From a bacterium (lineage in GTDB: Bacteria; Hydrothermota; 32-111), in the NCBI GenBank assembly GCA_050239825.1, contig JBFXGO010000022.1, positions 1 to 39,128 of the forward strand: a stretch of DNA of 39,128 nucleotides, in the 5' to 3' direction. The notes beneath the pieces are model-generated. The model worked only from the letters and a program-made list of their open reading frames with translations, was not told where the DNA came from and made no database searches. The translations under genes and the position numbers were made by a program. Shown in pieces: positions 1 to 39,128 of the stretch. The number at the start of each line of letters is the position of its first letter. Position 1 is the stretch's first letter.

Positions 1-2524
1 TGGGCCGCTCTATCAATGAACTTGCAATAAAAGGTTCCTCATGAGAATAATTTGAAAATATTCCATGCATTGTCATATCTGGATATTGTTTTATTGAGAC
101 GTCTATTGAATCAACTTTATTTTGGTCATCTGTATTGAACTCAACATAGAGCTTGTCTGCAATATTTCCAAATCGATTTGTAACATAATTAATTTCAGGT
201 GCAACCACTGAAACAAATGGAGCAGATTTATCTTCAAAGGTTAATACTATCGGCCCCTCTCCATATCTCTTAAAATCCTCTTGAAGCTTTAAAATATGTT
301 TTACACCATTTACTGAGACTACTCTTCCTGAAAAAGCCCATATACAATACTGGTCATAATCATGAACAATATATTTGTTTGAAATATAGTTGAACATTAT
401 TTCATTTAAAAAATCACTTCCTAACTTTTCTATTAAATTATCTGACCCATCAAATGATAAATTTTTAGTATTTGTTAAAAAAGCAAAATATGTGCCTTCC
501 TTCAAGTCAAATAGACTACTCAAAACTGATGCAAAATCCCGGTTTTTTACTAGGACTTGTTGATTCTCAGAATTATAAATAATAATTTTTTCTTCTTCTG
601 AATCAAAAGAACTTGAAACCCCACGAAAATCTAATTTTATATCAAAGTTAACTTCTGTTGTATTTCTATATTCTGTCATTTTAGGCAAATAGTTACAGTA
701 CCATTCGCCTTCATCTCTTTTATATCCTCTATTCAGCAAGCAATGCGAACCAGTATAAAAATATGTTTTTTCACCAGAGGCGTCTTTTATACCTGTTGGA
801 TAACTTGTTGTTATAATTTGCATCTTATGTCTTCTTCCATATATCCCATTATAATGACATTCAAGAATTTGATTTTCATAGAAGTCATCAACATTGACTG
901 TGTAAAAACATTTCTCATCGCCGCTTACTGCCATCGCAATGCTTAACTCGGCCCAAATAGAATAATATTTCTTTGCATCTGTCATATTTATTTTGTTCTC
1001 TATTTTATATCTGCCATCTAAAATTCTACTTGTTATAAGTAAATCATTTAATGGTATTTCATATTGTTTTGTACTTATAAGTTCCTTATTGTCTATTTTA
1101 TCTCCAAATATACAAACTGTTATTTTTACTTTATTGTCTGAAGAAACATAAATTCCCTTTTTTGATAAACTCTCAACTAGCTTATCGATTCTTGTTGTAG
1201 GAGAATAAATTTCTACAATAGCTGAAATATCTGCATCTTGTTTGTCTCTTCCTTCAGGATCAAAGGATAAATATGTAGAAGATTTATGATCGTTTTCTAC
1301 GTCTAGAATTTTATCATCTCCAATTTTAAATAAAGTTTTATAAACAGTAATTTCTGGTAAACTAATATATTTTTCTTTCAACTTTTCTGCATTGTCGATA
1401 ACAAATCCAAGATTATATGGATCATATAATTGAGTAATTAATGATTTTTTTACAGATTCACACCTCTTTACTTGATTCTGACCTGACCAACAATCCTTAA
1501 TAGCCTTTAATGCTGGCGTTTTTGATATCAACTTGTTATCGAAGGAAGAAGTAATGTCACAATAGAATATTGAAGGAATTTCCGCCCACTTCAATGTATC
1601 TAAAAATACTATTTTATTGTCTACAATTTCTGTTTTTTCTCCTAATAATTCAATAACTTTTCCAATAGCTATTCTTTGAAAATTAGCATCATCAACTGAA
1701 CTAACAAGATTCGTTCCAGTCCAATAATCACTTAATAAAGGTGTATTTATTGAAAATCCCATATCTGCTAGAAATAATGCAAATCCAAACGAAGAAAAAA
1801 TATTACCCTGAATCCAGGTACCAAGTTCAATCAAGGACCTCAACTGACTTTGATCGTAGTTCATAAAAACATCTTCAAATATCTTCTTATCAAGTACATA
1901 ATTCTTTTCATATGAAATTGTATTAATTGAAGGATTGTCATCTGATTTAGATCCGAAGGCAGTGCAACCTGCTACACAATCTAAATACAACTCTACATCA
2001 CTAAATGGAACATATTTTTTAAAATTTTCAGTCGGTTCGAATAATGTCTTTAAATCTGTAAAGTCTCCGAATCCATAACTCTCACTTAAATATGATTGCC
2101 ATACCATATCTACATATAAGTCTTCCAGATAATGAGAAAGCATCCCAAAGAAATAATAAGACATTTCGACAAAATATGGCTTATTTAAACATATACCTCT
2201 AAGAAGCTCTGGGTCATTGAACATATCTCTGATATAATAAGCTCCATACTCATGAAAATCAAAATCGTCATCCATACTATCTATTTTGTCGGCAATCTGG
2301 TTCTCCAAATAAAATGCTTCTTCTTTGAAAGCCCAACGTTCACGCCAATAATCTGGAGCCATTGACCCTCCATCAATAGCCCAATTATTAACTCCTTGAT
2401 ACACATTTTGAGTGAATGAATTTTCAACAAATTGCTGTATTTCATCTACCATGTGGTAGTGAGTCGAAATGCCACTTGAAAATAATAGTATGGGAATAAA
2501 TAATATAACTAATTTTTTATACAT
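1..2524 (-). CDS. Large secreted protein (3'-truncated by window edge, >=841 aa) with N-terminal Zn-dependent phospholipase C/P1 nuclease-like domain
   Basis: Manual translation from ATG 2524 (RBS AGGAG upstream): MYKKLVILFIPILLFSSGISTHYHM...GSMAPD...FH...GMLSHYLED. This is a signal peptide followed by the xxxxH / GSxxPD / H / GxxxHYxxD pattern of Zn-dependent PLC. All sampled segments of the frame are open to position 2. Probably missing from the ORF track because there is no stop in the window. Confidence 0.75.
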   Translation of the reverse strand, partial: MYKKLVILFIPILLFSSGISTHYHMVDEIQQFVENSFTQNVYQGVNNWAIDGGSMAPDYWRERWAFKEEAFYLENQIADKIDSMDDDFDFHEYGAYYIRDMFNDPELLRGICLNKPYFVEMSYYFFGMLSHYLEDLYVDMVWQSYLSESYGFGDFTDLKTLFEPTENFKKYVPFSDVELYLDCVAGCTAFGSKSDDNPSINTISYEKNYVLDKKIFEDVFMNYDQSQLRSLIELGTWIQGNIFSSFGFALFLADMGFSINTPLLSDYWTGTNLVSSVDDANFQRIAIGKVIELLGEKTEIVDNKIVFLDTLKWAEIPSIFYCDITSSFDNKLISKTPALKAIKDCWSGQNQVKRCESVKKSLITQLYDPYNLGFVIDNAEKLKEKYISLPEITVYKTLFKIGDDKILDVENDHKSSTYLSFDPEGRDKQDADISAIVEIYSPTTRIDKLVESLSKKGIYVSSDNKVKITVCIFGDKIDNKELISTKQYEIPLNDLLITSRILDGRYKIENKINMTDAKKYYSIWAELSIAMAVSGDEKCFYTVNVDDFYENQILECHYNGIYGRRHKMQIITTSYPTGIKDASGEKTYFYTGSHCLLNRGYKRDEGEWYCNYLPKMTEYRNTTEVNFDIKLDFRGVSSSFDSEEEKIIIYNSENQQVLVKNRDFASVLSSLFDLKEGTYFAFLTNTKNLSFDGSDNLIEKLGSDFLNEIMFNYISNKYIVHDYDQYCIWAFSGRVVSVNGVKHILKLQEDFKRYGEGPIVLTFEDKSAPFVSVVAPEINYVTNRFGNIADKLYVEFNTDDQNKVDSIDVSIKQYPDMTMHGIFSNYSHEEPFIASSLIERP

Positions 2525-2536
2525 CTTATCTCCTCT

Positions 2537-2932
2537 TTAGTTATTAATCGATGACATCCACATTGCTAAACCTAATATAATTGCGTAAGAAAGAGTGCTT
2601 CCTATACAACCAAATGTTAACTTTGTCCAATATGATGATAGTGCATCTCTATTCTTTTTTATTTCATTAAATTTTGATTCGTAAATACTATCCATTTCAA
2701 ATATTTGTGATACTGAGTCCAGCTCTTTCTTCTCATCTTTCAATAGTTTTCTGTGATCATAACCGAATATCGTTAAAATGGGATCGATTTTGTTTAATGA
2801 GTCACTTGCTTCCAAATCATATTTATATCCAGTAGAGTCCAGATTATCAGCCGTTTCGGCATTTAACACAGCCATACAAAATATGGCTAAAATAAATATT
2901 AATATTTTTTTAATCATTAACTGCAATGTCAT
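2537..2932 (-). CDS. Hypothetical exported/membrane protein
   Basis: 131-aa ORF with a signal peptide-like N-terminus (KKILIFILAIFCMAVLNA) and a hydrophobic C-terminal segment. Overlaps the upstream gene; true start may be the second Met. Confidence 0.65.
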   Translation of the reverse strand: MTLQLMIKKILIFILAIFCMAVLNAETADNLDSTGYKYDLEASDSLNKIDPILTIFGYDHRKLLKDEKKELDSVSQIFEMDSIYESKFNEIKKNRDALSSYWTKLTFGCIGSTLSYAIILGLAMWMSSINN

Positions 2933-3425
2933 AAGTTAATAATGCACAGATAGTAATAAAAAGTGATATCGTTGCTCCGATGAAAGAAGTCTGTTTGATT
3001 CGTTCCTTGATTCTCAAATAATATTCTTGATTAAAAACATTTTGGTATAATTTGCTCTTATCATAAATCTCACTTTTGTATTTAAACATATAAGCATTAG
3101 CTATTTTTTGTGCATTAGTATAAATAAGTATTGAAAATATTGCTACAATAAGAACATCCGTTTTAATTTTCAAATCCATTTTATCTTCTACAACGGATTC
3201 GACTATCATTGCAATAAGCAAAAATGGAGACATCAGCGTGCTTGTCATGCAAGACGAACATGAACTTAATAAAAAAATGTTTTTCAAATTCATTCTATTT
3301 GCTTCAACTGTTGCATCCCTCTTTGCCTGACTTTTAACATTTTCATCGGTCAATATATTTATTTCATCTGCTAACGAAGCAATGAATACAAAAATAACCA
3401 TCATTAGACAGATAATTTTTTTCAT
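2910..3425 (-). CDS. Hypothetical membrane protein
   Basis: 171 aa, signal peptide (MKKIICLMMVIFVFIASLA) plus about 3 hydrophobic segments. ATGA overlap with the upstream gene. Confidence 0.7.
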   Translation of the reverse strand: MKKIICLMMVIFVFIASLADEINILTDENVKSQAKRDATVEANRMNLKNIFLLSSCSSCMTSTLMSPFLLIAMIVESVVEDKMDLKIKTDVLIVAIFSILIYTNAQKIANAYMFKYKSEIYDKSKLYQNVFNQEYYLRIKERIKQTSFIGATISLFITICALLTYDIAVND

Positions 3426-4405
3426 AGAATCCTTCCAATACTTATACTTAGAGATGAAACAGAGGCTTTTTCGGACGCATAGCTTACATTTATTGTCGTT
3501 TTCTTTATGTCAAGTCCTATACCTAATGTTATTCCATTACCATTATAACCTATCCTGAAAGGAATCACGGAAGTTAAATATATTTCAGCACCAGATTTTA
3601 GATTAATGTTTTTCCAATCAGAGGAATTAGATTCGCACACAAATTCAGCAATCAGCGGTTTTCCTGTATAATTCATGCAATCGGTAAGGAATCCCAATCC
3701 TATTTCCAAAGTTGTCGGAGTCTTCAGTATTGGGCCGCCCTCCCATTTAATTATTGTTTTGCCGATATCCTTTGAAACTAAACACAACGAGATTTCATTA
3801 ATTTTGAATCTATTTATCGAAATTTCAAAAGTTGTTCCTATATCCAATCCTATTCCATACATAGTATATTGGTCATTAATGATTTTGGGATTAAGCCCAC
3901 CATGCTCATATTTTAAATTAGAACCTAAAGTAAAATACTTATTCCCTACACTAAAGGAAAATGCTGTTTCATCAAGAAAATGTCCACCTTCCGATAGAAC
4001 TAAGTTGTAAAGTATTGACTCGAAATCCGCTCTTACCGAATCATGGGTTTCTTTCATCCACAACCTGCTCCAATTAACTCCATATCTGTATTCTATATTT
4101 CCACTATTGAATCCACTACCCGCAAAGAACATTTCATACCAGCATTTTTGACCTAATTCACTTCTTGACCATTCTATATTTGTCAAACTGACACTTCTCA
4201 ATCCGGCAGGATTTATTTTCATCACAGAAACGCAGTTATTATAAATGTACCCTGTCTCTCCCATTCCCGTTGAACGAGCATCGTAACCTAATCTCGACAT
4301 TATATATTCACCATCTGCTGAATAGATACCAGTACATATTATAAATATTATTGCTAACCTTGTAATCTTTTGAAATGCATTTGCTTCTTTTAGTCTTTTT
4401 CTCAT
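3422..4405 (-). CDS. PorV/UPF0164-like outer membrane beta-barrel protein
   Basis: Signal peptide, then GYDARSTGMGE...INPAGL, the plug motif of the FadL/PorV-type barrel family. Amphipathic beta-strand patterns (GLDIG, FRIGY, LGIGL). Confidence 0.7.
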   Translation of the reverse strand: MRKRLKEANAFQKITRLAIIFIICTGIYSADGEYIMSRLGYDARSTGMGETGYIYNNCVSVMKINPAGLRSVSLTNIEWSRSELGQKCWYEMFFAGSGFNSGNIEYRYGVNWSRLWMKETHDSVRADFESILYNLVLSEGGHFLDETAFSFSVGNKYFTLGSNLKYEHGGLNPKIINDQYTMYGIGLDIGTTFEISINRFKINEISLCLVSKDIGKTIIKWEGGPILKTPTTLEIGLGFLTDCMNYTGKPLIAEFVCESNSSDWKNINLKSGAEIYLTSVIPFRIGYNGNGITLGIGLDIKKTTINVSYASEKASVSSLSISIGRIL

Positions 4406-4458
4406 TTATCCCAACTTTTATTTGAATATTTATTATTTTTATAATCTTATCAAAATAA

Positions 4459-4487
4459 ATTTTACTAAATATATTTATTTTTGTCAA
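4459..4487 (-). promoter_or_regulatory. Sigma70-type promoter for the PorV-like/PLC operon
   Basis: Minus strand TTGACA-N17-TAAAAT, about 55 bp upstream of ATG 4405. Confidence 0.6.
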
Positions 4488-4490
4488 GAC

Positions 4491-4536
4491 CCGAGTTTTT
4501 CAGCGATAGTGTCCTCATATAGTGTAAATAATACAA
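4491..4536 (+). repeat. 46-bp direct repeat, copy 1 (IS left end)
   Basis: 45/46 identical to 10660-10705 (mismatch C4504 vs T10673). Confidence 0.95.
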
Positions 4537-4642
4537 TATGAATGATGGTTTTTCAACATATAGGGGGTAATCCCTGTATATTGAGCCGCCTCGGTTGCAT
4601 TTATCGGCGGAATAGTTATAATAATCTTATAGGAGGTAAAAA

Positions 4643-4822
4643 TTGGACACTACACTAAACGAACCTCATTCCGCCCTCTCTTATGTCTCTCCTCAACAAG
4701 CTCTCATCGGTCTAAAAGATAACATCCTCGCTCAAAGAAAAGCCAATCTCGCTTATGCTAAATCCATAAGATATAATGCTTGGACAAAATCTCAAAACCC
4801 TTGCTTTTTAACAGCTCTTTGA
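4643..4822 (+). pseudogene. IS3-like transposase remnant (C-terminal end of integrase core)
   Basis: AGGAGG RBS, TTG start, 59 aa MDTTLNEPHSALSYVSPQQALIGLKDNILAQRKANLAYAKSIRYNAW... This matches the YNxxRxHSxLxYxxP...GxxxxIxxxRxxxLxxAxxxR tail of IS3-like transposases; the DDE core is absent. Confidence 0.65.
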
Positions 4823-4847
4823 TAGTATCTCTGTCAGTTACTTGAGG

Positions 4848-4910
4848 TCAATCTCGCTGAATTACTCCGTTGTCATAATGGAAACTGTAAAAGATTTGTC
4901 TTTTTGCCAT
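4848..4910 (-). pseudogene. Second TIR (ThsB/DUF1863-like) gene, truncated after about 14 codons by the IS right end
   Basis: AAGGAG RBS then MAKRQIFYSFHYDN|GVIQRD*, compared with MARRAFFSFHYKND of the adjacent TIR. Similarity ends at the IS terminal repeat (about 4869). Confidence 0.8.
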
Positions 4911-4932
4911 TTGTTAGCTCCTTTATAATTTG

Positions 4933-5421
4933 TCAGCGACCCACATCTTCTGCTGCTTTTTCGATCCATTCGCCCAATTTGTTATAACCATCATCATCCA
5001 CATAGTCATAGATTTTGGCTACTTGATAAAAATAGACGCTCTCTCCTTTGTCGTTTTTGCCTATCTCTCCAAATGTCGTTTCTCCTTTTGAAGAAGTATT
5101 GCCGTCTTTATCTTTCAATTTATGAATATGAACGCCTACTAAACCATTTCCTTTTTTGTAGCTTTCCTGTAATTCATACTTTACATATTTTCGCGTTGAT
5201 GTCTCACTACCTATTAAGACAATTGTTACAGATGTCCCTTTCAGTTGTTCATCAATCCAGTCTTCAACAGCTTTATCCCCTTTTTCTTTGATTTTTTCAA
5301 ATTCAGCAGAATCTATAAACCCCGCTGCTTCTTTACCCTGAGTGACCCAGCTATTTCGCACTTGGTTCGCTCGCCATACATCATTTTTGTAATGAAAACT
5401 GAAAAATGCTCTACGTGCCAT
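4933..5421 (-). CDS. TIR-like domain protein (ThsB/DUF1863/MTH538 family)
   Basis: FFSFHY...RANQVRN...WIDEQLKGTSVTIVLIGSET..RKYVKYEL (putative catalytic Glu)...GNGLVGVHI; AGGAGG RBS. Confidence 0.9.
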   Translation of the reverse strand: MARRAFFSFHYKNDVWRANQVRNSWVTQGKEAAGFIDSAEFEKIKEKGDKAVEDWIDEQLKGTSVTIVLIGSETSTRKYVKYELQESYKKGNGLVGVHIHKLKDKDGNTSSKGETTFGEIGKNDKGESVYFYQVAKIYDYVDDDGYNKLGEWIEKAAEDVGR

Positions 5422-5433
5422 TATATATCCTCC

Positions 5434-5868
5434 TTATGATAATTTTTGAATAATAAAAATCAATACGGCAATGATTATGTAAAATGGAGTTGTCGAAAAA
5501 GACCAAGCTCCGCAAATTGTAAGGCCTATTTTCTTTGACAGTTTTTTGGGGCCTTGTAGCTTGTAGACCATTTTGTAATCGAACTTATCCGAATCTAACC
5601 CTTCAACAAACTCATTATAAATGTTTCTGAAATGTCGTTCCAAACCGAGATAAAAACAATCCAAAAAGAAGAACATGGCCAATGGTACATAGGCAATATA
5701 AAAGACCCCGCTCTTTGACCTGTCAATCAATAAGACGACAATCGCCGAAATTATCGTTATCGCCCACGTCTTGCTGTTGGCACTGTTTCCAGCCATTCGG
5801 CTGATCACATTTTGTAAGATGTTAATGTGGTTTTGAATTGCCGAGTTCTCTTTCAAATTACTGTCCAT
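5434..5868 (-). CDS. Small membrane protein (about 3 TM), candidate TIR-coupled effector
   Basis: 144 aa with HINILQNVISRMAGNS..KTW, FFFLDCFYLGLERHFR.IY and three hydrophobic segments. GGAGG RBS; lies between mod and TIR with 9-12 bp gaps. Confidence 0.8.
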   Translation of the reverse strand: MDSNLKENSAIQNHINILQNVISRMAGNSANSKTWAITIISAIVVLLIDRSKSGVFYIAYVPLAMFFFLDCFYLGLERHFRNIYNEFVEGLDSDKFDYKMVYKLQGPKKLSKKIGLTICGAWSFSTTPFYIIIAVLIFIIQKLS

Positions 5869-5877
5869 TTTGTCCTC

Positions 5878-7800
5878 CTAAAAAGCAATCAATTTATCGC
5901 CAAGCAAATGCTTCAAATTCCACTTCATCGTTGTATCAAGCGACCGTTCAAGACAGATAAAAATGGTGTCCTTGTGCGCTTCCAAGTCGTTTAAAGTATG
6001 CTTGTCAATAGCCATGTCCATACAGATAAGACATTCTTTAAAACTGTCTTTTATCCGGTAAACCTTATTTTTTGTAAAAGAAGCTTCTTGCGTTTTTGAA
6101 TAATTCAACATAAAACCATTTTTCAGAAGCACTTCATCGAAAATATTCTTTTCGTCTATCATAGATAGGAACATGGCTTCTTTTTCTTCGATATATTTGT
6201 CGAGAAGCGCAAGGTTTTCTTCCTCGGTTTTAGACGGATCAGGTGCGAAGTCTATCCGGGGAAAATTGGACTTGCCGAGTTTATAGACTTTAAAGCCGGT
6301 TTTAAATGGCTTTTTATCATCAAGTAGTGTCCGTTGTTTGTCGGCTTCTTCTTTTTCAATTTTTTGAATAACTCGTTTATTACGTTCAATGGTAATGTCT
6401 GATATTTTTAAAAATCCTGCTGAAATCGCTTTTTTGCCAGTATCAGTTTTATCTGTCAGTAATTCTGGTAATTGAACAAGGATAACTTTTCTTTCTAATC
6501 CATCATTTTTATTTAGCTCCATCACTGCTTGACCAGTTGAGCCAGAACCAGCAAAAAAATCAAGAATAATATCACCATTATATTCGCACATTTGAATTAA
6601 ACTTTTTATCACATCAGGATTTTTTGGAAAATCAAACAAATCAGATATTTCCTCTGTTGATTTTGATGCAAAAAAATCGTACCAGTTTGTATTTCTTAAA
6701 ATTCCCGTTGTCGGAGGTATCCAATGTTCAACACCTTTATTCATACCTTTTCCATCAGTGTTTCTTCTAATGAACTCCAATTTTTTGCCAGTTCGCACCC
6801 AATAGTCCTCTAATGATTCATTTTCACCACACTCTTTTTGATATTTTAAATAATTATCAACAGCAATTTTTGCTCTTCCTTCACTCCATTTCCATTGCCC
6901 TGTTTCCGGTTTGAAACCTAAAATATCATACCTCATTGTTGGACGATTAGCATTATTCCAAAATCCTTTCCAATAACCATAATTTTGTCTATCCTCGGAT
7001 GCCTCGCGATATATTGGATTAAATTTAAACTCAGACGATTTTGAATAACATATGATATATTCAAATCCAACATTAAAAGAAGCTAATCCATTTTCAATAA
7101 ATTGACGATTAATATTTTTATCATAGCGACGAGTGCTAATTGTATTGCGGTAATTTTCTTCACCAAAAACATCATCCAGTAACTTTCTCATATTATGGTA
7201 TTCTTCATCACCAATAGAAACAAAAATAGCCCCGTCACTTTGTAATAATTGTCTTGCAACAAGAAGCCGTGGTAAAAGCATATTTAGCCAATTAGAATGA
7301 AAACGGCCATTAGATTCAGAATTAGTATCAATTATGCACCCTTCTTGTGTTATACCAATGTGTTCCCAATAATTCTCCTTAGATTCATCCCAAGTGTCAT
7401 TATAAACAAAATCCCCATCAACATTATAGGGCGGGTCGATATAAATACATTTCACACGCTCCCGGTAACCCGAAAGCAAACATTTCAAAGTCTCAAGATT
7501 TTCCCCCTCAATAATCATATTACCGTCAGCATAATCGGGATTTACGCTTTTTTTTTCATCATAGACAAGCGTTGCCTTACTTGGCGTAAAAGCGTTCCGT
7601 TTTGCTTCGCTTTTTCCAAACCATTTAAATTCAAAACGCTCGGTTTCTTTTACCAAATCAGGGTCGATAATCTTTTTCAGTTCATCTGGATTTAGTTTTC
7701 CTTCAACAGTGAATAGGTCTGGGAAAAGAGTTTTTAAAGTTACGAGCCGTTCTTTATTTAAATCAGGAGTTTGCATAAGTTTTTTATCGAGTTCAGACAT
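5878..7800 (-). CDS. mod: Type III R-M system DNA methyltransferase (Mod)
   Basis: IEGENLETLK, IYIDPPYN (motif IV), HSNWLNM..PRL..AR.LL, FPKN, ILDFFAGSGST (motif I); beta-class motif order; adjacent to res. Confidence 0.92.
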   Translation of the reverse strand: MSELDKKLMQTPDLNKERLVTLKTLFPDLFTVEGKLNPDELKKIIDPDLVKETERFEFKWFGKSEAKRNAFTPSKATLVYDEKKSVNPDYADGNMIIEGENLETLKCLLSGYRERVKCIYIDPPYNVDGDFVYNDTWDESKENYWEHIGITQEGCIIDTNSESNGRFHSNWLNMLLPRLLVARQLLQSDGAIFVSIGDEEYHNMRKLLDDVFGEENYRNTISTRRYDKNINRQFIENGLASFNVGFEYIICYSKSSEFKFNPIYREASEDRQNYGYWKGFWNNANRPTMRYDILGFKPETGQWKWSEGRAKIAVDNYLKYQKECGENESLEDYWVRTGKKLEFIRRNTDGKGMNKGVEHWIPPTTGILRNTNWYDFFASKSTEEISDLFDFPKNPDVIKSLIQMCEYNGDIILDFFAGSGSTGQAVMELNKNDGLERKVILVQLPELLTDKTDTGKKAISAGFLKISDITIERNKRVIQKIEKEEADKQRTLLDDKKPFKTGFKVYKLGKSNFPRIDFAPDPSKTEEENLALLDKYIEEKEAMFLSMIDEKNIFDEVLLKNGFMLNYSKTQEASFTKNKVYRIKDSFKECLICMDMAIDKHTLNDLEAHKDTIFICLERSLDTTMKWNLKHLLGDKLIAF

Positions 7801-10483
7801 TGGTAAGTACCTCCGCTTTATTCTTGAAAGTCGAGTATTCTTTTATGGGTGCAAGATAATTGACCTTGGCTTCAATACCTAAAGCCTCAAAGTGTTTAAC
7901 CGCACATTTAATTTTATAGATTTCATTTTCAGTAAGTGATTTTCTATCATCAAGGCTGTTAGTACCCTTGGTTTCAATAACGAAATAATATTCGCTGCCA
8001 CTTTCTTCTCGTAATTTATTCTTTTTTAAAACAAGACCGAAATCGGGATTGTATTCACCCGCCGGTGTCTTAATTACATAAAAAGACGGGAGCTTTAAAA
8101 AGCATACGACTTCAGTATCACTGTCTGCTTCGCGGGCGAATTTTTGTTCGTGTTCGCTATCCCAAATAATATGATCATAAATGCCCTTGTTTGGTGTTGG
8201 CTCAATTTTATCGGTATTTTTAACTATGAATTGTTCAAACTGGTTTATATCAAATGTCTCCCCTGTAGTACGGTAATCTAGCGCACGAAGCATTTCATCA
8301 AGTTCAATGTAGCAGATTTTTTGGACTGCTTCTTTTAAGAAGCGAGGTGGACTTTTCAACATCTCTTTTTTGTTGTTAAAACCTTGTACGATTTTAATGA
8401 CGGTAGGATAAGCAAGGGCTGTATTTTCACTTAATTCTTCAATCAGGTCTATCGGCGAAAAGACGGTACTAACTGTTTTATTCTGTGTTCTGAAATCTTC
8501 TGTCTGTATTCCTTCCTCGGACATGCTTTGAATCCTGCCGAGGGCAACCTGTACCTGATGTTCCGAAATTGTGATTTCATTTATGGCTTTAATGGATTCT
8601 TCAATAATTCTATTTTCGTCGAAGGATACAAGATATTCTGTTTTTTGAGAAAGTCGTTTCCAGAATTCACGGAAAGAAGGGTTGTTGAAATGAGTGTCGT
8701 TTCTGGACAAACGTTTTTCAGTAGTTTTTTGTCCCTTGTGAGTGTTACGGGTTTCGGCTCCTGCTTCGCTTGTTCCATAAATTTCTGCTATCTCTGATTG
8801 GTATTGTGAAACAAAGGCTTCGTAAGTTTCATTTGGAATAACGGTAAGGAGGTTTATCTCGTTGCCTTCCTTTGTTTCGGGTTTATCATAAACACGCTGC
8901 CCATCCTGATTAACGCAAATGCGAAGGCCTCTGCCAATTTCCTGTCTTTTTTTAATTTCGCTGTAACTCTGATTCAGAGTAGCTATGTTAAATACATTCG
9001 GATTATCCCAACCTACACCAAGGGCAGAGTGGGAAAAGATAAACTCGACTGGATTATTCAGTGACAACAATTCTTCTTTTGATTTCAGGATAAGGTCATA
9101 AAGCTCTTTGTTGTTCCGCATTGAGCCTTCATCGTCAGTAAAATCACCTTTTCCAGTTTGCGCAAAATAGTAGCCCTGCACCTGTTCGATTTTTAAATTA
9201 TCAGCATCCTTGCCGTAAAAATCTTTGTGCGCTTTTTTGTATTGTTCTACAAATGACTTCTTAATGATTCCGTTTGGTTGAATGTAATTATCAACCCTGT
9301 CAATAAATGTAAGAGAGAGGCATTTAATTCCCGATTGTTTCAGTATTTCTTTTTTTCTGAAATGAGTATCAATAAGCCAATACAGTTGTTCTCCGAATAT
9401 TACAGAAAAGTCTTTTGCTTGCTCTCCCTCATAAATAATAGCCCCATTTTTGAATTTTACAAAACCCTTGCAGCGAATTGGCCGGGCAATTTGTTCAATA
9501 ACATAGCCTTTGTAGGTAATATTTTCGGTTACTTCTTGTAAGTCTGCATTTTTGTCGAGTTTCTTTGTGTATTTAAATTTAAAACCGTTTGCTGTTTGAT
9601 GCCAAGCTTTTAAAACTGCTTTTGGTTCACCTTTTCCTAATTCAATTTTATCAAGTTCAATTTTCATGGATGCTTCATCGTTCTTTTCAGAAACAGTTAA
9701 AACCTCAATTTTTTTGACAAGACCCTGCTTATAACTGTCATAAGGTGTTAAGCGATAAATCAGATTGGTTAATATTTTATGTGTTGCAGAATATCTGATT
9801 TTGAATAGCGGTTTGAGGGTTTTCAATCTCTCGACCGAATTTTCAGTATCCATGCCTTCCTGAGGTTCATCCATAATAACAATCGGATTTGTACGAGAAA
9901 TGGCTTCGATATATGCCATATTCGAGAATAAATCTTCCCGCTGCACTTGATTCAAAATACGGTCATCGGAATTGAAAGACTGAAGAGTCATTACCATTAT
10001 TTGCGGATGCTGTTCTTCAACAAAATTGGTAACTTTTGAAAGCCTTTTACTGTCATATTCAAAATAGCTGGGCTTTATGTTGTAGATGTCTTCCAGTTGT
10101 TTTTCAAATGTTTTTAAAGTTGTTAGTACGCCTTCTTTAATAGCAACAGAGGGAACAAGAATGATAAATTTTGTAAAGCCATATTGCTTATAAAGCTCAA
10201 AAACAGTTTTTATATATACAAGAGTTTTACCAGTACCAGTTTCCATCTCGACACAAATATCATTAGACGACTGAATATTTGCCGTTTCTTCCTTAAGTCC
10301 GTTTTCAAGAATAATATCTTTAAGGTTCTGAATAATTTCATCGCTTGATAATGAAAGAGTATTTGACCGTATTCCTTCAACACAGGCATTGTCAAAAGTA
10401 TTCTTTTCCTGTCCTTTGAAAACAGAAATAACAGACTTTATAGCTTGTTGTTGGTATTCTAACTGTTCAAGTTTTAATTCCAT
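7793..10483 (-). CDS. res: Type III R-M system restriction subunit (Res)
   Basis: EMETGTGKT Walker A, DEPQ Walker B variant, YSATH, HSAL..GWDNPNVF, QEIGRGLR helicase motifs and C-terminal YNPDF...ETKG PD-(D/E)xK nuclease. Start ATG 10483 or TTG 10486. Confidence 0.93.
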   Translation of the reverse strand: MELKLEQLEYQQQAIKSVISVFKGQEKNTFDNACVEGIRSNTLSLSSDEIIQNLKDIILENGLKEETANIQSSNDICVEMETGTGKTLVYIKTVFELYKQYGFTKFIILVPSVAIKEGVLTTLKTFEKQLEDIYNIKPSYFEYDSKRLSKVTNFVEEQHPQIMVMTLQSFNSDDRILNQVQREDLFSNMAYIEAISRTNPIVIMDEPQEGMDTENSVERLKTLKPLFKIRYSATHKILTNLIYRLTPYDSYKQGLVKKIEVLTVSEKNDEASMKIELDKIELGKGEPKAVLKAWHQTANGFKFKYTKKLDKNADLQEVTENITYKGYVIEQIARPIRCKGFVKFKNGAIIYEGEQAKDFSVIFGEQLYWLIDTHFRKKEILKQSGIKCLSLTFIDRVDNYIQPNGIIKKSFVEQYKKAHKDFYGKDADNLKIEQVQGYYFAQTGKGDFTDDEGSMRNNKELYDLILKSKEELLSLNNPVEFIFSHSALGVGWDNPNVFNIATLNQSYSEIKKRQEIGRGLRICVNQDGQRVYDKPETKEGNEINLLTVIPNETYEAFVSQYQSEIAEIYGTSEAGAETRNTHKGQKTTEKRLSRNDTHFNNPSFREFWKRLSQKTEYLVSFDENRIIEESIKAINEITISEHQVQVALGRIQSMSEEGIQTEDFRTQNKTVSTVFSPIDLIEELSENTALAYPTVIKIVQGFNNKKEMLKSPPRFLKEAVQKICYIELDEMLRALDYRTTGETFDINQFEQFIVKNTDKIEPTPNKGIYDHIIWDSEHEQKFAREADSDTEVVCFLKLPSFYVIKTPAGEYNPDFGLVLKKNKLREESGSEYYFVIETKGTNSLDDRKSLTENEIYKIKCAVKHFEALGIEAKVNYLAPIKEYSTFKNKAEVLTNV

Positions 10484-10563
10484 CAATTCATTTCCTCTAT
10501 CTTTTCTTCATGCCCAACACGGACATTGGGCATTCTTGACGGGCAAGTTTTTAATCTTCTCAT
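10483..10563 (-). CDS. Possible 26-aa leader ORF coupled to res
   Basis: GAGGT RBS, MRRLKTCPSRMPNVRVGHEEKIEEMN*. Its TGA overlaps the res ATG (TGATG). Contains an 8-bp perfect stem at 10510-10533. Confidence 0.3.
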   Translation of the reverse strand: MRRLKTCPSRMPNVRVGHEEKIEEMN

Positions 10564-10659
10564 AAAAATACCTCTTTCAAATTCTTAACGCACATGTATT
10601 CTTCCGTCTTTCGCCGCCCAAGCATTTCATACAACAACTAATAGGCGCATTACTGCGTT

Positions 10660-10705
10660 CCGAGTTTTTCAGTGATAGTGTCCTCATATAGTGTAAATAA
10701 TACAA
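10660..10705 (+). repeat. 46-bp direct repeat, copy 2 (isolated IS left end)
   Basis: 45/46 identical to 4491-4536; no matching right end or transposase found between here and rng. Confidence 0.9.
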
Positions 10706-10725
10706 GACAATGGCTCTTTTGTCAA
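10697..10725 (-). promoter_or_regulatory. Sigma70-type promoter facing the res-mod-TM-TIR operon
   Basis: Minus strand TTGACA-N17-TATTAT; the -10 box lies inside the repeated IS end. Confidence 0.55.
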
Positions 10726-10961
10726 GACACAAGATTTTGATAAATTGTGTTTGTTGTTAAGCTGTTTAAGCACTTGTAATACCTTCTTTTTTCTATGTCA
10801 AGTCGTTAATTGTATTTTAATTACCAAATTACAATGCAGATGGATTTTTGAAGAGTGATTGTTACGCGAATGACCACGATGGGTAGTGAGAAGTGAATTA
10901 CTTGAAACAATTAAATAATTTAACAACCATTATACAAATAAAAGCAGAATATTCCTGTTCT

Positions 10962-12452
10962 CTAATTTACCGTAGCGATTTTTTCCACTTTGTTCACAGA
11001 ATAGATTTCACACACACCGCTTTTGACTGAATCTGACACTTTTATCTTTACATTCATCCTATTGTCCTTCATCACAGTCTCAATGTATTTCATCAGGCTC
11101 TTTCCTACGGTTTCCACAACATTCTCCTGCGCATTTACAATAAGGGTATCCTCGGGATAATTTTTCCCGTTCTCTTTCAGCCATCTGACAAGTTTTAATC
11201 CTACATAAAACGGCTTGGCAGTATATCCCCTGCCCTCACAGCAGTCGCATTTGTCAATGAAGTAATTTATAACAGAAGGTCCTATCTTTTTTCTTGTCAT
11301 TTCAACAAGTCCGAACTGCGAGACTTTTAGCGTTTTTGTCGTCGAACGGTCGTTTTTCAGAAATTTTTTCAATTGATTTAAAAGCTCTTTTTTGCTGAAC
11401 TCATCAGCCATATCGATGAAATCAATCACTATTATTCCGCCCAAATCCCTCAGACGCAGTTGACGCGCAATCTCTTCAGCCGCCATTATGTTGATATCCC
11501 TTATCAACGCATCGTCATCCCTTGCCCGCGAAATTTTCCCGCTGTTTACATCAATAGCGGTCAATGCCTCAGTGGTCTCAATAACAATTGAAGCGCCTCC
11601 TTTGAGATAAACATCCGGCTTGAACATCTTATCAAGCTCTCTGTCAATCTCATAGTATGCAAGCATCGGTATTTTGAATTGATATAGGTGAACTTTCTTC
11701 TTCATGTTTATTCCGAGATATGAGAAGTACTCCAATATGTCATGATAGATATCCTTGGAATCCACATATATATTCTCCACACCGCGCTTCATAAGGTCTC
11801 TTATAAGTTTTTTCGATACAGTCACTTCTTTGTAAAGAAGAGCAGGAGAGATTGCCTTGTCTACTCCTGCGGATATCCTTTTCCATATTTTCATGAGCTC
11901 GAAATACTCTCTCTTTATGTTGACCGGAGTCGCATCAAGAGCCGCAGTGCGCACAATCACTCCCATACTCGGGTCGAGAATTGAATAAAGCATTGTTTTG
12001 ATTTCAGATTTAAAATCCCTATCCCTGATTTGTTTTGAAACACCGACGAAGTGAACAAAAGGCAGAAGCACTAAAAAATTGCCGGCAATTGAGATATAGG
12101 ATGTCAGTTTTGCGCCTTTTGCGTTTATCTCGTCCCTCATCACCTGCACGAGTATTTCATCTCCCTCTCTTATTGTCATCTCCTGGTGAACCTCTTCCTC
12201 TATGTCTGAAAATGATTCAAATTTAATTTTTCCATCTGGAGAATTCAGAGGTAAAAAGGCTTTCTTTTTTTCGCCGATATCCAAAAATGCCGCCTGAATT
12301 CCTGAAGAGAGGTGTTGTATTCTCGCTTTATAGATATTTCCAACAAGCGACACCTTATTGAAATCTTCAACAACCACTTCTACGAGCTTGTCATTTTCTT
12401 TAACAGCCATCACTATATTATCTTCATTTTTTGTTATAAACAATTCATTCAT
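10962..12452 (-). CDS. rng: Ribonuclease E/G family (RNase G-sized)
   Basis: VGNIYKA S1 domain, AAFLDIG, KGAKLT, TEALTAIDVNSG, ARQLRLRDLGGIIVIDFIDM, FGLVEMTR, CxxC Zn-link. Confidence 0.92.
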   Translation of the reverse strand: MNELFITKNEDNIVMAVKENDKLVEVVVEDFNKVSLVGNIYKARIQHLSSGIQAAFLDIGEKKKAFLPLNSPDGKIKFESFSDIEEEVHQEMTIREGDEILVQVMRDEINAKGAKLTSYISIAGNFLVLLPFVHFVGVSKQIRDRDFKSEIKTMLYSILDPSMGVIVRTAALDATPVNIKREYFELMKIWKRISAGVDKAISPALLYKEVTVSKKLIRDLMKRGVENIYVDSKDIYHDILEYFSYLGINMKKKVHLYQFKIPMLAYYEIDRELDKMFKPDVYLKGGASIVIETTEALTAIDVNSGKISRARDDDALIRDINIMAAEEIARQLRLRDLGGIIVIDFIDMADEFSKKELLNQLKKFLKNDRSTTKTLKVSQFGLVEMTRKKIGPSVINYFIDKCDCCEGRGYTAKPFYVGLKLVRWLKENGKNYPEDTLIVNAQENVVETVGKSLMKYIETVMKDNRMNVKIKVSDSVKSGVCEIYSVNKVEKIATVN

Positions 12453-14944
12453 ATATCATATACCTCATATTCTTTTCCGCCCTCTTCAAGGAAGAAATTT
12501 TCTCTGTAAATTTTTATATCGCCGAGTTCTTTGATTCCGAGCACATGTCGCACCAGCTCATCAAATTTTATTCCGCCTTCGTTTTGGAAGGATATTTTCA
12601 CTCTTGCAAGATGCTCCTCAAAATCCACATTGCTGATAAACTTTCTTATATTCATCTCTGTTGTCTTTTCATTGTTTTTTCTCGTTACAAGATACTCTCT
12701 TGACGAGAGAAAATTCTCCGCGCTCTTCCTCATAACTGCGTCTGGATTGACCTGAAAAACCATACTTAATCTGTTTACGCGTGAAATAACAGACATCCTA
12801 TCGCTCTTCATCTCTTTCATATAGTAAAAATGCACACCTTTGGGGAATGACGCATTGATTGTTGACAACAGATTTGAATCAGGCCTCGATTCAAGCATCA
12901 CTTCAATCATCTCCATTTTTGAATAAACATTTACGGGTTTCGGAGGTCCGTATACTATTTTAATCCTCGGATTGAATCCCTGTGTATAGGCAAACTCAAG
13001 ATTTGAGCGTTTCAGTCCGCTGTTGATGAAATTTATCATTCCAAGATGAGATAGGTACTGATACTCACTGTCAAGCGAGTAGAGAAGAAATACATTTGTC
13101 CTCTGTGTCTGAAGTGTTACCGCCTTCTTGGGCTTCCTCCTCTGGAAATCGTCCTGTTTTTTCTCTGCTATTCTCTCTCTCTTTTTCTTTTCTCCGGCTA
13201 TCTCGCCTCCACAGGCTCCGCATGAAGTGCACTTGGCGCTTCTGCAGTCAAAGGTAGCCTTTTCACTCTCGGCCGCAAGATACTCTCTTTCAAGGAAAGA
13301 CCTTGTCACCTTTGTTTTTATAAAGTCCCACGGCAATTCATCTTCAAGATTGCGGCCTTCCATATAAAGTTTTAGGTCAATGCCGAGTTTGTCTGCCGAA
13401 TCCTGCCAAAGATTGAAGTTGAAATGCTCGCTCCATTCGTCGAGACGCTCTCCTCTTTCAAATGCATCCAGTATCAATGAATTGAGTTTGGAATCTCCTC
13501 TTGCAAAGACTCCTTCAAGGAAAGAGACAGACGGCTCTCTATAGGTTACTTCTACATTCTTTCTTTTCATTATGCTCTTAATATTCCTGATCTTTTCATA
13601 AGTTTCTTCTATGGAGTTTTGTCTTGACCATTGAAATGGAGTAAAGGGTCTGGGAACAAAAGGAGATATGGAGGCGGTAAATTTCAAATCCCTGAATTCA
13701 CTGCCCAGATTTTCCAGTAATTCTCCTATCTCGATTATATCCTGATTGTCTTCAAATGGAAATCCAATCATAAAGTAAAGTTTTATATGCTTCCAGCCGT
13801 TCTCTCTGCAGAGACGAGTTGTATCAAAGACCTCCTCTATTGTTATATCTTTGTTTATTATTTTTCTCATTTTTTCTGAAGCGGTTTCTATTGCAATTGT
13901 AATTCCTGATTTCCTCACCAAAGAGACCTGCTTCAAGAGCTCCGAATCTATATCATTCACTCTCAATGATGGCAGACCTATTGAGAGGCTTTTTTTGCTT
14001 ATCTCCCTGTTCAGATTCTCTATAAGAAGATTAAGGTCAAGGTAATCCGTAGCCGATAGAGAGAGCAGTGTGACCTCCTTGTATCCAGTCGCACTCAACG
14101 CTTTGACTGCATCATCAATGCACCTCTCGTAAGTTCGCTCTCTGACAGGTCTGTAAACCATTCCCGCCTGACAGAAGCGGCATCCTCTCGTGCATCCCCT
14201 GCTAAGTTCCACAACAGCTCTGTCATGGACTGTTTTCGCTGTGGGAACCATGAATTTTGAGATGGAAGGAGAATTTTTAAAATCAGTATTTATTTTCTGC
14301 ACAACGCCTTTTGATGTGCCTGAAAGCATCGGCACATATGTATAGTCAAGCTCATCAAACAGCTCAAGAGCATTCTGTCTGCTTATTTCATTCCATTTTC
14401 TCTTTCTCAAAATTTCAAGAATATCGTCCAGCATATCCTCTCCTTCGCCTACGAAGAAGACATCTATAAAAGAGTTAATCGGAAGAGGGTTATAGACTGC
14501 CGTGCCGCCTGCAATTATTATGGGATTCTCCTCTGTCCTATCTGTTGACAGAAGAGGGATTCGCGAAAGATCAAGTATCTGCAGTATATTTGTATATGTG
14601 AGTTCATACTCCACAGTAAAGCCAATGAGATCAAATTTATCAAGTTCCGTGTGGGTCTCAAGCGACAGAAGACTTACATTCTCTCTGCGCAGTTCTGCCT
14701 CCATATCCTTTTGCACTGCGTATGCCCTCTCGGCAAATACATCCTCTCTCTTGTTGAAGAGGTCATAGAGAAGCATATGCCCCAAAGATGACATGCCGAT
14801 AGTGTACAAATCCGGATATGAGAGAAGAATCCGGATTCTGCCGTCAGGGTCCTTCAGAGTCTCATTGTACTCTCCGCCAACATACTGAATCGGGTTCTCG
14901 ACCCTTCTCAGGACTCTGTCAGGATAATGATTCATTCGTGACAA
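12449..14944 (-). CDS. TIGR03960-like B12-binding radical SAM protein fused to a TIGR03936/DUF2344-like C-terminal domain
   Basis: QYVGGEYN, YPDLYTIGMS, RGCTRGCRFCQAG CxxxCxxC motif, KLYFMIG. C-terminal YLSHL...AYTQGFNPRIKI domain. Typical location upstream of rng. Confidence 0.88.
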   Translation of the reverse strand: MSRMNHYPDRVLRRVENPIQYVGGEYNETLKDPDGRIRILLSYPDLYTIGMSSLGHMLLYDLFNKREDVFAERAYAVQKDMEAELRRENVSLLSLETHTELDKFDLIGFTVEYELTYTNILQILDLSRIPLLSTDRTEENPIIIAGGTAVYNPLPINSFIDVFFVGEGEDMLDDILEILRKRKWNEISRQNALELFDELDYTYVPMLSGTSKGVVQKINTDFKNSPSISKFMVPTAKTVHDRAVVELSRGCTRGCRFCQAGMVYRPVRERTYERCIDDAVKALSATGYKEVTLLSLSATDYLDLNLLIENLNREISKKSLSIGLPSLRVNDIDSELLKQVSLVRKSGITIAIETASEKMRKIINKDITIEEVFDTTRLCRENGWKHIKLYFMIGFPFEDNQDIIEIGELLENLGSEFRDLKFTASISPFVPRPFTPFQWSRQNSIEETYEKIRNIKSIMKRKNVEVTYREPSVSFLEGVFARGDSKLNSLILDAFERGERLDEWSEHFNFNLWQDSADKLGIDLKLYMEGRNLEDELPWDFIKTKVTRSFLEREYLAAESEKATFDCRSAKCTSCGACGGEIAGEKKKRERIAEKKQDDFQRRKPKKAVTLQTQRTNVFLLYSLDSEYQYLSHLGMINFINSGLKRSNLEFAYTQGFNPRIKIVYGPPKPVNVYSKMEMIEVMLESRPDSNLLSTINASFPKGVHFYYMKEMKSDRMSVISRVNRLSMVFQVNPDAVMRKSAENFLSSREYLVTRKNNEKTTEMNIRKFISNVDFEEHLARVKISFQNEGGIKFDELVRHVLGIKELGDIKIYRENFFLEEGGKEYEVYDI

Positions 14945-15809
14945 TTTTGTATATCTCCTTATAAATTTCTGCCGTCTTAAATACTATTTCATCCGGAAGG
15001 TCGGGCGGAGGAGATTTTCTGTCCCAGTCTGTAGAAAGCAGATAATTTCTTATAAACTGCTTGTCAAGAGACTCCTGTTTTTCTCCTTTCCTGTATTTGT
15101 TCAGGAACCAGAATCTTGATGAATCGGGTGTGAATGCTTCATCAATAAAAATAAGATTTTGGTCTTTGATGCCGAACTCCATTTTTGTGTCAGCTAAAAT
15201 TATTCCGCATTTATAGAGCATTTCAGCTACAGCCATATATAACTTAAGAGAGACATGCTTCACATCTTCCGTTCTCTCGTATCCGATCAGACGTTTCATC
15301 TCATCTATAGAGATGTTCTCATCATGCCCCTGCTCAGCTTTTGTAGAAGGGGTAAAAATCGGTTCGGCAAATTTCTCAGATTCAAGAAGACCCGGCTCAA
15401 CATACATACCGCCTATAGTCTGGGTTTTAAGATACTCTGCCCACGCGCTTCCTGTGATGTATCCGCGCACAATGCACTCAACCGGAAGAGGCTTGGTTCT
15501 TTTTACAACCATAAACCTATCCTTCAGATATTCATATTTTCTTAAATCAGCAGGAAGCATGTCAAAATCGCTGTAAAGAAGATGATTCTCGACAATACTC
15601 TTTGTCTTTTCAAAATTATGAATGGAAAGTTTGTTCAGCACTATGCCCTTATTAGGAATAGTCTGGTTCAAAACAAAATCAAAGGCAGAGACCCTGTCAG
15701 TTGTTACAATCAGAAGATTCTCTTCAAGTTCATATATGTCCCTCACCTTTCCTCTTGATAGAAGCATAAGCTCCTTAATTTCTGTTTTTCTTATCAATTC
15801 CGTCTCCAT
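14919..15809 (-). CDS. purC: SAICAR synthase
   Basis: RGKVRDIY, TDRVSAFD, VECIVRGYITGS, FTPSTKAE.GHDENI, ADTKMEFG, DEAFTPDSSRFW, DKQFIR. Confidence 0.96.
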   Translation of the reverse strand: METELIRKTEIKELMLLSRGKVRDIYELEENLLIVTTDRVSAFDFVLNQTIPNKGIVLNKLSIHNFEKTKSIVENHLLYSDFDMLPADLRKYEYLKDRFMVVKRTKPLPVECIVRGYITGSAWAEYLKTQTIGGMYVEPGLLESEKFAEPIFTPSTKAEQGHDENISIDEMKRLIGYERTEDVKHVSLKLYMAVAEMLYKCGIILADTKMEFGIKDQNLIFIDEAFTPDSSRFWFLNKYRKGEKQESLDKQFIRNYLLSTDWDRKSPPPDLPDEIVFKTAEIYKEIYKIVTNESLS

Positions 15810-16257
15810 TTGTTAGTAATTTGTTAAGCTCCCTGACAAACTCATTCATGTCCCTGAATTGCCTATACACAGATGCAAATCTGACATACGATATCTCATC
15901 CGTATCCTTGAGTTTTGACATGACTATCTCGCCTATCTCTTTTGACTCAATTTCGTCTTTTTCCATCGAGAAAAGAATTCTTTCAATGTCATCAACTATA
16001 TCCTCAATGGTTTTCGAAGAGACCGGTCTCTTCCTGCACGCAGTTCTTATTCCTTCCATGAGTTTTTCTCTTGTGTACGGTTCCCTTCTGCTGTCTCTTT
16101 TAATGATCATCACAGGAACCTTTTCGACATACTCGTATGTAGTGAAGCGCCTCTTGCATTCTACGCATTCACGCCTCCGCCTCACAGACTGTCCGTCTTT
16201 TGATGTGCGTGAATCGATTACCTTGTTCTCTTCGTACCCGCAGAAAGGACACTTCAT
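15775..16257 (-). CDS. nrdR: Transcriptional repressor NrdR
   Basis: MKCPFC...VIDSR...RRRREC..C..RFTTYE Zn ribbon, ATP cone, SYVRFASVYR. Confidence 0.97.
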   Translation of the reverse strand: MKCPFCGYEENKVIDSRTSKDGQSVRRRRECVECKRRFTTYEYVEKVPVMIIKRDSRREPYTREKLMEGIRTACRKRPVSSKTIEDIVDDIERILFSMEKDEIESKEIGEIVMSKLKDTDEISYVRFASVYRQFRDMNEFVRELNKLLTNGDGIDKKNRN

Positions 16258-16733
16258 TTTTTTGCTTTGTTTGGATTTTCAAGATAAAGGGTATTCGAAC
16301 ACGATACGGTATTCCCGTTCTCATCAATTCCATAGTATGTTTCTTCTACATAACCCTCAAAATAGTTTCCGTACCGAAAATTCGCATCCGTCTGAGTTAT
16401 AGAACCGCCGGCAGGTATTGAAAGAGTTCCGAACCAGCTCTCAACATCTGAAGCAGAGTAGTTATCGGAATAAACCAAAGAACCGTCGGAATAAAATTTG
16501 CTGATACAGCAGTAACCGCCGGAACTGTAATCTCCGAGAGTCACGGCAACGCCGTTGTTTTCTTCAATGACAACCTCAACTTCCCATGTCCATCCGCGTG
16601 ATGCGTCATAATAACAGTCATCAGATGGATTCGGCGAATATGACAAAGATATATCCGCGCTTCCCGCAGGCAGAAGTATGAGGCATGATGTGAGCAGCAT
16701 AAGAGCAAACGAAAACAAGAATATTTTCTTCAT
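16254..16733 (-). CDS. Hypothetical lipoprotein, beta-rich
   Basis: Lipobox LLTS-C at residue 17; ATGA overlap with nrdR. Confidence 0.75.
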   Translation of the reverse strand: MKKIFLFSFALMLLTSCLILLPAGSADISLSYSPNPSDDCYYDASRGWTWEVEVVIEENNGVAVTLGDYSSGGYCCISKFYSDGSLVYSDNYSASDVESWFGTLSIPAGGSITQTDANFRYGNYFEGYVEETYYGIDENGNTVSCSNTLYLENPNKAKK

Positions 16734-16752
16734 AAAACACTCCGGATTTTAA

Positions 16753-16774
16753 GGGGAGGGATTTTTCCCTCCCC
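16753..16774. terminator. GC-rich stem-loop after aldehyde dehydrogenase (terminator or mRNA-stabilising hairpin)
   Basis: GGGGAGGGA-tttt-TCCCTCCCC perfect 9-bp stem; the U-tract is weak in the minus direction. Confidence 0.55.
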
Positions 16775-16783
16775 GATTTATTT

Positions 16784-18280
16784 TTATTTCTCTATTGATA
16801 CATCAATCTGCGCTTTCTGAAGTTTACCCGAATAATCTATGTATACAGTCTTCTGTTCGGTAAAAATCTCATAAACAGTCCAACCGCCTTCTCTATGGCC
16901 ATTTCCCGTATTCTTTGTTCCGCCGAAAGGCATGTGGCACTCGGCTCCTATTGTCGGACCGTTGACATAAGTGATGCCGGTATCTATATCCTCAATGGCT
17001 TTGAATGCAAGATTCACATCCTTTGTGTAAATTGATGATGATAATCCGTATTCAACTCCATTTAAAACATCAATAGCCTCTTCAAATGATTTCACCTTTA
17101 CAACCGAGAGAACCGGCCCGAATATTTCTTCCTGTTCTATCCTCATTCCCTGCTTGACGCCTGTAAAGACAGCGGGCTTAAGGAACCAACCGTCTTTGCA
17201 ATCTCCCTCCATGTAGCGGTATCCGCCGCATTGAAGTTTTGCGCCCTCTTTCTTTCCTATCTCTACATATTCAAGTATTTTTTTCATCGAAGATTCATTT
17301 ATAACGGGACCCAAATCTACAGATTCATCCCACGGTTTCCCTATCTTCATTCCTTCTGCTCTCTTTACAAGCTTTTCAACCAGTTTATCATGTATTCCTT
17401 CCTGCAGTATAAGCCTTGATGTGGCGGTGCACCTCTGTCCCGCAGTTCCGAATGCTCCGAAGAGGACTCCATCTACAGCCAAGTCAATATCCGCATCATC
17501 AAGCACTATCTGAGCATTTTTTCCACCAAGTTCAAGAGAGACTCTTTTCAATGTTCTTCCGCAGACAGAGCCTATGTGTCTGCCGACTTCGCTTGAACCT
17601 GTAAAAGAGACAACTCCAATGTCCTTGTGCTCCAATATTGCATTTCCGACCGCCGAACCCGGGCCATGAACAAGATTTACAACTCCGGCCGGAAATCCAG
17701 CCTCTACCATTATCTCAACAAGCTTTGTTGCAAGAGCCGGTGTATCGGATGCCGGTTTCAATATCACTGTATTTCCAGCGAGAAGTGCGGGAAACATTTT
17801 CCATGTTGGAATCGCAATGGGGAAATTCCAAGGTGTAATAAGTCCTGCCACGCCTATCGGGCGGAAAAATGTGATTGCCACTTTATTCTGAAGTTCAGAA
17901 GGAGATGTCTTTCCGAAGAATCTTCTTCCCTCTCCAAAAGCATAGTATGCCGTGTCAATTCCTTCCTGAGTGTCTCCTCTCGCCTCTTTGATAACCTTTC
18001 CCATCTCCTGTGTCATGAGCAATGCCACTTCCTCTTTTCTTTTTACCATGAGGTCTCCGACTCTGCCGAGGAGTTCTCCTCTCTTTGCGACCGGCATTCT
18101 CTTCCACTCTGTGAATGCTTCTTTGGCCGCTTTAACCGCATCGTCTATATCATCCTTATTGGATTTTGGAAATAGTCCTACGACTTTGCTCCAATCGGCA
18201 GGCATTCTGCTTTCAAATGTTTCTTTGCTTCTTGCATCAACCCATTTGCCTCCGATGTAATTTTTAAACTTCTCTGCCAT
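16784..18280 (-). CDS. NAD(P)-dependent aldehyde dehydrogenase family protein
   Basis: ITPWNFP, LKPA, FTGS, LELGGKN, GQRCTA (catalytic Cys), EEIFGPV, PFGG.K; GGAGG RBS. Confidence 0.95.
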   Translation of the reverse strand: MAEKFKNYIGGKWVDARSKETFESRMPADWSKVVGLFPKSNKDDIDDAVKAAKEAFTEWKRMPVAKRGELLGRVGDLMVKRKEEVALLMTQEMGKVIKEARGDTQEGIDTAYYAFGEGRRFFGKTSPSELQNKVAITFFRPIGVAGLITPWNFPIAIPTWKMFPALLAGNTVILKPASDTPALATKLVEIMVEAGFPAGVVNLVHGPGSAVGNAILEHKDIGVVSFTGSSEVGRHIGSVCGRTLKRVSLELGGKNAQIVLDDADIDLAVDGVLFGAFGTAGQRCTATSRLILQEGIHDKLVEKLVKRAEGMKIGKPWDESVDLGPVINESSMKKILEYVEIGKKEGAKLQCGGYRYMEGDCKDGWFLKPAVFTGVKQGMRIEQEEIFGPVLSVVKVKSFEEAIDVLNGVEYGLSSSIYTKDVNLAFKAIEDIDTGITYVNGPTIGAECHMPFGGTKNTGNGHREGGWTVYEIFTEQKTVYIDYSGKLQKAQIDVSIEK

Positions 18281-18294
18281 AATACCTCCTGAAT

Positions 18295-19206
18295 TTATTT
18301 GTTTAACTTTTTTTCCAGATCTTTATCAAACGGGAAAGCCTCTTCAAACAAGGTCACTGATGTGCCGTAGCATGACAGTATATTTCCCATATCATCGATT
18401 TCAATCACAACCTTCTCTACAGAAGAGAGTTCGCCGTAGCCTTTTATAATGACAGTGTGATTTAGCGGTGTCTCAACGGATTTTCTCATGCCCCTTCCGT
18501 CATTGCCGCTGAGTATCACATCTATGCCTTCAATTTCATCAGCAAGGGCATAATCATGTTCAAAACTGGTTGATGTGAGACCTATTATGATATCGCACCT
18601 GTTTTTCTTCAGCAAATCGACAATCTCCGCCGCCGCTTCCGTCTCTCTCTGAATTATTATTTGCGAAGCCGCTCCTTCGGGCAGATTCATAGCCGCATAC
18701 TCGCTTGTCAAACCGAAGACGCCTATTTTAATTCCCTGAACTTCAAGAATTCTGTACCTGTCGAGAATATAACCTTTTTCATTGTATGAGATATTACCCA
18801 GAATTATGGGCACTGACATTCTTTCCTTCGCCTTTTCCAGAAAGGAGGCGCCGGCGGACAGTTCATCAAGACCCATGTTGACGATATCATACTTCATGTG
18901 TTCAAAATAAACGGATGGTGTCAGAAAATCTACTGAATCGTTTTCAACGCTCTTATAGGAAAAATTTCCGGAATCAAACAAAAGAAAAATTCCGCCGTCC
19001 GCTTCTGTCTTCTCTCTCTCCCTTGTAACTGCAGTTGAAAGAGAGTAAATGCCGCCGAGAACTGGAGGAAAATCAGGATTAATAAATGTTGCGCTCCTTC
19101 TTCCCAGCACATTTCTTATATCATTTGTGTGGTATATCACAATTTTTTTTGCCGAAATTGAAATGAAAATTAAAATCAGCATCGCTCCAATGAATATTTT
19201 TTTCAT
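18295..19206 (-). CDS. Exported 5'-nucleotidase-type metallophosphoesterase N-domain protein with degenerate metal site
   Basis: Signal peptide; IYHTND, LLFDSGN, YD...G, KIGVFGLT, DIIIGL, GIDVILSG scaffold of the UshA/CD73 N-domain. No C-terminal substrate domain. Confidence 0.75.
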   Translation of the reverse strand: MKKIFIGAMLILIFISISAKKIVIYHTNDIRNVLGRRSATFINPDFPPVLGGIYSLSTAVTREREKTEADGGIFLLFDSGNFSYKSVENDSVDFLTPSVYFEHMKYDIVNMGLDELSAGASFLEKAKERMSVPIILGNISYNEKGYILDRYRILEVQGIKIGVFGLTSEYAAMNLPEGAASQIIIQRETEAAAEIVDLLKKNRCDIIIGLTSTSFEHDYALADEIEGIDVILSGNDGRGMRKSVETPLNHTVIIKGYGELSSVEKVVIEIDDMGNILSCYGTSVTLFEEAFPFDKDLEKKLNK

Positions 19207-19850
19207 TCCGCCTCCTCTTCCGAATCGGATTCATCAGTTTTTTCTTTCTTTATAAAAAGAGATGATTTGTCATCTTCGCTTCCGCTCAATTTTGAATTGC
19301 CCAATACATCGGTAAAATACTTTTCATACTGAAGGGCTACAGCAGCGGATTTTATAAGAACAGAGCACTCGTTGTTTTTTTCCAGAGCATGGTAGCTCCA
19401 GTTTGTCGAACCGATAACCGAGTAAAGGGAATCCACGATAAGAGTCTTCGAGTGAGTAGTGACATCAGGATCGTCATAGTAGACCTTAACATTGTTTGAT
19501 GCAAGAAAATCCCCGAGTTTTTGATTCCTGACATTCTGCGAAGGATTAAAACCCGAATAATCTATTATTATCTTTACATCAACTCCTCTCTGAACCGCCC
19601 TGAAAAGCGCCTGATAGAGTTTCAGATTGACGCCTTCCGGACGCTCAGGATAGTATCCGCCTTCAAGCATGAGTATGTGAATGGTTTTTTGCGCCGAATC
19701 AAAAAGCTTTATCGCATTCGAAGCATAGTTTCTGTTGTTCATAGGCATTACTCCGTCTGCAGACAGAATCTCTATATCTTTGCAGAATATAAGCGAGGAT
19801 AAGAGCATAACAGTAAAAAATATCAGTCTCTTTATCATTGGTCGCCTCAC
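19203..19850 (-). CDS. Exported phospholipase D-family (Nuc-like) nuclease, single HKD
   Basis: Signal peptide; AQKTIHI, A..RGVDVKIIID, HSKTLIVD, GSTNWS, NNE. Confidence 0.85.
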   Translation of the reverse strand: MRRPMIKRLIFFTVMLLSSLIFCKDIEILSADGVMPMNNRNYASNAIKLFDSAQKTIHILMLEGGYYPERPEGVNLKLYQALFRAVQRGVDVKIIIDYSGFNPSQNVRNQKLGDFLASNNVKVYYDDPDVTTHSKTLIVDSLYSVIGSTNWSYHALEKNNECSVLIKSAAVALQYEKYFTDVLGNSKLSGSEDDKSSLFIKKEKTDESDSEEEAE

Positions 19851-20425
19851 GGTTGTATTGTTAATGTGTCGCTTTTAAACATCATCAATTGCGAAAAGAA
19901 TGTCTCATACACTTTCGCCAATTCAGATGATTTCACTGCAACCGCACATTCATTGTTCATTGCAAGAGCATAAAAACTCCAGTTGGTAGAGCCGATTACA
20001 GTGGTTGACGAATCTATAACCACAACCTTGGTGTGTGTCGTTATATCCGGCGGATCAAGATAAACTTCAACGCCTTTGCTTCTCATGTACTCCGCATATT
20101 CATAATTTTTTATAGATGAGGATGAATTCCATGATGATTGATCGACTATAACCTGAACCTGAAGTCCGCGCGCAGCGGCACCAATCAAAGCATCCTGCAG
20201 ATAGGTCGGCTCTCCGTCCGGATAGTCCGGGTAATAGCCTGTGGCATAGATTATCGCATGAATACTCTTCTGAGCATTTTCAACCAATTCAACAAACGTG
20301 GGCACATAATCCCGATTGTTCATTACAATAACGCCCTCTGCTTCGATGAGATTGAAGACCGATTCGCCTGCCGCTGAGACAATCGCAACAAAGCAGGTGA
20401 AAAGAATTATTATCGTCTTTTTCAT
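19847..20425 (-). CDS. Exported phospholipase D-family (Nuc-like) nuclease, single HKD
   Basis: Signal peptide; AQKSIHA, AAARGLQVQVIVD, HTKVVVID, GSTNWS, NNE; paralogue of the next gene. Confidence 0.85.
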   Translation of the reverse strand: MKKTIIILFTCFVAIVSAAGESVFNLIEAEGVIVMNNRDYVPTFVELVENAQKSIHAIIYATGYYPDYPDGEPTYLQDALIGAAARGLQVQVIVDQSSWNSSSSIKNYEYAEYMRSKGVEVYLDPPDITTHTKVVVIDSSTTVIGSTNWSFYALAMNNECAVAVKSSELAKVYETFFSQLMMFKSDTLTIQP

Positions 20426-20433
20426 CTTTTCTC

Positions 20434-21627
20434 CTAAAACAGAATTGTGACATCGCCTGTAAGACGCAGCACTCTTTCTGTATAAAAGACTGAAGGATTG
20501 ACGTCCAAATCATCATCTTCATATTTGAGTTTGTCATAGTTAAGATGCCTGTACTGTCCGGATACGGTAAATTGGGCTTGAGATATTGTTATAGACAAAC
20601 CTGCAGTAAATCCCACATCGGCAACCTGATTGTTCATTTTGAAGGGTTCGTAAAGTATTCCGTAAAGCAGATTGACCGAAGATGTGAGTTCATGTTCGAC
20701 ACCTGCGCTGTACTTGACAATGTCATTGTACTCAAGAACATCTCCGTTAAGCTCTGTCCATCTTTCATAAACTGCATTCAACATAAGTGAAGACGGCATG
20801 CTTCCGGCGGAAAAGTATCTTACACCGACGCCTGCAGTATTCGGAAGTATATAGTCGCTGTCATAGGCATAAGAAACAGTATCAGAACCAATATAATCAG
20901 CGCCAACCTGATTTTTAATTGAAGTCTGAATATGATACACCGCCATTATCTGCAGATTCTTGAATGGAGAGTATGTGAGCCCCAGACCTCCTCTTGCTCC
21001 AGAATACTGCTCATCAACAGAATGCGACGAGTCGATTTTTGACGGGTCCACATAAATTATTGAATACTCGTTTGTACCGTCACCCTGAAGAATAGACACA
21101 TTGACTCCCGCCTTTAATTTCCAGACAGCGTATGATACTGAAAGAAAATATCCGTTTATGTTCCCTATGGATGCCTCGGATTCTTCATACAGAACTACAT
21201 AATTGTCATCTCTGAATATTTTATTGTAAGTGTAATCCTTGCTCAGAAGGTTTTCATAGCCAAGGGAAATACTCACTACTCCGAGCGGCATGTAGCCCAT
21301 AATATATGACGGTTCTCCGTATAGAAAAGAGTTGTCATACACATTTTTCTTCCCCACAGTATTGTCGTAGGTGTCAAAAATGTATTCCGATCGGGTCTCT
21401 CTGTGTGAAACTCCGCTGAATCCCACTCCTACATAATATTTATCGGTTGAAAACATAAGTGAAGGATTGAATGCCGGATTGAAAAACATATCGCTGTTTC
21501 CCGCGCCGGCCGCTTTTCCGAAGAGCGGTTGATTGGACTCTCCCGAAGAAAAGTCATAGAGAGAAGTGTACGGATAAACCGCCAGTCCCAAAGAAAGTAT
21601 AAGCAAAACTGCAAAAAACTTTTTCAT
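20434..21627 (-). CDS. FadL/OmpP1-like outer membrane beta-barrel protein
   Basis: Start MKKFF at 21627 with GGAGG RBS; signal peptide; GKAAGAG...FNPA plug-like motif; alternating beta-strands; terminal Phe. Confidence 0.65.
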   Translation of the reverse strand: MKKFFAVLLILSLGLAVYPYTSLYDFSSGESNQPLFGKAAGAGNSDMFFNPAFNPSLMFSTDKYYVGVGFSGVSHRETRSEYIFDTYDNTVGKKNVYDNSFLYGEPSYIMGYMPLGVVSISLGYENLLSKDYTYNKIFRDDNYVVLYEESEASIGNINGYFLSVSYAVWKLKAGVNVSILQGDGTNEYSIIYVDPSKIDSSHSVDEQYSGARGGLGLTYSPFKNLQIMAVYHIQTSIKNQVGADYIGSDTVSYAYDSDYILPNTAGVGVRYFSAGSMPSSLMLNAVYERWTELNGDVLEYNDIVKYSAGVEHELTSSVNLLYGILYEPFKMNNQVADVGFTAGLSITISQAQFTVSGQYRHLNYDKLKYEDDDLDVNPSVFYTERVLRLTGDVTILF

Positions 21628-21635
21628 TGTTCCTC

Positions 21636-24059
21636 CTACCATCTTAAATCCATTTGAACATTTATTCCCAGAAGATTGCTATGGTCGACAAAACTTCCTA
21701 TTCTTATATAATCCGTGTCCGCATACTTTAATTGGTCAGACAAGGCTTCAATTCCGCCATGATTGACCTCCTGATTCTTAAGAGAGAGCTTTATTCTCAC
21801 AGAGACAAGGTCGGATAGTCTGTCAATGAAAGTAAGATAAAGCTTGTTGCCGTCGCCGTAAAGAAAATCAATTGAATTATCTTCAAAAATCCACTGACTC
21901 ATTCCATCAGTCTTCCAGACGGCAAATCCTCCGAGCATGGAGAAATAATCATTTATATTTTTTTCATAAGCTCCGCTGAGGAAAGAGCCGTCAATGAAGA
22001 GGTTTTCAGCATAGCTTATCGACGGTGTCAGTCCGACCATTCCATACCTGCTCTCAAAGTTTATGTAATCGCCGTTCTCAAGAACTGCAAATATTCTGAG
22101 ACTTGTTTCGTTTGTCGTTGAATGGGTTGAGATGATATCTTTGTAAAGGTTCTTCTCCTGGAATTTATGTTTCAGCCTAATCCTCAGAGGGAAGACGGGA
22201 CGCACTTCTACCTCACCCTGAAATCTGTAATTGTACAGATTGTAATCAAGAGTTCTCCATACATCAAGATAACAGTAGTTAAATGTAATCTTTTCAGTTA
22301 TTCTGTATCTGGTTTCAAAATATATTCCCTCCTCACTCTTAGGCCTCGGGTCATCAAGTATAAATGTGAAGAGCGGGTCAATCAGCCTGTAAGTCTTCTC
22401 AAGCTCAGTATCGTCAAATCTCGCCTGTTCTGAGAATGGTCTCGCATAAAGATTGTCAAAACCCACATCATAATGCCTGATAAGAGTCTTGAAGTGAAAA
22501 TTATCAAAGACAATGTTGGTTTTCACGACATAAGCGATTGATGTATCCTGCAGAGCTCCTTCTCCTTCAAATGACAGATTCTTGTATGCTGTCCTAAAAT
22601 CAAGTCCGAATACGCGTCTAAGGTCTCCGTTCAATTGATTGATATAGACAGGAACCGCTATGTTGCTCGCATCAAAAGGAATGTCAAGCGTCAGAGTGTC
22701 AGGCTTGAAATTTCTATCATACTTTGCATTGTATCCGCTTATTCCAAGTTCGGTTACAAAAGGAAGATGAAACAAATTTCCAAGCTCAAAACCGACTCTT
22801 CCTCCGGCTGTAATCTCTTCATACTTGTTTTTGAACTCATTTATGTCAGTCCTTGAAAGCAGAGGAGCATTTACAGTTGAATCGGAGTTGAGGATTCCGT
22901 CCCTCATCTCTTTGCTGACAAAAGCCATATAGTTGAATCTCCAAACTTTACCGTTAAGCGCCGCTCCTGTGAATTTGGTATTGTATGATTCTGTTAAATC
23001 CGTAAATAGCCCTTGATTTGGGTCTAAACGCCTTGACCTGTATTCGTCGGTATTGTCCATCACAAGCCCTTGCCCCAGAGTTACTCTGTAATTTCCAATT
23101 ATAAGGTTATCTACAAAAGGAAGCTCGGTAAATGCAATAAATCCCTTGTATCTGTACTCTTCAATTCCAGAGTATTTTGCCGCAAGAATTCCGCCCTTGA
23201 TATACTTTCCCATCTGAACATTTGCCTTGTTTATTATGTCTCCGTTCATGTCTCTTCCGGTCAGTTCTTCATACTCTCTCTCCATTCTCGCTTTCATTGA
23301 ATCTATTGTCTCCGGCGAGACTCCTGCGTCAAGAAGAGTGGAGCGGAGATTTACGGAATCGGGATGAGCTATTTCAAGGTCTTTCGTTCTTGATAGCAAT
23401 TCATTTGCAAGAGCCGAATATGACGAGTAATTGTATGTGTCGTCATTTGTAAATCTGAGCTTTGCCCTGTAGTATCCTGAAAAATCCAGAACCTTGCTGT
23501 AATCGTTAAACCCAATGTAGTTTCTGATCCTCGACCAGGCGAAATAGGTCAGATTCTCCGACCTTCTCACATCATTGGGGTATCTGAATTTTTTATTTTT
23601 ATATCTCGACTGGAGTATAGCTTCGGCATCAGTAAGATTAACTCCGTCGAGAAGCATCAGGTCATTCGCATCAGCAGTATTGATATTTATCTTCTTCATA
23701 AGAAGCTCTCCCCATAGGTCTATCGCTCCTTCAGTCGGAGATTCTTCGCTTGCAAGCCTGTCCTGCATTCTGATAAGATAAATTGAAGTTGAATCAAGAG
23801 TTGTATCCGGATAAACCGCCACGGATTGCTTTATTATATTCATTATCTCGGAATCAACTCCTTCAATTCTGCTCAAATCGTAAATACTCTTTAGTTCTCC
23901 GCGTCTTTCGATAAAATTTTTTATTCTGGAAATGACTTCCTCCGGAATCATCAAGGAATCCAATGCTTCTGGAGGACAGTTGTTGATGTCAATCTTCTCA
24001 GCGCCTGCAAAAACGCTAATGTTTAGAAGAAGAATCAGTAAAATTAAGATTCTTTTCAT
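21636..24059 (-). CDS. ComEA-like helix-hairpin-helix repeat protein fused to a predicted outer membrane beta-barrel
   Basis: Signal peptide; two ComEA-type modules (KIDINN...G.LKSIYDL.RIEGV; KININTA...L.LLDGV...A.AI...R...F); IIGNYRVTLGQGLVM; long amphipathic beta region; terminal Trp. Confidence 0.78.
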   Translation of the reverse strand: MKRILILLILLLNISVFAGAEKIDINNCPPEALDSLMIPEEVISRIKNFIERRGELKSIYDLSRIEGVDSEIMNIIKQSVAVYPDTTLDSTSIYLIRMQDRLASEESPTEGAIDLWGELLMKKININTADANDLMLLDGVNLTDAEAILQSRYKNKKFRYPNDVRRSENLTYFAWSRIRNYIGFNDYSKVLDFSGYYRAKLRFTNDDTYNYSSYSALANELLSRTKDLEIAHPDSVNLRSTLLDAGVSPETIDSMKARMEREYEELTGRDMNGDIINKANVQMGKYIKGGILAAKYSGIEEYRYKGFIAFTELPFVDNLIIGNYRVTLGQGLVMDNTDEYRSRRLDPNQGLFTDLTESYNTKFTGAALNGKVWRFNYMAFVSKEMRDGILNSDSTVNAPLLSRTDINEFKNKYEEITAGGRVGFELGNLFHLPFVTELGISGYNAKYDRNFKPDTLTLDIPFDASNIAVPVYINQLNGDLRRVFGLDFRTAYKNLSFEGEGALQDTSIAYVVKTNIVFDNFHFKTLIRHYDVGFDNLYARPFSEQARFDDTELEKTYRLIDPLFTFILDDPRPKSEEGIYFETRYRITEKITFNYCYLDVWRTLDYNLYNYRFQGEVEVRPVFPLRIRLKHKFQEKNLYKDIISTHSTTNETSLRIFAVLENGDYINFESRYGMVGLTPSISYAENLFIDGSFLSGAYEKNINDYFSMLGGFAVWKTDGMSQWIFEDNSIDFLYGDGNKLYLTFIDRLSDLVSVRIKLSLKNQEVNHGGIEALSDQLKYADTDYIRIGSFVDHSNLLGINVQMDLRW

Positions 24060-24067
24060 TTTTGCCT

Positions 24068-24943
24068 CTAAAAGAAATAGGATATCTGCACATGGTGTCT
24101 GGAGGGCATCTGCGCGACTCCGGTGTATCCGTAATCTACTGTAAACTTGTTAAATGTAGCCTTAAATCCTGCTCCATAAGATACAGGATAGGACCTGACG
24201 CCCGTGGATATTTCAAAAGTATTTTTCAGCAATTCATATATTATGCCGAAACCGAATGAAGTCGGTTCATCTGTTACTTTTGAAATGTCAAAAGAAGTCA
24301 CCAGATTTTTATATGGCTCAAATGAAAGGCCGGCCGATATTTTTCTTTCAATATAGTACCTATATGTGTCCATATAACCGTTTATATATGTATTTGTCAC
24401 ATTGAATACAGAAATGCCTATAAGCCACCTTTCATATATCTTGCCAATAAGACCCGCATCTACAGTATAATACATATTGTTGAAATTTTCCTGCGACTCA
24501 TTTTTCTGTGAAAGATACAAAAAATTGACATTCGTTCCGACAGAAATAATGTCCTGCAGGTTTCCTCCGTAAGACAGCTGAACAGTGCGCTCAGTGTGAA
24601 GATTTGTATTTTCAGATATTATGGAATCTTCATCAGCATAATCTCCAAGAATGAAAAATTCGGAGTATTTAAGCCCGACTGCGCTTGTTGGAAACTTATA
24701 CCCGAATCCAGCTGTAGCGGCATGAGTGAAAAGGTAAAGGTTCTCATAGGATAGGTAAGCGTCAATCCCCCTCACACCGGTTATCGATGCAGGATTTGCA
24801 ACTATATTGTCCAGTCCCATAATAAGAGAGGTTGTCGCAAGGCACATTGTGCGGGGCTGAACATTTCCGGGCAGATATTCAAAGACAGCAAATAATGCTG
24901 AAAATGAAAATACAAAAATAAAAATCAGTAATAACTTTTTCAT
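24068..24943 (-). CDS. PorV/PorQ/PorP-like outer membrane beta-barrel protein
   Basis: Signal peptide; PRTMCLA...NPASI plug-like motif; VDAGL, IGISVFN, FGFGI.Y, GAGF, VDYGY, HHVQISYFF ending. Confidence 0.7.
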   Translation of the reverse strand: MKKLLLIFIFVFSFSALFAVFEYLPGNVQPRTMCLATTSLIMGLDNIVANPASITGVRGIDAYLSYENLYLFTHAATAGFGYKFPTSAVGLKYSEFFILGDYADEDSIISENTNLHTERTVQLSYGGNLQDIISVGTNVNFLYLSQKNESQENFNNMYYTVDAGLIGKIYERWLIGISVFNVTNTYINGYMDTYRYYIERKISAGLSFEPYKNLVTSFDISKVTDEPTSFGFGIIYELLKNTFEISTGVRSYPVSYGAGFKATFNKFTVDYGYTGVAQMPSRHHVQISYFF

Positions 24944-24951
24944 GCTTCACC

Positions 24952-26922
24952 TCATTTAAGCTTGGTTGAAACAACAAGCGGTTTGGCTATAGATTTGACA
25001 TAACCGGCGGCATCCGTTTTGAAAGCTATAACAACGTATGCTCCTATGTCCACCCTCTTTCCGGCGTAATTGCATCCATCCCACATTATCGTGGTTGAAC
25101 CGGGCTGATTTTCAGCCAGAATGTGTATCAGTTTGCCGTTGATATCAAATATTTTGACAGTCACCCTATCCGTATTCAAGGCTTTAACCTCGATCCTCGA
25201 TGTTTGACCGTAATCAAACATAACGGGGTTGGGGAACATTCTCAGAGTAAATGTCGAATCCTCTGTGTTTTCAAGTATGTCAAGGTCGCTCTCAAATCTG
25301 ACAAGGAGCTGGTAACCGGCCGTATATGGAGATTCGGAATCATACTGGCCTGCAATACCTGTTACATTTATAAGTTTGCCTGATTTAATCTGAGACATTA
25401 TTTCATTGTCATAAAGACCCGTGCCTTCGCTTATTCTCACATCGATTACCGACATTCCGTTTTGCACCTGAAAGTTTTTACCGCTTCCGGCATCCACAGG
25501 GGTTGTGAGTATCTTGCCGAAGTTTACTTTTACCAGTGTGCCTTCATTTAGTTCGCTTATTCCCTGCGAGTTTGAAAGAATAACTGCATCAACAGAGGCA
25601 ATGGTGTCGTTTATTGAGATTATGTCAGACGCAGAGCCGTACTTCACTTCTGTTACGCCATTATACTCTTCAACCGTTCCTGTTATTATCATTTCACTTC
25701 CGAGGGTGTATGAATAGTTCATTGCCTCGGCTCCTGAATAAATATTAACTCCGCCCGTGGAATCCATTATCCAAAACCCCGTAGAACTGGATGTAGGCGT
25801 GAAGATTGATGACGGTCCTATCACAACTCCTCTTATTGTTACCGACTGGGTATTGTATTTTGATGTATATCCGTCATAAGTTGACTGCACTTCGCCTATG
25901 TCGAGAATGGTGAGATCCGGCATACCGGATATTACAGGAAGAACGGACAAGAGAGATAGAGATGCCGAATCATCCCCTGAATAGACCTTGACCGTGTCTG
26001 CCGCAGTAAAGAAATAATTTTTCATGTAAATTTTTATCGTATCCAGCAGAACTATATCGTTTATCTCAATGGTCGTTGACTGAGATGTTGTATCAAAAGA
26101 AACCGATGATTCATCAAGACCCACCCTTGCGGAATCGCAGAGTATAAAAATGGAATCATAAAGCACCTTTGTCGGAACAATTACTTTCAGGTACTTCACC
26201 CATCCATAGAGCGAATCAACTGTCGGAATTATGTCAACTCTGACCCCTATGTATGTCGAGTCTGCCGCTATCTTCGGATTCGCCTTTGCAGTACCCGAAC
26301 CGTCAAGCGTCAGAAGAACATCCGAATTCCCGTATGGCTTAAGTTCATACTTTCCTGAATATTCATCCATGACTCCCCTTATAAACATCAGGGTGTCTCC
26401 CAATGAAAAAGGAACAGTTACTGCATAAGTGTTGTCTTCATAAATAACAAGAGGTCCCGTTCCGTCATCGATATTCCACTCCCTATCATTCAATATGGAA
26501 GAGACGACTGCATTGTCAAACTGAAGAAACAATCCCTCATACATTTCCTGAGAGGCCATTCCTGTATTTATTTTTAAAGCAGGCATGATATTGTCAGAGG
26601 AATTTATTGTCATTGAAGAGACATCCGTTATCTCTGTCTTTCCGTTATACTCGTCCACCGTTCCGGTCACTGTTATGCTGTCACCAACCCTGCATGTGGT
26701 TGATGGTCCATAGATCAGTATTCCGTGCCACGGCAGAGTGTCGTCCTGCATATAAACATAGCTGCCAAAAATTCTTGTCACAATGCCGGATATAGTGACC
26801 GTCTGGTCAAGATACGGTGAAATTCCTGACATATATGGTGTATATTGAACATCATAAATGGTCAATGATTGTATTGACATGCCTGTCAATAGGATTAGAA
26901 ACAGAATCAAATAAAACTTCAT
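24952..26922 (-). CDS. Secreted tandem OB-fold protein with FlgD-Ig/T9SS-like C-terminal sorting domain
   Basis: Two repeats of I..VQ...S.Y..Q.VTI.G.V...(Y/W)..D...G..IY...G.....TGTV.EYNG.TE, resembling the OB domains of extracellular nucleases. C-terminal FPNP...VKIFDINGKLI...WDG.N..G..V..G.Y tail. Confidence 0.75.
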   Translation of the reverse strand: MKFYLILFLILLTGMSIQSLTIYDVQYTPYMSGISPYLDQTVTISGIVTRIFGSYVYMQDDTLPWHGILIYGPSTTCRVGDSITVTGTVDEYNGKTEITDVSSMTINSSDNIMPALKINTGMASQEMYEGLFLQFDNAVVSSILNDREWNIDDGTGPLVIYEDNTYAVTVPFSLGDTLMFIRGVMDEYSGKYELKPYGNSDVLLTLDGSGTAKANPKIAADSTYIGVRVDIIPTVDSLYGWVKYLKVIVPTKVLYDSIFILCDSARVGLDESSVSFDTTSQSTTIEINDIVLLDTIKIYMKNYFFTAADTVKVYSGDDSASLSLLSVLPVISGMPDLTILDIGEVQSTYDGYTSKYNTQSVTIRGVVIGPSSIFTPTSSSTGFWIMDSTGGVNIYSGAEAMNYSYTLGSEMIITGTVEEYNGVTEVKYGSASDIISINDTIASVDAVILSNSQGISELNEGTLVKVNFGKILTTPVDAGSGKNFQVQNGMSVIDVRISEGTGLYDNEIMSQIKSGKLINVTGIAGQYDSESPYTAGYQLLVRFESDLDILENTEDSTFTLRMFPNPVMFDYGQTSRIEVKALNTDRVTVKIFDINGKLIHILAENQPGSTTIMWDGCNYAGKRVDIGAYVVIAFKTDAAGYVKSIAKPLVVSTKLK

Positions 26923-28334
26923 TTTACCTCCTTGAAGTACTTCTTGCGTTTCACCGTAGGCAGAATATTGCTCTGTTCTCTGTACTTTGCCACGGTGCGT
27001 CTTGCCAAAGATATTGAATATTTGTCTTTTAGTATATCAACAATTTCTGCATCTGTCAAAGGGGCCGATGGATTTTCGTCATCAATTATTCTTCTTATTA
27101 TATCTTTTACATTCGTTGAAGATGTGTCTCCGGTATCAGTTTTAATTGAGCGGGAGAAGAAAAATTTGAAGGGATATATTCCCTGAGGAGTGTCAACATA
27201 CTTGTTTTCAAGGGCTCTTGAAATTGTGGATTCATGCATACCCACATACTCGGCGATATCGGAAAGTATCATTGGCTTAAGCGCGGATATTCCGAAATTC
27301 AAAAAATCCTTTTGCATCATTACTATTCTCTCCGTTATTTTCGATAAAGTGCGATTCCTTTTGTGTATGCCTTCAAGCATGAAAATGGCTGAGTTAAGCC
27401 TTTGTTTAAGGAATTTCTCTTCCTCTCTGTTTATGTGATCTTTGTTCTTCAGCATATCTACATACTTTCTGTTGAGATGAGCTTCAGGGAACTGGGTCAT
27501 GTTTATCGAACAGACGAAATCGTCATTCTTTCTTTCAATTATAATATCAGGAATTATGTAGTCTCCCACCTTTCCCCATTCTCCGTTCGCCGGTTTGGGA
27601 TTAAGTTTCTTAATCTCATCCATCGCCTTTTCAAGCTTTGCTTCGCTTATTTTTACTTTAGCAACAATTTTGTAGATTTTGTTGCTCATGAATTCCTCAA
27701 AAAAATCTTTAATAAGCATATACTCTATAGTATCTGTTTTATTGGAATATTCCAGTTGAGTCATGAGACATTCGCGGACATCCCTGCTTCCTATTCCTAT
27801 AGGGTCAAAAAGCCGGTATTTTTTCAAAACTCTCTCGACATCTTCCGATGTACATTTTAATGATTCGGTTATGTCGCTTATAATTGCCTCAAGGAGACCT
27901 TCATCCGAGAGGGAGTCGGTTATGTATTCTCCTATCTCAATCTCTTTTACGGTTTCAAAAGAGAGGTGTACCTGAGTTATCAGGTGGTCGCGGAGAGTCT
28001 TTGATTGTGAATATATCTCAACAAAAGAAAAATCATCGTCTTCGTCGGATTTCCTTGAAAAATCATTTCCGGAACCCTTCCACTCATCATGGAAAAAATA
28101 TTCATAGTCAAGCTCCTGCTCCTTGGGAAGTTCGGCTGTCTGTTCCGGTTCTTCAACTTCATTTTCATCCTGCTCGTCAAGAAGCTCCTCAGATAGAAAC
28201 GGATTTATCTCAATTTCATGAGTTATCAACTGTTGAAGCTCCATTCTCTGAAGCTGAAGAATTTTTACAAGTTCCAGAAGCTGTGGAGTGAGGTGGAGTT
28301 CCTGTCTTAATCTTTGAGATAATTCTTGCATCAT
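26919..28334 (-). CDS. rpoN: RNA polymerase sigma-54 factor
   Basis: Gln/Leu-rich region I (LTPQL...LQL...NPFL), DP.GIG.R...[14 protein letters not shown], RpoN box [10 protein letters not shown]. Confidence 0.97.
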
Positions 28335-29050
28335 AATCTGAACTTTTCACCAAGGTAAATTTCTCTTGCCTTCTTATCGTTTATAAGTTCATCCGCCGTT
28401 CCCGAAAGAAGAATTCTGCCTTCATAAATTATATGCGCAATATCTGTGATTTCAAGAGTCTCCCTTACATTGTGGTCTGTTATCAATATACCGATTCCGT
28501 CAGAAGCAAGCTGTCGGATAATATGCTGAATATCCTCTTTCACTTTAGGGTCTATACCGGTAAAGGGTTCATCCAAAAGAAGAAATTTCGGGTTTGATGC
28601 AAGTGCTCGGGAGATCTCCACTCTCCGTCTCTCGCCACCAGACAGTTTTCCGCCAGCACTCTTTCTTATATGGGTGACCTTAAGCTTTTCAAGAAGGAAA
28701 TCTCTTTTCTCCCGTATCTTTGCTTTGCTCAGATTCTGCATTTCAAGAATCGCATCGATATTCTGTTCAACCGTCAGATGACGGAAAACAGATGCCTCCT
28801 GCGGGAGGTATCCGAGACCGAGCCTTGCGCGTTTGTACATGGGCAAATTTGTAATTTCATTATCGGAAAGAAGTATTTTGCCGCTGTCGCATTTGATCAT
28901 TCCCACAATCATGTAAAATGAAGTGGTTTTGCCTGCTCCGTTCGGACCTAGAAGTCCAACAACCTGGCCGGTCTCGACGGATACGGAGACTCTATCGACA
29001 ACAGTTCTCTTGCTGTAGCTTTTTACAAGATTTTCACTCTTTAATATCAT
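28331..29050 (-). CDS. lptB: LPS export ABC transporter ATPase
   Basis: [54 protein letters not shown]. Start taken at MILKS (29050). Confidence 0.95.
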
Positions 29051-29939
29051 TTTCTTCCCTCGTTTCAAGTTCGCTCTTTGTAATCAGATAAAAGAAGGTC
29101 TTCTTCATTTTATTCTGTTCTAATTTGCTCTCCAAAGAGTCGCATAGAATGCTCACATCTTCATTTTCTTCAATCGCTCTGAAATCAACATTCCTGTAAG
29201 CGATCATAAAATCCAAAGAATCATTCTTGAAGAGCATTTTTACAGTATCGGCCGAAAGCGTTATGTTGTCGTTTTCAATTATGGTTCTGCCGTATGTCTT
29301 TGCGTAATCCTTTTTTGCCGTGTAAACCAAAGAATCTGTTTCAAGCTGTATGCTGTCTATGCGAACTATGCAGGAGTGATAGAAGGTGTAAATCGAATCG
29401 TCCGGCATTATAATAGTTGTGTCAGATTCTATTGTATAACCCTCATTTTTATTGAATATCGATTTATTAAAAAGACGCATCGTGTCATCGGCGAATGAGT
29501 ACTCTATTGTGTCTCCCGAAGCAAAACTCCGGCGCGAATCAAAGTACAGAACAGGATTGATTGTATAGATAAAGAGACTCTCATTCAAGAGTATATTCAA
29601 AGAGTCGCTCTCTATTAAAAACGAACCGCTTTTATCAGTAGTCTGAGAGAAGAGATTAAAAACCTTGCCTCTCATAAAATAGACTCCACTCTCTGCATTG
29701 ATTACAGTCGAATCCGACCTTGTCACCACAAGTTTTCTCGGCATCACAACAACCGAGTCGCGTCTGAAAAAGAGCGCAGTATCTGTATTGACAGTAAAAT
29801 CATCGGTGAGAAGAATCACTCCGGCGCTCATATGAACAGTGTCGCCAAGTATAACTGTTTTTTCCGAAGTAAGCGTATAACCGCAAAGATGAGCGCTCAG
29901 CCAAAGAAGGTTGATGAAAATGCAAATCCTAATCGCCAT
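29034..29939 (-). CDS. lptA: LptA/OstA-like beta-jellyroll protein (long form)
   Basis: Lies between lptC and lptB; signal-like N-terminus; repeated short strands (xxSDSLxx, xxGDTIxY, xxADTVxM). Confidence 0.6.
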
Positions 29940-30444
29940 ACAGCACGACTCTCTCGGGAAAAACTATTTTTTTGAAACCCTCTCCACCTGAAAATCCCTT
30001 CGTTCTCATTTTATTGCTGTTTTTTACTATTAAAACCGAATCTTCAGTCATCGCAGAATCGGATTTCACATAGTAAACCATCGAATCTGTCAGAAGTACC
30101 ATTGAATCTTCAAAATCCACCCTGACATTGCCATAATAAGTTATTACATCGCTTCCCGACAGGCATGAATCGGAAGCCACCGTTACACTCTCGCCCTCCT
30201 CTCTTCTGTAAACAGGTTTGAAGAGGATGAATGATTCAGTTGAATCCGATGACCTCCCAGAATCGGAGACAAGCGTAAATTTAAGAGTTGAATCAGCGTA
30301 TGAACTCATTACAACGCCATTGACTCTCTTATCTCCTATCAGAGAGAGTTTTTCATTCTCTGCTTTTGCGCGGCATGAAACAGCGGCTAACAGCACAAAA
30401 ACACTAACGAGAAATGTCTTTCCACATTTGATTGTAAAAATCAT
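29929..30444 (-). CDS. lptC: LPS export periplasmic protein LptC-like (possible lipoprotein)
   Basis: Lipobox-like AVS-C; GNVRV...LLTDSMVY...TEDSV.I...G.G pattern; position upstream of lptA/lptB. Confidence 0.7.
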   Translation of the reverse strand: MIFTIKCGKTFLVSVFVLLAAVSCRAKAENEKLSLIGDKRVNGVVMSSYADSTLKFTLVSDSGRSSDSTESFILFKPVYRREEGESVTVASDSCLSGSDVITYYGNVRVDFEDSMVLLTDSMVYYVKSDSAMTEDSVLIVKNSNKMRTKGFSGGEGFKKIVFPERVVLYGD

Positions 30445-31219
30445 ACTGAAATATGTCCTTTCTTATCATTCTTTCAAATTTTCTGTAATACTCTTCAAAC
30501 TTCAGTCCGCGGGCGTTGAACAAATAGATATTGTGTTTATGATTTTCGTATCTGGTCAGTATGCAAATCGGTTCAGCGTCAAACTTCTGAATGAGCCTGT
30601 ACCATCCATAAGGCAGATCCGTCTCGACTCCAAGAAAATCAAGCTGCTTCAATGTAGTGTTGGTTGATTTATGGTCAATGAGAAAAACCATTATTCTTCC
30701 ATCCTCTATCTCGCTTTTAACATCTTTGAGAGAGGCATCTTTGTTTATCAGCCTGAGTCCGTATTTGACTCTTATCCTGTCTATGTATTCATAAATCCAG
30801 TCAGTCTTCTTTTCATATATGACAGTCATATTGTACCCGAGTCTCTGTAATGCCTGACCTGCAAGCTCCCAGTTTCCATAGTGGACGGAAATAAGCATAA
30901 CAGGTTTCTTTGACTTTACAGCAAGGTCAAGAACGGAAAGATTGTGAAAAGCAAAACGCGACATTTTTATTTCGTTGTTGTTGAGATAAATGTTCTCGCT
31001 AAGAAATTGCGCGAAATTAAGGTATTGGTTTATTGAAAACTTTATATGCATCTTCTTGAGATTCTCTTTTACTATCGACTTACTCTTTATGTTGAAATTA
31101 TAATACGCCAGAGAGAAAAGTTTTGCCAATGCAACAAATGACCGAAGTGAGATTTTCCCGGCAAGAAAAAAAATTATTGACGCTATCAATTTTCTGTCAA
31201 ACATTTCTTGTTTTCTCAA
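30404..31219 (-). CDS. Lipid A biosynthesis (LpxL/HtrB-family) lysophospholipid acyltransferase
   Basis: HYGNWEL catalytic motif, FLID, FLG, IR....QY tail; adjacent to lpt genes. Confidence 0.8.
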   Translation of the reverse strand: MRKQEMFDRKLIASIIFFLAGKISLRSFVALAKLFSLAYYNFNIKSKSIVKENLKKMHIKFSINQYLNFAQFLSENIYLNNNEIKMSRFAFHNLSVLDLAVKSKKPVMLISVHYGNWELAGQALQRLGYNMTVIYEKKTDWIYEYIDRIRVKYGLRLINKDASLKDVKSEIEDGRIMVFLIDHKSTNTTLKQLDFLGVETDLPYGWYRLIQKFDAEPICILTRYENHKHNIYLFNARGLKFEEYYRKFERMIRKDIFQYDFYNQMWKDISR

Positions 31220-32297
31220 AAACGCTTTTCTTTGTTTTTATAGATTTGTAGGGGCACACTTCCACACAGCAGTAGCATGCAACGCATTTTCTTTCACGGA
31301 CGAAGGGAAAACCATCTTTTATAGTAATAGCCTTTTCAGGGCACATCTTTGCGCATTTAAAGCATCTCATGCAGCTCTCATTAATAATTTTAGGGTAAGA
31401 AGAAAGAAAAAACCTTGCAAATCTCGCATTTGCAATTGACAGAGGAAGAGTGAAAGCATTCCTCGTAGGCCTCTTAAGAATGACTTTATCATACTCGCCT
31501 TCCACAGTATATGTGCCGTCATAAAGATTGTTTTTAACTCCGTGTTTGATAAAGAGAAGTTCATCCTTTTTAAAACCGCAGACATCGCCGATAAAATCGT
31601 CGAGCGCAAATCCGTTTTTAGAGCACGCAAGAATATTTATCTCTTTTCTGTCTCCTCCTCCCGGTCCATTCCCCTCCATTCCGACAATTCCGTCTATTAT
31701 ATTGAAATGCGGAGAGACAGCCGAATATAATTTTGACAGCAGGTTGCAGAAACTGTCATCGGTATTGAACTGGGAATGGTATGAAATCTTTATCTCTGAA
31801 GGAAGAAGACCATATAGATTTTTAACAGACAGAGTGAGCATGGTCAGCATGTGCGTCTTTAATTTTGCCAGATTTATTATGTAGGGGTCGTTATCAAGGA
31901 AATCTGCTATTTTCATTCCTTTCCTTTCAATGTATGCCATGCCGTTGAAATTGACCAGAGATATTGAGTATCTTTTTGATATTGAAGTCATGCCGCTCTC
32001 TTCAAAAATTGCATCCATATTTTTATTGATTGCCGATGCGCCGTCTCCAAGAACAATTTTTGCACTGCTTATGCCGTTGTCCATAAGAAGTTTTGCAACA
32101 GATTCAACAACTACCCTGTTCGTGGTTACAAAATCAATTTCTCTCGTGGGTTTGGAAAGAAGATTCGGCTTTAAAAGCACCAAATTCTTTTTCAGCGCTT
32201 CTGCATAAACATTCTCTCTGCTGAATACCTGATTAAAAAAATCAGAGATCCTCTGAATGTCATATTCTCTTATCTTTTTTGCATAAACGAGGTTCAT
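31197..32297 (-). CDS. DUF362 protein with C-terminal 2x[4Fe-4S] ferredoxin domain
   Basis: VLLKPNLL, INLAKLKTH..T.LTLSVKNLYG, IDGIVGMEGNGP; CxxCxxCxxxCP twice. Confidence 0.88.
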   Translation of the reverse strand: MNLVYAKKIREYDIQRISDFFNQVFSRENVYAEALKKNLVLLKPNLLSKPTREIDFVTTNRVVVESVAKLLMDNGISSAKIVLGDGASAINKNMDAIFEESGMTSISKRYSISLVNFNGMAYIERKGMKIADFLDNDPYIINLAKLKTHMLTMLTLSVKNLYGLLPSEIKISYHSQFNTDDSFCNLLSKLYSAVSPHFNIIDGIVGMEGNGPGGGDRKEINILACSKNGFALDDFIGDVCGFKKDELLFIKHGVKNNLYDGTYTVEGEYDKVILKRPTRNAFTLPLSIANARFARFFLSSYPKIINESCMRCFKCAKMCPEKAITIKDGFPFVRERKCVACYCCVEVCPYKSIKTKKSVFEKTRNV

Positions 32298-32764
32298 TGG
32301 ATATAATAGACTTTAACTGTTCTGGCAAAAAACTTACACTCTATCGGATACTCTTTTGAGGCAATTATTGAATCCGGATTTTCAAACAGTTCGTTTATGA
32401 CTCTCTTGTCATAGACAATAACATATTTCGGTTGAATTATCTCAATCTCCTCCTCAAGAAAACTTCTGCACTTTCTCTTTGCTTCACTTGTAAGTTCGCC
32501 GTGGATGATCAGAGAGCACCTGTACAGGTATGTAATATACGCTCCATACTTGACCTCAGTCTCATAAAGTGAAAGAAGAGAGGCGGTCTTTGCCACAAGA
32601 CGGGAATCAATGGAAAAATTGTGGCTCTCGGGCTCATACCCGATTATCATTATTTCCTGCATGACATTGCCGGAAAAGACAGGTTCGCCGTAATTTCTCA
32701 TCGTACAGCCTTCACAATCCTCCATCTTTTTCAGAAATTTTGAGAAGAGCTTATCTTTATCCAA
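32294..32764 (-). CDS. Degenerate family-4 uracil-DNA glycosylase-like Fe-S protein
   Basis: CEGC, IMIIGYEP, YITYLYRC, C..FLEEEIEIIQPKYVI. Likely TTG start at 32764 after GGGGG, overlapping the queH stop (the track extends it to 32854). Confidence 0.6.
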   Translation of the reverse strand: MDKDKLFSKFLKKMEDCEGCTMRNYGEPVFSGNVMQEIMIIGYEPESHNFSIDSRLVAKTASLLSLYETEVKYGAYITYLYRCSLIIHGELTSEAKRKCRSFLEEEIEIIQPKYVIVYDKRVINELFENPDSIIASKEYPIECKFFARTVKVYYIQ

Positions 32765-33296
32765 GTTTCCCCCTTGAAAATTTACATCCGCACCAACTCT
32801 GCCTGTACAAGTTAAGTTTTTTTGATAGTAATAACGACTTTTTGAATCCGTCATTTTTTCTCAAATTCTCTCCTATGAAACTAATTCCGCTCTCAGAAGC
32901 GACTTCACTCCCAACCCTGTTGATCATCCCAACATTCTTATGAGGGCTAATGGTGAGGGTCGTAGATATATTATCTATTTTCATAATCTTAGCAAACTCA
33001 ACAGCACTTCTAAAATTCATTCTGTGGCACTCTGCGCACCTGATTCCCTGTTCAGGTTCTTCCTCCAATCCCCTTGACACCTCTTCAAATTTATGCGGTT
33101 CATACTTTTTTTTGATTATTTCAAAACCGTATTCATCAGCGACAACAGCCGCCTGTTCAAACCTCTTATCATACTCCATCGCCGAATCAATATTATCATT
33201 GGCGAAATATCCAGTCACTCGGTAATTTCTGCTGAAAAACTCAAATGCATAAGTCAAATCCGGTCCACAGCATGTATGAAGCAATAATTGTTCCAT
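32757..33296 (-). CDS. queH: Epoxyqueuosine reductase QueH (DUF208)
   Basis: LLLHTCCGPD, N.NI...EY.KR, EPE.G.RC..C, STTL.ISPHK, LYRQ.WCGC.FS. Confidence 0.9.
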   Translation of the reverse strand: MEQLLLHTCCGPDLTYAFEFFSRNYRVTGYFANDNIDSAMEYDKRFEQAAVVADEYGFEIIKKKYEPHKFEEVSRGLEEEPEQGIRCAECHRMNFRSAVEFAKIMKIDNISTTLTISPHKNVGMINRVGSEVASESGISFIGENLRKNDGFKKSLLLSKKLNLYRQSWCGCKFSRGKLG

Positions 33297-33302
33297 TTAA
33301 AT

Positions 33303-33331
33303 ATTATACATATATTTAAGTAAATATTCAA
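33303..33331 (-). promoter_or_regulatory. Sigma70 promoter, probably giving a leaderless queH transcript
   Basis: Minus strand TTGAAT-N17-TATAAT; the -10 box ends 6 nt before ATG 33296; no SD sequence. Confidence 0.65.
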
Positions 33332-33368
33332 GGGGGAAATGCAGGGTCGCTTCATGCAGATATAAGCG

Positions 33369-34208
33369 TCAGTATAAGTATGAGAAGCCGAATTTTATTG
33401 AAGAGATAAGAGAATTCCCTGAGTATGAGAAATGGGCATCCATTCTGTTGTTTAATTGATATTTAGCAGATAATAGAATCTTCTCCGAGAAGAATTCTCC
33501 ATATAATGATATCCTCTTAATTTCAGCATCAATTCCCAAACTTCTTGAAAATGCATACTTCCCATGAAGGAACTGCTGGTCCGAGTATGAATTATAGTAA
33601 GCGTAAAGATTGAATCCGAAGATTATCTTAATTCCGGAAGAGTCAAAGAGTCTCTTTTCAGCGGCAATAACAGCATAAGGCCTGTAAGAAAAAACAACAT
33701 CATTTGAATAGTAAACAACAGGGAGAATATCCATAAGGTCGAGAGTGTATTCAAAAAAACCAATGTATCCAACTCCAGCATCAATTGAAGATTCAATAAC
33801 ATGATTTCCAACAAGGTCAAGATAGGAGCAATTTATAACAGATGAGACGGCATATTTGTTTAACTCCGTTCTGTAAACAGCAAATATTGAAGCCTTTTGA
33901 GCGCTTAAAGTGTCATAAAGCAATCCCGGGTCCATAAAGAGTGGGTTGTCGGAAGAATCCACAAAAGAGGCTGTGATTATTCCTCCGTAATTTCTGTACT
34001 CTATGCCTGCGCCCAGAGTCTTTTGAGAATCCGTCTTAATAATCATAAAAAGAGCATTGTAGGAGAGAAAGTCGGCTCCCAGATACGCCGCGAATCTATT
34101 TTCTGCTTGAATCGCAGAAGGCAGTATTTTGGATTGAAATGTGAAGAGGTCTCCAGACTCAGCAGAAAGGAAGAGAATTGTTATCAGGAATAATATTCTT
34201 TTTTTCAT
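33369..34208 (-). CDS. Hypothetical outer membrane beta-barrel-like protein
   Basis: Signal peptide, alternating aromatic/hydrophobic strands, IDAGVGY, C-terminal KFGFSYLY. Confidence 0.6.
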   Translation of the reverse strand: MKKRILFLITILFLSAESGDLFTFQSKILPSAIQAENRFAAYLGADFLSYNALFMIIKTDSQKTLGAGIEYRNYGGIITASFVDSSDNPLFMDPGLLYDTLSAQKASIFAVYRTELNKYAVSSVINCSYLDLVGNHVIESSIDAGVGYIGFFEYTLDLMDILPVVYYSNDVVFSYRPYAVIAAEKRLFDSSGIKIIFGFNLYAYYNSYSDQQFLHGKYAFSRSLGIDAEIKRISLYGEFFSEKILLSAKYQLNNRMDAHFSYSGNSLISSIKFGFSYLY

Positions 34209-36010
34209 CAGTCTACGGTGATGGTCTTTGATATATTTCTTGGTTTGTCAGGATTTATCTTTTTTCTGTACGCTATTTTCATGGAGAGTATCTGCAGCAT
34301 GAAAGCGGCGGCAATGGAAAAAACATTTTCATCGTCTGTCTTAATCGGTATAAATATATCGCTGTTCTTCCTCAAATCATCATCCTCCTGAGAAATCGTT
34401 ATTATCAGACCGCCTCGGGTCTTGATTTCATTTATATGTGACAGGGTATAGTGTTTATTCTCCCTGTCTGTCACAATAATTATCGGATAGTTTTTTGTCA
34501 CAAGAGCCAGAGGGCCATGCTTGAACTCCGCTGAATGCATCGGCTCAACATTTATGTAATTGACCTCCTTCATTTTCAGAGAGCCCTCCATTGCAACTGG
34601 ATATGTCATAGCATATCCGAGAATGTGAAAGTGCTTCATAGAAAAGAGCTTCGCGACCACAAGGTCAAGGTCTTTTGATTTTGATGATGATACTGATGAA
34701 ATGGTTTTTACGAGATTTTTTATTTTTTCTTCAATGTACTCATCCGATTTGTTGGCAAAATACATTGACATTATATAAAAAAGAACCGTTTGGTTAATAA
34801 AAGTCTTTGTTGCCGGGACTGCAATTTCTGTGCCTGAAAATGTGGGAAGATTATAATCGGAAAGATGTCCTATTGATGAATTGAGATTGTTTAGCACTGC
34901 AAAAACTTTGCCTGTTCCGAATCTCCTGTAAATATCTATGGCATTTTTTATGTCTTTTGTCTCACCGCTCTGCGATACAGCAAGAAGATGTTTCTTTACA
35001 CTTCTTAGATGCTGGAATCTGTCGAGTATATCCGAAGGATAGTATATCTGAGCATCAATTCCCGCTATCCTGTTTAAAAAATATGCCCCCAGCAGAGAAG
35101 CATTGTACGATGTGCCTGATCCTGTAATAACGAATCCGTCGCTTTTGACAATTTTTGCAAAATTTCTCAGAAGACTGGTGCACTTATACTTATTGTACAT
35201 TTCCATTATTCTTGCAGGAACCTCGTTTATCTCCTTCTCCATGAAAGAGTTGAATCTGCCTTTTGAAGCTTCATAGGGCTTCTCTCTGTCAATAAAGGGT
35301 TTTCTTTCGATCTCATCTCCGTTTTTTGAATCAAATATTTGGTACCCGCCATCAGTGAATTCAAAAAGTTCTCCGTCATTTATCTTTATTATTTTTGAAG
35401 TCAGATCCCTGACAGCTGTATAATCGCTTGATACGCAGACAAATCCTCTTCCTATTCCCGCGAACATGGATGACCCTTTTTTGAAGGCGTACATTTTCTC
35501 TTCGGCTGTGGGAGTCATTACAAAAGCATAGTCGCCCGTTATATCGGAAATGGCGCGCGTGATGGCATTATGGTAATTATTTTTACTTAAATATTTCTCT
35601 ATCAAATGCGGAATAACCTCTCCATCATTTTCGCTCTTTATATGATGCTTCTCTTTTTTCAGAGTTTCAAAGAGATTGTGCGTATTTATAATATTACCGT
35701 TGTGAGCCGAAATAATGGTTTCTTTGCAATCTGTGTGCGGTTGTGAATTTATCTTGTTAGGTTTCCCGTATGTCGCCCATCTGAGCTGTGTTATTCCCTT
35801 ATAGCCGTTCATATGTTTAAAGTCGTACTTCTTTGAGACATCTTCCACTGAGCCTGCATCCTTTTTCAGAATGAATGACCTGTCTTTCTTCACAACAGCC
35901 GCTCCGGTTGAGTCATAGCCTCTGTATGAGAGCCTCATCCCTGCCTGTATGAGTATCTCGCCTATACTCTTGTCATTATCCGCAAAGATTATCCCAAAAA
36001 AGCCGCACAT
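34208..36010 (-). CDS. glmS: Glutamine--fructose-6-phosphate aminotransferase (isomerizing)
   Basis: N-terminal MCG, YRGYDS.G, RWAT.G, HNG.I.N, SGTSY, SQSGET, E.AVPATK, KHGPLAL, PDKPRN..K..TVD. Confidence 0.92.
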   Translation of the reverse strand: MCGFFGIIFADNDKSIGEILIQAGMRLSYRGYDSTGAAVVKKDRSFILKKDAGSVEDVSKKYDFKHMNGYKGITQLRWATYGKPNKINSQPHTDCKETIISAHNGNIINTHNLFETLKKEKHHIKSENDGEVIPHLIEKYLSKNNYHNAITRAISDITGDYAFVMTPTAEEKMYAFKKGSSMFAGIGRGFVCVSSDYTAVRDLTSKIIKINDGELFEFTDGGYQIFDSKNGDEIERKPFIDREKPYEASKGRFNSFMEKEINEVPARIMEMYNKYKCTSLLRNFAKIVKSDGFVITGSGTSYNASLLGAYFLNRIAGIDAQIYYPSDILDRFQHLRSVKKHLLAVSQSGETKDIKNAIDIYRRFGTGKVFAVLNNLNSSIGHLSDYNLPTFSGTEIAVPATKTFINQTVLFYIMSMYFANKSDEYIEEKIKNLVKTISSVSSSKSKDLDLVVAKLFSMKHFHILGYAMTYPVAMEGSLKMKEVNYINVEPMHSAEFKHGPLALVTKNYPIIIVTDRENKHYTLSHINEIKTRGGLIITISQEDDDLRKNSDIFIPIKTDDENVFSIAAAFMLQILSMKIAYRKKINPDKPRNISKTITVD

Positions 36011-36023
36011 CTTTCCTTACCTC

Positions 36024-36671
36024 CTAATCGCCTGATTTGTAACTGTCCGGTATGCTGAACAATTTTTCAAATGAACCTTTTTCATCCGACACAAGGAGAG
36101 TTTTGGTCTTCTCTTCCCCGTTTTTATAATAAAGCATTACTTTCGGCAGGCCTATTATTGATTTAACAGCTTCATTCTGCATGTCAAAACCCAAGAATGT
36201 CTCTACAACATTTTTAAGCCTCTCAATGCTCTTCTTTGTATAAGGGTAGTCAAGTTCATTGTCGTAAGCAACTGTCAGAATTTTATCTTCATCCGAAAAA
36301 ACACTGAATTGAGGATATTTTTTACCCAGATAGTCGTACATTTTTTCATTTTGCCTTATTGTTATTTCGGAAGAATCAAATTCAGAAGAAAGCCCCGATA
36401 GTCCTGAAAACAAAAGACCGACCAATGCTACTGACATCCTTGTGACAGTCTTTGCAGAATCATCAATAATGAAAAGAGTGTCTTTTTTGTAATCGAAGAC
36501 CATTCTTCCGACTCCTTGAACAATTGCGCTCCTGTAATCATCGGAGACAATGGTTATGCTTTCCACCAAAGTGTCATTCTCTTCAAACTGATATAGCTTG
36601 AAAATCACTTTTTCGGAGGAGAATGCCGTTACAGATATTAAAAGCAAAAACAAATAAAGTAAATTCTTCAT
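36024..36671 (-). CDS. Hypothetical exported protein
   Basis: Signal peptide; C-terminal F.IP..Y ending seen in DUF4412-like periplasmic proteins; ATGA overlap with BCCP. Confidence 0.65.
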   Translation of the reverse strand: MKNLLYLFLLLISVTAFSSEKVIFKLYQFEENDTLVESITIVSDDYRSAIVQGVGRMVFDYKKDTLFIIDDSAKTVTRMSVALVGLLFSGLSGLSSEFDSSEITIRQNEKMYDYLGKKYPQFSVFSDEDKILTVAYDNELDYPYTKKSIERLKNVVETFLGFDMQNEAVKSIIGLPKVMLYYKNGEEKTKTLLVSDEKGSFEKLFSIPDSYKSGD

Positions 36672-36994
36672 TTTATTCTCACAAGCAACTGGTTTTTTAC
36701 GACCCTCTCTCCCTCCTTCACCACAACCTGCTCCACAACCCCATCGACCTTAGAGTATATTCTGTTGCGCATCTTCATTGCTTCAAGTATCATCAGCACC
36801 TGACCCGCTGCCACCTCTTCACCGTCTTTTACATTTATCTTTACTATGAGGCCCGATATAAGCGCCTTCACTTCAAGCGGATTTTCAACTTCAGTGTCAA
36901 CAGGAAGTTTTATCCTTACATTCGGAGCAAATGTCTTGTATTTGTCATATTCGACAAATAGATCCTCTGATTTTCTGTTATCTTTCTTTTTCAT
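36668..36994 (-). CDS. Biotin carboxyl carrier protein
   Basis: ILEAMKMRN biotinylation motif, V..G..V..GQ. Start placed at MKKKDN (36994), just after the carboxyltransferase stop. Confidence 0.88.
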   Translation of the reverse strand: MKKKDNRKSEDLFVEYDKYKTFAPNVRIKLPVDTEVENPLEVKALISGLIVKINVKDGEEVAAGQVLMILEAMKMRNRIYSKVDGVVEQVVVKEGERVVKNQLLVRIK

Positions 36995-36995
36995 T

Positions 36996-38540
36996 TTACA
37001 CCGGCATATTTGAATGTTTCTTGAACGGAAGCTCTTCGTTCTTGGTCTCGCACATTTCAAATGCTCTGATGAGCATCGTGCGTGTCTCCTCCGGATTCAG
37101 CACCGCATCGACATACCCTTTTGATGCCGCCACATATGGATTCGCGAATTTTTCAATGTACTCTTTTATTTTTTCCGCTCTCACTTTGTCTTTATCTGCC
37201 GCTTCGTCAATCTCTTTTTTAAAGATAATGTTTGCGGCTCCTTCCGGCCCCATCACAGCTATTTCTGCTGTAGGCCAGGCAAAGACAAGATCCGCGCCAA
37301 GATGTTTGGAGCACATGGCTATATATCCTCCTCCGTAAGCTTTTCTCATTATGAGAGTGATTTTGGGAACTGTCGCCTCTGAAAACGCATACAGCAGCTT
37401 TGCTCCGTGTCTTATCACTCCAGCATACTCCTGATCTATTCCCGGCAGATAACCGGGCATATCAACAAGCGTGAGAAGCGGAATGTTGAATGAGTCGCAG
37501 AACCTTATGAATCTTGCCGCCTTGTCGGAGGAATTTACATCAAGGACCCCGGCAAGGACATCAGGCTGATTTGCAACTATTCCTATGCTTCTGCCATCAA
37601 GTCGTGCAAATCCTATGACCATATTTTCAGCCCATCCTGACTGAACTTCAAAGAAGTCGGAATCATCAACAAGAGAATCTATTATACTCCTTACATCATA
37701 CGGTTCCTTCGGATCATTCGGAATAATCGCATCTATGTCCTTTTCATGTTTGGGCATCTTTGATTCTATTTTTGCCGGTTTCTCCCGATTATTGTCGGGT
37801 ATGAATGAAAGAAGTTTCTTTATCTGATAGAAGCTCTCTATTTCGGACATCGAAAAAAAGTGTATATTGCCGGTCTTTGTATGGTGAGTATACGCGCCTC
37901 CCAGTTCTTCCATTGAAATATCCTCTCCTATCACTGTTTTAATAACCTGAGGACCGGTTATGAACATTTTTGAAAGGTCATTCACCATGAAGACAAAATC
38001 CATGAGTGCCGGTGAATAGACAGCGCCTCCCGCGCAGGGACCCAAAATAACTGATAGCTGAGGAACAACTCCGGAATATCTTGCGTTTCTGAAAAAGATA
38101 TTACCGTAACCCGCAAGAGCGGAGACTCCCTCCTGTATTCTTGCTCCGCCGGAATCATTGAGTCCTATCACAGGAACTCCCATTTTTGCCGAAAGGTCCA
38201 TTATCTTTGTTATCTTCATAGCATGCATCTCTCCAAGAGACCCTCCCGCAACAGTGAAATCCTGTGCGAAAATGCACACTTTTCTGTTATTTATTTTGCC
38301 ATAACCGGTTATCACGCCATCCGCGGCCAATGATTTTTTCGAGAGTCCGAAATCTTTTGCATTATGTTCAATGAACAGATCTGTTTCAACAAATGTATTT
38401 TTATCAAGAAGCATCTCAATCCTGTCGCGGGCGAACATTTTACCGCTCTGTATCTGTTTCTCAACAGCCTTCTCCCCGCCGCCTTCAAGCAGTGAGCGTT
38501 TCTTGTCAAACCAACGCGTCATCCGTTCAATAATCCTCAT
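36996..38540 (-). CDS. Acyl-CoA carboxyltransferase (propionyl-CoA carboxylase beta / methylmalonyl-CoA decarboxylase alpha family)
   Basis: QDFTVAGGSLG, DSGGARIQEG, GPCAGGAVYSPAL.DF, KAARF.RFCD.FNIP, RKAYGG, AVMGPEGA, KKH.N.P. Confidence 0.93.
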   Translation of the reverse strand: MRIIERMTRWFDKKRSLLEGGGEKAVEKQIQSGKMFARDRIEMLLDKNTFVETDLFIEHNAKDFGLSKKSLAADGVITGYGKINNRKVCIFAQDFTVAGGSLGEMHAMKITKIMDLSAKMGVPVIGLNDSGGARIQEGVSALAGYGNIFFRNARYSGVVPQLSVILGPCAGGAVYSPALMDFVFMVNDLSKMFITGPQVIKTVIGEDISMEELGGAYTHHTKTGNIHFFSMSEIESFYQIKKLLSFIPDNNREKPAKIESKMPKHEKDIDAIIPNDPKEPYDVRSIIDSLVDDSDFFEVQSGWAENMVIGFARLDGRSIGIVANQPDVLAGVLDVNSSDKAARFIRFCDSFNIPLLTLVDMPGYLPGIDQEYAGVIRHGAKLLYAFSEATVPKITLIMRKAYGGGYIAMCSKHLGADLVFAWPTAEIAVMGPEGAANIIFKKEIDEAADKDKVRAEKIKEYIEKFANPYVAASKGYVDAVLNPEETRTMLIRAFEMCETKNEELPFKKHSNMPV

Positions 38541-38574
38541 AATAGCTCCTTAGAGGTTGTTTTTTTATCTAATG

Positions 38575-38602
38575 ATTATATATCATAGATAACATTAGTC
38601 AA
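38575..38602 (-). promoter_or_regulatory. Sigma70-type promoter for the carboxyltransferase-glmS operon
   Basis: Minus strand TTGACT-N16-TATAAT, 35 bp upstream of ATG 38540 with AAGGAG RBS. Confidence 0.6.
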
Positions 38603-38718
38603 GGGAAGTTAATCGAAAGAATTTAATACCTTCTTCTATATCATTCGCTCTTTGTCTTTTTTAAACTCATCAGTTAAGAGCTTATCAACCTACCAGCATA
38701 ACAGATCACTATTTGTCC

Positions 38719-38746
38719 GTCATTGTGAGCGAAGCGCGGCAATCTC
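38719..38746. repeat. Half copy of a GTCATTGCGAG...GCAATCTC-type intergenic palindromic repeat
   Basis: GTCATTGTGAGCGAAGCGCGGCAATCTC resembles a widespread REP-like element recalled from other bacteria; only one arm is present. Confidence 0.45.
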
Positions 38747-39005
38747 TTTACTTCTATTCATTCTTTGATTTGTCGTCGTATTTTACCAGTTCACCAACCC
38801 ACCCGCGTACTAGTGTGCTAATTTACCCAGGGGAGTATAATAAAAGTTGTGTAAAAATATTAGGAGTGGTATATAATAAGATTAATGAGAAGGAGACATT
38901 GAACCGAATTATGAAGAGTGAGCGAGAGATATATCTGTCAAGCAATGATGATTATGCTAATGGGTATATTGAGCGGGAACTTGGAACAACTCGGGGGAAA
39001 GAGAG

Positions 39006-39037
39006 AGAGGGCGGCTTTTAAACTTAAACCGCCCTCT
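39006..39037 (-). terminator. Probable intrinsic terminator
   Basis: AGAGGGCGG...CCGCCCTCT 9-bp stem about 37 bp downstream of the stop at 39074, followed by a pyrimidine-rich tract on the minus strand. Confidence 0.55.
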
Positions 39038-39073
39038 GCGGGAAAACTGCTTTCTCTTTTACCTTTTTGTGTT

Positions 39074-39128
39074 CTACCTTATTATCACCATCTTTCTGTT
39101 TATCTGTCTCTCTCCGTCTCTGAATCTT
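39074..39128 (-). CDS. 3' end of a gene with a T9SS type A-like C-terminal tail (partial)
   Basis: Frame reads ...RFRDGERQINRKMVIIR*, resembling the terminal KxxxxK/R strand of Por secretion tails; followed by a terminator. Only 17 codons visible. Confidence 0.45.
   Translation of the reverse strand, partial: RFRDGERQINRKMVIIR

Follow-up and report, generated by a model that had tools for sequence, protein, structure and literature searches.

A ThsB-type TIR and a three-helix membrane protein as a likely Thoeris-type module behind a type III restriction-modification operon in a Hydrothermota bacterium

Results

The window analyzed here, a stretch of 39,128 nucleotides from an uncultured lineage of Hydrothermota, quite likely carries a Thoeris-type abortive-infection module behind a type III restriction-modification (R-M) operon, in which a signal made by a TIR protein acts on a small membrane protein. 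The candidate effector is a three-helix membrane protein of 144 aa (5434-5868, minus strand), and the candidate phage sensor and signal synthase is a ThsB-type TIR of 162 aa (4933-5421, minus strand). The pair is already catalogued as the PADLOC candidate system PDC-M50, and the window is one more example, from an uncultured lineage, of a known kind of defence pair, with little consequence for the window itself.

Structure of the locus

The genes res and mod, the membrane gene, the TIR gene and the stub of a second TIR gene are tightly packed on the minus strand in that order. The first gene of the array, res, encodes a type III restriction endonuclease of 897 aa (7793-10486, minus strand; PADLOC REase_III, 3.9e-188; Pfam ResIII, 1.8e-16, and RE_endonuc, 2.5e-29), whose match to NCBIfam PRK15483 (6e-77) lies under the family cut-off. 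It overlaps by 8 nt with mod (5878-7800, minus strand), which encodes a type III DNA methyltransferase of 640 aa (PADLOC MTase_III, 3e-130; Pfam N6_N4_Mtase, 1.4e-28). The membrane gene starts with the ATG at 5868-5866, and its AGGAGG at 5879-5874 overlaps the mod stop codon TAG at 5880-5878. Its own stop is 12 nt apart from the start of the TIR gene, which has an AGGAGG at 5434-5429, 7 nt ahead of the ATG. An earlier note on this DNA had described the two open reading frames, with strong ribosome-binding sites, as part of one operon behind res-mod; both are present at the stated coordinates on the minus strand, an AGGAGG precedes each of them, and the genes are tightly packed.

A promoter-like site, TTGACA-17-TATTAT, is located upstream of res at 10725-10697, with 11 of 12 positions agreeing (a consensus match only), and the transcription unit would probably start in this region (10660-10725, minus strand). 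At the other end, a copy of a dispersed genomic repeat (4420-4870) abuts the second-TIR remnant and is the downstream edge of the island. This repeat has 11 matches in its own genome, including itself and one on contig C66 (94% over 445 bp), and several of them are at contig ends. A 46-nt piece of the same repeat is found upstream of res at 10660-10705 with 98% identity, and the defence genes are a small repeat-flanked island. A plus-strand ORF at 4643-4822 bears a likeness, judged by eye only, to a transposase C-terminus.

The TIR protein and the remnant of a second TIR

The TIR protein is a minimal ThsB without any extra domain (Pfam PF08937, 2.3e-26; PADLOC ThsB1, 1.2e-68). Searched as a profile against the PDB, it matched 8wcf_A with 2.7e-62 and the ThsB structures 6lhy and 9b7d with about 7e-42. 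E83, the Glu of the motif YVKYEL, is invariant in 24 of 24 aligned TIRs adjoining the membrane family, and its counterpart in an alignment with the solved ThsB structure 6LHY is the Glu of VRYEI; that Glu is E85 by our own count, and we take it to be the catalytic residue. These results bear out the earlier description of an intact ThsB-type TIR with a putative catalytic Glu.

The same description had left room for more than one TIR, and this part stood only for the first: one TIR is intact, and the second is a remnant ORF of 20 codons followed by a stop (4848-4910, minus strand). In three close relatives (L084, L085 and L086) an intact second TIR of 160 aa follows the first TIR at the same place, and the homology of the remnant to it is confined to the first 14 codons (4910-4869). 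Aligned with the DNA of these relatives, the window is near-identical up to about 4869 and unrelated beyond, where the repeat element begins. The module would originally have been effector-thsB-thsB and would now be effector-thsB plus a stub.

The 144-aa membrane protein

Hydropathy analysis of the membrane protein gave three hydrophobic segments (about 30-48, 53-76 and 118-144), and the AF2 model (pLDDT 87.4, pTM 0.78) contains helices at 9-49, 53-91, 110-121 and 127-143. The predicted layout comprises a cytoplasmic amphipathic N-terminal helix, TM1, an outer loop of four residues, TM2, a basic cytoplasmic linker (residues 77-121, with 9 K/R) and TM3. Twelve positions, namely Q19, R24, M25, A26, S29, K33, L69, D70, Y73, L74, E77 and Y130, are invariant across 34 aligned relatives, and the polar motifs that had been pointed out in the protein (Q..I.RM..NS..K.W and D..YL..ER..R) are thus signatures of the family.

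No family was matched in Pfam or NCBIfam, in agreement with the view that the protein has no recognizable ligand-binding domain. Neither Macro nor SLATT was matched in Pfam even at E<=10, and no HIT domain was found by Pfam in the protein or its neighbours. As for the relatives, none of SLATT_1 to SLATT_6 is listed for the 34 aligned ones, nor is any of them among the 25 most-matched families shown for a set of 149, and the same tool picked up a genuine SLATT protein in locus L140. Longer relatives of 253-2000 aa were not found at E<=0.001, which is weak evidence, and the 20 longer representatives of the family (179-304 aa) contain no TIR and no other credible domain. A fused form, with a HIT domain, came to light solely by tblastn against plasmids. 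A 216-aa membrane protein belonging to a second pair on contig C7 was considered as a relative and rejected (hmmsearch E 0.049 in a one-sequence search; hhalign 1.3%).

Foldseek found no PDB match for the AF2 model at E<=0.001. VIA-align, run on 48,161 chains, reached a best Z of 8.3 with generic helical hairpins and designed bundles, a range that is uninformative for helical models. Known pore-effector folds were recovered by neither tool, which does not make the fold new. In the ESM Atlas the 30 nearest clusters are unnamed hypothetical proteins, with structural neighbours below the bar. A four-copy complex prediction scored 0.19 against a mark of 0.42 and, having been run without controls, counts neither for nor against oligomerization.

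Co-occurrence of the membrane family with TIR genes

We scanned for the membrane family and kept the best 80 loci of 305 relatives, so these loci are not a random sample. Among these 80 best-scoring genomic loci, a TIR was detectable by phmmer with the window TIR in 42 and by an iterated local TIR profile in 65, and Pfam alone gave a TIR in 4 further loci (L013, L015, L039 and L048); by all methods together, 69 of the 80 have a nearby TIR gene. A TIR on the same strand within 150 nt is present in 53 loci (38 upstream only, 9 downstream only and 6 on both sides). The 11 loci in which no TIR was detected include two at contig edges, one with AbiGi instead (L003) and one whose membrane gene is frameshifted (L037).

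For the reciprocal comparison, a metagenome search with the TIR alignment gave 80 loci, whose TIRs are 47-91% identical to that of the window; the membrane family is present in 49 of these loci. From the remaining 31 loci, 39 of 101 neighbouring ORFs were put to Pfam; full ThsA proteins with SIR2_2 and STALD were detected in 14 loci, partial ones in 3, other SLOG proteins in 4 and SLATT in 1. Moreover, the window TIR is 64% identical to the TIRs of two SIR2-SLOG operons (L090 and L094). ThsA is the effector of the signal-making ThsB, and the presence of either the membrane family or SIR2-SLOG ThsA beside the same TIR clade is the pattern of an effector swap. When 1027 neighbouring ORFs were clustered, the membrane family covered 80 loci and the TIR cluster 54 loci, followed by three smaller clusters of 10, 8 and 7 loci that are TIR-like by eye, one of which holds an ORF detected by the TIR profile; this clustering yielded no third recurring partner gene beside the pair.

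The pairing of the TIR with the membrane family is not due to chance. Given this pairing, the lack of a third partner and the alternation with ThsA, the 144-aa protein most likely takes the place of ThsA and acts as the effector that responds to a signal from the TIR. The co-occurrence is strongly positive in both directions and the TIR relatives do not always carry a canonical ThsA, which supports the earlier note in its proposal of a Thoeris-like TIR module with a minimal three-helix membrane partner in place of canonical ThsA. The window agrees with this as well, as had been remarked: neither SIR2-SLOG nor Macro was detected by Pfam among the 8 window ORFs scanned. In the whole genome of the bacterium, Macro gave 0 matches (the control was positive in 8 of 14 genomes), and STALD also gave 0 matches, a weak result as its control gave no match anywhere. 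The sole SIR2_2 protein of the genome is encoded on another contig (C7), upstream of a HerA gene.

Proposed mechanism and alternatives

We propose that the 162-aa ThsB TIR would detect infection and, by means of E83, a residue that is present, would convert NAD+ to an ADP-ribose-derived signal. Since TIRs of this clade also partner with SIR2-SLOG ThsA, 3'cADPR or another cyclic isomer of ADPR would be the most likely signal. Binding would then take place at the cytoplasmic face of the membrane protein, where we infer a pocket near the invariant polar residues of the family. Of these residues, Q19, R24, S29 and K33 belong to the amphipathic N-terminal helix, and the others lie at the inner ends of TM2 (D70, Y73 and E77) and TM3 (S123, P128, F129 and Y130). 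The membrane protein would thereupon disturb the membrane, probably as a homo-oligomer, and the infected cell would be stopped before phage release. The R-M genes would be a separate first line of defence that shares the operon here. No smaller receptor for a nucleotide signal of TIR origin may be known than the membrane family.

The roles of the two proteins could also be the reverse, with the TIR as an NAD+-depleting killer, like the TIRs of CBASS, Pycsar and SPARTA, and the membrane protein as a sensor, anchor or regulator that responds, for example, to envelope damage or phage DNA entry. We regard this as unlikely. It would suit a membrane protein without a known ligand-binding domain, and some partners of the family are large multidomain TIRs such as LRR-Roc-COR-TIR and SEFIR/TIR-FGE-sulfatase; a recent preprint also allows the TIR itself to be the NAD+-depleting effector in unverified Thoeris configurations (bioRxiv 10.64898/2025.12.03.692087). 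However, the TIR of the window has the minimal ThsB form and its profile matches 6LHY at about 7e-42, its clade is accompanied either by the membrane family or by SIR2-SLOG ThsA in the counts given above, and in some relatives a single membrane gene is surrounded by two or three thsB genes, as in Thoeris, where more than one sensor can feed into the same effector.

A signal that diffuses would not be needed if the TIR bound the membrane protein directly and opened or released it upon infection, in the manner of a toxin-antitoxin or guard pair. The 12 nt from stop to start amount to tight gene coupling, and a ligand receptor of this size would be very small, yet several observations make such direct contact rather improbable to us. 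The TIR neighbours of the membrane family have at least five architectures that are unrelated to one another (the 160-aa ThsB, a 125-aa short ThsB, TIR_2, SEFIR/TIR-FGE-sulfatase and LRR-Roc-COR-TIR), and gene order and strand vary among the loci. In L085 the TIR is 90% identical to that of the window but the membrane partner only 39% over 82 residues, a difference that a conserved interface would not easily tolerate, and the invariance of the Glu in the aligned TIRs argues for a needed enzymatic activity. Both routes of activation had been put forward in the earlier note; on the basis of the varied TIR partners, the mismatch in L085 and the invariant Glu, the TIR-made signal is retained and direct contact becomes the less likely of the two.

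That note had also suggested that the pair backs up or guards the R-M system, firing when the latter is inhibited or overwhelmed. The genes do form one packed array, with the overlap of res and mod and the mod stop overlapping the ribosome-binding site of the membrane gene, and in L003 a type III mod-res likewise lies directly upstream of the membrane gene. L003 is, however, the only one of the 80 genomic loci, and of the 160 related loci overall, with clear type III Mod/Res homologues; weaker methyltransferase matches occur in 2 more genomic loci and in 1 of the 80 metagenomic loci. The close relatives L084-L086 have other neighbours, and the pair is also found alone on plasmids. The suggestion is thus not supported and we give it very little credence; in view of the rarity of Mod/Res near the relatives, the adjacency looks like ordinary packing of a defence island.

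Relation to catalogued defence systems

Both models of PDC-M50 match the adjacent pair over almost the full length of each protein: M50A covers residues 10-141 of the membrane protein (8.4e-29) and M50B covers residues 1-159 of the TIR (1.9e-60). The PADLOC name carries no function or mechanism, and the PDC systems are described as unpublished, unvalidated candidates (PMC12988326). A full-text literature search found no paper that names "PDC-M50". Whether the pair was already catalogued had been left undecided, and its novelty is not upheld, given PDC-M50 and the verification of type V Thoeris (bioRxiv 10.64898/2025.12.03.692087).

That preprint (Yirmiya et al., December 2025) presents type V Thoeris (ThsB + ThsF) as an experimentally verified system of a TIR and a three-helix "DUF2270" effector; ThsF is triggered by 3'cADPR, and in the model given there its protomers form a ring, with basic pockets where they meet. 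Our literature search on ThsF, ThsJ, type V and type IX Thoeris returned nothing beyond this preprint, and the membrane family is not treated in the available part of the NAR 2026 domain-centric paper (PMC13069673). The pair of the window is probably of the same kind as type V Thoeris. Both consist of two genes, for a TIR and for a small effector that spans the membrane with three helices and lacks a soluble sensor domain, and in the window protein this feature is present according to hydropathy, the AF2 model and Pfam. The preprint further assigns the type V TIRs to a cluster that also serves SIR2-SLOG ThsA, as does the TIR clade of the window (14 full ThsA and 49 with the membrane family, among 80 loci), and gives the system as common in Bacteroidota, to which many loci of the membrane family also belong.

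Where the two may differ is DUF2270 (PF10028), the name given to ThsF in that text: even at E<=10, PF10028 was not matched by the window protein. The comparison made here is with ThsF as described in the preprint. Of the Pfam families, PF10028 was nevertheless matched by more relatives than any other, always below threshold: by 5 of 34 (best E 0.029) and by 21 of 149 (best E 9e-4), with matches far weaker than those of bona fide members. With hhalign, the family gave 10% probability against DUF2270 over 20 columns, 25% in local mode over 139 collinear columns when larger alignments were used, and 0.8% in global mode. Four housekeeping DUF2270 proteins did not match PDC-M50A, and none of the 80 TIR-centred loci contained a match to a local DUF2270 profile. 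PF10028 was found neither in the genome of the bacterium nor in the 272 genomes of its phylum; of 301 genomes from the phylum of the Prevotella locus L027 a single one has it, in housekeeping surroundings that lack a TIR. Homologues on Bacillota plasmids are labelled "hypothetical protein" by PGAP and not DUF2270, and a Priestia homologue searched against plasmids gave no Bacillus cereus-group record among the 30 matches listed or the ten commonest genera. According to the methods of the preprint, cluster alignments were compared with Pfam by hhsearch for the calling of TIR clusters (bioRxiv 10.64898/2025.12.03.692087); if the effectors were annotated in the same way, a weak relation could have received the DUF2270 label.

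It is possible, and in our opinion doubtful, that the membrane family is not DUF2270/ThsF but an independent receptor-effector for TIR signals. It would then be a minimal module, absent from Pfam and with about 5000 representative clusters, whose pocket has no other parts than an amphipathic helix next to the membrane and the cytoplasmic ends of the membrane helices, and which has been put onto very different TIR sensors (small ThsB, SEFIR/TIR-FGE-sulfatase and cyanobacterial LRR-Roc-COR-TIR) as well as into a fusion with a HIT domain. If this were true, the cyanobacterial loci would correspond, in bacteria, to the plant pathway in which an NLR-type sensor acts on a membrane channel by way of a TIR signal.

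Other types of Thoeris share fewer features with the pair. Type I (ThsB + ThsA SIR2-SLOG) has TIRs of the same clade (64% identity), ThsB proteins like 6LHY and multiple thsB genes per effector, but its effector is an NADase, whereas the effector candidate here is the 144-aa membrane protein and the window has no SIR2-SLOG. For type II (TM-Macro ThsC) and type VII (SLATT ThsH) a TIR signal is likewise proposed to activate a membrane-disrupting effector; unlike these, the window protein has no Macro, no SLATT and no separate soluble ligand-binding domain.

Distribution of the membrane family

The membrane family is large and common and has no Pfam family of its own: 5053 representative clusters were found at E<=1e-3, and 127 plasmid records contain it. 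In the phylum of the bacterium it is present in 10 of 272 genomes, including neither of the 2 other genomes of the genus. Among the plasmid records, 81 are conjugative and 76 are Escherichia or Klebsiella plasmids, and all 6 plasmid loci that were inspected have a TIR gene, either directly beside the family member or with one gene in between. The distribution of the family is thus defence-like.

Type XI Thoeris (ThsB + ThsL) may be related to the pair through a plasmid protein. Its ThsL is given only as a "hydrolase" in the available text of the preprint (bioRxiv 10.64898/2025.12.03.692087), and a HIT-bearing protein of a Rathayibacter plasmid shares the membrane module with the window protein; the window protein and its operon differ in having no HIT domain. 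Should PDC-M50, type V and the HIT fusion be settled as sharing one module, the nomenclature would become tidier, and a cADPR-type ligand site in a protein without a soluble domain would also be indicated. The Rathayibacter protein is 303 aa long (HIT, 4.5e-22), its C-terminal part matches the membrane protein of the window (tblastn, E 2e-7), and its gene is flanked by two TIR genes.

Gene organization of the array

Between 4848 and 10486 on the minus strand, the ORF analysis revealed a close-packed array of genes, led by a pair that is, by its profile matches, a type III restriction-modification (R-M) pair. The res gene (7793–10486, 897 aa; PADLOC REase_III, 3.9e-188; Pfam ResIII and RE_endonuc) overlaps by 8 nt with the mod gene (5878–7800, 640 aa; PADLOC MTase_III, 3e-130; Pfam N6_N4_Mtase). 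They are followed by the ORF of a 144-aa membrane protein (5434–5868), whose AGGAGG overlaps the mod stop codon, and, 12 nt past it, by a 162-aa TIR ORF (4933–5421) with its own AGGAGG. A 20-codon ORF with a TIR-like start (4848–4910), the stub of a second TIR, comes last. Judged by gene spacing, the array is likely co-transcribed in the window genome. The earlier description of a 144-aa membrane protein and a ThsB-type TIR with its Glu behind res-mod was confirmed by ORFs, profiles, hydropathy and alignment.

The TIR protein and the membrane protein family

The 162-aa protein is assigned to the ThsB-type TIRs by its matches to PF08937 (2.3e-26, Pfam) and ThsB1 (1.2e-68, PADLOC). A profile built from it and 23 relatives matched 8wcf_A (2.7e-62) and the ThsB structures 6lhy and 9b7d (about 7e-42) in the PDB. 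Glu83 is unchanged in all 24 aligned relatives and is aligned to the Glu in 'VRYEI' of 6LHY (E85 by count), which we take from the Thoeris literature to be catalytic.

The 144-aa protein has no family in Pfam or NCBIfam by profile searches of both. Its hydropathy shows three hydrophobic segments, and the AF2 model is confident (pLDDT 87.4, pTM 0.78), with a long helix 9–49, a second one 53–91, a short one 110–121 and the last one 127–143. The TM1–TM2 loop has only 4 residues, while the linker 77–121 holds 9 K/R; from the charge distribution, the N-terminus and this linker are predicted to be cytoplasmic. Among 34 aligned members, Q19, R24, M25, A26, S29, K33, L69, D70, Y73, L74, E77 and Y130 are invariant, so that the polar motifs pointed out in the earlier note prove to be the invariant residues of the family, and all of these would lie at the cytoplasmic face by the predicted topology.

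The family is large, with 77 clusters in a word-indexed search, and 5053 (E<=1e-3) or 3531 (E<=1e-10) members when 1.84 billion representatives were searched with a profile. Its distribution is patchy: it is present in 10 of 272 genomes of the phylum and in neither of the two other genomes of the genus, and a degraded copy was found in one of 13 genomes of the taxonomic family. Relatives also occur in 127 plasmid records (40 Klebsiella, 36 Escherichia, 10 Campylobacter), 81 of which are predicted conjugative; on the inspected E. coli IncI and C. jejuni plasmids, a TIR gene comes after the membrane gene.

Association of the two genes

A one-genome-per-species scan yielded 305 relatives of the membrane protein, and the best 80 of the 305 loci were used. 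With the window TIR as query, a TIR ORF was found in 42/80 of them; an iterated local TIR profile raised this to 65/80, and Pfam alone identified TIRs in four further loci (L013, L015, L039 and L048), giving a total of 69/80. In 53 loci, a TIR encoded on the same strand is found no more than 150 nt from the membrane gene: upstream only in 38, downstream only, as in the window, in 9, and on both sides in 6 (L001, L043, L045, L046, L067 and L077). In L043, L046 and L077 the upstream TIR is short (124 aa) and the downstream one is a ThsB of 162–176 aa. The 11 loci without TIR include two at contig edges, L037 with a frameshifted membrane gene and L003 with AbiGi instead; in another, L008, the 1048-aa neighbour was judged on the top 25 of 53 Pfam families. 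Clustering of the 1027 neighbouring ORFs of the 80 loci gave no recurrent third gene; apart from the membrane family itself, the recurrent clusters were one of TIRs (54 loci) and three smaller ones, TIR-like by eye.

In the cyanobacterial loci L028, L039, L048, L013, L015, L057 and L058, the membrane gene adjoins large multidomain TIR proteins rather than a small ThsB, namely LRR-Roc-COR-TIR (842–1030 aa), SEFIR/TIR-FGE-sulfatase, SEFIR/TIR-VMAP and an 809-aa TIR_2 protein. L003 (1033–7285), from a Bacteroidetes MAG, comprises type III mod-res, an AbiGi-family gene (PF10899, 4.8e-27), a membrane gene whose product is 50% identical to that of the window, and a 262-aa unknown ORF; no TIR was detectable by the TIR profile or by Pfam on the neighbours. 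Its mod -> res order differs from the res -> mod order of the homologous window pair (5878–10486).

Starting from the TIR alignment instead, we obtained 80 metagenomic loci with TIRs 47–91% identical to that of the window, and the membrane family is present in 49 of them. For the remaining 31 loci, 39 of the 101 neighbouring ORFs were run against Pfam, and within this scanned portion 14 loci had a full SIR2_2+STALD ThsA and 3 a partial one; 4 had other SLOG proteins, and one had a SLATT protein. Since 49 loci carry the membrane family and others ThsA, one TIR clade alternates between a canonical NADase effector and a small membrane protein. Of the computational evidence, this alternation speaks most strongly for the membrane protein as effector and for the TIR as the enzyme making the signal. 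Co-occurrence tested from either side (69/80 and 49/80) supports the core of the earlier interpretation, a TIR with a small transmembrane effector.

Module shuffling is seen between L085 (1142–2607) and the window (4933–5868): the TIRs are 90% identical, and the L085 membrane protein, encoded in front of the TIR, is 39% identical to that of the window over 82 residues.

Relation to known systems

The possible novelty of the pair did not hold, since PADLOC covers it as the candidate PDC-M50 (M50A 8.4e-29, M50B 1.9e-60). PDC systems are described as unpublished candidates in the text consulted (PMC12988326), and a full-text literature search found no publication naming 'PDC-M50'. According to the text of a preprint by Yirmiya et al. 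(bioRxiv 10.64898/2025.12.03.692087), there are 29 putative and 11 verified Thoeris types, among which type V combines a TIR with a three-helix effector, ThsF, annotated as PF10028/DUF2270. In the same text, the trigger of ThsF is 3'cADPR, the protein is modelled as a ring of seven protomers with basic pockets where they meet, and type V is enriched in Bacteroidota, its TIRs clustering with type I TIRs. As far as that text describes type V, the window pair agrees with it in architecture and TIR affiliation.

The window protein gave no match to PF10028 at E<=10 in Pfam; PF10028 is nevertheless the Pfam family most often matched by its relatives (5/34, best E 0.029; 21/149, best E 9e-4). In hhalign, the membrane family against DUF2270 alignments gave 10%, larger alignments 25% over 139 collinear columns, and the global mode 0.8%. 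Bona fide DUF2270 proteins did not match the PDC-M50A model, and none occurred in the 80 TIR-centred loci. In the methods of the preprint (bioRxiv 10.64898/2025.12.03.692087), TIR clusters are called by searching Pfam with cluster alignments in hhsearch; if effectors were labelled likewise, a weak relation could have yielded the DUF2270 label. We consider that PDC-M50 is probably type V Thoeris. Going by the text of these sources, the pair belongs to a catalogued system, and a kind that closely resembles it, or is the same, has been verified by experiment. By the domains that define them, types I, II and VII are excluded.

On the Rathayibacter plasmid NZ_CP047175.1 (L164, 2506–3417), a gene between two TIR genes encodes a 303-aa protein with a HIT domain (4.5e-22), whose C-terminal part matches the window membrane protein (E 2e-7). 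No HIT domain was found in the window.

Proposed mechanism and alternatives

The analysis supplies the domain identities, the conserved active-site position, the topology, the conserved cytoplasm-facing residues, the genomic coupling and the effector alternation; the steps beyond these we infer as follows. The TIR would sense infection and produce a signal of the cyclic-ADPR type. The most plausible candidate is 3'cADPR, since this is the molecule to which ThsA-type partners respond according to the preprint text (bioRxiv 10.64898/2025.12.03.692087). The signal would bind the small protein at the cytoplasmic membrane interface, and the protein would then damage the membrane, probably as an oligomer.

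Direct contact between the TIR and the membrane protein in place of a signal is disfavoured, since the family is found next to TIRs of at least five architectures, the two genes vary in order and strand, and the L085 TIR, 90% identical to that of the window, has a membrane partner with only 39% identity. The roles may also be reversed, with the TIR as NADase effector, an arrangement that the preprint text raises for unverified configurations (bioRxiv 10.64898/2025.12.03.692087); the alternation of partners speaks for the TIR as signal maker. The further suggestion that the pair backs up or guards the type III R-M system found no support: only 1/80 genomic loci (L003) has clear homologues of the window Mod and Res alongside the membrane gene, weaker methyltransferase matches occur in two further genomic loci and 1/80 metagenomic loci, and other loci adjoin other R-M types or sit on plasmids. 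R-M adjacency together with the patchy distribution of the family is ordinary defence-island behaviour.

The second-TIR stub, flanking repeats and a second pair

Three metagenomic relatives (L084–L086), whose first TIR is 90–91% identical to that of the window, each carry an intact 160-aa second TIR directly behind it. The DNA match to the window spans the first 14 codons of this second gene, to about 4869, with total divergence beyond. Therefore, where the earlier note allowed for more than one TIR, the first is intact and the second is a stub, with 14 codons homologous to the 160-aa gene. The truncated gene is adjoined by a dispersed repeat (4420–4870) that, as query, gave 11 matches in its own genome, itself included, several at contig ends; the copy on contig C66 shares 94% identity along 445 bp. 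Just upstream of res lies another 46 nt of the repeat (10660–10705), overlapping a strong promoter-like site (10725–10697), the best in the region; the larger copy likewise overlaps such a site (4487–4459), each site having 11/12 matches. With the repeat at both places, the res-mod-membrane-TIR island is bracketed by repeat sequence, and by this comparison it is an island minus one gene through rearrangement.

Another contig of the same genome, C7, holds a second, unrelated pair of TIR and membrane protein (about 28770–29845; L082:1486–2561, also L190). The 216-aa multi-helix membrane protein matches no family in Pfam or PADLOC and shows no detectable relationship to the 144-aa family; its gene begins 2 nt after that of a 140-aa ThsB-type TIR (PF08937, 2.6e-10). 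This pair is flanked by a ResIII-like helicase and a HerA ATPase (PADLOC, 5.3e-139), the latter preceded by a 456-aa SIR2_2 protein.
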